NCBI GenBank assembly: GCA_951406725.2
Contig: OX597820.1
Span: 77,810,001-77,874,000, forward strand
DNA from: Octopus vulgaris
Taxonomy: Eukaryota
Direction of reading: 5' to 3'
Length of the DNA stretch: 64,000 nucleotides
Shown here: in pieces, positions 1 to 64,000 of the stretch
How positions within the stretch are numbered: the first letter of the stretch is position 1
Layout: every line of letters begins with the position of its first letter
Notes under the pieces: generated by a model
Seen by the model: only the letters and a program-made list of their open reading frames with translations
Told to the model about the DNA's origin: nothing
The model's database searches: none
Program-made: the position numbers and the translations under genes

Positions 1-125
1 ACATATATATATATATATATACATATATATGTATATACACACATATGTACGTAAATGGGTATTTACATATGCATATATCTATATATGTATAAGCATATAT
101 ATAGATAGGTAGATATATACATATG

Positions 126-174
<49 letters not shown>

Positions 175-352
175 GTGTGTGTTTATATATGTATACATAT
201 ATATATATATATATATATACATACAGATACATATGTACATATATGTGTATATATATCACATATATATATACATCCTTATAGAGTTTCATACATAATACAT
301 ACATGCATACATACATACATATATATATATATACATACATACATACATGTAT
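1..352. repeat. (TA)n/(CA)n/(TACA)n compound microsatellite
   Basis: Dinucleotide and tetranucleotide runs are directly visible. The ORF at 175-363 is their translation. Confidence 0.95.
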
Positions 353-1169
353 ACTACGATTAAGTGTTAATGTGCAATTCTTATAATAAATAACTATCGA
401 TGTTGTTAAATGTTAAATGAAATTCAAACATATAGTGATAAATGTTTCAGCTTACTGCGACCATTATTAAGTAGGAATGGCAATTCAGAGCCAGGAGAAT
501 ATAGTTATTAACGATAAGTTATGCAAGTGAAATCGAGAATATATATATATATATATATATATATATGACCTTAGAAAAAACGGTGATTTATTTTTATTCA
601 TTTATTTATTTATTCATTTTGCATCGTCTGTGTCATACTGCTTAACGGTTGTGCTGACAGCACTTTGAGGTTTTCAATAGGTGTGTATGATTCACAAATA
701 TTTTTATGTTACTTTGACCTCTCAATGTAATTTTCTTTGTTCTTGGAAAGGAGATGAAAATTACTTCCAAAATGGGACTTAATGGAAGATTGAAATCTAA
801 TTTAATAAACTGTAATACTCTATTATTCAGGTGAAAAGGAAAGCTTGTTTAAAGTAATATATTGGTTAATCGTCGTACAGGGAAATAATTTTCCATACTG
901 TTTCTTTACTTTAGGTTATAGTAGGACGTATTTGGGTATTTTTAGGGAATAATTGCTGCTAATGAAACACTTTGGTGAACATTAATTACGGTTATTGTTT
1001 AAGTATCCTTTCTTCTGAGCTGTTAGCTCGCGGTCTTGAATTAGAATTTTGCTAAACCTTCTATAAAAGAGTATTTTAATGTTCTTCATAAGAGGCCTTA
1101 TTTTATATCAAAGGTTTCTGTAACACATGTACAACAAACATAACCAATTTTCTGTGTTGTCGCCTCACT

Positions 1170-1542
1170 CATTGGCCCAGTGCTTAGGGCAGCGCCTCGT
1201 GGTCGTAGGATCCCGGCTTTGATTCCCAGGCCAGGCGTTATGAGTGTTTATTGAGCGAAAACACCTAAAGTTCCACGAGACTCCGGCAGCAGTTGCTGGT
1301 GAACCCTGCTTTACTCTTTCACCACAGCTTTCTCTCACTCTTTCTTCTTCTTTCTGTTGTACCTGTATTTCAAAGAGGCCAGCTTTGTCACACTCTGTGT
1401 CACGCTGAATCTCCCCGAGAACTACGTTAAGGGTACATGTGGCTGAGGAGTGCTCAGCCACTTGCACGTTAATTTCACGAGCAGGCTGTTCTGTTGATCG
1501 GATCAACTGGAACCCTCGTCGTCGTAACCGATGGAGTGCCAC
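1170..1542 (+). mobile_element. tRNA-derived SINE, family A (full length)
   Basis: A-box-like TGGCCCAGTGCTTAGG, B-box-like GGCTTTGATTCCC, and tail CCCTCGTCGTCGTAACCGATGGAGTGCC. Homologous copies lie at 22241-22623 (-), 27228-27563 (+) and 31673-31848 (+). Confidence 0.85.
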
Positions 1543-2872
1543 GATCATTTAAAATAGTGATGTATGTATAACTTCGAGGAAAATTTTTATTTGCAAAGTA
1601 AGTTTAACAAATAAGATATGAATACAGCGACATTTGGTCTATCTGAGATTCTCGAAGAATTAACAAAACTGCCTTCCCTACCATCTTTTAATATCCTAAG
1701 ATTGTGGAAGATTCAGTGTTATGTTCCATGTCCGTGGGAGCGTGTACGAGGGATCCAATTGTCGGAAGAGTTATTTGAAAACATCATTTTATCAAAGTTT
1801 TCTTGAAAAACTGGAACAAGCAATGCCTTGTTGTGTGCGGCTGTACTTATGTTATCGCTGTATAAAAGGCATAAAAGATAGAACAGAAAAGGGGATTGTG
1901 ATTGGGAGCAGGCAGAAGAGAACTACCAACACACACAGAAATGAGCAATCTGATAGGATGCTGCAGGTGAATCAGTTAAGAGGTGGTAAAAGCCAGTAAA
2001 CTGGAAGTTCCGAGCAAGGTTACTAAGATTCGCAACATTATTTTCACTGAAAATTTCCAAAGCAAGATCCCCCTAGTGAGTGACATAAATGAATGAATCT
2101 GTCCTAAGTCTGGCTTTGCAGAAGCCATGTTGTGTGATCACTGTGGAGAGGGAGTGATGTTTGAGTATGGTATCATTAAATTCATCTCCATTACCTTAAG
2201 GTGAAAGCAATTGGGCAAACTTTAGTTTTGATGGCTTTAGAATGTCACTATGTGAGGCGTACTTTTTGGATATATCTGCATAAAGAGTGAGAGATTAAAG
2301 AACTTGTTATGTATAGAAGCATATTCTGGGATACATAAAATGGACGATGATCTTATTGTTTGAATCGGTTGACTGAACGCCTGCACGTGGCATGTAGGGT
2401 GGGGTCGTATGTGGTTGGAAAGAGGAAACTTTGTCAAGCAACGCTTAAGGACATGTAGTGTAGGGGTTGGATTCAAAAAAGGAACCGAATGTGGCAGCTT
2501 TGCCCATGAGATCCTGCACACGGGATCAACATTGTGTTGACGACCAGCCACAACACTATTAAATGCAGTTCCCAAGGGGAGAAATTTTAAGGAATGTGTG
2601 ATGCAGTAAAACATTAATGAAAAGCCGGTTAGTGATCTTACGCAAGTGCCGCTTTTGGCTGCATTCCAGCCAGTTTTGAGAAGTGGATAAGATTCTTAAT
2701 ATCCCAAACTGGAAAATATTCTAAACTAATAGTACACGTTAGTTTCCATCTGGAAAATAACAAGTATGACTTATCCTTGTGGATATGAAAGTGAAGCTGA
2801 GAATTACAGAAATAAAGTTGTTGCTCGTCTACTCAACCTTTCTATGTACCACATATTATTATACTTTCAAGA

Positions 2873-3320
2873 AATGTTAGCACGCCGGGCGAAATACTTA
2901 GCGGTATTTCATCTGTAAGGCAATGAATTGGCAGAATCGTTAGCACACCGGGTGAAATGCTTAGCAGAATTTCATCTGCCGCTACATTCTGATTTCAAAT
3001 TCCACCGAGGTCGACTTTGCCTTTTATCCTTTCGAGGTCGATTAAATAAGTACCAGTTACGCACTGGAGACGTTATGATCGACTTAATCCGTTTGTCTGT
3101 CCTTGTTTGTCCTCTCTGTGTTTAGCCACTTGTGGGTAGTAAAGAAATAGGTATTTCATCTGTCTTACGTGATGAGTTTAAATTCCGAAGAAATCGACTT
3201 TGCCTTTCATCCTTTCGGGGTCGATAAATCAAGTACCAGATGCGAACTGGGGTCGATTTAATCGACTAGCCCTCCCCCACAAAATAAAATTAGGGCCTTG
3301 TGCCTATAGTATAAAAGATT
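2873..3320 (+). mobile_element. SINE family B (Meta-domain-like core), tandem or nested partial units
   Basis: Head GGCAGAATCGTTAGCAC..GAGTTCAAATTCC and core GCCTTTCATCCTTTCGGGGTCGATAAAT..AGTACCAG, which resembles the MetaSINE central domain. More than 10 copies occur in the window. Confidence 0.8.
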
Positions 3321-4037
3321 GCTTGCAGTAAAGATATTCAGCGTCGAAGTTTACTTTATCTGACTTCTGAAAGTGTTCAATGATTGGCACAAGGCAATGT
3401 CATTTTCAAAATAGAGTGCTGTGCATTTATTTTATGTTCCCTAGAATCATGGTTCATAAAACAAATGCAGGCAATATTTAAAATCCAATAGTTTAAGTGT
3501 AAAGTGCTTCTCTTGATCAACAAGTTATCAATACCGCTGAACTTAAAACACAAAGAAACTGTTTTAAGAAACAAGTATTAAATCAATATCTGTAACATTT
3601 TAGCGTATTTTATAGAATTGTTCTTCTCGATCTATTACATTCTTCATGAAATGCTCTATTGCCAAACATATCCGATTTTCTTTGATAGCTATAATATCGT
3701 CTTTTATGCACATCATATAATGTTCATGGACACCAATAAGATTAGCTTAAAGTGGCGGAGAGACCGTTCTTTACAATAAATGGATACACAATATGAACCA
3801 GCATGTATTATGGTAAGTTCGAAAACGTGCAAAAATTGAGCTTATCCATGAAATCAGTTGACAAAGTATTTCGGGTTATTTAGAATGTATGAAGAATAAT
3901 CTAACAAGATAACTCTAACATGATTAACCAACGGATATTTTGGAGAAATATAGGCAATCGACATAGTAGTGGAGCTTGGCTTTAAATAAAAACCCGTAAA
4001 GGAAATGGACACGTTTCTATATTATATCGTTCAACAT

Positions 4038-4362
4038 AGGCGCAGGAGTGGCTGCGTGGTAATAGGCTTGCTTACCAACCACATCGTCCCGGGTTCAGTC
4101 CCACTGCGTGACACTTTGGTCAACTATCTTCTACTTTAGCCTAGGGCTGACTATATATATATAAAGTAACACATATAGATGCATACATACGTTGCTGAAA
4201 AGTGTGTTGTGTTAAGACAAAAGTCATTTGACCGCGGCTATGCTGGAGCACCACCTTTAATCGAGCAAATCAATTGCAGGACTTATTCTTTGTAAGGTTA
4301 TTACTTATTGTATCGGTATCTTTTGCCGAACCGCTAAGTTACGGGGACGTAAACACACCAGT
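4038..4362. mobile_element. SINE family C (CORE-like) fragments: head on +, tail on -
   Basis: AGGCGCAGGAGTGGCTGCGTGG..GGTTCAGTCCC head at 4038-4152 and reverse tail GCTGGAGCACC..CCGAACCGCTAAGTTACGGGGACG at 4222-4362. Both match the copies at 25385-25863 and 48303-48695. Confidence 0.75.
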
Positions 4363-4701
4363 TTTTGAGGGTTTGTTGGACACAGTGTGAGACGACTGTT
4401 GTTATCTCTAGGCCTAACTCATCGTAAAGTCAATACTATCATGACCGATATCCAAACTACAGTGGAGAAGGCTAGCCACTGGATTTGCTTAAAAAGAGAT
4501 GATGAGCGATGGCTGGAAGAATATTGAGCTTTATTTGATAACCAGCTGATCTAGCCAGCAGGGCCTCATATCAGTGAGAGGGACGGTGTGCATTGATGCC
4601 GTCGAGAGAAAATATAGTTAGAATAGATTAAAGGAGGTGATTGAAACGATCAGTCTCAACCTACGGCCGTTACAGAAAGTTTAAGACAAATATGGGAGAA
4701 T

Positions 4702-5225
4702 GGAGCAGATAAAATCCAGTCTACATATGTTTCCTAGCCTGCAGATAAGTAGTAATAAATGGTCAACGAGAGTGGGGTACTTCGCTAGCAACTCATCAGG
4801 CCGAAGATACCTTAGTTAAATGAAGATTACATTGCCATTAAGGAATCCCAAATTAACTCGCCGGGGATGTAATTTAAATTTAGTGTCCACACCTTTTCCT
4901 TTATTTTTAACGATCTTATAAAATTGCCCATTCCTATATTTTTGACCTCCTCCATCTTTTCTGTTACGGACCATTTTATTTCTTCATACATACGTTTTTC
5001 TATTTTTTTTTTTTTTTGCATTCCATTCTTCTGACTTCATCACTTATTTAGATTTATTTATTTCCCCTGCGAGTGAATTTGGGATTCCTTAATGACAACA
5101 CGACATGCTTATAACTGAGATATCTTCGTCCTTGTGAGTAGCTAGCGGAGTATACCTCGTTAAGTAGTTATTATTTCCGAGATTCTGCTATCTAGGAAAC
5201 ATGTTACTTCGATTCTACCTGCTCC
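4702..5225. repeat. Long imperfect inverted repeat (arms ~4702-4885 and ~5041-5225)
   Basis: CATTAAGGAATCCCAAATT (4836-4854) is the exact reverse complement of 5076-5094. The flanking blocks ATGTTTCCTAG/CTAGGAAACAT and GGAGCAG/CTGCTCC also pair. Confidence 0.85.
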
Positions 5226-5691
5226 GTTGTGATGACGGTTTTGCCGATGATTTTGAATATCAGCAATAATAAAGAATGGAAAAAATAACACTACTGTTTT
5301 ATACACGTCATATTGGACATACAATAAGATATATATCGTTTTCCGTTGCAGAAAAATGTCGATTGACAGATAAGCTGATATAGTAAAATTTATCCCCCAT
5401 TCTTCTTGTTTTAGATATAAATTTCCTGTTAATTGCGCGATAACCTTTGTTAATTCAAGGTTATAGCTTGCTATATAACACTAAGAGATTTATTTTAAAT
5501 GTGCAACCTTTATCATCAGTCGTTGAAATATTCCTTATTGTCGTCAATGTATGCCTCTTTCTTCAATATTTAGTACTCTTGGTAAACCATCCAACTGTAC
5601 AGCACTGTACATATGTGCTAGCTACGAAACACACGAATGAGAAAATGCCATATGGAGGATTAGTAAGTATCGTTGCTGTTATATCTTGCTC

Positions 5692-6335
5692 GCTTCAGTC
5701 AATGGATTGCGGCCATGCTGAGGCACCGCCTTGAAAATATTAGCTTAACAAATCACACTACTTATGTTCTTAGGTTTGCTATTTATTTATTTAATCTGTA
5801 ACTTTTAGAACCTGCTATGTTATGGGAACATAAAGAACAAACGTCTGTCGTCTGACAGTGGGTGGCGATAACACACATGTACACACATATGTACACTGTG
5901 ATTAAGCAGGTACAAACACACATGTACACTGTGATTAAGCGGATTTATATAACGTGCTTTGTATCTCCAACCAATCCTTAATGTCAGGGTTCATGGTTAG
6001 TTATATGTGAAACCGAAGATTCTGGGAAGCCCCGAAAAAAGAACGAGAAGGCCGATGCAAGAAGTGGAATGAAAAGAGAAAGGGTGAATAAAAATGGAAA
6101 AAGAAACGAAAAGAAAACGAATATTGAATGTTACCTTCCCTTTGACTGTTGAAATTATATTTAATCCAGCTGTTGCGGAATAATTCAACAGTGACATCGT
6201 TTTCAGTTTCCTTGCATCAAATTCATTCAGAACACTTTGGTCGGTCCGGCACTATAGAAGACAGATGTGCAAGGTGATGCAAGATTGGATTGAACCAAAT
6301 TGAATAGCGAGCTTCGTAACTAAACAGCCATGACT
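5692..6335 (-). mobile_element. SINE family C, degenerate, with internal insertion
   Basis: TGCGGCCATGCTGAGGCACCGCC tail at the left end and CTTTGGTCGG..CTATAGAAGACAG head region at the right end. Confidence 0.55.
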
Positions 6336-7635
6336 GTTTCCCTTATTTAGTTCCGGGTCAGAATTCCCGACCAACCCCTGTTTTTTTAGACTTTCCAACG
6401 CTTTACAAACTAATGTCTGATAAACTTTCTTTTTAAGAAGTGTATTAGATATATTCCTTTATTTTACTTTTAATATGAGTTGACGGTTATTATTCTATTA
6501 ATGTTTCTAGAAGATTTAGTTACAGAAAGACAACTACCTTTTTCAAAAGTGTGTGTTTAAAGGATACTTTTTCACTTAATAGTGTACAATTTTATCTACT
6601 CTTTAAAATAGATATATCTTTTTACGTCTAAGAATTCAAATGCTTCGAGACTTGTTTGTTCATTTTTATCTCCTAGTCTCTTATCGTATGGAATACATTT
6701 CCCTTTTGGAAATATCATCTTACGTCTTGTGGGTTATCTTATTTGAGATGTTGTATAAATGTTTCTTCTCTTCTTTAATATAGCCTTCCAATCGACTTTT
6801 CTATAGCAGCGATTCTTATCTTTTCTCAGAAAACTTTGTCCATTCAACCTTGGCATCCTTATTATTGCGAAGATGTTACTATTCTAAAGCAAAACACGTA
6901 ACTCACTTATATCTCTAGATATTGTTAGTTTCGAAAACTACAAGTGGCTAAGCACTCCACAGACACGGGTACCCTTGTACGTTATTTAACGAGCAAGATG
7001 TTCCATTGATCCCCAACAATTCCATCATTTCAAGGGTTCTAAATGGTTGCCTTGGTTGATATGGAATGCTTTAAGTAGTAGATTTTCTATATGCTTTCAT
7101 AAATTGTTGTTGATGCATCAAATTTATGAGGGCTATGCTGAAATTTATGCATTTATGCTAAAGCAGGGGGAAACCTTTTATTAACTGACATAGATCGTTC
7201 AAATTGCACTTATTGTTAGAATAACATTACCAAGATATTACCTTAAATTCTTGTTCTTCTACAGGAAATTAATGCGTAGGAATCAGAAACACATTTTCGG
7301 TATTGATTGTTTGACGAAGAACGTGTGCACGCTATATAACACGAAGTGAAGAATGCAGATTGGTTACCGTGACGACATGAGCAGATGCACAGATAGGCAA
7401 AGACATTTAAAGAAGGTGCAATCAAGAAAGCACGATGTTGGGGACTATCAACTGCGTCCACAAGCACATATCACCGGCAAGGACTTAACAATACATTCCA
7501 GGCTATGATAAAAGACTTCTGGTATGGGGAAATGTGTAGAAAGGACTTACGTCAAAATTTGACACACAATTTGGAGGACATATATAAGTGTTCTGAAAGA
7601 AGATATGGAGCACCAATATACATATATATGTATAA

Positions 7636-8690
7636 GCTCCATATCTTCTTCCAGAACATTTCCATTTCCTCAGTCTTAGGTGGCTCCTTAACTTCTATCG
7701 TACTTTTGCCAAATTCCCAATAAAATTTATTTGCATCAGTTTTGAATATCTTGTTTTGTCGATAAAATTTGATTCTTGTGTCATACCATCTGAGTCGTTG
7801 GGCTTTCGGTTGCATTCGTCGTTTTCCATTGTTTCTTGGTTACAGGGAGGTTTATAAAATCTTAGTTTTTATGTTTTTGCTTAGTTATTCTAGCTTACTC
7901 CTCTAGCAAGTTCATCGAGAACTGATACATCAGTCTGCAAAAATTCATTCCCTTTTTGTATTGCTACCTTCAAGTTAGGAGGTCTATTGACAGGGTTGGT
8001 CCTTTACAGTGTCGTCCTGACACCTAACTGAGCAGTTACAACTTTGCCAGTGGAATAGATGAGGTGATTTAAGGTTGTTAGGCCATTTACCTTATTACTT
8101 AAGCTACGTCTAAAAGCAGCACTATGTATCATGATTATGTTTTTGTTTTTATGCTGTTTGAGAAATTTGCCAGTGATTCTGTATTGATGATGTCAGTAGA
8201 TTCAGTGTTGCTGAGTTCTCTCATAATATCTTTTCTTTATTATTCAACTCACATTCTGTGTCATATCTATTCTGGTGCATTTGAGGTAGGCCTGCTTTCT
8301 CCTCTTTTTCCGCATACATTTTTCGCTATTCTTTCTTCAGCTTTCCCGTTGGGATATACTGCTTGCACAGTTATTATTATTATCATTCATTCGTAACACT
8401 GAGTAGGCAACAATGCACCGAAATCTTTAGTTATCTGTCAAGTCACAAGAAGGACATCAGACAGATCATGCTTTCCTTAAGGTATGCACTATGCGCAAAA
8501 AGGCTGGTTTTTGAAAGACATCAATCTTGCAACGGACTTCCAGCTGACTTAAGAAGTCTTGAAGTTTCAATGGGATTGAGCCCAACGCTCCGATCAACAC
8601 TGGTATCCTGCATAACTTTATTTAGTACATGCTCAGCTTAGTTCTCTATTAATTCATATTGGTATTTACGGCATGAGAGCCAAAGAAGTT
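7636..8690 (-). mobile_element. R4/Dong-like non-LTR retrotransposon, degenerate N-terminal fragment
   Basis: ORF 7552-7815 (KAQRLRWYDTRIKFYRQNKIFKTDANKFY..EPPKTEEMEMFWKKIWS) is homologous to the N-terminal part of the 9261-12020 ORF (KAQRIRRFEKRNKFYKQNKLF..DPPPMEEVQNFWKRIWS). The upstream boundary is approximate. Confidence 0.75.
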
Positions 8691-8694
8691 GCAC

Positions 8695-8948
8695 TCACTC
8701 TGTATCGTGGCGGCGCTTGTATTCTTTTTGTGCAGGACTCTCACATTCACTTACTAAGTCGGTCACATTTTCCTCATTCTTTCCACAGAGTCTGCATTTC
8801 TGGGTGTCAGAAGTTTTATATATGTTATACTTCGCCGAATTGCTAGCGAGAGCGTGGTCTTGTGCAGCAATAATCAAGCTTTCCGCAGCGAGCTTCAAAT
8901 CATCTCGTTCAAGTGATGCCCAGTATGCTGTATTACCTTTAATATCCC
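8695..8948 (-). mobile_element. R4/Dong-like fragment (CCHC knuckle region)
   Basis: ESLIIAAQDHAL..KCRLCGKNEENVTDLVSEC..EYKRRHD. Confidence 0.85.
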
Positions 8949-8954
8949 GTGTAT

Positions 8955-9130
8955 TACTTCTACTTCTTCTTCTTCTTCATCTTCTTCTTCTTCTTCTTCT
9001 TCTTCTTCTTCTTCTTCTTCTTCTTCTTCTTCTCCTTTTTCTTCTTCTTCTTCTTCTTCTTCTTCTTCTTCTTCTTCTTTATTTACTTCTTGTTGTTGCT
9101 GTTGTTGTTGTTATTATTATTATTATTATT
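8955..9130. repeat. (CTT)n-(GTT)n-(ATT)n compound microsatellite
   Basis: Directly visible. It forms the 3' tail and target side of the adjacent minus-strand LINE. Confidence 0.95.
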
Positions 9131-11906
9131 TTTTTTTTGTTCTTTCAAATTTGCTTCCATTTCTTGCCAAGTGTCTTCCCGACTCCTAGGGCAAAGAAAC
9201 TCATAGTATACATTGGTAGGCCATTAAACCAAACTCAATAGTTCGTTCTTTCTTTTTTTTTTAAGTTAAATTAAAATACATGAGCAGCAACAGTTCCCAC
9301 ATCGACAATGCTCTTCTCAATACGTGTGATGTACCAGTTAAGACAATCTTTTGCACTTCTTGCAGGGATGGTAAACCAGGGATCATTCTCATATAATTTT
9401 CGGTTCCCTTCTTGATCATTCCTAGTGCTCCTACGATCACTGGTATTGTAACCGCCTTGAGATGCCACATTTTCTCAATTTCAATGAGTAGGTCTTTATA
9501 TTTTCTGAGCTTGTCAAACTCTTTCCCTGAGATATTATGATCACAGGGGATGCTCATGTCGATCAATAAGCAAACTTTATTGTTTTGGTCTTTCACAACA
9601 ATATCAGGTTTATTGGCCTTGATGGTTCGGTCTGTATGTACTGGAAAGTCCCACAGAATGGTTACATTTTCTCCTTCAGTTACAGCCTCAGGGTGGTGAT
9701 TATACCACTTGTCGGCAGTTTTGATATTGTAATGCCGACTTATTAGCCAGTGGAGATATTGGCCAACTCTGTCATGTCTTAATTTATACTCCACTGGTGC
9801 TAAGACTTTACATCCAGAGATTAGGTGGTCCACTGTTTTAATCATGTCGTTGCAGAATCGGCATTTTGGGTCTGCTCCATTTTTCATCACATTGGCCTGG
9901 TAGTTCCGGGTTAATAGGCTTTGATCTTGAGCAGCCAGGATGAAACCTTCGCTCTCTGCTTTTAGCCCTGAGCTCCGTAGCCACTGATGGGTTTGCTTCT
10001 GGTCAACATCAGCTTGTTTGCTGCGGGTCACATATTTGCCGTGCAGAGGTTTCTCCTCCCACCTATCAGCCAATTGCTCGTGCGCTTTTTTCGTTGCCAT
10101 CATTTTCACCTTCTTTGCAACAATAGTTGCCGTACTTCCCTCGGGTTGTTCTGTTTGGGTATCCTGCACGAGATCAATAGCAAATTTTTTGCTTTCATTT
10201 ATAATAGAATGAAGCTTCTTTCGTCTCTCGTAATTTTCCACGAGCTTTAGCATCCTGTCATTCGATATTTCGAGATATTTGGCCAGTCCAATTGTGGTTG
10301 TTTTGTAAGCTAGTTCAAATTGGATCAGGCCTCGACCTCCTTGGGCTCTGGGAAGGTAAAGGCGATCTACGTCTGCCTTTGGGTGGTGCATCCTATTACA
10401 ACTCAGCAGCTTGCGTATTTTCCTATCTATATTCTTTACTTCACTCATATTCCAGTTCAACACATTGTAGCTATAAGTAACAACTGGAACTGCTAAGGAA
10501 TTTATAGCTAACACCTTGTTACGTGCATTTAGTTCATATTTCAGGACTGCACGAACTCTCCTATAACATTCCTTTCTGATCTTCTCTTTCATGCTTGCAT
10601 GCTGAATACCAGAGCCTTCATTTATCCCTAAATATTTGTATGTTTGTTCTTGCTCAAGCTCTCTTATGACTGTGTCGACATCTAACACGACTGAATTTGT
10701 GGTCTTCACTTTCCCTTTCTGGAAAGTGGCCTTGGCACACTTCTCAAGTCCAAACTCCATCTCGATGTCATCGCTGAATGCTTTCACGGTGCGCAATAGG
10801 CCTTCAAGTTCATTATTGTCTTTACCATAAAGTTTTAAGTCATCCATATAAAATAGATGGCTTATTTTTTTATTGGCAATTTTATACCCATACCCTGTTC
10901 TGTTTAATTCACTTGTAAGGGGTATTAGGGCTATGCAGAATATTAAAGGTGAAAGTGAGTCACCTTGAAACATTCCACAGTTGATGTTTATATTTTCTGA
11001 GGTAAGTACTCCATTAGAGTGGTATAATTGGAGATTCGTATTCCACAACGACATATTGTGCTTCAGGAAGTTTGAAATCACAGGGGAAATTTTGAAGATG
11101 TCCAGCGATCTCAAGTTCCATGGATGCGGTATACTGTCGAAGGCCTTTTTATAGTCAATCCATGCGGTGCTGAGATTTCTGCGCTTGTTGTGACAGTTCT
11201 CAAGGATCATACGATTGATTAGCAGTTGATCTTTGCATCCGTAAGAGCCTCGGCGGTACCCTTTTTGTTCAATGGGGAAAATATCGTTCTTCTCCAGGAA
11301 TGCATATGTTTTCTCCGCCAGGATAGTTGTTAGGACTTTATACGTGGTGGATAGACAGGTTATAGGCCGATAGTTTTTTGGAAGGTTGGTTTCGTTATTC
11401 TTTGGGAGTAGGTAAGTAATGCCACTTGCTAACCATTCAGGTGTTTTCTTTGGGTCTCTCATAATTCCATTGAGCAGCTGAACTAGCTTACCGTTTGCGC
11501 ATGGGAGCGATGCGAGCCAGAAATTCGGCACCCTATCTTTACCGGGGGATTTCCAATTATGGGCCTTCGTGAGTGCCTTTCTTAGGTCTGCTATTGTGAT
11601 GTCTTCCCATGCTTGTTGTTGTAAATTTTGGTAGGATCCTTCAGTTTGTATAATCCAGTCTGCATTTATGTTGTACGTCTTCTTGTCACTCCAAATCCTT
11701 TTCCAAAAGTTTTGAACTTCTTCCATGGGAGGGGGGTCTTTAACGGTTACTTTCTCCTTCCCTATTTCTCTGTAGAATTTTTTGGCATTAGATGTGAACA
11801 GCTTATTTTGCTTGTAAAACTTGTTTCTCTTCTCAAATCTTCGTATTCTTTGGGCTTTTGCTTGGACTTTTTGTTTCAGCGTTTCTTTTATTGATATCAG
11901 TTCTTC
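9130..11906 (-). mobile_element. R4/Dong-like non-LTR retrotransposon, 5'-truncated, young, flanked by (TAA)n
   Basis: Open RT-REL frame followed by a ~130-nt 3' UTR ending in an A-run and (AAT)n. The 5' junction abuts (AAT)n at 11907-11955. Confidence 0.92.
9261..11906 (-). CDS. Reverse transcriptase - CCHC zinc knuckle - restriction-like endonuclease polyprotein (R4/Dong clade), N-terminally truncated
   Basis: No stops over ~880 codons. Motifs: NWKSPGKD, NYRPITCL, EQKGY..GCKDQL, WIDYKKAFDS, QGDSLSP, YMDD, FGLEKC, YKYLG, RLYLPR..GGRGL, CRFC..DHLISGC, RHD, KPDIV..IDMSIP..K..KY. The ORF track's extension to 12020 is microsatellite plus the neighbour's UTR. Confidence 0.9.
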   Translation of the reverse strand, partial: EELISIKETLKQKVQAKAQRIRRFEKRNKFYKQNKLFTSNAKKFYREIGKEKVTVKDPPPMEEVQNFWKRIWSDKKTYNINADWIIQTEGSYQNLQQQAWEDITIADLRKALTKAHNWKSPGKDRVPNFWLASLPCANGKLVQLLNGIMRDPKKTPEWLASGITYLLPKNNETNLPKNYRPITCLSTTYKVLTTILAEKTYAFLEKNDIFPIEQKGYRRGSYGCKDQLLINRMILENCHNKRRNLSTAWIDYKKAFDSIPHPWNLRSLDIFKISPVISNFLKHNMSLWNTNLQLYHSNGVLTSENININCGMFQGDSLSPLIFCIALIPLTSELNRTGYGYKIANKKISHLFYMDDLKLYGKDNNELEGLLRTVKAFSDDIEMEFGLEKCAKATFQKGKVKTTNSVVLDVDTVIRELEQEQTYKYLGINEGSGIQHASMKEKIRKECYRRVRAVLKYELNARNKVLAINSLAVPVVTYSYNVLNWNMSEVKNIDRKIRKLLSCNRMHHPKADVDRLYLPRAQGGRGLIQFELAYKTTTIGLAKYLEISNDRMLKLVENYERRKKLHSIINESKKFAIDLVQDTQTEQPEGSTATIVAKKVKMMATKKAHEQLADRWEEKPLHGKYVTRSKQADVDQKQTHQWLRSSGLKAESEGFILAAQDQSLLTRNYQANVMKNGADPKCRFCNDMIKTVDHLISGCKVLAPVEYKLRHDRVGQYLHWLISRHYNIKTADKWYNHHPEAVTEGENVTILWDFPVHTDRTIKANKPDIVVKDQNNKVCLLIDMSIPCDHNISGKEFDKLRKYKDLLIEIEKMWHLKAVTIPVIVGALGMIKKGTENYMRMIPGLPSLQEVQKIVLTGTSHVLRRALSMWELLLLMYFNLT

Positions 11907-11948
<42 letters not shown>

Positions 11949-11955
11949 GATTATT

Positions 11956-13249
11956 GTATGAAAACTCACAGCGTGTTTTGCTGGGTATGATGGAAAGTGT
12001 CGGCTGAAAACAAACAGCAAACTTAGGTGACACTTGTTTACTGGTCATGCTTCAAAAACTCTGCGAAGAATTGTTGCAGTTCTAAGCAATGCTGGTTTTT
12101 GTAGGGGTTCTACCTTCACACTTGCACCGATTTTTTTCAGCCATGTTGGTACCTAAGTACTGATACTTCCAAGTGCACCATTTACTATTGGTATCACGTC
12201 TACTCTCGTCATTGACCACAACCTTCGTATTTCCCACTTTAAAACGTTGTAGTTGTTTATTTTTTTCTTCCTCTTTCACATTGATCCTGTTGTCACCGGG
12301 CTATGCTATGTAGATTATCATACATATTCTTTCTTTTTTATTCACCACAACAATGTCCAGTTTGCTATGTCTGGTCAGGTGATCGCACTGGACCATTACA
12401 TCCCACAGGATTTTGAAGTTCTCATTTTCTGTGGTTTGTTCATACCACGTCTTTGCTCTTTGTAGACTGTGATTTTCACATAGCTCCTGAAGGTTCATTC
12501 TTGCCACATTATCATGGCGTCTTTTGTATTCGCGTTATGCCAATTTAAGGCATTCCCTAACGATGTGTCATACCATTTCAACCCTCTCATCACACACTCT
12601 GCATTTGTCGCTATCGGTAGTGTTGTCAATTTTGCACCTTATATAATGTGTCCTTAACGGTGGTTCCTGAGCTGCGCATATCAGTGTTTCTGTCTCTATC
12701 TTCAGGTCACTCCTCCTCATTCATAGCCAACGGTCCTCTGTATCTGTCTTGGCATTCACATCTCTTGCAAACTGTCCGTTCATTTATCCCTTCCATACTT
12801 TTTCTTCTTTTATTTTGTTCTTTTTTTCTTATTTATATTTTTCTTTAGTTACAAAATGTTCAGTTTTCATGACGCCGGCTTTCTTCGTTTGTCAACAGTG
12901 GCTCCACAGCATTTTTTATATACCACCCTACTCTGTTTTCCTCTACTTCGATACAACCCTGGCAAGTTATCAAACGGCTCCATCCTTTCTTCTGGACAAA
13001 TACAGCCTATCGGTGTTACTCTTGGGCTGGAAGGCTCCATGTACAGTCAACATTTTTCTGGCCTACGTATCCATTTTCTTCATGCCTCTCGTTTGCCATT
13101 TTATAACTCCCGCTACATACCGTAGTGATTCTATCGCCCACCTATCAACTGATTCGATTTTATTCCATCCAGTCAATTTTGAGCGCAGCACCAACCTCAG
13201 TCTTCAAAAGTATTCCGCACTCAGTTGTTGTTTCAAAATCGTTTTTCAT
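11956..13249 (-). mobile_element. R4/Dong-like element, different family, degenerate 3' half
   Basis: Fragments FKILWDVMVQCDH..KLDIVVV and C-terminus ALLRTATILRRVFEA*, then a 3' UTR and (AAT)n. Confidence 0.85.
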
Positions 13250-13282
13250 GAGTAGTAGTAGTAGTAGTAGTAGTAAGGTTTC

Positions 13283-13333
<51 letters not shown>

Positions 13334-13334
13334 A

Positions 13335-13382
<48 letters not shown>

Positions 13383-13383
13383 A

Positions 13384-13454
<71 letters not shown>

Positions 13455-13455
13455 A
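13250..13455. repeat. (TAG)n microsatellite
   Basis: Directly visible. Confidence 0.95.
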
Positions 13456-13949
13456 GGTTTCTAGCGGGTAGTAACAGGAAGTGTAGGCGCATGAGCAAAC
13501 AAATAACCTTCATGTTCTATTTCCCTACATACATTACAGAGTTTTTATGAAAATTGTGTCCCTTCCTTTTAAAAATGGTAGAGTTTGGCTGAAGAGATAT
13601 TCTCTTTTTACAAGTAAGAATGTACTGTAACCCATATAGAAATGCTATTGCTATCATAACTGTTGTCTATCAAAAATCAAATCTATGACATGCTTGTACA
13701 TGTATTCCGTCATGCTTGAGGTTCGATAATCAGAAATAATAAGGTTGTACTTCCCTCTCAACATTCTGAAGATTTTGAAAATATTCTGAGGCAACGCCTT
13801 CAGAGTTCAATTTCGAAAAGTCATCTTTTGTGCTGCAATCAGATATTTTTCAGTCTAGTTTGATTTGTATGCTTCTCAGCCACTCAGTAGTGCTTCACCT
13901 ATTCACCCATGATAACTTCTTTCAAATGGTGGCCCTGTAGGTTTGTTTC

Positions 13950-14740
13950 AATCTTTTTAGCAATGCATTCGGTAGCCATGTTTTATTTGAGATTTAGACG
14001 TTTTCACAATATCAGTTTTCTTCTTTCTCTTCCTAACTGTCTCCCATTTTAGCTTCTGTTTTTATCATTTTGCATTTGCTACTTTGCTGAAAAAAACAGA
14101 GAATGGGCTTGTATTTTGTTTGTATTTTATATGCTTTATATGTATGCTTTTGTTTATTCTTACCAGATATTTTCTATCTTAAAAGCGGATTTCCTACAAT
14201 AGCTTATATTAATATTTTCTCGCATATCTCTTTATTCCTGATAAATGTAATCTTTCTGTGTCAGGTATTTTGTGTTGTATTCTAAATGCAGCTTCCTTTT
14301 TTTCATGTTTTACCGTCTAGTCTCTTAAATACTTTACCGTCCATCTGAGAATACTGTAAATTTAACATATAACAGTGAAAATTATGAGATCTAGAGTATT
14401 GATTCCTATTATCTCATGGTTTTTGTTTTCAACTGTGTTCAGTATTGATCTAATATTTATAATATTGCGACATAAGATATAATATTTCTATATAAACTTA
14501 TAATATTCCTACACAAACTTTACTTTCATTTGTATGCGCGGGATTCTGTAAAGTTCAACGATTTCTATGTATTTGTACCTTCGTATTTGGTTGTATCTGT
14601 TTGCTTATCTAACACTTCATTAAATCTGTTCTTGCTTTATTCTCCTATCTTTTTAAATGCTTTAACGCAGTTTTCTAATCTGTTGATCCAGTAAATCCGT
14701 GTTCTCAATGGAGCATTATTTCTTGCTGTTTATCATTTAC
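13950..14740 (-). mobile_element. Possible highly decayed Penelope-like RT remnant
   Basis: Minus-strand translation near 14300-14360 gives QYSQMDGKVFKRLDG, resembling the PLE RT motif YFQFDGKFYxQxDG. Little else is recognisable. Confidence 0.25.
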
Positions 14741-14933
14741 AATATATAATTGAAGATATTTCATATATGTATGTGTACAGACATATGTATATATGCATAT
14801 GTGTGTGTGCGTGTGTTTCATACGTATGTGTATTCATGTATGCATGTATATATATATATATATATATATATATTCAGAGAGAGTGAAAGAGAATCACATA
14901 TAAATGCATACACTTACATATATAAATACATAC

Positions 14934-14976
<43 letters not shown>

Positions 14977-15599
14977 CACATAAATTCATACGTACAAATA
15001 TGTATGTACGTAAGACAATTTTTCAGTAGCCTCTAATAGCATATGATTCAAAATCCAGAATTATTTCAATAGTTCTTCACAGTTATGCTAACATCGGATG
15101 GCAACAACCAACCCCATTACTATTGCAGACAATGACCTTGGTCTCTGTTTTCGTTGTTTTAAATGTTCTATTTCAATTCCTACATGCTTTGGACTTAATT
15201 CACATATCTTAGTTCACATTAACTCCAATATCCTACAGACACTACACTTTCAACGGGGAAGGTGAACAGAATGTACTCTTGCATTTTAGTGAAGAGTCTC
15301 CTCAAATCTCAAAATTCTTTCTTAGATTTTTTGTAGAACAGAGGACAGTATTTTACAGCAGATCAGTAATGCGATTCTCAATCCAATATCCTAGCAGTGT
15401 GTATTTTACGCTCAGGGCTTCGATTACCACAGAAATAATTGCCATCTTAGTCTTCTATGAACTCTTCATTTGTCTGATTAGGTCACAATGTTTCTCATCG
15501 TTTTCAGTTTCTTTGGTACCTACTTTGTTTACATTTAACATACAAAATCTATGATCTTACAGTCCTTCTTTTACTGTAGAAACGTATCTGGTTTTGTTG

Positions 15600-18500
15600 C
15601 TTCAATAATGTGGTAAGCGTTTACGGGGAAATCCCACGAAAAACTTTACTGTTATTTTGAATCCACACAATAGGCTTCCTGTACACTCGTTTACCGTCAC
15701 AGCCATGACTGAGTTATGTTTAATACTTTCGTACCATTTTCCGTAAATTCTGCGTTTTTATCCTCCGACTATGTTTTATCAATACCTTCCTGTGTCAAAT
15801 TCGTTCTAATGGCTTGTCTCTGAAGTACTGTATTTGTGATTTAGTTCCTCTCTTTCTGTCTCAGTCCATTAACCAGAGTCAGCATTCTTCACTATCAACA
15901 TCTTCGGTTTGTGGCTTAGAATTCCTCGTATAATTCCTATTTCAAGCTAATTGCTCTTCCTTCTGTTCTTGAATTCTTCTATTGTTTCAGTACCTTTTTG
16001 AACATTTTTAGCCCGATACTATTTATTCTTCCCTACATACACCGTAGTTTTCCAAACCCAATATTCAATATGATGCTCCGCGTTTTGTAATCAACTATCT
16101 CCGTCCTTTCGTAGCAGCTAGCGCCAGTCGCTGTTACTTTTAGGCAATGTGTGCCGTAAACTGCGTGGCGCTTCCCAGTTCTTCTAGCTAGGTTATGTAG
16201 CTCTATCTTTATTCGCTCTACAATAGAAGCTGAGTAATTTAATGCTGGAAAGGACCATGCATTAATTGCTTTGACAATATTACTTGTATTTAATAGAGTT
16301 TCGAGCATCTTTCTAATTCTCCTATTGTACACTTTGGAAATGTTCTTTCTCATATATCCTATCATTTTGCATCACTCCTACGTACGTGTGTCACTCAAAA
16401 TTTCTCATTGATGCAATGGTACATATATGTGGTAATTTTATACCATCAGAATGTATCAGTCGGCCTTTTTTATAGTCAATGTTGCACATATATCTATTTC
16501 AAATTAGATCCATACAAGATCTCCTTAATCTTTGGATTAAAGTGTTCAGATCCTTTTCAATTTTGCAAACAGTTTCTGGCAAATCGGTGGGCGAGGCTGC
16601 AAAGATCGGGCAAAGATACTTTCCTCTTCGGTCAAGCCTTCACCGACTTTCTATTAAGTTCCAATAGGAAAGGAATGTAGGGTGGAGAAGGAAGCGCTAC
16701 CGCCCAGTGAATTTCTAAAAATATGGGTGGCTATGGCAAACATAGTTTGAGCATATGGTCGTACGCTAAACATGCGCCTGCAGACTGGAGAAAACCAGGT
16801 GGGAGAGGGCTCGTGCCTTTTGGGATCAGAGTAATCCTGGAACTGTGAAGTTACTTGATTGACCTTAATGCGTGATCTTGTGCAGCTACTAACAAACTGG
16901 CTATCCCCTTTTCAGCTTTCTTTTCCCCAACCACAACCACGCCTCATTACTTCTATTTACTGCAACTATCTTTGGGAGTCTACCATGCAACACCTTCACC
17001 TGCCAGTCGGATAATTTCTGATATTTTCTTTTTGGGGGGTTTTCGCTTCCCTATGTCTTGCTGTGACCCAACCGGCTTTTAATAAACATTTTTCACTACA
17101 CATACACAAGAGTCTATATCTACTCTAGCTTAAAACACGCAGTCTTCTGGATTTTACTTCATTTAGAAATGCTTTGTCTATATATAACAGAGCATGCGTT
17201 CCCCTAGCCTTTTTCTTGTAACCTATCTGTTTTTCTGGCAATAAATTCTGCTTCTCAAGGTGATCGTAAATGCTTTCTGAAAACATTCCGGTTAACAGCT
17301 TCCACACTAATGGTCTATAGTTGCTAGCTGTATTACCCTTGCCCTTATCTTTCCCAATGAATATTGCGCCCCCTCTAGTTATTCAATCTAGTATTATTCC
17401 TCCATTAAGGCAATCCTAAAGTTGTTCCCTCAGCCTCCCATGTAAACTACTGAATTCCTTTAGCCAGTACCCTTGAACTAAATCTAGTCCTGGGCCTTTC
17501 CAATTCAGCATTTTTCCTAAAACTTTACACATTAGTGCACTAATGTCTTAGGTCTGACTGTTTCTTACTCACTTTCTTTCCTCACTTTCTTTAACCATAC
17601 TGCATCTCCATTATGATTGACTAGCTGATCCCAAATATTGCTCCAGGAATGTCTAGCTTCTTCTGCATTAGGTTTCCCATTTTCAGTACTTCGTTTTCCA
17701 CTATTTATTTGGCTATAACATTTCCTCTGGTCTGTCTCGGATAACCTATTCTCTTGATACTGATGTATTTTTCTGAGCTATTGCTATGATACGCTATTCC
17801 AACTCTTCTATGACTGTCCCAAATCATTTCTCTTTGATTAAGTATCTTTTCTCAAAGGAAGATTTGCATTTTGCGTTTCCTAACTTATTCAGTTTCTAGG
17901 CTTCTATTCTATTTAATCTACAGGATTAATTGAAATCAGTGTGAATAAACAGATCTTGTTTTAATGCCTTCACTTTATTTTGTAGTCTCCTTATCTACAT
18001 TTGCTCTTTTTAAATATTTTCCTGTGATATTTCTAGTCTTCTAATGACTACTACCGCTCCTGCATAGAACAATATGTTGGTATCTCCCATATTTTTAGTG
18101 CCTATCCTACTGATAACAGATTTCACTTTCTTAGTCATTGCTAGCAGCTTCCTTCTGTTGGTGCCATTTAAAGCTAGCAATATCTTTCTTACTTCTTTAC
18201 CCATTAATTTCTGCAACTCATCTAAAGTACTCAGATCTTCCTCACTTGAATCACCTAAGACGCAGGTGACAGTTGTTCCTTCCTTATTGGTTGCGCTATT
18301 ATTATTTTTATCATTTTAGTTCATCTTTGGTTTGAGTTGTATCTCTTATGTTGTTGCTTGTCTTTACTATTGCCTGGTCTTTCTTTTCGACTTCTCAGGT
18401 GATCTCTTTAACATCCAATTCTGTCATCCACTTTCTTCTCTTAATACCATTAGCTTGATCTACTAATCTCTGATCAGTCACTTTAAACATACTATTCTCT

Positions 18501-18900
18501 AATCAAAGTGTTAACAACTATATCTATAGCCCATTCTCTTAGTTTCGATTTCAAAGTAGCACTGCATCTCAATCCTGTTTTCTTCGCTGGTCCACTCCCT
18601 CCTCATTATTATCTGCTGATGATGTACTAGGTTAACAGACGTGGGTAGCTGTATCTTTACTGAACCCTTGCCGAGCGAGAGGCCATCCTTTAAAGGCCGA
18701 ACTTCATTTTCGTTGATACAATCAGAATTGCTTCGGAAACTCCTTTCTCTCATAAACTGAGGTAAGGTATCGATCGTCACCAACGTCATTGCCACTATTG
18801 TTTCCCGACATCTGATACGTTCAAGCAGCATTATATTACAAAATTGGTTGCACCTTTGTGCTGGTGGGGTCGGGTGTTGCATTTTTTCGTGGGGGGATTT
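15600..18900 (-). mobile_element. Old, near-full-length R4/Dong-like element (pseudogenised), interrupted at ~16585-17095
   Basis: RREWTSEENRIEMQCY..GYR (N-terminus), MWKLLTGMFSESIYDHLEKQNLLPEKQIGYKKKARGTHALLYIDK (RT) and YNRRIRKMLETLLN..KAINAWSFPALNYS (thumb). Many stops and frameshifts. The ends are approximate. Confidence 0.8.
16585..17095 (+). mobile_element. Probable Tx1/L1-like LINE 3' end inserted antisense within the R4/Dong element
   Basis: Unrelated GC-richer block. The frameshifted translation WARLQ..DTFLFGQAFTDF..RVEKEALPPSEFLKIWV resembles Tx1-type ORF2 C-termini. AATAAA occurs near the end. Confidence 0.45.
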
Positions 18901-19468
18901 TCTATTGCATCAGTAGGTTTTGTTATTCTGTTTGTTCCGAATCTTGTGTTATATTAGTTTTCGTATTGTATTTTGGTTGTGCAGCGTAGATTTTGTTCTG
19001 TCGGGTATCAGCCTTCTATGGCACATGTGGGCTTTGTTCATTCTGCTTGGGTGATCGTTTCACATTTTATCTATCTTCCTGGCAGCACGCTGTCACGCAT
19101 TCAGTGTGTGTAAATTCATAAGTCAACTATTTCACAGTATTCATGGTTATCTGTCCACCGTTCTTTCTCTTTTGGTTGCATTTGTTCTTTTCTTTTTACA
19201 GCATTTACTTTTTTAACTGAACACAGTCCATGGACATGTACTTATATTTCTTTCGTAGTTATAATAATTATTGAAGTATCAGCGAGAGACCGAGAAGAAA
19301 CAGCAATGTGCATATGGAGAGAGGTCCTGTACAAATATGGATGTATATGTAATTAAAATTTTAAATTCTATTCACAAGTTTGCAGTTATAGATCATTGCT
19401 AGTATTGCAGTGTTTATCTTTTTACGCACATATTACGATCCTGCTAACGGTCCCAAGCTATTTTATAA

Positions 19469-19525
<57 letters not shown>

Positions 19526-19779
19526 CTTCATATCAAGAAAATTGTTTCAGTTTCCTAAGATGGCTTACATTTTGTTTTCATTGTTTCAGAGAATTCTTCA
19601 TTCCTGCTTCGTGATCGTTTCACTAAGGGACATGCTCAACTGGTTAAGGTCAAACAACTGACAAGCACATCTGTGGTATTGAGTAGAATATTTGCTGTGG
19701 CCCATCTTTTATACCAAGACAAAACAATTACATGAAACACTTCCAATAAGTTAAGATCTTCTTCTTCTTCTGTCTGGTA

Positions 19780-19780
<1 letters not shown>

Positions 19781-19831
<51 letters not shown>

Positions 19832-19868
19832 ATTATTATTATTATTATTATAATTATTATTACTACTA

Positions 19869-19940
<72 letters not shown>

Positions 19941-19949
19941 TTACTATTA

Positions 19950-19986
<37 letters not shown>

Positions 19987-19990
19987 AATT
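19781..19990. repeat. (ATT)n/(ACT)n microsatellite
   Basis: Directly visible. Confidence 0.95.
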
Positions 19991-20125
19991 ATTTCCGTCT
20001 TTCTCAAATTTTCTTCCATTTCTCGCCGAGTGTTTTCCGTACACCTAAGGGAGAGAATCTCATTGTATGCCTTCCCAGATTACGCACGCAAATTCACAGG
20101 TAAAATATCTATTAAAAAAAAATTA
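19990..20125 (-). mobile_element. Isolated R4/Dong-like 3' UTR
   Basis: Minus strand ..CACTCGGCGAGAAATGGAAGAAAATTTGAGAAAGAC then (AAT)n, which aligns with ..CACTTGGCAAGAAATGGAAGCAAATTTGAAAGAAC of the 9130-11906 element. Confidence 0.75.
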
Positions 20126-20214
20126 GTAAATAACTTAATGGATGGATGTTGTTTTCACAGCGATAATGCTCCTCTCAGTACATGAGCCGTTCAAGTTAAC
20201 ACGATTTTTTGCAC

Positions 20215-20733
<519 letters not shown>

Positions 20734-20990
20734 AAATTTGTGGGGAGAGGAATACTCGATCAGTATCATTCTCCTCCTGCATAATTTCGTGACGTCTGTT
20801 TTCCATGTTTGTAAGTTGTGGGGCTAGAAATGAGCTTTCATTGACATACCTACCAGCACTGAATACACAGAGTAAAGTAAAGCTGTGTAGAGTCATGGCT
20901 AAGTCTTTCCTTCCTTCACCTCCGCTTCCTCCATCTACACAAGGGCACAAACATACTAGCACATGCATACACACTCACACACATATACTT

Positions 20991-21026
<36 letters not shown>

Positions 21027-21232
21027 AGAGAGAGATAGGAAGAGGGTGTAACAAAATGGCCGTGAAAGAAACAGATTATGTGAGGTTACTTTCAGACATT
21101 ACTTCGTTACATCTTCACTGCAGGCTGTGTTAAGCAAAGATTATAAGATTATCTCGATACTCAAAAGGAGCAACTCATGAAAGCTAGAAGCCAATCAATC
21201 TGTCTATTCAAATATCTACCTACCTATACATT

Positions 21233-21235
<3 letters not shown>

Positions 21236-21321
<86 letters not shown>

Positions 21322-21389
21322 GGGAGAAGGGCACAAGTAGATAGGTAATTGTGTGCATATATATAAATATATATATACATATGTAGTAA

Positions 21390-21425
<36 letters not shown>

Positions 21426-21509
21426 ATATGTAGACACACACAAACGCACACACACACTAACACACACATGCACACAAACACAAACACACACCGACACACA
21501 CACACATAT

Positions 21510-21574
<65 letters not shown>

Positions 21575-21596
21575 CATATAAATATTTATATATATT
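21236..21596. repeat. (TA)n/(TG)n/(CA)n microsatellite
   Basis: Directly visible. Confidence 0.95.
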
Positions 21597-21635
21597 TCCT
21601 CTGTCTTCCCTTCTCTGGATCTTTCCTTCTCCTAT

Positions 21636-21670
21636 GTTTCTGACGAAGAGCTCCTCTCGAAACTTTGAAC
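21636..21670 (+). ncRNA. Minimal type I hammerhead ribozyme-like motif (slightly degenerate)
   Basis: GTTT-CTGACGA-A-GAG(CTCCT)CTC-GAAA-CTTT-GAAC. Core boxes, stem II and stem I (GTTT/GAAC) are present. The stem III palindrome reads ACTTT instead of ACGTT. Confidence 0.5.
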
Positions 21671-22240
21671 CCTCCTTCTTTCCTGAGCATCCAATATTAC
21701 TATATTTGTTCCACGTCCTCGCGTTGTTATGTTTTTTTTTGTGCTTTCATATTTGGATTAACTATATGGATGCATTTACCGAATTATTTTCTAATGCTCC
21801 CCCAAATTACGAACAGCCTATGCTTCAGCTGCGCTGCGCATATCCACTCGCATGTGCAGCGGAAAACATGAAAGAATAATATTACCGAATGATATTGTTT
21901 TCCTTTCATCATGCATTTGATCCAGCTTCACAATGTTATATCCCAACCTGTTTATACTTTTGCTCCTTTAACCCTCGCGGTAAATCTAACAGCGGTTTAT
22001 TAAAGTTTTCTATCTTCCTCACCTGAACGTCTCTGTATGTGTCTTTGTGTAGATCTGCGTGTGTGTGTATGTACATGTATGCTTGTGTCTGTTACATTAT
22101 TTTGTATATGTAATGTGTGCATAATGGTGTTATGTACACGTACGTTTGAACTCAGTTGTTTCACTTTGTCCTCTTATTTACGTCTGCATGGTTACAAATG
22201 AACAGTTATACCCTCGCACACACACACACACACACACGGA

Positions 22241-22623
22241 TCGTGGCACTTCGTCGGTTACGACGACGAGCGTTCCAGTTGATCCGATGAACCGAACAGC
22301 CTGCTCGCGAAATTAACGTGTAAGTGGCTAAGCATTTCACAGAGAAGTGTACCCTTAACGTAGTCCTCGGAGAGATTCAGCGTGACACAGTGTGCGACAA
22401 GGCTGGCCCTTTGAAATAGAGGTACAGCAGAAACAGAAAGAAAGTGTGAGAGAAAGTTGTGGTGATACAATACAGCAGGTTTCTTCACCAGCCCCTGCCG
22501 GTGCCCCGTGGGTCTTTAGGCATTTTCGCTCGATAAACACTCACAAAGCTTAGTCTGGGAATCGAAACCGCGATCCCACGACCGCGACTCCGCTGTCCTA
22601 ACCATAGGGCCATTGCACCTCCA
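22241..22623 (-). mobile_element. SINE family A (full length)
   Basis: Reverse-complement match to 1170-1542. Head GGAGGTGCAATGGCCCTATGGTTAGG..GGTTTCGATTCCC. Confidence 0.88.
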
Positions 22624-22927
22624 CACATACACACGTACACGAGCCCAAGCACTTACACATATCAATTTGTCGATGTGCGTGTATGTGTGAAGTGTGTATA
22701 GATCGTGGCATCCACAATTATTCGAACAATGGATGTGTCCAGTCAATTGGGCAGCAGTATCCAATTGCTAAATTTATTTGCATCATACTTTCCAACCTGA
22801 CTTATAAATTATAAGAAGAAAACTTAGTTGTTTTTCTACCAGAGTAAACCTAGATAGTTTCCTTCCTCGCCTCTTTACCCCTGTACCCCTGTTTCTCATA
22901 TATGATGTTAATATCATAATGACTCCA

Positions 22928-23340
22928 TAAGGCGGCGAGCTTTGGCAAAATGCGTAACGGCATTTCGTCTGTCTGCACGTACCCGGTTCAAATTCCGCCG
23001 AGATCGACTTTGTTTTCATTCTTTCGGCAGTCGATAAATTAAATACAACCTATGCCCCGGGGGTCGATGTAATCGTCTAGAACCGTGTCCACACCTCACA
23101 ATTGCTAGCCTTATGCCAAAATTTGAATCCAATATTATCATGATTCTAAAGTTGGCGAGTAGGCAGAATCGTTAGCACGTCCGGCAACATGTTTAGCGGC
23201 ATTTCATCTATCTTTATGTTCTGAGTTCAAATTCCACCGTGATTGACTTTGCCTTTCATCTTTTCGAATCCTTGGTTCGCTATAATCGACTTACTCCCTT
23301 CTCCGAAACTGTTGCTCTTGTGCTAAAGTTTGACATCACT
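22928..23340 (+). mobile_element. SINE family B, two tandem copies
   Basis: AAGGCGGCGAGC..TTCAAATTCCGCCGAGATCGACTTTG occurs twice. Confidence 0.75.
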
Positions 23341-23699
23341 ATTATCACGATTCCATCTTACATTAAAATACTACTGAAAACTTAATAAAACGTTATAATC
23401 GCCTGTACCATTTCAATTCTACTTCTTAATTTGATTTGTTCTTAGACATTTTTTTAGTATTTTGTATATAATTTATATTTTTTGACTGGGTTTTATTGCG
23501 TGAACTGCATTCGAAAACAATAAATTGTATACGACGAAATGATACGTTGTGAATTCTACTCGTTTACATATGCTCACATAAAATTATAACCTGTATTTAA
23601 ATGATGTATTTATATACTCAGTTATGGACTTGGTGTTACACAGAGGAAAAAATAAAGGACTCAAGCATTACTGTTACAGCTGCCAAATATTGGTTTCTA

Positions 23700-23910
23700 A
23701 TTTTCGCATAAGACCAGCAAGTTATGTGAGTGGGTGTAAGTCAAACGCTCAACAATGTTCAACACCAATACTCAACTAGTATTTATGTTTATCGATCCCG
23801 GAAGGGTTGAAAGTCAAATACGTCCTTCACGGAATTTGAACTGAAAACGTAAAGGTCAATGCACTACCTCGAAGCATTGTGCGTGGTGTGCTAACGACTC
23901 GCCGATCTAC
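23700..23910 (-). mobile_element. SINE family B, degenerate
   Basis: TTTATCGATCCCGGAAGG..GGAATTTGAACT..GTGCTAACGA. Confidence 0.6.
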
Positions 23911-25032
23911 TTTTGGCAAATATTAAGTAGAAATATATTCGATTTTGCATACTTTTCATTGTTATAAATATATTTTCTTTCGCTATATTTTTATTTTAAA
24001 ACTAAAAAAAATGATTATATATAGAGGAAAGCGCTAGAAAAAATCTTGCGTTTTTGGAAATTTCCCCAAATATATAGATCGTAAAATAAATATTGTTTTG
24101 ATTGGAGTTCAATTTAGTAATTCCAGACAATTTCAACTTATCGTAGTTGTGTCTTATTTTGGATGAAAATGTCTTAATGCCAAAAAATGAGTAAGAAGAA
24201 CGTTGAGAAAATCCATCAGAACTATAATTTTCTATTTTCTTCTTTTTGATCAGGGAACATTTTAAATTACAATATGTCTGCTGATAAAAGTAAACGATTA
24301 TATTTCTTTTCCGAATTTAATAGACTTTCATGTCTTTGCATGAGATTAAATTTCCGACAAAAATCTAAAATTTAGAATTGAAGTATTATTGAATCAAGAA
24401 AAATGTAGCAGACATCTTAAAAGAAGCTTATTGAAAGCATGCAAGCAAAAAGTAAATCCGAAATGTCTTAATGCATACACGATTAGAATTACACATACGT
24501 AATTGGGAATGTTACATATTAACGTCTCTAAAGCACAAAAAGTTCTTGCATTCGAAAAGTTCTTACATTAAGAGTAAAATTTAATGGCATGCTTTTGAGT
24601 GTATTTGTCTGTTAGACTGGATGCGAAATAAAGTTATTTACAGAAATCTGTTTATCTGATTTTTCTTCTTTCTATTGATAAGTTTTTATGTTTTGTCTCA
24701 GTCATAGATTGTGATTTTGCTAGGACACTACTTGGAAAGTTTTAGCCAAACAAATCGACTTCATTACTTAATCTTATTTTATAGTCTGGTACATACTCTA
24801 TCGATCCTTTGTTCCCGGTCAGCATTCTTACGTTGACGTAAATAAACCATCACCAGTTGCCAAGGAGGATTCAGAGGACAAGCACAAAAATACAAACGTA
24901 CATACACACACTCACACATATACACGCACACACGTAAGTATAGATATTTTCGTAAACAAAAATCTCACTCACGGGACATTGGTTGGCCCTGAGCTGTAGT
25001 AGAACTCCCATACGCGCAGTGGAACCGAATCC

Positions 25033-26150
25033 ACAGTCACGCATGGGAATCCAGCCAAAGGTGTAATGAAGAACCGCATGGAGGCGGTGACCGATATAGT
25101 CTGACCACACGACTCTCCATAACTCTCGGCAGAGAAAATGAATGAATGATTACCTACAGTTTGTCGAAGTTTCTGATATAAAATAGTAAGGGAATATTTA
25201 ATTGCAGTAAAGATTATTTGCCAATGTAACATGGCAGTTCTTGTTTAGGACGAATGTTGCTGTAATTTAGCCCCAGGACTGCCATGTTATGTTGGCAAAT
25301 AATCTTTACTCCAAAGTGCTGTTGCTGAATATCTCTCGCTGTGAGATTTACAAATGGGAATTTTCTGATATTTAATTATTTTATTCTTTTTTACTCTTTT
25401 ACTTGTTTCAGTCATTTGACTGCGGCCATGCTGGAGCACCACCTTTATTCGAGCAATCGATCCCAGGACTTATTTTTGGAAGCTTAGTACTACTTATCCT
25501 GGGAGCAATCGATCCCAGGACTTATTTTTGGAAGCTTAGTACTACTTATTCTATCGGATTTCTTTTGCCGAACCGCTAAGTTACGGGGACGTAAACACAT
25601 AGCCATCGGTTGTCAAACGATGTTGTAAGTGGGGCAAACATAGACATACAAACATATACACAAACGTACATATATATATATATATATATATACATATCTA
25701 CGAAGGGCTTATTTCAGTTTCTGTCTACCAAATCCACTCACAAAGCTTTGGTCGGCCTGAGGCTATGGTAGAAGACGCTTGCCCAAGGTGTCACGCAGTG
25801 GAAATGAACTCGGAACCATGTGGTTGGTAAGCAAGCTCCTTACCACACAGGCACTCCTGCGCGTTGATAATGTCTTAGTATCTATAAAAAGGTTAATGGA
25901 ATTTTACGGATATTATGGTTATATAGATAGTGTTGGGTCTTTGGAATTTTGATTTACAAGCCAAAAGATATACCAAAGATCAAAATTTATAACTGAGAGC
26001 AAATGGACCTCAGCAACTTCGACAAACTGTAGCTAATCATTCATTCATTTTCTCTGCCGAGAATTATGTACATTCGTATGGTCAAACTATTCAAGTACGT
26101 CAGAGACAACTGTCATTACACCGTTTAGCTAGATTCCAATGCGTGACTGT
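25033..26150. repeat. Long inverted repeat (arms ~25033-25175 and ~26011-26150) with an inner hairpin and an inserted SINE
   Basis: 25124-25171 matches the reverse complement of 26015-26062 at 47 of 48 nt. An inner palindrome spans 25206-25309. Confidence 0.88.
25385..25863 (-). mobile_element. SINE family C (CORE-like), full length, with internal ~47-bp duplication and (TA)n
   Basis: Head CGCAGGAGTGCCTGTGTGGTAAG, CORE-like CACCTTGGGCAAG and tail GGTGCTCCAGCATGGCCGCAGTCAAATGACTGAAAC. GAGCAATCGATCCCAGGAC..TACTTAT is duplicated. Confidence 0.85.
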
Positions 26151-26519
26151 ACAGTCCCAACTGAAATGTGGACATTATCTGACCAGGTTATGTTTGATGT
26201 ACACTTATGTTTCCTTCCGGTTGACTCAGGCTTAAAAATCCCTCTTGCATTCCTGTGGCATTCCAATTATATCAGTCTTAGTAAAGGATTTGTGATGTCT
26301 AAATATGGAGAAGTAGGTGTTCAACAAAACTATTCTCGCCCACATCAGCGAGGGATAGCAAGGGATGCATTCAGATTTTAGCGACAAGGGTCCGTTTGAA
26401 AAACATATATTGCAGGCTGTAACCCAAAGCTTGTGCAACGAGCAAGCTGCTCTGGGAAACGTGAGATGGAAGCACAAAGAATACAGGAATGATAATTATT
26501 ATAATTTCTACTCTAGGTG

Positions 26520-26934
26520 GGGAAAGAGGCTAGTCGATTACATCGACCCTAATCTATAACGGGTATTTATTTCATTGATCCGAAAGGATGAAAGGCAAAG
26601 TCGACCTCGGTGGAATTTGAACTCAGAACGTAGCGGCAGAGGTATGCCGGTAAGCATTTCGCCCGGCGTGCTAAAGATTCTGCCAGCTCGCATCCTTAAT
26701 GATAATAATTATCCTTACTACTGGAAACGCGAGGCCTCAAATTTTGGGGAAAGGATTAAGTTGTTTACATCGACTGCATTGTGTAACTGGTACTTATTTC
26801 ATCGACCGCGAAAGGATGGAAGGCAAAGTTGACCCCGGTGGAATTTGAACTCAGAACGTAACGGCAGACGAAATACCGCTAAGCTTTTCGTCGGTCGTGC
26901 TAACGATTCTGCCAGCTCACAGTTTTTATTATAA

Positions 26935-27007
<73 letters not shown>

Positions 27008-27110
27008 CCCTTGTACTATACGCACAAGGCCTGGAATTTTGGGTTGAGGCCAGTCGGTTACATCGACGCCAATACGCAACTGTTGCTTAATTTATCGATC
27101 CCGAAAGGAG
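26520..27110 (-). mobile_element. SINE family B, two copies plus a fragment around (AAT)n
   Basis: GAAAGGATG(A/G)AAGGCAAAGT..GGAATTTGAACTCAGAACG..GTGCTAA.GATTCTGCCAGCTC occurs twice. Confidence 0.8.
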
Positions 27111-27227
27111 GAGCCCATCACAATATCATGTTCAATACTACCGCTATGAGAAGTTTTCGGTGATTTTTGCCACATATTGTCAAGTGATATATGGCTGGGT
27201 TCTTGCCCATTATATGTAACTAGTATG

Positions 27228-27563
27228 GAGGAATAATTTCCCAGTGATTAGTGCAGCAGACTCGCGGTCATAGGATTGCAGTTTCGATTCCCACACCAAG
27301 CGCTGTGAATGTTTATGAAGCGAAAACACTTAAAGTTCCACGAGGATCCGGAAGCGGGGTTGCGAACCCTGCTGTATTCTTTCACCACAACTTTCTCTCA
27401 CTCTTTCTTCCTGTTTCTCTGGTACCTGTATTTCAAAGGGCCAGCCTTGTCACACTCTGTATCACGCTGAATCTCCCTGACAACTACGTTAAGGGTACAC
27501 GTGTCTGTGGAGTGCTCGGCCACTTGCACTGGATCCCTCGTCGTCGTAACCGAAGGAGTGCCA
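27228..27563 (+). mobile_element. SINE family A
   Basis: Matches 1170-1542, with a short internal deletion near the tail. Confidence 0.85.
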
Positions 27564-27577
27564 TGATGACGATGTAA

Positions 27578-28315
27578 CTAGTAGAACCCTTGAAAATTCC
27601 ACAGAACGGAAAGGATTAAGACAAGTTAAATGATTGCATTTTTATTGTTATTTTCCTAAGTTATTTCACGTGACTATATTATAATATATGATTTTAAAAT
27701 TTCTCTTTACATATCTCTCTTTATCGCTACTTCTTCAACAAACATTTTAACCATGTAATTCCCGTCTTCAGGTCTTTAATATTTCTCTCTTTCCCTTCTC
27801 CTCTCCCTTCCACTGACTGACAGTATAATGCATCGGCTGGCTATCTCCTCTGTCACTTACTCTCACTCCATCTCATCCTCTCCAGCATACTAAAGCGGGA
27901 AGTGTGAACGGACAGGTAGAAGGATATTACAGATTTAGTTCAGTAAAATAAAATTATTTTCACTATCAACACTGTCCATCTCTATCTGCTTTTCTTTAAC
28001 CTCACACTCTCCTAAAGATTATATCCTAAACAAATCTCTTTCTCTTTACCTTTCCCTCCCCACCCTACAGCATGTCGTTAACACTTTACATTCCCTCTTT
28101 TCTCTCACCGTCTTTTCCTCTCGCCCTTCACCTTTTCCTTCAACCTGCCAGGTGACCCACTTGGCCTTATTATACATCTTTCTCTACTTCTTCCTCACTT
28201 ACTCCCTCTCTACTTACACTACCACTCCCTAACTTTTACTCCCCCTCTCACGCACTCCTTCTCCCTTACTAACTAAAGTATAACGAGTAAACGAACGAGC
28301 AGATTATTATACAGA
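27578..28315 (-). mobile_element. Non-autonomous Helitron-like element
   Basis: On the minus strand it begins A|TCTGTATAATAATC and ends ..TACTAG|T (5'-TC, CTAG-3', A/T insertion site, no TSD). The interior is purine-rich on that strand. The subterminal hairpin is degenerate. Confidence 0.5.
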
Positions 28316-29184
28316 TAAGAAAGTACAATTTACCATACAGTAATTATGTTGCCCAACAGTTTTGCATCGTTATATGAATGTCTGAAGGAATGATGTCTCT
28401 TCTTCTCCACTTACTCATAGCAACCAAATATAATTGGGCCCGTTCAGTCGATAATACTAATCTTCTGAAACGAAATTAGTCGTATAAGCTGTATTTAGTC
28501 AAAAGACGCCATTAAAATTGTCAATATTCATTGTAATGGTTATTCACCTGAGAATAGTAAAAAAATTAGTTTAGCGACGGCCCAAGTACTACTCTCACGT
28601 TTTTATAGATGTGATCTGTCATCGCGTTCACATTGATCTAAATATTTAACGAGAATACAATTGAAGATTTCTTTTCTTGTGTTTCAAAGAATATCTCTTC
28701 TTAATTGTTTATCATTTGATCTTTAATATTGTATTTTCATTACCTTATCTGATGTTTTACTTTTACTGTTATGAATCGACTTTGATTTCTATAGATATTC
28801 GCTTTATTGTTTGCCTTTGTTTATATCGTTTCTGAATATAATATCATTGTTTTTACGCTCTTGAGTCATTTTTCAGGCGCGATTGTAATTTTCTTTATAC
28901 TTTTATGTAAAAGAGATTTTCATTTTCTTTTTTCTTCTTCATTGTTAAAGATAGAAATCTAAACTAACTTTATGCTTATTGATTTGAGTGGCTTTTATTG
29001 ATCTCAAAGACTTGTAGGTGCGAGCAGCGAATTGTTATAGAATGTTCGTGTTGAGCTTATTCAGCAACGCTTGGCAGGTTCCCAGAGTTTCTTCGACCTT
29101 GTCTAACCAATATTTTTACAAGATAATTATATATTTTTCTCGTGATGAATAGCTTTGTGTTGTGATAATGGTTTCTTAACCGTA

Positions 29185-29256
<72 letters not shown>

Positions 29257-29293
29257 CAGCAGTAGTAGTAGTGGTAGTAGTAGTAGTAGTAGC

Positions 29294-29337
<44 letters not shown>

Positions 29338-29420
29338 CAGCAGTAGTAGTAATTGTAGTAGTAGTAGTAGCAGTAGTAGTAGTTGTAGTAATACTCATAA
29401 TAATAATAATCATAATAATC

Positions 29421-29454
<34 letters not shown>

Positions 29455-29470
29455 GAAAGAAAGAAAGAAA
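29185..29470. repeat. (TAG)n-(TAA)n-(AAAG)n compound microsatellite
   Basis: Directly visible. Confidence 0.95.
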
Positions 29471-29489
29471 CAAGATACAAGATACAATA

Positions 29490-30548
29490 TACAAGAAACA
29501 AGCACAGAAAAAGCTAGGCGCATGAAAACCCATGCCAAAACTGCGGCCTTAGATATTCTGAATAATAAATGGCAAGAAAAACCTCTCTATGGCAAATACC
29601 CAAAGAGAGCGAATAATGCAGATATCGACAAAGCCCTGACCCATCAATGGCTAATGGCCTCTGGCTTAAAATCTGAAACAGAGGGGTTTATCATAGCAGC
29701 TCAAGATCAATGCCTACCAACAAGAAACTACCAGGCCAACATATGGTAAAGATCAGAAGCAGTCCAACGTGTCGAGTATGCAAGCAACAAAATGAAACCA
29801 TTGACCATGTGGTCTCCAAGTGCAATCTTCTAGCGCCTACAGAGTATCTCAACAGTCACGATAGAGCTGCACAATATATTCACTGGGTAATCTATAAAAA
29901 CCTGGATTTGCCCCATGAAAAAAACTGGTGGGAACACAAACCACCCCCAGTGCTTGAAAATGACCACATCTCACTCCTCTGGAACTTCACCATTCAAACT
30001 GACAGGAAGATAGATGCAAATAGGCCAGACATCATATTGAAAGACTTCAAACAAAGAACATGCCTCCTCATTGATATGACTGTCCCAATCGATATAAACG
30101 TATCTGTCAAGACCTACCAAAAACTGAGCAAATATAAAGATCTTGAAATAGAAATCAGCAAAATGTGGAAGCTGAAGACTAAAACAATACCTGTTGTCAT
30201 AGGTGCCCTGGGAATGATAGCAAAAGGGGCTGATAGCTACCTAACTCAGATACCAGGAAACCCCAAAATGGCAGAAGTTCAAAAGATAGTGCTCATGGGA
30301 ACTGCTCATATCCTACGCAAAATACTCTCTATGTAATCTCAAGGTTTAAAAAAAACATAATTTTCTGTTTAAAAAAAAAAAAAAAAACCTTTTTTTTTTA
30401 GACATTCATTAGTACAACATCCCCACCCCCAAATATATGGCACACTAGGCATAACAACAACATGAACTTCCAACCCTGTTGTCTCTTGAGGTCTCTGGGT
30501 GAGACTTGGAGCCAACTTGTACAAATATAAAGCAAAAGTCAAACATAG
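29490..30548 (+). mobile_element. R4/Dong-like family B, 5'-truncated (CCHC + REL endonuclease + 3' UTR)
   Basis: WQEKPLYGKYP..ETEGFIIAAQDQ, CRVC..DHVVSKC, RPDIIL..LIDMTVP..KYKDL..ILRKILSM*. One frameshift. Followed by (AAT)n. Confidence 0.92.
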
Positions 30549-30591
30549 AATAATAATAATAATAATAATAACAATAATAATAATAATAATG

Positions 30592-30676
<85 letters not shown>

Positions 30677-30678
<2 letters not shown>

Positions 30679-31046
30679 CTTTCTAATTGATGTATCAATA
30701 CCAGCAGATGACAACGTGTCTAAAAGAAATGGAGAAACTTTCAAAATACAAAGACCTGTAAATAGAGGTAACTCGAATATGGAATCTAAAAACAGAAACA
30801 ATTCCTATCATAGTAGCCGCATTAGGTATGATAAAAAATATTCAGACAAATACATAACAAAAACACCAGGACGTACAAATATATATAACATACAGAAAAT
30901 TGCACTTCTGGGTACTGCCTATATCATACGCAAAGCTCTCTCAATACAGTAACATTAAGAGCATCACAACAAACCACAGCACATACCCAAGGCACACACA
31001 GCTGCGCTCGGTAGTGAAGTGAAAGCACGCTATAAAAATAAAACTA

Positions 31047-31050
<4 letters not shown>
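30677..31050 (+). mobile_element. R4/Dong-like family D, 3' fragment between two (AAT)n tracts
   Basis: CFLIDVSIPADDNV..IQKIALLGTAYIIRKALSIQ*, then 3' UTR and (AAT)n. Confidence 0.85.
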
Positions 31051-31115
<65 letters not shown>

Positions 31116-31672
31116 TGTTGTTGTTGTTGTTAGACAAATTGTATATCAAAAAGATAGTTTCCCTATTGTCTTAGTGTGATAGTATTTTATTTATTTTCCA
31201 TATCAGAGCGTGGAATGGATATAGTAAATATAGTTGCTATCATAGGATGACTGCTGCATATCTATCATTGAGGTATCATTAGAAAATAAACCTTTAAGTG
31301 ATACGAAATAAGATTTTAAGTGGGGAATCTGACTACCGTCACACAATCAGTTTAGCGTTCCTCACTCATTTCTATAGTATTGGCAGTAATATCGATTCTG
31401 TAAATTGTCTGATGCTTATAGCGAAATATTTTAAGATATAATCCGTATTTCTTTTACGAACATTAACATCGCCTCGGATGGGATTTTCATTCGGAACTAA
31501 GTGGACCAAATGTAAATCCATATATACGTTTTTATCAACATCGCCTTTCATTTCCTTCCACTTAACTAATTCATTAACAATAGCGTACCTATAGCAATGA
31601 TAATACACGATAACAATAAAAGCTAGAATGCTTAATAAGCGATTTGCAGACTAAAACAACATTAACAGCGGT

Positions 31673-31848
31673 GGAGGTGCAATGGCCCAGTGGTTAGGAC
31701 ACGCGGTCGTGAGAACGCGGTTTCGATTCCCAGACCAGGCATTGCGAGTGTTTATTGAGCAAAATCACATAAGCTCCACGATGCTCAAGCGGGAGGGGAG
31801 TGAACCCCACAATACTCTTTCACCACAACTTTCTCTCACTCTTTCTTC
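31673..31848 (+). mobile_element. SINE family A, 5' part
   Basis: GGAGGTGCAATGGCCCAGTGGTTAGG..GGTTTCGATTCCC. Confidence 0.8.
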
Positions 31849-33220
31849 CATGGTATAACCACACTATGGTGTGGTAAAACTTTCAGACCCTAGTCTAGAT
31901 TGCGAATCTTCTGTACCTTAAGGTGTTTCAGCTCTCCACCCGTTAAAGGCCACCGTTTACGGAATGAGGATAACAACGTAGCTTTCGCACCCGTGCAACC
32001 GCCAGTCTATCGCGTGTGGTGGGTGGAACTTCAAGTTGCCACACGCATACTTAGTAGCTAAGAGTAGGCTCGTATTAGAGCTTATTCTTTGTGGCTAATG
32101 GTGTGAGTCCTGGTTAGAAGAAGAATACATCAACAGCGTGTATAGTACAATGCATTAGATGAGAATGATGAAAATAATACGGAGGAAGATGATGACGAGC
32201 AAGAGAGAAGGAATAGGTGCAGGATAAAAACATCATAATATAGACCCAATACCATAGATTTTCTGATAGTGTCATTCAAGTGCAGCAACACCACCATTAG
32301 AGACACCTATTTTATTTTATCTACCCCAGAGTGATGACGAGCGATGCTGATCCCTACGAGATTTCATCTTAGAACACTTATTCGGTCAAATTTACTTTCT
32401 TTAAGTCATCTCTAACACAGGCCCGGCCCATGACCTGAAATTTGAGGTCTCATTAGTTGAATAATTTAAAGTTATTCCTGCATTATTTTTATCGTCTTGG
32501 TATGATTGAAAAAAAGTTTAATTTGGCGTGATGCGATCTTGTAATTTGCAGACTGTAGCTAAATAACGCAAAACATTTTCCTCCCTAATCAGCAAACGAA
32601 TTGTACCCAAATGTTTTATATATTAGGAAAGTATAAGAAAAATACAGAATATTTGAAATCACTACATGATCTGAAATGGGATGTTTTACCTCAGTAACTG
32701 CAACAGAAAAACTGAGACATATTTCATTGATCAAATAAACAATTCGATCGTAAGATGTGTAGAGAAGAACAGTAATTTATTGTAAGGCAATATTTATTGA
32801 AAAATTGAAGTTGAGTAAAATGAGATTATATTTAACATGCCTGTTCATGTTCGCCGCGAAATCCCTATCTCTTGGTTATCTAAGATGTCGAGCTGAGGGA
32901 ATCATTACAGCATCGGTAAAAATTACTTCGCAGTTTTTTTTGGTTTTTTTTCTAGCTCTCTACATTCTGAGTTCAGACACCACCGAAGAAAAACTTTGCT
33001 TTTCTTCTTTCTGGGATCTATAAAATATAGGAGTAGCCAATCACCACTTCCCCTCAAAGTTGCGATCCTAGTGCCTAAATAATACGCTATTTAAAGAGAG
33101 TATCTCGTGTTGTTTTCACATTAAAAATAACAAGCTCATCTTTATCTAAACTGAAACTGACGATCAATGCAAATGAATACAAAGTGATAAACTGCTATAG
33201 ACACATAAACACCACATATA

Positions 33221-33575
33221 TAGTGGTATCAAAAAGTTCCCGGACTGTAGTGCACCAACACATGGCGGCTTACAGTTGCATGCGCAAGTGAGAGCTTGTA
33301 GTGACCTTCATGAGGCAATGTACCGAGTGACATTGCTGTTCTTATTTTGCAAGATTTGAAATTTGTGTTTTTGTAATCACGTGTATGCTATTATCTGCGA
33401 TTTTGTCACGGACAGAAACAATGAGCCAATGTACAATTTTACGTTAAACTTGGGAAGTCTGCTACAGAGATATTGAGCATGCTTTAGCAAGCTTACAGCG
33501 ACGAAGGAATGGGTCGTACGCAATGTTTTGAGTGGTACGGACGCTTCAAAAGCGGGATACCATCCCTGAAAGACC
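33221..33575 (+). mobile_element. Mariner-like transposon 5' fragment (second family)
   Basis: TIR-like start TAGTGGTATCAAAAAGTTCCCGGACT after TA. Translation FYVKLGKSATEILSML.QAYSDEGMGRTQCFEWYGRFKSG matches the mariner N-terminal HTH region. Confidence 0.75.
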
Positions 33576-35759
33576 TTGAGCATTTAGAATATTTGTGCCA
33601 GATACGGCCGGTTTAAATGCAAAACGATTGAATATTATTGTCTTAAACAGAGGATTAATGGTTTGCTTAATATTTTGCGTTATAAATGAGTTATGTTCTT
33701 TATAACCATTATACTGTAAAAGAATGGAAAAGCTGTATTACTAAGCAGAAAACTAGTCATAAATGAAGAAGGGGCGGTTGTATTGAGTGTCCTTGCCCAG
33801 TTTGTATTTAACGTGCCAATTGTGATGGGTTTGTCGCAATACTCTATCGAGTAATTCACTAAATTATACAAGGGGTTATTTTTAGGTTTTGATCAGTCTT
33901 GTTGCTTTATAAACAATATACTAAACTATACAGTAGTTCGGGGATATTTCTCACATTGTAGAACGTCAAAAATATAAACCATACCAAATGCTGAGAGTAA
34001 TACACTGGAAACATCAACATAAGATAGTTAATCTAAAACGTATATGATCGTTTAACAAAGAAATAATCATAATTCAAATGTTTACGTTTGAAGTCATGAA
34101 TAAATTTGAAATGATGGCATTTAGGTGCTTCCATAATACAATAAATCGGAATATTTCAAGTTGTTCGAAAATTAGGAGCAAAAGACGAACATCCATCATT
34201 CAACCAATACGAAGTACACCGATCGCAAGCTGAGAAAAATTGTATTCATTTTATCTGTATATGGAGTAAGGAAAGCATAATGATAGCACTTTCTGAAACT
34301 GCTGAGAAGATCCATTGAGACAAACAGATAAGTAAAATCTAAGAGGAAACTGAATATATTATATTTGTAACTTGATTTCTCCATCGTAGACACTAAAGGA
34401 AATATATATACAAATATGAAATATCAAAACAGCATGCACCATAAGTGGTCTATTTAAGTTGACAATTCTTTACATCGTGGTTTAGTGACTCTATGTTCCA
34501 GACAACTAATTGAGAATACATAGAAATGACAGTTAGGCGAATTACATCCATAGAAAGTTACGTATGAAAAGGAAGTCCCCTAGAAACAGACAAGAGTCAT
34601 TAGCATTCTACTGAGAGTGTTATAATGAATGACAATGGCGTGTATTTCGTGGATGTATAAACACACACTGATAAGAACATAACTGTAGACAGCTCTCTTG
34701 TTATAAGTGGTGTAGCATTAACAGATTTTAAATTTATCGATATCACTTGCCAGTCAAACACATACATCACTTTAAGTGAAATAGTTTCAAATATAAAGAA
34801 TTTATAAATAGAATTTTTAACAGTTGTTTAGAAAATTTGTTAAATAAGTGCTTAATACCGACACGAAATATTCATTCTCCTCATATGAACATTCACAGAA
34901 CTCATGCGTAATTCAAAGAAGAATATTGAAACACTGCACTCTGTGCGTGAGATTTCTTTCTTCATGGCTGTCTTTTTAACGTATATTGTGCGTTTAAATT
35001 TACGCTATACTAATGGTTAATGAATGGCATCGGCAAAAATTATGCTGAGACCAAGTTGAAAATTGCGATAAAAATTATTGGAAAATTAGTCACGTGCCCA
35101 CATATTTTGCGACTGTAAACAAAGTTTTTAAAATAGTATTGTAGTTAGAATGTTGGATTGTAGTTAAAAAGTAGATCAGCATTTTCTCTAAGTAAAAATG
35201 CATCCTAGAATGTACTTGAAATGAGAGCAATGGCATTTCTCTTTCGTGTAATATTTTTTATCTACCCTAAGGTTGACAAATACGACAAGTAGAGTGTAAT
35301 AGATTTGTGGAATTGTTAAAGAATGGAGAATATATCTCGTGGTGGATGTTCTCGCCATTTAAGTTTGAATTCAAGTTATAAGAAGTTACTAGGGTAAAGA
35401 TTAATAACCCAGCCATATGCGCCGCATCCAACAGGCATTTAACCAGCGCAGATAATTAGGCTTACAGTGGGCATTCATGACGATGCAACCACATGATGAT
35501 CGAATTCAGCGGAATGGCGCGCTCGATTAAGTTGATTTTAATATTTGAATACTATGTGAAGGACTGGATATGGCATGGCAAATGATGTGCAGATCTGCGT
35601 AGACCTGCACTGACGCTGCGACTCCAGTGTTTCTTTGACAGTGAACAAGTGCTGTCACTGTTTGCTACCAGCGCTTTTCATACCAAAACTCTTTCATAGA
35701 CCTACTGTTCTGGATCTAGTGTAGACGAATCAGGACATTTGTACACCTAGACTACCGTC

Positions 35760-36204
35760 AGAGACAACAAGTTGGAAGTTCATGTTGGTGTTATATTTGG
35801 TTTTGTACTTAGTGTTGTACTAGTGAATGCCTAAAGAATCATACACAAATTATGTTTGTTTTAAAACTTGAGTTTACATAGAAAGTATTTTGCGTAGGAT
35901 ATGAGCAGTTCCCATGAGCACTATCTTTTGAATTTCTGCCATTTTGGGGTTTCCTGGTATCTGTGTTAGGTAGCAATCAGCCCCTTTTGCTATCATTCCC
36001 AGGGCACCTATGATAACAGGTATTGTTTTAGTCTTCAGGTTCCACATTTTGCTGATTTCTGTTTCAAGATCTTTATATTTGCTCAGTTTCTGGTAGGTCT
36101 TGACCGATACGTTTATATCGATTGGGACAGTCATATCAATGAGGAGGCATGTTTTTTGTCTGAAGTCTTTTACTATGCTGTCTGGCCTATTCGCGTCTAT
36201 CTTT
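35760..36204 (-). mobile_element. R4/Dong-like family B fragment (REL domain), truncated at both ends
   Basis: ORF 35874-36134 is nearly identical to the C-terminus of 29710-30336. The 3' UTR is cut at TTGTCTCT. Confidence 0.9.
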
Positions 36205-37280
36205 TCAACACGTGACCGCCAACCATTTTAAGGCAGTTATTTGAGCAACAAAGCTTGTCTTCATTTCTTGTTATTTTCAGCATTCTTGAAAATCGAAAGA
36301 CATATTTATCTAGTAAATCTTATAAGACTCATCCCAGCAGAGAAATATTATCGATTCTCACTCATCATCGTTGTTCTAATAAAGTATTTCGCCTTCAGGA
36401 AACTACACGGAAGTCTGTATCATTAGCGCTTCTTGTTATCCGCACATGTATTAGAACGATATTGCACTCACAATATATTTCTTAATTAATATTATCAATA
36501 TATTTTTCTCACCGTGAGACTAAAAAGGTGTTTAAAAATATGAATATAAAATTATAATTAATGGTTATTTCGTTTAAAACTATTCAAGCAAGATATTAGA
36601 AATATGAACTTGACTAATGAAAATTATCAACAGCTCTGTAAAGCTAATCAGTACTTTTAAAATCTGAAGAACTTTATTAAACATTTTTATTGCTTGAAGA
36701 TAAATATTTAAAACCAGTTCGTTACGTTTGAATAGTCTCTACTGTAGCGTAATATAAAATTGCTTATAGTACGGTAACAGATATGTGCGTATCTACCTAT
36801 CTATCTTTTTATCTATCTATCTGTGTGTGTGTGTGTTTATGTGTGTGTATGTGTCCTTGTGTGGGTACGCTAAAATAAGTAAATGTCCGTATATCTTCTA
36901 AAATCATGTTTTAAAAAATGGGTTATTTGAGTCGGGTGCAGAAACTGTAAATATTTGGTGATGTACGTCACACTACCACATCTAGGCATGAATTGCTGTA
37001 AGCTGAAATTTTCCAGGTGATTAAATTGATAGATGTTTTCCCTGTGTGTGTGTGTGCGTATGTGTATATATGTGTGAGGGGCTGTTTCTCTGTTTATGTG
37101 TAAGTTTATGGATTGGTGTGATGTACTTAGAAACAGGAATAAAATTCATCAACGCATAAATTAATGTATTTTTGAAATATGTCATAAAATCGTAATTCCA
37201 ATTTGCACAGGTCCGTTTACAACTTCTGTGATAATAATTTTCTCTAATCTTGGCACTAGGTTGGCAATTTATAACATATA

Positions 37281-38571
37281 CGAGGGACGTTCAATAGGTA
37301 ATGCCTCTGACTCACTTGCAGTTATTTGATCTAGCGGAAATTTTGGATGTGCAATCATTTATATCTCTATAGAGTAAGTGGCAAATTACAGCTCTGAATT
37401 AATTGTGGTTTCTGATTTACAGGTGCTTGAACCGAGTCAAGTGTGAAATGGAGCCTGTTGAGTGTCGAGCAGTGATCTGGTTTTTGTATTTGAAAGGACG
37501 CACACCACGGGAGACTTTTGATGAAATGAAAGTAACTTATGGTGATGATGCCCCATCATATGACCTTGTAAAACGCTGGCATCGTGAATTCAAACATGGT
37601 CGGAACTCTATGGAAACAGCTCCCAGATCTGGTCGCCCCCTTCTGCCATTGATGAGGCATCTGTCCGTCAAGTTGAGGCTGCCATTTTGGAAGATCGACG
37701 CATAATTATTCGCCAAATAGCCCATGAGGTCAAGATTAGTACCGGGTCTGTGGAAACTATCATTCATGACCATTTGCATATGCAAAAGGTGTCTGCCAGA
37801 TGGATTCCCAGGTTGCTCACGCCTTTCCAGAAGCAAGAACGCGTCGTGTGCTCGAGGGTGAATTTGGAGATGTGCCAAGAAGATGAGTCAAATTTTTTCA
37901 AAAGACTGATTACACAGGATGAAACCTGGGTCCATCACGATGATCCAGAGACAAAAGCCCAGTCAATGCAGTGGAAGCACCGTGACTCACCCCCTCCAAA
38001 GAAGGCAAGGGTGCAGCCCTCCGCTGGCAAGGTCATGCTCACAGTCTTCTGGGACCAGGACGGAGTAGTGATGACAGATTTCCTGGCAAAGGGTACCACA
38101 ATTGCAGGAGCCTATTATGCTTCACTTTTGAGGAAATTAAGAGAAGTTATCAAAATCAAGAGGCGGGGCAAGATCAGCAAAGGCATCCTCCTCCTGCAGG
38201 ACAACGCTCCGGTCCACAACTCGTTTGTCGCCAGATCAGAAGCACAGGCGTATGGCTATGAACTCCTCCCGATCCCCCCTACTTTCCTGACCTTGCACCC
38301 TCTGATTTTCACTTCTTCCCAATCATGAAGTTGTTTTTGAAAGGAAAGCGTTTCCCAGATGATGCAGCCTTGATTTCTGAAGTTACGTTGGGGTTGGAGG
38401 ACCAAGCTGGGTTCTTCTACAAAAACGGTCTCCAGAGCCGCATCAAACGATGGGAGAAATGCGTAACTCTGGGTGGTTCCTATGTAAAAAAAGACTAATA
38501 ACTGTGCCAAGTTTTGTTGCTCTACTGCTATGGGAAGTGGGTCAGGGGCATTACTTATTGAACGCCCCTCA
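37281..38571 (+). mobile_element. Full-length mariner (DD34D) transposon, 1291 bp, TA TSD
   Basis: TA|CGAGGGACGTTCAATAGGTAATGCCTCTGACTCACTT ... AAGTGGGTCAGGGGCATTACTTATTGAACGCCCCTCA|TA. Confidence 0.95.
37448..38498 (+). pseudogene. Mariner transposase with two frameshifts
   Basis: MEPVECRAVI..RSGRP / WIPRLL, ITQDETW, LLQDNA / YFPDLAPSDFH..RWEKCV..GSYV. Confidence 0.92.
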
Positions 38572-38789
38572 TATAGTGGCGTCATTTAATTTAAGAACGA
38601 TTGTATACTAACGTTAAAATGGCATTTTTTTTTATATATTCAAGTTGTAATTTGTGAATTAAGATGTATATCAAAATAAAGAAAATTTAATGAGCATTAA
38701 TGTGGTATGCAACTTTACAGCGTAACATCAATAAATTAATTGTAAATTAACAAATTAAGACCCCCAGCACTTTAACTGGTCCGTCGGTC

Positions 38790-40090
38790 CTAGGTCCGTC
38801 GGTCCTAGGTCCGGCGACACCATCTGATGGCATCATCCTGAATCTCCAGGAGCCAAACCGCAAAACAACCGATTTGTCGGTGCCTCTGCAACTGATTCAT
38901 GCTCCTTTAGGACGGTGCCAACCGTCTCCACTCCGGAGGCGTCCGACACCATGACTATGACATCGTTCGCATATGCTGACACTGCTCTTTCCTCGTTCCA
39001 TTTCGAAAGGGATGCCCCTTAGCTGTTCCAACTTCCGAAACAGTGACTTGAGTACCAATACGTATAGAAGAGGCGACAGCTGTGAGCTCCGACGGACCAA
39101 GTGTGGGATGTCAAACAACTCTGAAAGCTAGCCGTTTACTTTGACCACGGAACAGTTGCCCCTGAGCATTGCAGTGACCCAGCCTCTGAAAACGGGTCCG
39201 AAACCGCTTGCTTTCTGGACGGCTTCCAAGTAGTGATGGTCAACCGTATCGAATGCTTTTGATTGATCCAAGTAGATCAGAGCACCCCCAAACCCCGCTG
39301 TAGTCCCAGCCCTCACTGCGATATATCGCATAAGGTGGAGGTTGTGGAGGTTGTTGAGGATAGACCTACTCGGGATTGCACACGTTTGCGCTTCTCCGAC
39401 CAGGCTACCGACGACAAGCACCAATCTTTTCGTTACGGGCCGAAAATGTTCTATTACGTCCACATTATAGGCCTCCTTCCTCTGCAGTGTCACTACACTT
39501 CTTCTAAGAACACTAGGAATTCTCCCGTTCTGTTGCCAATTGCAGTAGCCGTCTGCTAAGAGGTCCCCAAACAAATCTGGCATGAATATATAGAACTCGT
39601 TAGGTAGACCATCCAAACCGGGTGATCTGCGACTTGTGCAATCGCTCATCGCCTCCCGAATTTCAGCGGCTGTTATCGGCCTTTCACATAACCTCGCATC
39701 AGCTGCCGAGAGTCACAGCAAGTCATCCAAGTACGAATTAAGTACTGTACCATAGTCAACCCATCGCCCTCTCCAAACAGCAGCGAAGTGCTGCTGAAAA
39801 GCCGCACACATCTGCTCAGAGTCGCGTAGCACGCGCCCATCCTTATCCGTCAAAGACGTGATTGTGGTTTTCTTTCCACGTTGTGTCTCCACCGTACTAG
39901 CCCCTCGTACAGCTTTAGTTATTTCCTGGTTTAGTGCACGGGCCTTAGCTCTAACAACGTCGCCTTCGTCTTTCGCTTCGACGAAATGATCAAGGATCAT
40001 TCTCGCTGCTAACACATCGGTCGCAATAAAATTTTTAATTACCTCTTCTAATTTACTAAGTAGTTCAACTCTAATCTATTCCTTTCTATT
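38790..40090 (-). mobile_element. Tx1/L1-clade LINE, degenerate RT fragment
   Basis: SPGLDGLPNEFY, FRPVT, EAQTCAIPSRSILNNLH, LDQSKAFDTVDH, VVKVNG, V.RSSQLSPLLYVL. Confidence 0.85.
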
Positions 40091-40124
40091 GCTAACTCTT
40101 TGCGAAACGCTATTTGATTAGATT

Positions 40125-41550
40125 TCCTGATACAAACTCTAAGATGCATTAGCAAAGATATAGACATGGAATTTGGCATAGATAAGTGTGCAATACTAAT
40201 CATGAGATGGCCAGGTAGTCAAAAGAGAAGGCTTCCAACTGCTAGTTGGGCAGACAATAAAATCATTGAAAGGAGGAGAGAGTTATATATATCTATGGGC
40301 ATTAGAATCTGACAGAGTACTAACTATAGAAATTGAAAACGAAAATTGAGAAGGGGTATATCCGAAGGGTGAGGAACCTAATGAAGTGAAATCTATATGG
40401 TTTGAATCTAATAAAAGACTGTAATTACCTGGGCAGTATTATTACTTAGATACTCAGCATCTTTTGTAGATTGGACAAAAACTGAATTAGTAAAGCTAGA
40501 CAAAAGAACTAGGAAGGAATCTAATATGAATAGAAGACTCCACCCAAGGGCCGGAGTAGCAAGATTATACCTACCTAGAATGGAGGGCGAAAGAGGGTTA
40601 ATATCAATAGAAGATTGAGTGGAGTTAGCTAGAGTACATATAGACTCCTATGTAGGTAATAGTGCAGAAAGTTTATTAAAAGCTAATACATTCACAGCAA
40701 GATATAGGGAAAGCAAAAATCTAAACGAACTTCAAAACCAGAAAAAGAACAGAAGTTATCTGACCGGCAGGTCGATTTCCGAAGATAGATTCAGCAAGTA
40801 GTATTGGTGATATAGTGTTATGGTTAGAGAAAAGAAAGCTGAAAACGGAGACAGAAAGTTTGCTCGTAACAGCACAACATTAAGAATTAAGGACTAATTG
40901 GAAAAAAAGTCAAGCTATACAAGAGCCAATTATATTCCGAATGTAGTCTAGAAAAATCAAAAGAGGAAAGCATTACACATATAGTTACTGAATGAAGCAT
41001 GCTGGCATAGAAAAATTCAAGAAAATACATGACTACCTACGGAGAGTAATCCACTGCTAGTTATGTAGAAAGCTAGGATTTAAATATAATGATAAACAGT
41101 ATGGACATGAACCTAGTAAATTACTAGAAAGTTGTGGGACTTTAACATTCAGACTGACAGAGTAATAGAAGCTAGTAGGCCTGATTTAGTAGTAAAGAGA
41201 ATAGAAAGTGTCAGATAATTGACTTTACAGTCCCAAATGATGAAGAAAATAAGAAGTATAAAAAAATAGCGAAGTACCAGGACGAAGCTTTTGAATAACA
41301 GAGACTATTGAAAGTGCGGGTAAAATGTAGCCCACTAGTTATAGGTGCATTGGGAACTATCCCTAAAGATCTGAAGAGATGGACAGAGGAAATAGGCATA
41401 AATCCACTTTAGTACAGCTGCAGAAAGCAATGCTATAAGGGACAGCTGGGATACTTAGGAGAGTTCTTGGCATTTAACTTTACATGTTTTAGCCCGATGA
41501 TAGGATTTTTTCTCATCCAACAGTGTAATATGTTATGTGTATAATATTAA
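40125..41550 (+). mobile_element. R4/Dong-like element, another family, heavily degenerate 3' half
   Basis: SKDIDMEFGIDKCA, ARLYLPRMEGERGLI, WDFNIQTDRVIEASRPDLVV, GTAGILRRVLGI*. Followed by (GAA)n. Confidence 0.85.
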
Positions 41551-41722
41551 CAAGAAGAAGCAGAAAAAGAAGAAGAAGAAGAAGAAGAAGAAGAAGAAGA
41601 AGAAGAAGAAGAAGAAGAAGAAGAAGAAGAAGAAGAAGAAGAAGAAGAAGAAGAAGAAGGATAATGATGATCATGATCATGATCATGATGATAATGATGA
41701 CAACGAGGAGGATGACGACAAC
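41551..41722. repeat. (GAA)n/(GAT)n microsatellite
   Basis: Directly visible. Confidence 0.95.
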
Positions 41723-42094
41723 GATATTCTAGCATGAATGCAAGGAATTATATTTCAACATGGTGTATATTAAACTTAAATTCTTTAGTATATCGAGACC
41801 GGAAGGCTGAACGATTTCTATCAACGGGATTTCGAAATCTTTATGAGAAGTAAGCCAGGTGTATATGAGCATTTAAAAAAATAGTGCAAAACATATTGCG
41901 TAAAATACCACTTGATAGAATATCCTATGGAAATCGAATCCTCATTCTGCCGATAGGAGCCGGCTATAATTCTATACACAAATTATATTCCAAGAAACTT
42001 TCTACTGTCTAAATCAGAAATCAGAAATTCAGCAGATTTATTAGCGTTTCTATAAAGCATTGCAAAGATGAGCATACACATAAAGTTGCATAAT

Positions 42095-42117
42095 TATCTA
42101 TTCATCTATCTATCTAC

Positions 42118-42184
<67 letters not shown>

Positions 42185-42674
42185 CCTATCTAATTTACAA
42201 CATGAAATTGCTGTGATACACGATCCCTATTGATCGTTTTTTCCTTTCTCTCTCTTTTTACGATACCTTTTGATCGAAAACCTATCCCCCTTTTTATTTT
42301 TTATTTTAATTTTATTTTTTATCTGCCCCAAAAGAAAAGCTTTGCTTTGTAATTTGTCCCCTCTGCGTTCAGCCCTGTGTGGCTAATAAAGAAACATATC
42401 TATCTATCTGTTTATCCGTCTATCTGTCTGCCTATCTCCCTATCCCTGTGTCCGTCTATCGATCGGTCTGTCTATCTGTCTATCTATCTATCCGTCTATG
42501 TTTCTACCTGTCTATCTCTCTATCTATACAATTATCTATTTATTTATCCACCTGTGTATCTTTCCATCTATCTATCTATATATCTATGTATCTATCAGTC
42601 TGTCTTTCTGCCTGTCTATCTAGCCATCTGTCTATCTGCCTGTCTGCCTATCCATCTGTCTATTTATCTATCTG

Positions 42675-42724
<50 letters not shown>

Positions 42725-42898
42725 AATCTATCTATCTTTCTATCTGTCTGTCTATCTATCCAATTATCTATCTATTTCTCCATCTATCTATCTATCCATC
42801 CATCTATCAAACTTTTTATCTATCTAATATTTCTATTTGTCTGTCCATCTATCAATTCATTTATCTATCTGTTTATCTGTCTATCTATTTATCTATCC

Positions 42899-42980
<82 letters not shown>

Positions 42981-42996
42981 ATGTCTGTCTATCTAC
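42095..42996. repeat. (TATC)n/(TGTC)n tetranucleotide array interrupted by a ~200-bp insert
   Basis: Directly visible. ORFs 42377, 42379 and 42837 are its translation. Confidence 0.95.
42195..42396 (+). mobile_element. LINE-like 3' end embedded in (TATC)n
   Basis: T-rich UTR-like segment ending AGCCCTGTGTGGCTAATAAAGAAAC directly before (TATC)n. The last ~45 nt are homologous to the SINE family B tail. Confidence 0.5.
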
Positions 42997-43419
42997 AGAC
43001 GTACAAGTTCAACAAACTGGTTCACAGTGGATTTTCTTCCTTTGTCATTTCCCTTTTCAATCATTTTATACGCATTAGAAAATGTTATGTTGCATCACCA
43101 AATGTAATTGATAGTTAATTATAAATTACAACGCAATTTTTGACGTTTCTTGTTATCTATGCAATTGTAATACAAACGTTGGTGATTTAAACTTTGGCTA
43201 ATTATTGACAAATCAATCAATGTAAATTTGCTTTCCATTGCTATCTTACATTTCTAAATGGCATGGACGGTCGCTGACACCTATATGCTTAATGAAGACC
43301 GTTTTAAGGTTTTGAACTCATTATGCCTGTCATGATGTGATCATTACGTAAGGGATACACTAATTGATAAATGCACATCACTTCATGGGCGTTATCATAT
43401 ATTCTTTCAGTATATTTTA

Positions 43420-43630
43420 TTCTTTTACGTGTTTCAGACATTTGACTGCAGCCATGCTGGAGCACTGCCTTTAATCGAGCAAATCAACCGCAGGACTTAT
43501 TATTTGTAAGGTTAGTACTTATTCTATCGTTATCATGTGCCGAAGTGCTAAGTTACGGGGACGTAAACACATCAGCATCGGTTGTCAAGCACCAGTGGAA
43601 GGAATAAACACAGACATATAAACATATATG

Positions 43631-43722
<92 letters not shown>

Positions 43723-43897
43723 TATATATATATATATACATGTTTCTATCATTTTCGTCTACCAAATCGACTTACAATGGTTTGGTCGGCCCAAAGCTAT
43801 AGTAGAAGACACTTGCCCAAGGTGCTACGCAGTGGAACTGAACCCGGAACCATGTCGTTGGTAAGCAAGCTACTTACCACACAATCACCCTGCCCCT
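43420..43897 (-). mobile_element. SINE family C with long internal (TA)n
   Basis: Matches 25385-25863. Confidence 0.85.
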
Positions 43898-43901
43898 ATA
43901 T

Positions 43902-43943
<42 letters not shown>

Positions 43944-44242
43944 CACACATACACGCATATATATATATAGAGAGAGAGAAGAGATAGACCGAATTGTAGA
44001 CGTATTTAGAACACACTTATAACACATATATAAAGGGAAAGTGAGTGATGAAAGAGAAAACTGAGAACAGTGTTAGGATTTCGAATGCAGGGAATATATG
44101 CAGATCGAAAGTGATTATCAAAATACGCAAGAGATTTAATGAATATTTAAGTTAAGAAAATCAAAGTTCATTATGTTAATATAATTTTCTGGCTGGAAGA
44201 TGGAAAAAACAAAATACATATTTTTATTTAGTGCCTAATATT

Positions 44243-44640
44243 TCCATCCATTCATCTTTTCCGCCTTCTGAGATGGTCGTGCGAGCTGGATTTCCAACCG
44301 TGACCAACTGGGACTATGGATATTATCCAAGCATATCGTTCTTGGTCTACCACTAATTTCCAGTCGATTATCTCATCTTGAAGAATCCGTCTTGCGATCC
44401 TCTCCAGTGATATTTCAATCGTATATCTGTGTCAGTAGTACCCTGTTTTGTGACCAATCAAAGAAAAGAAGGGGCGACGCCTTTATCTCTCAGTTATATA
44501 CCTTGTCGAGCAATGTTATCCCGAAAATCCTTAGGAGGAACCCTAATTCGGTCGCTTGTATCCGCAAGAGTATGCTTTAAGTCCTTCACCAACGTGCATG
44601 ACTGTAAGTCATTATAGACACCATAGCTGAATGGAAGGTA
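44243..44640 (-). mobile_element. RTE-like LINE 3' fragment
   Basis: Minus-strand translation fragments RIQATELGFLLRIFGITLLDKV and LDNIHSPSWSRLEIQ, ending in a GATG-type tail. Confidence 0.6.
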
Positions 44641-45171
44641 ACAAGTTTGGATTATCTGAGGAGATAATGCTAATGCCGGCGATTTACTGTACCAGCACCT
44701 CTAATTCTACCAGCCAACCAGGCTTTCAGTTTCCCTTCAATCGTGTATATATCCCTCTCATACTAAAACTACTCAACTTGGCCCAGTGATATGGTATTCT
44801 TGTTGCCAAGAACAATTTTCAGATTTATTTCATGAATCAATAAGTTGTGTTATAAGCACAGAAACTGCTCGGTAGGTTAGTTTTAGTCCGTTATTTGTGT
44901 CTGACATTTGCTCCGTTACGACTATCCAACATAGAATGTATGCTGACAGTTTTTCTACTTCAATATCATTTGGCAATTACTGTTAAGCACATACACTCCG
45001 TTTTATCACACAACTTCATTAATATGTAAATTAACGTTGACATGAATGGGATATAGTGTAGCTCGGAGATCAAAAGAGCGATACATTTGAATAGCTTTAT
45101 TTCAGAAGCTATTTTAAGTCGTTTAATTCTATGTTTAATCTGCGATGGATATAATGTTGCTTTTATATGAT

Positions 45172-45560
45172 GGAAGACGGTGGTGAGCTGGCAGAATCAT
45201 TAGCACGCCGGATGAAATGGTTAGCGGCACGTCGTCCGTCTTTACGTTCATGTTTCAAAGCCAACCGAGATCCACTTGGCCTTTTATTCTTGCAGGGTTG
45301 ATAAAATAAGTACCAGTTGCGCCTTAGAGTCGATATAATCGACTAGTCCCCTCCCCCAAATCTCAGGACTTGTGTCTACAGTAAAAAGGATTAGATAATG
45401 GAAGAAGGTGACGAGCGTATAGAATTGTTACATGCCGGGCAAAACGGCTTAGCGACTTATCTTCCGACTCTTTACTTTCTAAGATCGAATCCCGCCACCA
45501 AGTAGGGGATCGATGTAATCGATTTAATTCCTCCTTTCAAAATTGCTGATCTTGAATCCT
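45172..45560 (+). mobile_element. SINE family B, two degenerate copies
   Basis: GAGCTGGCAGAATCATTAGCACGCCGG..GATAAAATAAGTACCAG. Confidence 0.7.
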
Positions 45561-47106
45561 AAAACAGACCAGCGTCCACACTAGAAGGCGATTAAAAGAA
45601 CGTATGATTCGTTAAGCTTCAGAAAATGAAAATATAATTGTTACTACACTCCGAGGCTTTTCGCAACATCGGTGCTTGTTTTATTCACTTATTCCATTAT
45701 CAGTAAAGTGCGCGCCATGGAATAAGTATAAGTCTGCGAGGCCGAATTGCATCTAGTATTCTCCCTGGCTACATGTGGGACAAATTTCAGTGATCTTCTG
45801 ATATTTATTGTGACTTTAATACAGAATGACTACAAGAGAAATTATCCCGGGATCAATACCAAAGTTATTAATCAGACGAGGGTTTGTATGCATTTACAAT
45901 GATACATTGATGACTATTATTATTTTCCATTTGATGTCATTGATAGAGCAATACAATAAACAATCATAGTTTTATGTAATGATTTCGAGCTATTTTTCAT
46001 ACATAAATACATAGAAATTTTCCCATTCATATATCTGTGCTTAAATATCTGAATTAATGTGGTAATAGATTAGCAGTTGCTACCTGGATGCCAAAACTGA
46101 TCATAATCCATTTTATTAATACTACGCTGTCGCTAACATTAGCAGCAGCATTCATATTCATATAAGAATTTAGTGGTTCATAAATCAATTGTAATAGCAA
46201 AAAGATGTTTCACATATTTATATTTATATATTTATATTTTACACGCGCAACTCTAAGAGCATATATATGTGTGTGTGTAGACGTGCATGTACTACGTATT
46301 TATATATGTACGTAAGTGTGTGTGAAAGTATAAATATATATATATACACAGAGGCATAGGCTCTCACACATACACAGATAGATGAATGGATGGATAAGTG
46401 TGCGTACGTGCGTGTATGAATTTTTCAGTGTTAGTATACTCTGATTCCGTACATCTGATGATGTGAATACGTATCTGCGCCTACAAAACTGGTGACAATA
46501 TGAAGCTGGTCAACCCACCTTTTCATTGCTTCCAACTGTAGGTAACTGTGTTGATTGTTATTTTTGTTTATTTCCCTATTCCCTGAATATATCTCTATCT
46601 ATCTACCTATGTGTATGTGTGTGCTTGTATGTATATACATGTATGTAGATAGTGATTGACATACAAGCGGTCAGACAGTATATAGGAGATTTCATTGTAA
46701 GAGTATTTCCAAACGAAAATGCTAAATTTAGTGGTAGGAATTGAAGGAATTTTATATAGTCTAATTAATGTAATCATGTATAAATTGGGGAAATAAATTT
46801 AAGAAATGACACGTTTCTATTTTTGTTTCTTGATTTCTATTTTTGTTCATCAACGTAACTTCTCCAGTTTTAATTAAAGATACTTAAAAGGACATATATC
46901 AGTCTATATTGCTACAAGTTATAAATATCTCTCGACGAGAAGAGAAGGTCGCTCCTACGTCATGATACATTCAACACCATGAGGATGAAAGAAGAGAGTT
47001 AGACATTTTATTGACCATTATACATCGGAAAGTTCATTAAAATCATGATGTGTGTCAAAAACCAGACAACACCCCCGATATGCTATGGATTCAATGTATA
47101 AGAGGA

Positions 47107-47186
<80 letters not shown>

Positions 47187-47389
47187 GAGAAGAACCAGCC
47201 ATCACATTCATATCGATTTACTGTGTTATGTCTCATTTAAGTGGCAGATGTCTAAAGACCATTTGAAAATTTGAGAACTTGTAGAAACCACCAATTACTC
47301 AAAGACAAACATTGTTGATTGAAAGTAATTTCCTGATCTGTAGAAATGGAATATATTGAAATTCTTCTAAAGTCTTATATTCTTATATG

Positions 47390-47572
47390 AAGGCACAGGT
47401 GTGGCTTCCCAATCGCATGGTTCCGGTTTCAGTCGCACTGCGCGGCACCTTCGGCGACTGTCTTAAACTAAAACACTTTTGAATGGATTCTGAAGGTGCA
47501 AACTGAAAGAAACCCGACTTATATATATATATATATATATATGCGTGCGTGTGTGTGTGTACGTGTGTGTGC

Positions 47573-47630
<58 letters not shown>

Positions 47631-47840
47631 TATTCTTTGTTCCTGTGCTTGTCCTCACCCCTCTTTACAACTGGTGTTGGTTTGTGTACGTCCTTGTAAC
47701 TTAGCTATTCGGCAAAGGAGTTCGATAAAATAAGCACAAGGCTTAAAGTTATGTAATAGAGTCGATTCTTTCGACTAAAATTCTTCATGACATTGCCCTA
47801 GCATGCACCTATGACTGAATCAGGTAAAGGATAAGAGATA
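47390..47840 (+). mobile_element. SINE family C, degenerate, with (TA)n/(TG)n
   Basis: AGGCACAGGTGTGGCT..CATGGTTCCGG..GTAACTTAGC.ATTCGGCAAA. Confidence 0.7.
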
Positions 47841-48302
47841 GAAATGTTTCCTTCTCCGACGTGGCAGGAGAAAAATGAATGGCGTCCTTTCGTGTGTGTG
47901 TTGTGTGTGTGTGTGTGTTGTGTGTGTGTGTGTGTGTATGTGTGTGTGTTTGTGTGTGTGTGTATGTGCGTGTGTGTATATGTGTGTGTGTGTGTGTTTA
48001 GAGTTATCTAAATTATTTAATTGTGATTATACTATGGTGTGGGACTGCTTAGCAAGACAAGGTGTTAAATAACTCATCCGAGATATTATTACAATGCGAT
48101 CATCTATGGACGACATCCATTTTAAACACTTGTTATCGTGTAGAAGTTACATGAGGCAGAATCGTAACAGACCAACATGCCCAGCATGTTTTGTTGACAT
48201 TAAGGGCGGTGTGAAAGATTGTAATTTTATTATTATTCTGCCGGTTTACATATATTTTAGTGGATGTATCGAACAACTTTGGCATAATTCATTTACATAT
48301 TA

Positions 48303-48695
48303 CAGGCGTGCCTGTGTGGTAAGAAACTTGCTTCCCAATCACATGGTTCCGGGTTCAGCACTACTGCTTGGCACCTTGGGGAAGTGTCCTCTGCTATAGC
48401 CTTGGGTCGACGAAAGCCTTGTAAGTTAATTTGGTAGACGGAAACTGAAAGAAGCCCGTTGTAAATATATATGAATATATATGTAAATATGTATATGTTA
48501 TGTGTGTTTGTCTCCTCACCATCGCTTGGCAACCAATATTGGTGTGTTTGCGTTCCCGTTAGCTAGCGGTTCAGCGAAAGAGAATGCTAGAATAAGTACT
48601 AGGCTTACAAAGAATTAGTTTTGGGGTCGCGTTTTGCGACTGAAGGCAGTGCTCCGGCATGGTCACCGTCAAATGACTGAGAGAAATAAAAGAAA
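48303..48695 (+). mobile_element. SINE family C (full length)
   Basis: CAGGCGTGCCTGTGTGGTAAG..GGTTCCGGGTTCAG..GGCACCTTGGGGAAGTG..GTCAAATGACTGA. Confidence 0.85.
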
Positions 48696-49181
48696 CAATA
48701 AAAAGAAAAGAAAAGAAAAAAACTATTATGGCTATTGGCTTTTCTATAAATTGGCCAGATACTTTGTATTTTATTCTATTCCAGTATGTCGAATTATTGA
48801 AAGAGAGAGATTTAGATGTCAAAGAGTCAAAGAGCATCGTCTATCCTATGTGAAACTGATGAAATTCTTCAACGGCTTCGGTGAAAAATCGAAAACGTTG
48901 GATTGGAAACATGTAACAGCCAGGGGTAATGAAACATGGTCCAAGAAGTTTTGTCTAATATCTATTCTATTTAGGTCTGTGCTGTAAATCTTTTATTTAT
49001 ATATAAGAGCATTTTCTCCTCACTAATTATTCACTTCCTCCTTCTCTACCTCCTGTGCCTCCCCTTCCTCTTCCTCTGTATCATTTTCATCATCTTTATC
49101 GGTAGCACGTTATTATCATTGTTATTACGGTCGTCGCACCTATCGTTACTATTATCATCATTTTATCACCATTATTCTGAT

Positions 49182-50215
49182 TAAGGCGGCGAGCTGGCAG
49201 CGTCGTTGGCACGTCAGGCGAAATACGTTGTGAGTTCAAATTCCGCTGAGGTCGCCTTTGCCTTTCATCCTTTCGGAGTCGATTAAATAAGTACCAGTTA
49301 CGCAAAGGGGTCGATATAATCGACTTAATCCGTTTGTCTGTCCTTGTTTGTCCTCTCTGTGTTTAACCCCTTGTGGGTTGTAAACAAATAGGTATTTTGT
49401 CTGCCGTTACCCACTGGTTTCAAATTCCACCGAGGTCGATTTCGCCTATCATCCTTTCGGGGTCGATTAAATAAGTACCAATTACGCACTGGGTCCTTTT
49501 GTCTGTCCTTGTTTGCCCCCTCTATATTTAGCCCATTGTGGGCAATAAAGAATTAATTATCCTGATTATCATTATCATCATTTTTATACTTTTGTCAACT
49601 ATTACTCTCAACGTAATCAACTTTACTATCATCATCATCATAATTTATCATCCTCATCATCAATCATCGTTACCATCATACTCATTGCGGTCTTCATCAT
49701 CATCATCGACATTATCATTAACGTTATAATCACCATCATGACCGTATACATCATCTGACATCCTGCTAGCATCTATATTAACCTTGTCATTTCCGCCGTC
49801 ATCTTTGTCATAATTTCCACCATTTAGTCCATCTTTATGTTCAGAGCTCAGATGCCATCACGATTGATATTGCCTTTCAAAACTTCGGAGTCGATAAAAT
49901 AAGTACCAGCTGAACCATGTGATCGATTCAATCGACCTATTCACACCCCAAAACTGCTGACCTTGTGGCAAAATTTGAAACTAATATCTTATAATTTTGT
50001 AAAGCATTTAGCTGGCAAAAGCGTTACCGAGCCAGGAAAAATGCTTAGCGCATGTCTTCCGATTTTACGTTCTGAGTTCAAAAGCCACCACGATCGATTT
50101 TGCTTTTCATCCTTCGATTATCGATAAAATAAATACAGGTTGGATACTGAGATAGATGCAATCAACTTATCCCTTCCCTCAAAATCTCTGGTTTCGTGCC
50201 GAAATTTGTAACATT
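49182..50215 (+). mobile_element. Cluster of SINE family B copies
   Basis: AAGGCGGCGAGCTGGCAG..GCCTTTCATCCTTTCGGAGTCGATTAAATAAGTACCAG, with further cores near 49440, 49870 and 50100. Confidence 0.8.
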
Positions 50216-50795
50216 TGTAAATTTGTATCCGTGTGTCTTATGATTGTTGTAGAATGCTTCCCTGATATTTTAAGTTGCTATCCCGATAATTTTAAGTCTG
50301 CTTCTCAAAAACCCTCCGTTGATGGTGACGAATTTAACAACGACAATAATAAGGAGGAAAGAAGGAGGAGGAGAGAGAGGACGCCGTGGTGGTGTGGGTA
50401 GTTTTGATGGTGGTGGTGGAGGAGGATGTGTAGTATGAGGAGAGGCAGCTGGACGAGAATTTTATGGCAATATGTAATTATGTAGCGTTATTTATTTAAT
50501 TACACCATTCCTGCTGTATTATCTCTCTGGACATATTTTATGCATAATGGCCTTAGTAAATTGAAAAAGAAATTCCAACTTAAATAATAATGCAGAAAAG
50601 CATGTTTAATATGTTTAATAAAAAAATGTTTAATATCATTATACCACTGTTGTTACTGCACAACCTGCTGTACCGCTTGGTTTATTTATACTAAGTATTA
50701 AGTATTAATGTTTCTTTCTTGTTTATTCTGTCAGGCAAATAAATGATGGTGTGCTAGCGATTTTGCTTTTAGAATCTTGTATATTCCCATAATAA

Positions 50796-50862
<67 letters not shown>

Positions 50863-50969
50863 AGAGATAGACAGAAAGAGAGAGAGAGATGGATCTCTGT
50901 CGCTTACGACGACGAGGGTTCCGGTGGCTCCGATCAAGAATTCTCTGAAGAATTCTTAGAGGAATGAAT

Positions 50970-51472
50970 CGATACCATTACCTTAAAACTGGTATTTATT
51001 TATGGTTTTTTTTTTTTTTTGCCGAACCGCAAAACTACGGGGATTTAAACACAGTAACACTGGTTGTCAAGCGGTTTTTTCCGGACAAACACAGGCAAAA
51101 GCACACACATATACACACACATTCGCGCGCGCACCCTCACACAAACGCACGCGCGCGCACGCACACACACGCATATATAGTTGAAATTTACAGAAAAATA
51201 AAAAAAGAAGACAGCTGTATGAACAACAAGTAGGTGTTTTAGTTTGACGCTAGGGAAGCTGAGAAAGTCTCTTCAACAGAAAGGATCAGAGAGAGAATAG
51301 AGAAAAACTTTTAGAGTTAGCAGTCAAGCTTCTTTCAGTTTCCATCTCCCAAATCCACTCACTAACTTGGTCGACCCGAGATTATCGTAGAAGACACTTG
51401 CGTGAAGTTGCGCGTCGTAGGACTGAACCCGTAGCCATGTGATTTGGAAGCAAACTTCATACCACACAGCTA
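50970..51472 (-). mobile_element. SINE family C split by another short repeat
   Basis: Tail TTTTGCCGAACCGC..GGTTGTCAAGCG and head TTTCAGTTTCCATCT..CCAAATCCACTCAC..ACCACACAGC. Confidence 0.7.
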
Positions 51473-51618
51473 CATTTGTATTTATAGCTAATTAAGAGCA
51501 TGTAGCCCAAAGACATATAGATGTTTAAAGGAGGCAGTGCCCTGTGAGTTCTTACAAAGAAAATCTTACAAAGATATCTGGCGAAAATTACCCTAAGGCG
51601 CACTGTTACAAAAATATA

Positions 51619-51809
51619 CAGGGTTGCCCAAAAGTATGTTTACAGATATCAAGCAGCCAGTTTAAATTTTTTTTTAAACATTTTATTACATTTAAATAAA
51701 TTAGCATAGAATAATGGTTTCAAATTTTTTTATAATAGATCTAAACTATTAATATATGAATGCGAAAGTGATAGTTGAATAATTGTAAACCTATATTTGG
51801 GCCAGCCTG
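51619..51809. mobile_element. Tc1/mariner-type MITE, 191 bp, TA-flanked
   Basis: TA|CAGGGTTGCCCAAAAGTATGTTTACA ... TGTAAACCTATATTTGGGCCAGCCTG|TA imperfect TIRs. Confidence 0.8.
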
Positions 51810-51889
51810 TATATATATGTGCGTGTGTGTGTCTGTGTGTGTGTTTGTGTGTGTGAGAGCGTGTGTATTTGCGTAGAGAGAGAGAGAGA

Positions 51890-52000
51890 ATAATCCCCCG
51901 CCTATCGTGGGTGTTATGTTCCAAAACCCCCCGCGATAGGTGAAAATCCGCGAGGAAGAAACAGTGCAGTACTGTATTTTTTCTCATTATTTATATATAT
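51890..52000 (+). mobile_element. Possible pogo/Tigger-like terminal fragment
   Basis: TAATCCCCCGCCTATCGTGGG..CCCGCGATAGGTG with an internal inverted repeat, typical of such ends. The partner end is not clear. Confidence 0.4.
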
Positions 52001-53077
52001 ATTAGTATAACTGCAAAACAACACGTAAGCTTAAATAATAAACAACGATATGTCAGCCTGATATGGCGACAGCTTACTGTATATTTGTTTTTATTCTTTC
52101 TAGCTTGGTACAGCGGCCATGCAGGGGTAACGGTGTTAGCTTTGCTGCACATTCACTAAACACTAAACCACCTCTGGAGTTCGACTTTGCTTTTCATCCT
52201 TTTGGGGTCGATAAATTAAGTACCAGTTACGCTCTGGGATCGATGTAATCGACTTAATCCGCCTGTCTGTCCTTGTTTGTCTCATCTCTGTTTAGCACCT
52301 TGTGGGTAGTAAAGAAATAGATATATGCCATTTTTTGAATGAGCGAGTTTGATGATGCTGTCCTCATATGTTGTTTCTTGCCAGAATCCAGGCCCATCTG
52401 GAACTTGTGGCAGGTGGTTACAAAATTTTGTTTGGAAGTCACCTACATCCATTGATATGTATCTGTGTGTCTGTGTGTGTGTGTGTGTACGTGTATATAT
52501 ATATATATATATATATACATATATATATACATATATATATGCATACACACACACACACATACATAAGTACACACACACACATTCATATATGCGTGCATAT
52601 ATGAATAATTATTTAAGAAGCTTTTCGTATTGTCTCTGTCTTCTATTCCATTACTTGATGCGTCAAAAATATTCGTAAAATGTATTAGTGTGTCTCCTGG
52701 CGTGCTTTCCTTCATATGTGAGTGCGTACAATGTTATTAGATATAGTATTCCGAAGTCTTTGATCTTTCTGCGTAACGTCTCTGATAAAGACTACATCGT
52801 TGCAAAAGCACATTAGAAAAGTTGAGTAATTTATCACAATTACATACTTACTATTATAGAGTTAATTAAATCATCTCTTTATATTAAGATATGCATTCGA
52901 ATAGCTTTCATGTGTGTCGGTGTGTCTGTCTGAGCGCGTCTACGTGAGTTTTTCTACTTCAAGATATATGTGTGTGTATTTGTGTGTGCGTATGTATGAA
53001 TATGAACATTCAATACCTATGAATACAAGTAAAGATATGTATATATGTGGTTACACCAACACACAACACATATACGT

Positions 53078-53079
<2 letters not shown>

Positions 53080-53126
<47 letters not shown>

Positions 53127-53161
53127 TAGATATTTTATGCAGATATGAATATAGGCATATA

Positions 53162-53208
<47 letters not shown>

Positions 53209-53408
53209 AAAATGCGTACATTTATATATACATATATATATGCATACGTGCATACATAGGTATAGAGTATCTTTGTATAAACGCATGTATGTACGTTAGT
53301 ATTGTTTATGCGCATATACATATGAATGTATATAATTATATCCACACCTATCTAAATGCATATATATATATATATATGTGTGTGTGTGTTACACATACGC
53401 ATATATAT

Positions 53409-53463
<55 letters not shown>

Positions 53464-53988
53464 TATAGCGGGGTGCGTATGTATATGGACATGCGTGCGT
53501 GTGTGAGTACGTGCATACGTGCGAGCTTTCGGGCATATGTATGTATGTGTGTGTGTGTGCGCGTGTGTGCGTGTGTGTTTGCGTGTGTGTATGTACGTAC
53601 ACGGATACATAATTCTATAAAGTGTTAGTCCTGTACCACTTCGAAATATATTTCCTTTTCAGTCTCATATTGACTCGTTATTATACTTCTCTGTATTTCA
53701 ACATAGTTTACATTTATTCTTTCATTCACAGTAATTTTGCCTGCATTAGTTTTACTTCTATGAATAGCGTCTATGAATGCAATATATATTATCTCTCTAA
53801 ACTAATAATTTCAGCTATTTACTTGACGTATATTCAAGTCGTCTGTGAAGTTTGTGCCGAAGATCAGAGTTGAAACGAATCTCTTACTTTGATTTTCTGA
53901 TTTCATTTGTTTTGACAACGAAATGAACGAAATGAAAACGGCATTACATATATATATATACATATATATATGTATATATGTATATCTA

Positions 53989-54040
<52 letters not shown>

Positions 54041-54131
54041 CATACATATCTATATGTACATATCTATGTACATAGTTGTATGTATATATATATACGTAAT
54101 TATACTTTATGTATATATATATATATTTGTA

Positions 54132-54174
<43 letters not shown>

Positions 54175-54300
54175 TCATACATATATATACGTAATCATAC
54201 TTATATATATATTTAAGTTTATAAGCACTTATTCATATATATATATTCATATAGTCACATATGCAAACAGATATAAACACATATATATGTGTATATAAGT
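53080..54300. repeat. (TA)n/(TG)n/(TACA)n-rich low-complexity region
   Basis: Directly visible. Confidence 0.9.
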
Positions 54301-54936
54301 GCGTTTTTATGTGTAAGAATGTCTATGCATTTTTATACATAGATATGTGTGAGTGTGTTGTGTGTATGTCTGTGTGCGTATGAGACACACACACACAAAG
54401 ATAGAGTGAGAGAGTATGTGTTTAATCTTTGCTATTTATCATAAATGTTTGTTGTTCACTTCCACTTTTAACAGATAGGCTTCTCAAAATTGTTTCGGCA
54501 ACATGACATTTCCTTCATATATATTACTAATTTGTTAAAAACTAAAAGTCCTATCTTAAAGTAGTAGAGCTAGATATATCGGCAAGCTGGAACTTGTAAT
54601 ATTCATAAAGGTTAAGTTGGCTAGCTGACAGAATAATTATCACACAGGGTAAAATGCTCACGGGCATTTCGCTTTTCTTTACTTTGAGAGTTCAAATACT
54701 GCCGAGATCGACTTCGCATTTCACCTTTCGGTGATCGATAAAATAAGTGCCAATTGAGCACTGAGGTGGATCTAAGCGACTGAGTCCCTTCCCCTAAATA
54801 CTGGCCTTATGCCAAAATTTTAATCCAATATTCCTAAACGTTAAATCTCGTACTCAAATCATATTGAAGGTAAGGCGGTAAGATTGTGCCTAATCAAACT
54901 ACTCATACATTTATGTGATTTAGGCAAAGGAAAACC

Positions 54937-55087
54937 ACATTATTTACATTGGATGGATATGTTTCCTCATCTTGTTTTTTGTTACCACAACGTTTCGGCT
55001 GGTTTCCTCTCCAGCCTTCATCAGGTGACCTGGCAGATTTTTAAACCTTACCCTAGGTTTATTCCTAAGGTATTTTTTTGCAGATGC
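54937..55087 (-). mobile_element. Short hammerhead-containing repeat (Penelope pseudo-LTR/retrozyme-like), copy 1
   Basis: Reverse complement aligns with 57196-57345 (AAAATACCTTAGGAAT..CCTGATGAAGGCTGGAG..CCGAAA.GTTGTG.TAACAA..ATGAG..ATATCC..TAAATAATGT). Confidence 0.7.
54984..55029 (-). ncRNA. Minimal type I hammerhead ribozyme motif (intact core)
   Basis: GTCAC-CTGATGA-A-GGCTGG(AGAGGAAA)CCAGCC-GAAA-CG-TT-GTGGT. It has a 6-bp stem II, a 5-bp stem I and a palindromic AACGTT stem III. Confidence 0.7.
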
Positions 55088-55162
<75 letters not shown>

Positions 55163-55198
55163 TTGAATAAATAATAATAACAATAATAACAATAATAT

Positions 55199-55233
<35 letters not shown>

Positions 55234-55242
55234 GAATAATAA

Positions 55243-55305
<63 letters not shown>
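55088..55305. repeat. (TAT)n then (AAT)n, head-to-head triplet arrays
   Basis: Directly visible. Confidence 0.95.
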
Positions 55306-55306
<1 letters not shown>

Positions 55307-57148
55307 CTCTTTTGTTTAGCCTTAATACCTCTCTCAAAACAGCTGAATAACGCGCAGTACGGGTATAAAATGTTTGATAAAAATATAAATCATCTCATTT
55401 ACATGGATGATTTAAAGCTTTTTGCAAAAAATGACCAACAACTCAAGGGCTTACTATCGATAGTCAAACAATTCAGTGACGACATCAGAATGCAATTCGG
55501 CCTCGATAAATGTGCAAAAGCTACCTTTATCAAAGGAAAAATGACAGAAATATCTAACGTTAACCTTCACCAGCAGAATGTCATAAAAGAACTAAACCCA
55601 GCGGAGAGCTACAAGTACCTAGGGGTAATTGAAGGGAACGGAATAAGGCATTCAGAGATGAAGGAAAGGATCAGGAGAGAATGTTATCGAAGAGTGAGAG
55701 CAATACTCAAGACAGAGCTGAATGCAAGAAACAGGATCGAAGCGATCAATGCATTAGCCATACCAGTCGTGACTTACAGTTTCAATATCGTTAACTGGTC
55801 AATTACTGAAATATGTCAGCTCGACAGAAAAATAAGAAAACTGTTGACAATGCATAGAATGCACTACCCTAAGGCAGATACAGAACGACTTTATCTGCCA
55901 GGAAAAGAGAGAGGCTGTGGTCTTTTGCAACTGGCAATAACAATGAAGATTGCTACAATTGCCCTAGACACCTACCCGAAAAAGTCTGAGGACTGGATGT
56001 TAAAACTTGTCTCAAAACATGAAAACAAGAAAGCATCATACTCAGTAACAAAACAGGCAAAGGAATATCTAAGTGAATTCTGAATACAACAAATTTCGGA
56101 ATTAGAGATAGACATACAAGAAACAAGCACAGAAAAAGCTAGGCGCATGAAAACCCGTGCCAAAACTGCGGCCTTAGATATTCTGAATAATAAATGGCAA
56201 GAAAAACCTTTCTATGGCAAATACCCAAAGAGAGCGAATAATGCAGATATTGACAAAGCCCTTACCCATAAATGGCTAATGGCCTCTGGCTTAAAATCTA
56301 AAACAGAAGGGTTTATCATAGCAGCTGAAGATCAATGCCTACCAACAAGAAACTACTAGGCCAACATATTAAAGAACGGCAGTAGCCCAACATGTCGTGT
56401 ATGCCGACAACAAAATGAAACCATTGATCATGTTGTCTCCAAATGCAGTCTTCTAGCGCCTACAGAGTACCTCAACAGGCATGATAGAGCTGCACAATAT
56501 ATTCACTGGGTAATTTGCAAAAACCTAGATTTGCCCCATGAAAAAAACTGGTGGCAACACAATCCTCCTCCAGTGCTTGAAAATGACCACATCTCACTCC
56601 TCTGGAACTTCACCATTCAAACTGACAGAAAGATAGATGCAAATAGGCCAGACATCATATTGAAAGACTTCAGACAAAGAACATGCCTCCTCATTGATAT
56701 GACTGTATATAAACGTATCTGTCAAGACCTACTAAAAACTGAGCAAATATAAAGATCTTGAAATAGAAATCAGCAAAATGTGGAACCTGAAGACTAAAAC
56801 AATACTTGTTGTCATAGGTGCCCTGGGAATGATAGCGAAAGGGGCTGATTGCTACCTAACTCAGATACCTGGAGACCCCAAAATGGCAGAAATTCAAAAG
56901 ATAGTGCTCATGGGAACTGCTCATATCTTACGCAAAATACTCTCTATGTAATCCCAAGGTTTAAAATAAACTTTTTTTTTTAAATTTATGTATTAGACAT
57001 TCACTAGTACAACACCAAGAAACAATCCCAAATATATGGCACACTAGGCATAACAACAACGTGAACTTCCAACCTGTTGTCTCTTGAGGTCTCTGGGTGA
57101 GACTTGGAGCCAACTTGTGCAGACATAAAGCAAAAGTCAAACATAGAA
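55306..57148 (+). mobile_element. R4/Dong-like family B, 5'-truncated within RT, pseudogenised
   Basis: HLIYMDDLKLFAK, FGLDKC, YKYLG, CCHC and REL motifs, ILRKILSM*. Several in-frame stops and a small deletion. (AAT)n on both sides. Confidence 0.93.
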
Positions 57149-57195
57149 ACTAATAATAATAATAATAATAATGATATCAACAACAACAACAATAC

Positions 57196-57378
57196 AATCG
57201 AAAATACCTTAGGAATGAGAACCCAGGTTCGAAATTTCCCCAAGATACCTGATGAAGGCTGGAGGGTATATCAACCGAAATGTTGTGTTAACAACAAACA
57301 ACATGAGAACAAATATCCGTCAATCATAAATAATGTAAATAATGTACATAATTCCTCATCTCTTAAATATAGAACTGT
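57196..57378 (+). mobile_element. Short hammerhead-containing repeat, copy 2
   Basis: Homologous to 54937-55087 in the opposite orientation, and starts immediately after (AAT)n/(AAC)n. Confidence 0.7.
57244..57289 (+). ncRNA. Minimal type I hammerhead ribozyme motif (mutated)
   Basis: GATAC-CTGATGA-A-GGCTGG(AGGGTATA)TCAACC-GAAA-TG-TT-GTGTT. One stem II mismatch and a CG>TG change in stem III. Confidence 0.6.
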
Positions 57379-58442
57379 ATCAATCTTCCACGTTTGAGAT
57401 TTAATTAAGTAATGTTCTTTCATCAGTTTAATAGTGAGATCCTAAACTTTCGCTTCGTTATATAACGTAAGTTTATGTAGACGAGTACGTTGTATGAATC
57501 TTAATATAAGCAGTCGGATCTATGTTAAATTAGTGAGATTGTCTATGGCTTAGATGCTATCCTTGAGGTCTTCTTGATAGATTATGAGAAGAAACTACTC
57601 CAATGACTACATGACTGCCTTCCATCGTTAATGGTTTCAGCCGGGCAGTTGATTTATATGCTTAATACGTCGATTGATGGACCATATACTGAGTTGATGA
57701 GAAAGAAAATAAGATATTGCGGCATTCTATGTTTTTCTAAAGAGCTAGCGGCTAAATGAAGATATCAAAACTCAACTTCTCCAACCGCGGGTTCAATTTG
57801 GTGCTCTACGTGTCGTTCGCTATTGATTGGTTAGATATTAATAACGTCAATATACACAGTATTCAACAGAGAATAATATTTCATTACAATGTAATTTTTC
57901 TTTAAGTAGGATTGTTGATATAAGCCAGTATTATATTCTGCATCGCAAGGAAAATTATTTTAAACCAGAGTTATGATTTAAACGGACCGTGTTCAATCAG
58001 ATGAAAAATTTCATTCAGATGGGAAATTTCAAAATCTTGTCGCAAAATTTCATTATTCTAATATAATATCAACTCCCAGTGTTGTAAAATCAACAACACT
58101 CTTCAAACAAACCAAATCTTCACTGAATTACAATCATTGATGTGTGTAGACAACTAAAGAAAACTAAAATTACTGAATCGTTAATAATATTTTTATAAGT
58201 GTTTTAATGGTTTCTACGCTGCAATACGTATAAATGATTTCTTCTTCTTCACATGATATTATTTGTGTTGATGCTAGTTCGCTTTATTACAAGTCGGCTA
58301 AGTAGCAAAAGCAGTAGGACTCTTGACAGTATGGGATACAATTCAAAGGCCGCGAGCTTGTAGAATGCTTATCAGTATTTCTTCCTTCTTTATGTTTTGA
58401 GTTCAACTGCCGACAGAGACAGACACGACAGAGTGGAGACCT

Positions 58443-58892
58443 TCATACACTGGAAACTATGCCAACATTATGGAATAACAACAGAACAAAGATGGTATAG
58501 GCACACCCCAGGGAAAGGCCACAGAAAACGAGAAAGCAACCATACTCTGGGATATGCCAATACACACAGATAGAGAAATTAAGGCCAACAGACCAGATAT
58601 AGTTGTCAGAGATCATGAGGAAAAAAATGCTTTCTAATTGATGTATCAATACCAACATATGACAACGTGTCTCTAAAATAAATGGAGAAACTTTCAAAAT
58701 ACAAAGACCTGGAAATAGAGGTAACTCGAATGTAACCTAAAAACAGAAGCAATTCCTATCATAGTAGGTGCATTAGGCATAATAAAAAAAATATTCAGAC
58801 AAATACATAACAAAAATACCAGGACTTACAAACACATATAACATGCAGAAAATTGCACTACTAGGCACTGCATACATCCTACGCAAAACACA
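58443..58892 (+). mobile_element. R4/Dong-like family D, REL fragment
   Basis: TILWDMPIHTDREIKANRPDIVVRD..CFLIDVSIP..QKIALLGTAYILRK. Homologous to 30677-30950. Confidence 0.88.
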
Positions 58893-59014
58893 TTAATTCA
58901 TATCTTATGGCCGAAATTTGGTAAAGAAAAGCAGTGCAATAATCTGTATTCTCTTCCTTCTTATCCGCTGTTGACTTACCACATCTTGCAGCGGGCAAGA
59001 ACACATAGCAATTC

Positions 59015-59232
59015 AGAAACACACAAACACCGTTGACTTCATTTACTAATATGATGTGAAATTCGCCGATCCAAACTGCTCGCTAATCACAGACAACGTT
59101 GTAACCAGGTCAGTGATGTACAGTGCAACAACGTTGTCGGCGAAAACATCGCAGTGTGGATCGGTGAAAATTTTCACACCAAATTACAAACCTTAAATGT
59201 TTAAGTGAAATTAACGGTCTCTGTGTGTTTCT
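59015..59232. mobile_element. Palindromic (fold-back) MITE-like element
   Basis: Nested pairing blocks AGAAACACACA/TGTGTGTTTCT, GTGAAATTCGCCGATCCA/TGGATCGGTGAAAATTTTCAC and GACAACGTTGT/ACAACGTTGTC. Confidence 0.65.
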
Positions 59233-59530
59233 AAACGGTTAATTTATGTCTTCTATTATGTGGTCATTTTAGTGTCAACACAGGTATCTCAGATCAAAAC
59301 ACTTGCCATACAAGTACAAACATCTGCTAATCTACTAATCCATTATCTTGGATACTTACGTCGTAATCAACCTAAAAAAAACTTCACTTCGAAATGGTGC
59401 ATGAAAGAACGTGGCATGAGGCAATTTTAAAGTGCCTTGACGTCTCGGCCTGTGCATTTAATAAACAAATCCCTTGGCTTCCCTAGATAGAGACGTCAAT
59501 TCATATATCCTACACAAAATGTCAGATGTA

Positions 59531-60817
59531 CGAGGGGCGTTCAATAAGTAATGCCCCTGACCCCCTTCCCATAGCAGTAGAGCAACGGAATTTGGCACAG
59601 TTATTAGTCTTTTTCTACATAGAAACCACCTAGAGTTACGCATTTCTCCCATCGTTTGATGCAGCTGTGGAGACCGTTTTTGTAGAAGACCCCAGCTTGG
59701 TCCTCCAACCACGACGTGACTTCAAAAATCAAGGCTGCATCATCTGGGAAACGCTTTCCTTTCAAAAACAACTTCATGGCTTGGAAGAGGTGAAAATCAG
59801 AGGGTGCAAGGTCAGGAGAGTAGGTGGGGGAGTTCATAGCCGCACGCCTGTGCTTCTGATATGGCGACACGCGAGTTGTGGACCGGAGCGTTGTCCTGCA
59901 GGAGGAGGATGCCTTTGCTGATCTTGCCCCGCCTCTTGATTTTGATAGCTTCTCTTAATTTCCTCAAAAGTGAAGCATAATAGGATCCTGTAATTTTGGT
60001 ACCCTTTGCCAGGAAATCTGTCATCACTACTCCGTATTGGTCCCAGAAGACTGTGAGCATGACCTTGCCAGCGGAGGGCTGCACCCTTGCCTTCTTTGGA
60101 GGAGTTGAGTCACGGTGCTTCCACTGCATTAGCTGGGCTTTGGTCTCTAGATCATAATGATGGACCCAGGTTTCATCCTGTGTAATCAGTCTTTTGAAAA
60201 TTTTTGACTCATCTTCTTGGCACATCTCCAAATTTATCCTCGAGCACTCGATGCGTTCTTGCTTCTGGAAAGGTGTGAGCAACCTGGGAATCCATCTGGC
60301 AGACACCTTTTGCATATGCAAATGGTCATGAATGATAGTTTCCACAGACCCGATACTAATCTTGACCTCGTGGGCTATTTGGCGAATAGCTATGCGTCAA
60401 TCTTCCAAAATGGCAGCCTCAGCTTGACGGACACATGCCACATCAATGGCAGAAGGTGGGGGCGACCAGATCTGGGAGCTGTTTCCACAGAGTTCCGACC
60501 ATGTTTGAATTCACAATGCCAGTGTTTTACAAGGTCATATGATGGGGCATCATCACCATAAGTTATTTTCATTTCATCAAACGTCTCCCGTGGTGTGCGT
60601 CCTTTCAAATACAAAAACCTGATCACTGCTCGAAACTCAACAGGCTCCATTTCACACTTGACTCAGTTCAAACCCCTGTAAATCAGAAACCACAATTAGT
60701 TCAGAGCTGTAATTTGCCACTTAATCTATAGAGTGATAAATAATTGCACCTGCAAAATTTCAGCTAGATCAAACAACTGCGAGTGGGTCAGGGGCATTAC
60801 CTATTGAACGCCCCTCG
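59531..60817 (-). mobile_element. Full-length mariner (DD34D), 1287 bp, same family as 37281-38571, TA TSD
   Basis: TA|CGAGGGGCGTTCAATAAGTAATGCCCCTGACCC ... GGGTCAGGGGCATTACCTATTGAACGCCCCTCG|TA. Confidence 0.95.
59604..60650 (-). pseudogene. Mariner transposase with two frameshifts
   Basis: ORF pieces 60390-60650, 59812-60345 and 59604-59870, with WIPRLL, QDETW, QDNA and YSPDLAPSDFHLF. Confidence 0.92.
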
Positions 60818-61141
60818 TAATATCGTTTGTCTTCTACGTCTTGCACTTAGAAAGTTAATATAGTCATACAATGCAATTTAATATAAGAGGCAACACAGAA
60901 TCACTACGAAATTCGTCACGGTTGAGTTATAATTCTTTTGGACGTCGATTTTTATATGATGAATTGTAATATGTTGTTTACAATTTCCAATATTCAAAAG
61001 TATATTCTTGGAAAGAATATGGTGTGATTTTGTAATGCCTGCGTGTTAAAAGAAAATGGTAATAGACCGAACGAAATTCGCATTAAGTTATGATTTTAAA
61101 TGCCATGTTTAACTACTTTATTCTTAACATATGCCGCTATA

Positions 61142-61595
61142 GTAAGGCGGCGATGTTAGAGTCATTATAATCGACTTAATCCGTTTGTCTGTCCTTGTTT
61201 GTCCTCTCTGTGTTTAACCCCTTGTGGGTAGTAAAGAAATAGGTATTTCGTCTGCCGTTACGTTGTGAGTTCAAATTCCGCCGAGGTCGACTTTAGCTTT
61301 CATCCTTTCTGGGTTGATAAATTAAGTACTAGTTGCGTACTGGAGTCGATCTAATCCTAACCCTAACCCTAACCCTTCCCCCAAAATTTCATGCCTTGTG
61401 CCTAGAGTAGAAAAGAGTTGTTTGCAGGCCGAGCAAAAAGCTGAGCGGTATTTCGTCCGTCTTTTCATTATGCCCTGGTCGACTTTGCCTTTCATCCTTT
61501 CGGAGTCGATAAAGTAATTACCAGTTGAGCCCTGGTGTTGAGGTAATCGACTGAGCCCCTTCCCCTCAAAATTTTGTGCCAAAATTTGAAACCAT
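61142..61595 (+). mobile_element. SINE family B cluster
   Basis: GAGTTCAAATTCCGCCGAGGTCGACTTT and two Meta-like cores. Confidence 0.8.
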
Positions 61596-62029
61596 TCTAT
61601 ATTGCTATAATACGTGAGTCTGTGTGCACGTTTACATATCAATATACATCTCACATACATGCATAAGCTCACATACATACACATGTGTGTATGTATATAT
61701 GTATATGTGTATGTATGTTATTTAGTAACAGTTTGATTGTTTGACTCCACGCAAGTTTTGTCACAAAAGGAGGTAGCAGCGAATTATTTCACTTCATTAA
61801 CATAAGTTTCAAATGAAGACAAGAGGAAAGCAGAAACACATCATATTTACGAAGCGGGAATTATAGAGAACGAGAAAAGTTATGTGTATCCATCAATCTA
61901 TTTATCTGTTTGCTTAAATTAAAATAATAAGGGTAAAAAATTAAATATTAATTGGATTAAAATCAATTTAAACCAGTGACATAGCATATTGAAAAAATCT
62001 GAAGATTCAGAAAAATTATATTACATATA

Positions 62030-62460
62030 TATAAGAGGGATGACCACTGAGTGGACATCCAATATGCTAGATGTAGACCCCATATGGTTTGACCACTATG
62101 AAAATATTGTTCTCAAGAAAATTCAGCCATAACGCAAGCGAGCAAGACAAATGAAAGATACAAAATATAATGATTAGTCACATGTCAGGTTTCATTGTTA
62201 CCACTTACATAATTACATACTATGCAATGACGGCCACACTGATGAATTACGGACATTTACGTATGTAATTATGTAAGTGGTAACAATGGAATCTGGTATG
62301 TGACTAATCATTATATCTTGTATCTTATTTGTCTTGGTCGCTTGCGTTCAGGTGTTTGCTGAATTTTCTTGAGATCAAGATTTTCTCAGAGGTCAGACGA
62401 TTTGGGGTCTACATCTAGCATACTGAATGTCCATCTAGCATACTGGATCCCCCTTATATG
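62030..62460. repeat. Long inverted repeat (~190-bp arms, 40-nt spacer)
   Basis: 62193-62220 is the perfect 28-bp reverse complement of 62261-62288. Outer blocks TATGCTAGATGTAGACCCCA/TGGGGTCTACATCTAGCATA and TCTCAAGAAAATTCAGC/GCTGAATTTTCTTGAGA also pair. Confidence 0.92.
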
Positions 62461-62469
62461 TACTTGTGC

Positions 62470-62505
<36 letters not shown>

Positions 62506-63049
62506 CGCTCTTCCTATCCTTCTCACCCTATCTCTCTGTCTGTCCAACGGTCTGTCTGACTGCGAGTGTCGGCTTGCGTATTTATAAATCAATACGCCTG
62601 TTTATTTGTGTATCTATGTTTGTCTTTCTGTGTCTCATTCTTAATATCCACATCTTCTCCACCTCCACGATTACGATCATCAGCATCCTCAGCATCAGCA
62701 GCAGCAGCAGCAGCAGCACAACCACCACCACCACCATTATCTTCACCAGCAGCAGCACCACCACCACCACTATCATCATCATCATTATCATCATTTAGTG
62801 TCCATTTTGCATGATCTGGCGCTCAGGGCGTCATCGATCACCGATGTTAGCTCTGGCATGTTTTCTACTGCTAAATTTTCTTCTAAATGCCAATTACATT
62901 ATAGAGTGTACTCGATGCTCTTTTCATGCCACCGGCACCAGTGAAGTTGTTGTGTAAACATGCAAGAACGAAAAAAAACACCGACACAACTCGGCCATTT
63001 ATACCGACACAGATGAGCAGGACACGTCCACCGAACGAAATAACACTAA

Positions 63050-64000
63050 CATCGAGGACACCAATACTTCATCAGCAACGAGATCCCTAGTCACAGACTT
63101 GAGTGGGTCCCTCTCCCATGAAGAACTAGAACTTCTCAGTCTGGCCCCTAAATTTATAGTGAGCCAACAGCCGAATGAAAAAAATCTTATTCTACTTGGA
63201 AGCCAACTTTTGTCGAACAGCCTACCAACTCAAATGGCAAACAGTGATAAAGAAGAAAAGCAACACACTCGGCAAATTCTCCATGTACCAACTAGACCAC
63301 CCACTCCACCCACCTCCAACCAACAAAGAACTCAACCACAAACTATCCAGATTGAACCAGTCTATCTCCAACAACTTAAGGAAGGAATCGAAAACAACTC
63401 CAAACTTAACCAAGGAGCAACATAAAATACTGACTAAACTACAACAAAAAAATCTTGTATAATTACCATCAGATAAAGGAAAAGAAATCGGCGTGATTTC
63501 TTGTGAAATATATGATAGGCTGGCACAAGAACATTTAAGCAATGACAGGTTATATTCTGAAGTGACAGATATAACTGCGACCAGGATTGAGGACCGAATT
63601 AATACCGCATGGGCGGACATCTGTAGACGGTGACAAATATATGATCAATTCAAGAACAGTAGATTACCCAGATTTTATCACCTCATTAAAACACCCAAGA
63701 ATTTCAACACGATCCAGGTTAGACCCATCGTCTTCAGTGTGGAAGGACCTCTATATAAAATATCTGGTTACTTTCTCACATCCTGAAACCCATACTCACC
63801 ACCTTTCAAGGACACGTCAAGAACTCTGACTAAGTCATCAAAACACTGCACCAATTATCCCTAGACCAGCTCAAGCAAAACCGATATGCCTTTAGCCTTG
63901 ACGTTGTCTCAATTTACACAACGGTGCCAGCACACTCGGCGGTCAACCTATTGACTGATTGTATAATAGCGTCCAATATTCAATGCTTCGGACTTACCGC
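63050..64000 (+). mobile_element. Penelope-like retroelement, N-terminus and start of RT, frameshifted; continues beyond the window
   Basis: LSHEELELLSLAPKF, NLTKEQHKILTKL, ILPSDKGK..YDRLAQEHL, PRFYHLIKTPK, RPIVFSVEGP and FSLDVVSIYTTVP follow the characteristic PLE motif order (DKG, RPIV, SLDV.SLYT). Confidence 0.85.

What the first reader, a model, noticed from the sequence alone, without database searches (positions are those of the whole stretch)
54937..57378. Pair of outward-facing minimal hammerhead-ribozyme repeats bracketing a (TAA)n array and a Dong-like LINE
Seen: two diverged copies of a 150-180-bp non-coding repeat in opposite orientation, each starting at the edge of a triplet array. 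Each carries CUGAUGA-A-[stem II]-GAAA-(C/U)G-UU with a 5-bp stem I. Core and stem II are conserved while loop II differs, and one stem I pair changes from U.G to A-U. Established: Penelope-like elements carry minimal type I hammerheads with short palindromic stem III that are thought to cleave as dimers, and an extra A between A9 and G10.1 occurs in the chrysanthemum chlorotic mottle viroid hammerhead. Inference: this is a microsatellite-anchored, non-autonomous ribozyme element (pseudo-LTR or retrozyme-like) arranged as an inverted pair, whose central (TAA)n was later targeted by an R4/Dong element. That would be a layered ribozyme/microsatellite/LINE system.
Basis: partly seen in the sequence, partly recalled or inferred. 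Interest (0 to 1): 0.72.

Follow-up and report, generated by a model that had tools for sequence, protein, structure and literature searches.

The report
Penelope ends with tRNA-type promoter, hybrid

Summary
The two opposite-strand minimal hammerhead motifs, the triplet arrays and the LINE are there. They are not a microsatellite-anchored non-autonomous element. Each repeat is the end repeat (pLTR) and first ~55 codons of a decayed Poseidon-type Penelope-like element (8,900 exact core matches in the genome). Its unit is ORF end, tRNA-derived head, (TAA)n, hammerhead, tail, so the (TAA)n belongs to the element. Outward-facing pairs with a tail on one arm (43 of 47) and target-site duplications are the family's normal, known insertion form. 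This pair is an exception: arms from subfamilies B and A, no duplication, so probably a hybrid of two insertions plus a younger (TAA)n-targeting LINE. The cited stem I change is not covariation, and copy 2 is damaged. The novel part is family-level: 25 of 62 heads begin at the tRNA start, promoter boxes are kept, and the 2.7-kb sense strand has no T4 run in either subfamily, which points to Pol III transcription of a coding retroelement (untested). This scan has reported that family reading before on other DNA (9 notes).

The parts
54937..55087 (-). Copy 1: tail-less pLTR arm of PLE subfamily B (decayed ORF start with hammerhead)
   Evidence: 135/151 to B majority vs 115/143 to A; ends at the tail-less boundary
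54984..55029 (-). Minimal type I hammerhead motif of copy 1: 5 stem I pairs, 6 stem II pairs, palindromic AACGUU, predicted cut 54989/54988
   Evidence: cleavage not tested
55088..55161 (-). Inverted copy of the element's internal (TAA)n array
   Evidence: same place in B-type palindromes
55162..55175 (+). Remnant of the 3' end of a B-type tRNA-like head (centre of the palindrome collapsed)
   Evidence: matches the B head end seen (e.g. L049); only about 14 nt, partly simple repeat, so assignment is by context
55170..55306 (+). Internal (TAA)n array of the B element's right half; LINE target
55307..57146 (+). 5'-truncated dead LINE with C-terminal restriction-like endonuclease motifs, (TAA)n-targeting (Dong/R4-like)
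   Evidence: RVT_1 and zf-RVT hits; stops and frameshift; 56% identical to the window's longer LINE ORF, whose only PDB relatives are R2 proteins; 1.8% from family majority
57152..57196 (+). (AAT)n/(AAC)n leader typical of subfamily A arms
57197..57378 (+). Copy 2: pLTR arm of PLE subfamily A with tail; candidate ORF start ATG at 57215
   Evidence: 168/183 to A majority vs 151/184 to B; open frame that continues into the PLE ORF in other copies
57244..57289 (+). Damaged minimal hammerhead motif of copy 2 (C.A mismatch in stem II, AAUGUU)
57346..57378 (+). PLE tail of about 33 nt, present on one arm only
   Evidence: bimodal 3' ends

Best explanation
Both repeats are decayed end pieces (pLTR plus ORF start, with the hammerhead inside the first codons) of an abundant protein-coding Penelope/Poseidon-type retroelement, one from subfamily B and one from subfamily A, likely left side by side when DNA between two separate insertions was lost at their (TAA)n arrays, with a younger (TAA)n-targeting LINE between them. 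Shown: the unit ORF end, tRNA-derived head, (TAA)n, hammerhead, tail, ORF; head-to-head insertions with one tail and a target-site duplication. Inferred mechanism: RNA starts at the tRNA-derived head, likely by RNA polymerase III; the element's protein cuts both target strands and primes reverse transcription at two internal sites about 35 nt apart (as measured for the anole element PAc), giving two cDNAs that are joined head to head; priming in the 5' pLTR gives the many short copies that begin at the head. The hammerhead would cut only as a dimer or with protein help and has no role at this dead locus.
For: Linkage to ORF end: 28 of 30 ORF-end loci run on into the head and (AAT)n; an arm follows in 22 of the 26 rows shown (4 rows cut). 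Linkage to ORF start: tail runs in frame into the ORF in 22 of 30 loci (the query held the last tail codons, which favours this). RT domain by Pfam; majority frame open for 799 aa; intact 806-aa relative in a public assembly. Insertion form: 47 divergent, 2 convergent, 2 tandem pairs in 85 loci; tail on exactly one arm in 43 of 47 (p=1e-9); duplication >=10 nt in 44 of 83 one-tail pairs vs 2% of 600 shuffled pairs. Hybrid: window pair is B+A while 44 of 47 unbiased pairs are A+A, 1 B+B, 2 undetermined; no duplication here. LINE: (TAA)n after the 3' end in 25 of 29 copies and before the 5' junction in 22 of 24; 3 of 29 sit directly before a hammerhead arm. Pol III: head colinear with genome tRNA-Arg (z=7.4, 0 of 500 shuffles), boxes at tRNA positions 8-18 and 53-61; 25 of 62 heads begin at -10..+4; three A/B differences fall on degenerate box positions; 0 T>=4 runs in 2,702 nt of A majority and in 2,550 positions of B majority with 111 differences vs 30 in 10,947 nt of 7 control ORFs (Poisson P=0.0014).
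Against: 28 of 83 ordinary pairs also show no duplication (<7 nt), so its absence here is weak. Two short or deleted arms in the B-selected set were scored A+B by the script; I read them as misassigned, one by eye. No reciprocal partner or lost inner half was found, so the deletion is not shown. Copy 2 (5 of 173 changes) and the LINE (31 of 1,709) cannot be ordered on these single copies. The T4 deficit is only P=0.04 against synonymous shuffles, uninformative for T>=5 (P=0.62), one control ORF has 1 run in 1,002 nt, controls are single and partly related copies, and none is a head-less Poseidon family. ARAGORN (0 of 37 loci) and Rfam do not call the head a tRNA. A TATA-like motif lies ~30 nt upstream of the pile of 5' ends and a short palindrome overlaps it, either of which could explain the pile without Pol III. 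Pfam did not detect GIY-YIG in the C-terminal piece; that domain is read from motifs. No place where many RNA molecules begin or end in three unstranded RNA runs.
Confidence: 0.68

Rival explanations
1. Same element, but the tRNA-derived head is a passenger (an old SINE or tRNA capture); RNA polymerase II starts near it, or reverse transcription stalls and folds back at the short palindrome just before it.
For: TATA-like motif ~30 nt upstream and a 10-nt quasi-palindrome at the pile of 5' ends; head too decayed for tRNA finders; PMC10886601 (passages) argues that autonomous partners must use Pol II; PMC5786205 (passages) describes LINEs as Pol II-read.
Against: Boxes kept in both subfamilies; no T4 run over the whole unit in both majorities; most 5' ends at the pile join unrelated or distant sequence rather than a perfect fold-back (only 2 perfect centres matched).
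Confidence: 0.3
2. The window pair is one insertion in which the two target ends were primed on two different RNAs (one A, one B), later split by the LINE.
For: Topology is the normal one: outward-facing, one tail; no remains of lost inner arms in the window or 10 kb either side.
Against: No firm A+B pair among 47 unbiased pairs, 14 of 18 pairs in B-selected loci are B+B although A is far more common; no duplication; copy 1 is 9.4% from its majority, copy 2 2.9%.
Confidence: 0.13
3. One reading: a non-autonomous, microsatellite-anchored retrozyme-like element, one inverted pair, whose ribozyme is under selection.
For: Most copies are short and lack ORF sequence; arms nearly always border a triplet array; the hammerhead region is nearly identical between A and B.
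Against: Direct, in-frame linkage to the PLE ORF at both ends; array is internal; tandem repeats are rare (2 of 51 close pairs), unlike retrozymes; core equals flank in decay. Short copies with their own promoter could still have been re-mobilised in trans; not tested.
Confidence: 0.05

Closest known systems
Penelope/Poseidon PLE PAc of Anolis carolinensis (PMC11167929; parts 1-2 of 4 read)
   Same: Hammerhead at the pLTR-ORF junction overlapping the ORF start; two internal RT start sites defining a 30-40-nt tail; both target strands cut and extended; AT-rich targets.
   Different: No tRNA-derived module, internal (TAA)n or Pol III promoter in the parts read; here the family is decayed and mostly short head-to-head copies.
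Minimal hammerheads of metazoan PLEs (PMC4209133; parts 1-2 of 4 read; PMC8557442, passages)
   Same: Helix I 4-5 bp, long helix II, extra base between 9 and 10.1, palindromic 15.2-16.2, dual motifs 100-700 bp apart on opposite strands, inverted truncated copy with tail at one end.
   Different: Nothing in the motif itself; activity not tested here.
Schistosome SINE-like hammerhead repeats (as reviewed in PMC6765202, passages; primary paper not held)
   Same: Pol III-type promoter followed by a hammerhead.
   Different: Those are non-coding tandem repeats; here promoter module and hammerhead are part of a coding PLE.
TRIMp3: Cassandra, Helenus, Ajax (PMC10886601, passages)
   Same: Small-RNA-derived Pol III promoter inside a terminal repeat.
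   Different: LTR-type and non-autonomous; here the repeat belongs to an RT-endonuclease-coding element.
Animal non-LTR retrozymes (bioRxiv 10.64898/2026.07.22.740005, part 1 of 5 read)
   Same: Type I hammerhead, PLE-derived.
   Different: Defined as tandem non-coding repeats; this family is dispersed, inverted and ORF-linked.
Dong (R4 lineage) of Bombyx mori (PMC3774820, passages); Dong-R4 class in octopus (PMC13282606, part 1 of 3 and passages)
   Same: LINE related to R2 proteins, flanked by (TAA)n.
   Different: Clade placement not tested by a tree; 5' end missing, so its own ribozyme could not be checked.

Membership tests
Penelope-like element, EN+ | Single ORF with RT domain | tested here: met
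   RVT_1 over cut-off in two copies; 799-aa open majority frame
Penelope-like element, EN+ | C-terminal GIY-YIG endonuclease with CCHH motif | tested here: inconclusive
   Motifs present by eye with two Cys and two His; Pfam no hit
Penelope-like element, EN+ | pLTR at both ORF ends from partial tandem structure | tested here: met
Penelope-like element, EN+ | Inverted truncated copy and 30-40-nt tail at one end | tested here: met
   43 of 47 pairs
Penelope/Poseidon clade | No extra Zn-finger in RT-EN linker (PMC8557442) | tested here: met
   Cys positions show no CxxC in the linker
Penelope/Poseidon clade | RT phylogeny with named references | not testable with these tools
   no named PLE reference sequences at hand; homologues unnamed
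Minimal type I hammerhead | Core, extra base, stems I and II, palindromic stem III | tested here: met
   copy 1 and A majority meet it; copy 2 has two breaks
Minimal type I hammerhead | Covariation | tested here: not met
   no compensatory change between A and B majorities; more distant families not available
Minimal type I hammerhead | Self-cleavage | not testable with these tools
   no piled RNA ends in unstranded runs, which is not informative
Non-LTR retrozyme | Tandem non-coding units each with a hammerhead | tested here: not met
   2 tandem of 51 close pairs; ORF-linked
tRNA-derived SINE | tRNA-derived head with A and B boxes | tested here: met
   (family; deleted at this locus); box consensus recalled, not from a call
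tRNA-derived SINE | Non-coding, head absent from the autonomous partner | tested here: not met
   head is part of the coding element's pLTR
tRNA-derived SINE | Pol III transcription | not testable with these tools
   indirect only
Dong/R4 LINE | (TAA)n target preference | tested here: met
   25 of 29 and 22 of 24
Dong/R4 LINE | RT plus C-terminal zinc knuckle and restriction-like endonuclease | tested here: met
   endonuclease motifs read by eye (recalled)
Dong/R4 LINE | RT tree placement in the R4 clade | not tested
   no reference set

The most novel reading that the evidence does not exclude
A protein-coding Penelope retroelement that captured a tRNA promoter and was read end to end (about 2.9 kb) by RNA polymerase III, purged of Pol III terminators in both subfamilies, translated without a cap, and acting as its own SINE because every short copy carries the promoter and the RT start sites.
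Probability: 0.35. Interest if true: 0.82.

Novelty: new variant of a known kind. Interest (0 to 1): 0.5.

Why it matters
The locus itself is a nested pile of dead repeats. The family matters because autonomous retroelements are held to need RNA polymerase II; a coding element with a tRNA-type internal promoter and no T4 runs would blur the LINE/SINE divide and give a testable case of Pol III-made mRNA. Its thousands of copies also give genomic support for the two-start-site, two-strand priming seen in vitro for PAc (one tail per pair, same subfamily on both arms, target duplication).

Tried and rejected
Rfam: no hammerhead or tRNA hit. ARAGORN: 0 genes in 37 loci. PF01541 search found another, young PLE family (781-aa ORF) that does not carry this arm; used only as a control. 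Search of the scan's notes by sequence gave nothing. No RNA holder on record was listed; three raw RNA runs of a coded organism covered the pLTR and ORF end on both mate directions with reads mostly 90-95% alike and no piled ends: not evidence for or against cleavage or a start site. Two metagenome scans for relatives with DNA context found none, so the head and T4 test could not be extended to the 55-69% identical relatives. Patterns for a reciprocal rearrangement partner: 0 matches and 13 vs 11 control, none with an arm. Centre-dinucleotide test of fold-back versus twin priming had only 2 usable loci. No breakpoint seen along the LINE. Two primary papers were not held (PMC5785218, PMC108972), so dimer cleavage data and the schistosome element are cited second-hand. 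No covariance model was built: A and B offer no compensatory changes to train on.

Full report
Observation. Copy 1 can form five stem I and six stem II pairs and keeps the palindromic AACGUU; copy 2 has a C.A mismatch in stem II and AAUGUU. Rfam finds no hammerhead here. The shape matches the minimal PLE hammerhead of Cervera and de la Pena (PMC4209133, parts 1-2 of 4 read), which already lists the extra base between positions 9 and 10.1 and dual motifs 100-700 bp apart on opposite strands. The genome is 2.8 Gb; it is probably an octopus, inferred from an Octopus sinensis protein hit.

The repeat is a high-copy family with two subfamilies. The 18-nt core has 8,900 exact matches, control 0. Copy 2 belongs to subfamily A (168/183 to the A majority, 151/184 to B) and copy 1 to subfamily B (135/151 to B, 115/143 to A). 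Contigs of four runs with four different organism codes cover the whole element.

It is the end of a coding element. One unbiased locus had an endonuclease-like coding fragment just upstream. Searching with it gave 2,626 candidates; 28 of 30 loci run from the ORF end through a ~50-nt spacer into a 76-nt head and (AAT)n, and an arm follows in 22 of the 26 rows displayed (4 rows were cut). At the other end the tail runs in frame into the ORF in 22 of 30 loci found with the N-terminal peptide (the query contained the last tail codons), including two B-type arms. The frame through the hammerhead is open in both majorities and in copy 2. Pfam finds RVT_1; the C-terminus has GIY-YIG-like and CCHH-like motifs by eye and no linker CxxC, which fits Penelope/Poseidon as defined in PMC8557442 (passages), but Pfam gave no endonuclease hit. 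No intact ORF was seen among 150 scored N-terminal matches (longest frame 465 aa); an intact 806-aa relative exists in a public assembly. The (TAA)n array therefore lies inside the pLTR, between head and ORF start.

Insertion form. I fetched the loci of the first 100 listed core sites (90 loci, 5 overlapping ones dropped, all from the first 27 Mb of one contig and selected for an exact core). In 85 loci there are 47 divergent, 2 convergent and 2 tandem close pairs; 3' ends are bimodal, about 35 nt apart; exactly one arm has the tail in 43 of 47 pairs (p=1e-9 against independence); 44 pairs are A+A, 1 B+B, 2 undetermined. A duplication of 10 nt or more flanks 44 of 83 one-tail pairs from all sets, against 2% of 600 shuffled pairs; 28 of 83 have under 7 nt, and 3 of the long ones are simple repeats. 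The tail can be on the longer or the shorter arm, which a simple fold-back cannot give. This fits priming of both target strands at two internal RNA sites, as measured for PAc (PMC11167929, parts 1-2 of 4 read); that step is inferred here.

This locus. It reads: B arm without tail, inverted array, ~14-nt remnant of a B head end, array, LINE, short A-type leader, A arm with tail. It is B+A, has no duplication, and holds no other head, arm or ORF piece of this family within the window or 10 kb either side. The simplest history is two insertions whose inner halves were lost; no reciprocal product was found, so this is not shown. The LINE is 1.8% from its majority, copy 2 2.9%, copy 1 9.4%. It has stops and a frameshift, is 56% identical to the window's longer LINE ORF, whose five PDB matches are R2-type proteins; Dong's TAA target is in PMC3774820 (passages); clade placement was not tested by a tree. 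A transcript across the locus would hold one sense hammerhead only, and the arms would pair with each other (-141 vs -46 +/- 6 kcal/mol for shuffles), so no cis dimer can form.

Ribozyme constraint. Among 52 A arms taken from ORF-selected loci, non-CpG changes are 27/542 in the core and 225/4,379 in the flanks; 12 of the core changes are at the free position 7. Copies decay neutrally. A and B majorities differ in loop II and at one stem I position, where B has A.G; there is no compensatory pair. Conservation between subfamilies cannot be separated from coding constraint. Cleavage is untested; RNA runs showed no piled ends but were unstranded.

The head. Its majority aligns end to end with real tRNAs of this genome (24 distinct sequences; best tRNA-Arg, 52 of 79 columns, z=7.4, 0 of 500 shuffles) with A and B boxes at tRNA positions 8-18 and 53-61 (box consensus recalled). 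ARAGORN and Rfam do not call it. Of 62 heads in the unbiased loci, 25 begin at -10..+4, 15 at +5..+20, 5 later, 5 at -39..-11 and 12 run on upstream. In the B majority (9 heads) three of the differences fall on degenerate purine positions of the boxes and none on an invariant one. The 2,702-nt A majority (134 segments, depth 6 or more) has no run of four T on the sense strand but 30 runs of four A; synonymous shuffles expect 2.7 (P=0.04; the T5 test is uninformative). The B majority (8 copies, 2,550 positions, 111 differences) also has none. Seven other retroelement ORFs in the genome have 30 runs in 10,947 nt, from 1.0 to 4.7 per kb (P=0.0014); they are single, partly related copies. The 0.54 per kb seen in copies matches simulated decay of a T4-free source. 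Together this favours a Pol III-type internal promoter, possibly for the whole element; a TATA-like motif and a short palindrome at the same place keep a Pol II or fold-back explanation open.

Literature and novelty. Six searches returned no listing that describes a tRNA-derived promoter in a PLE; the library lacks most subscription journals and Repbase, where the family may be annotated. Nearest precedents are non-coding: schistosome hammerhead SINEs (review PMC6765202, passages) and TRIMp3 elements (PMC10886601, passages). The octopus repeat paper has no occurrence of 'ribozyme' in its main text (PMC13282606; supplements not read). Cap-independent translation aided by self-cleaving ribozymes is reported for RNA viruses (PMC13725137, abstract only); its relevance here is speculation. 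This scan has nine earlier notes with the same family reading, read after my tests were done; they are not independent evidence.

Verdict. Interest 0.5.

Noticed in passing
window 21635-21680 (+): A second, unrelated hammerhead-core-like motif (CUGACGA-A-stem-GAAAC) in another repeat; may be the pLTR of another PLE family.
   Followed up: no
window 48850-48905 (+): A third CUGAUGA...GAAAACGUU motif with a longer stem II region, unrelated to the family studied.
   Followed up: no
window 9261-12044 (-): Long open frame (927 codons stop to stop) of a related R2-like LINE, bordered by triplet arrays; many more fragments of such LINEs in the window.
   Followed up: partly
window 59529-60819: Element with 38-nt terminal inverted repeats, 1.29 kb long, size and ends suggest a mariner-type DNA transposon (class recalled).
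   Followed up: no
window 63352-63852 and L109 30-455: Fragments of a distant PLE-like RT at the right edge of the window.
   Followed up: no
P0002: A predicted Octopus sinensis membrane protein isoform starts with 37 residues from this pLTR frame: exonisation or an annotation artefact.
   Followed up: no
L091, L092, L093: Young PLE family with many intact 781-aa ORFs and no canonical hammerhead found by my pattern.
   Followed up: partly
L047 and L113: Repeated short fold-backs at the head's first bases within one insertion, suggesting several template jumps at the RNA 5' end.
   Followed up: no
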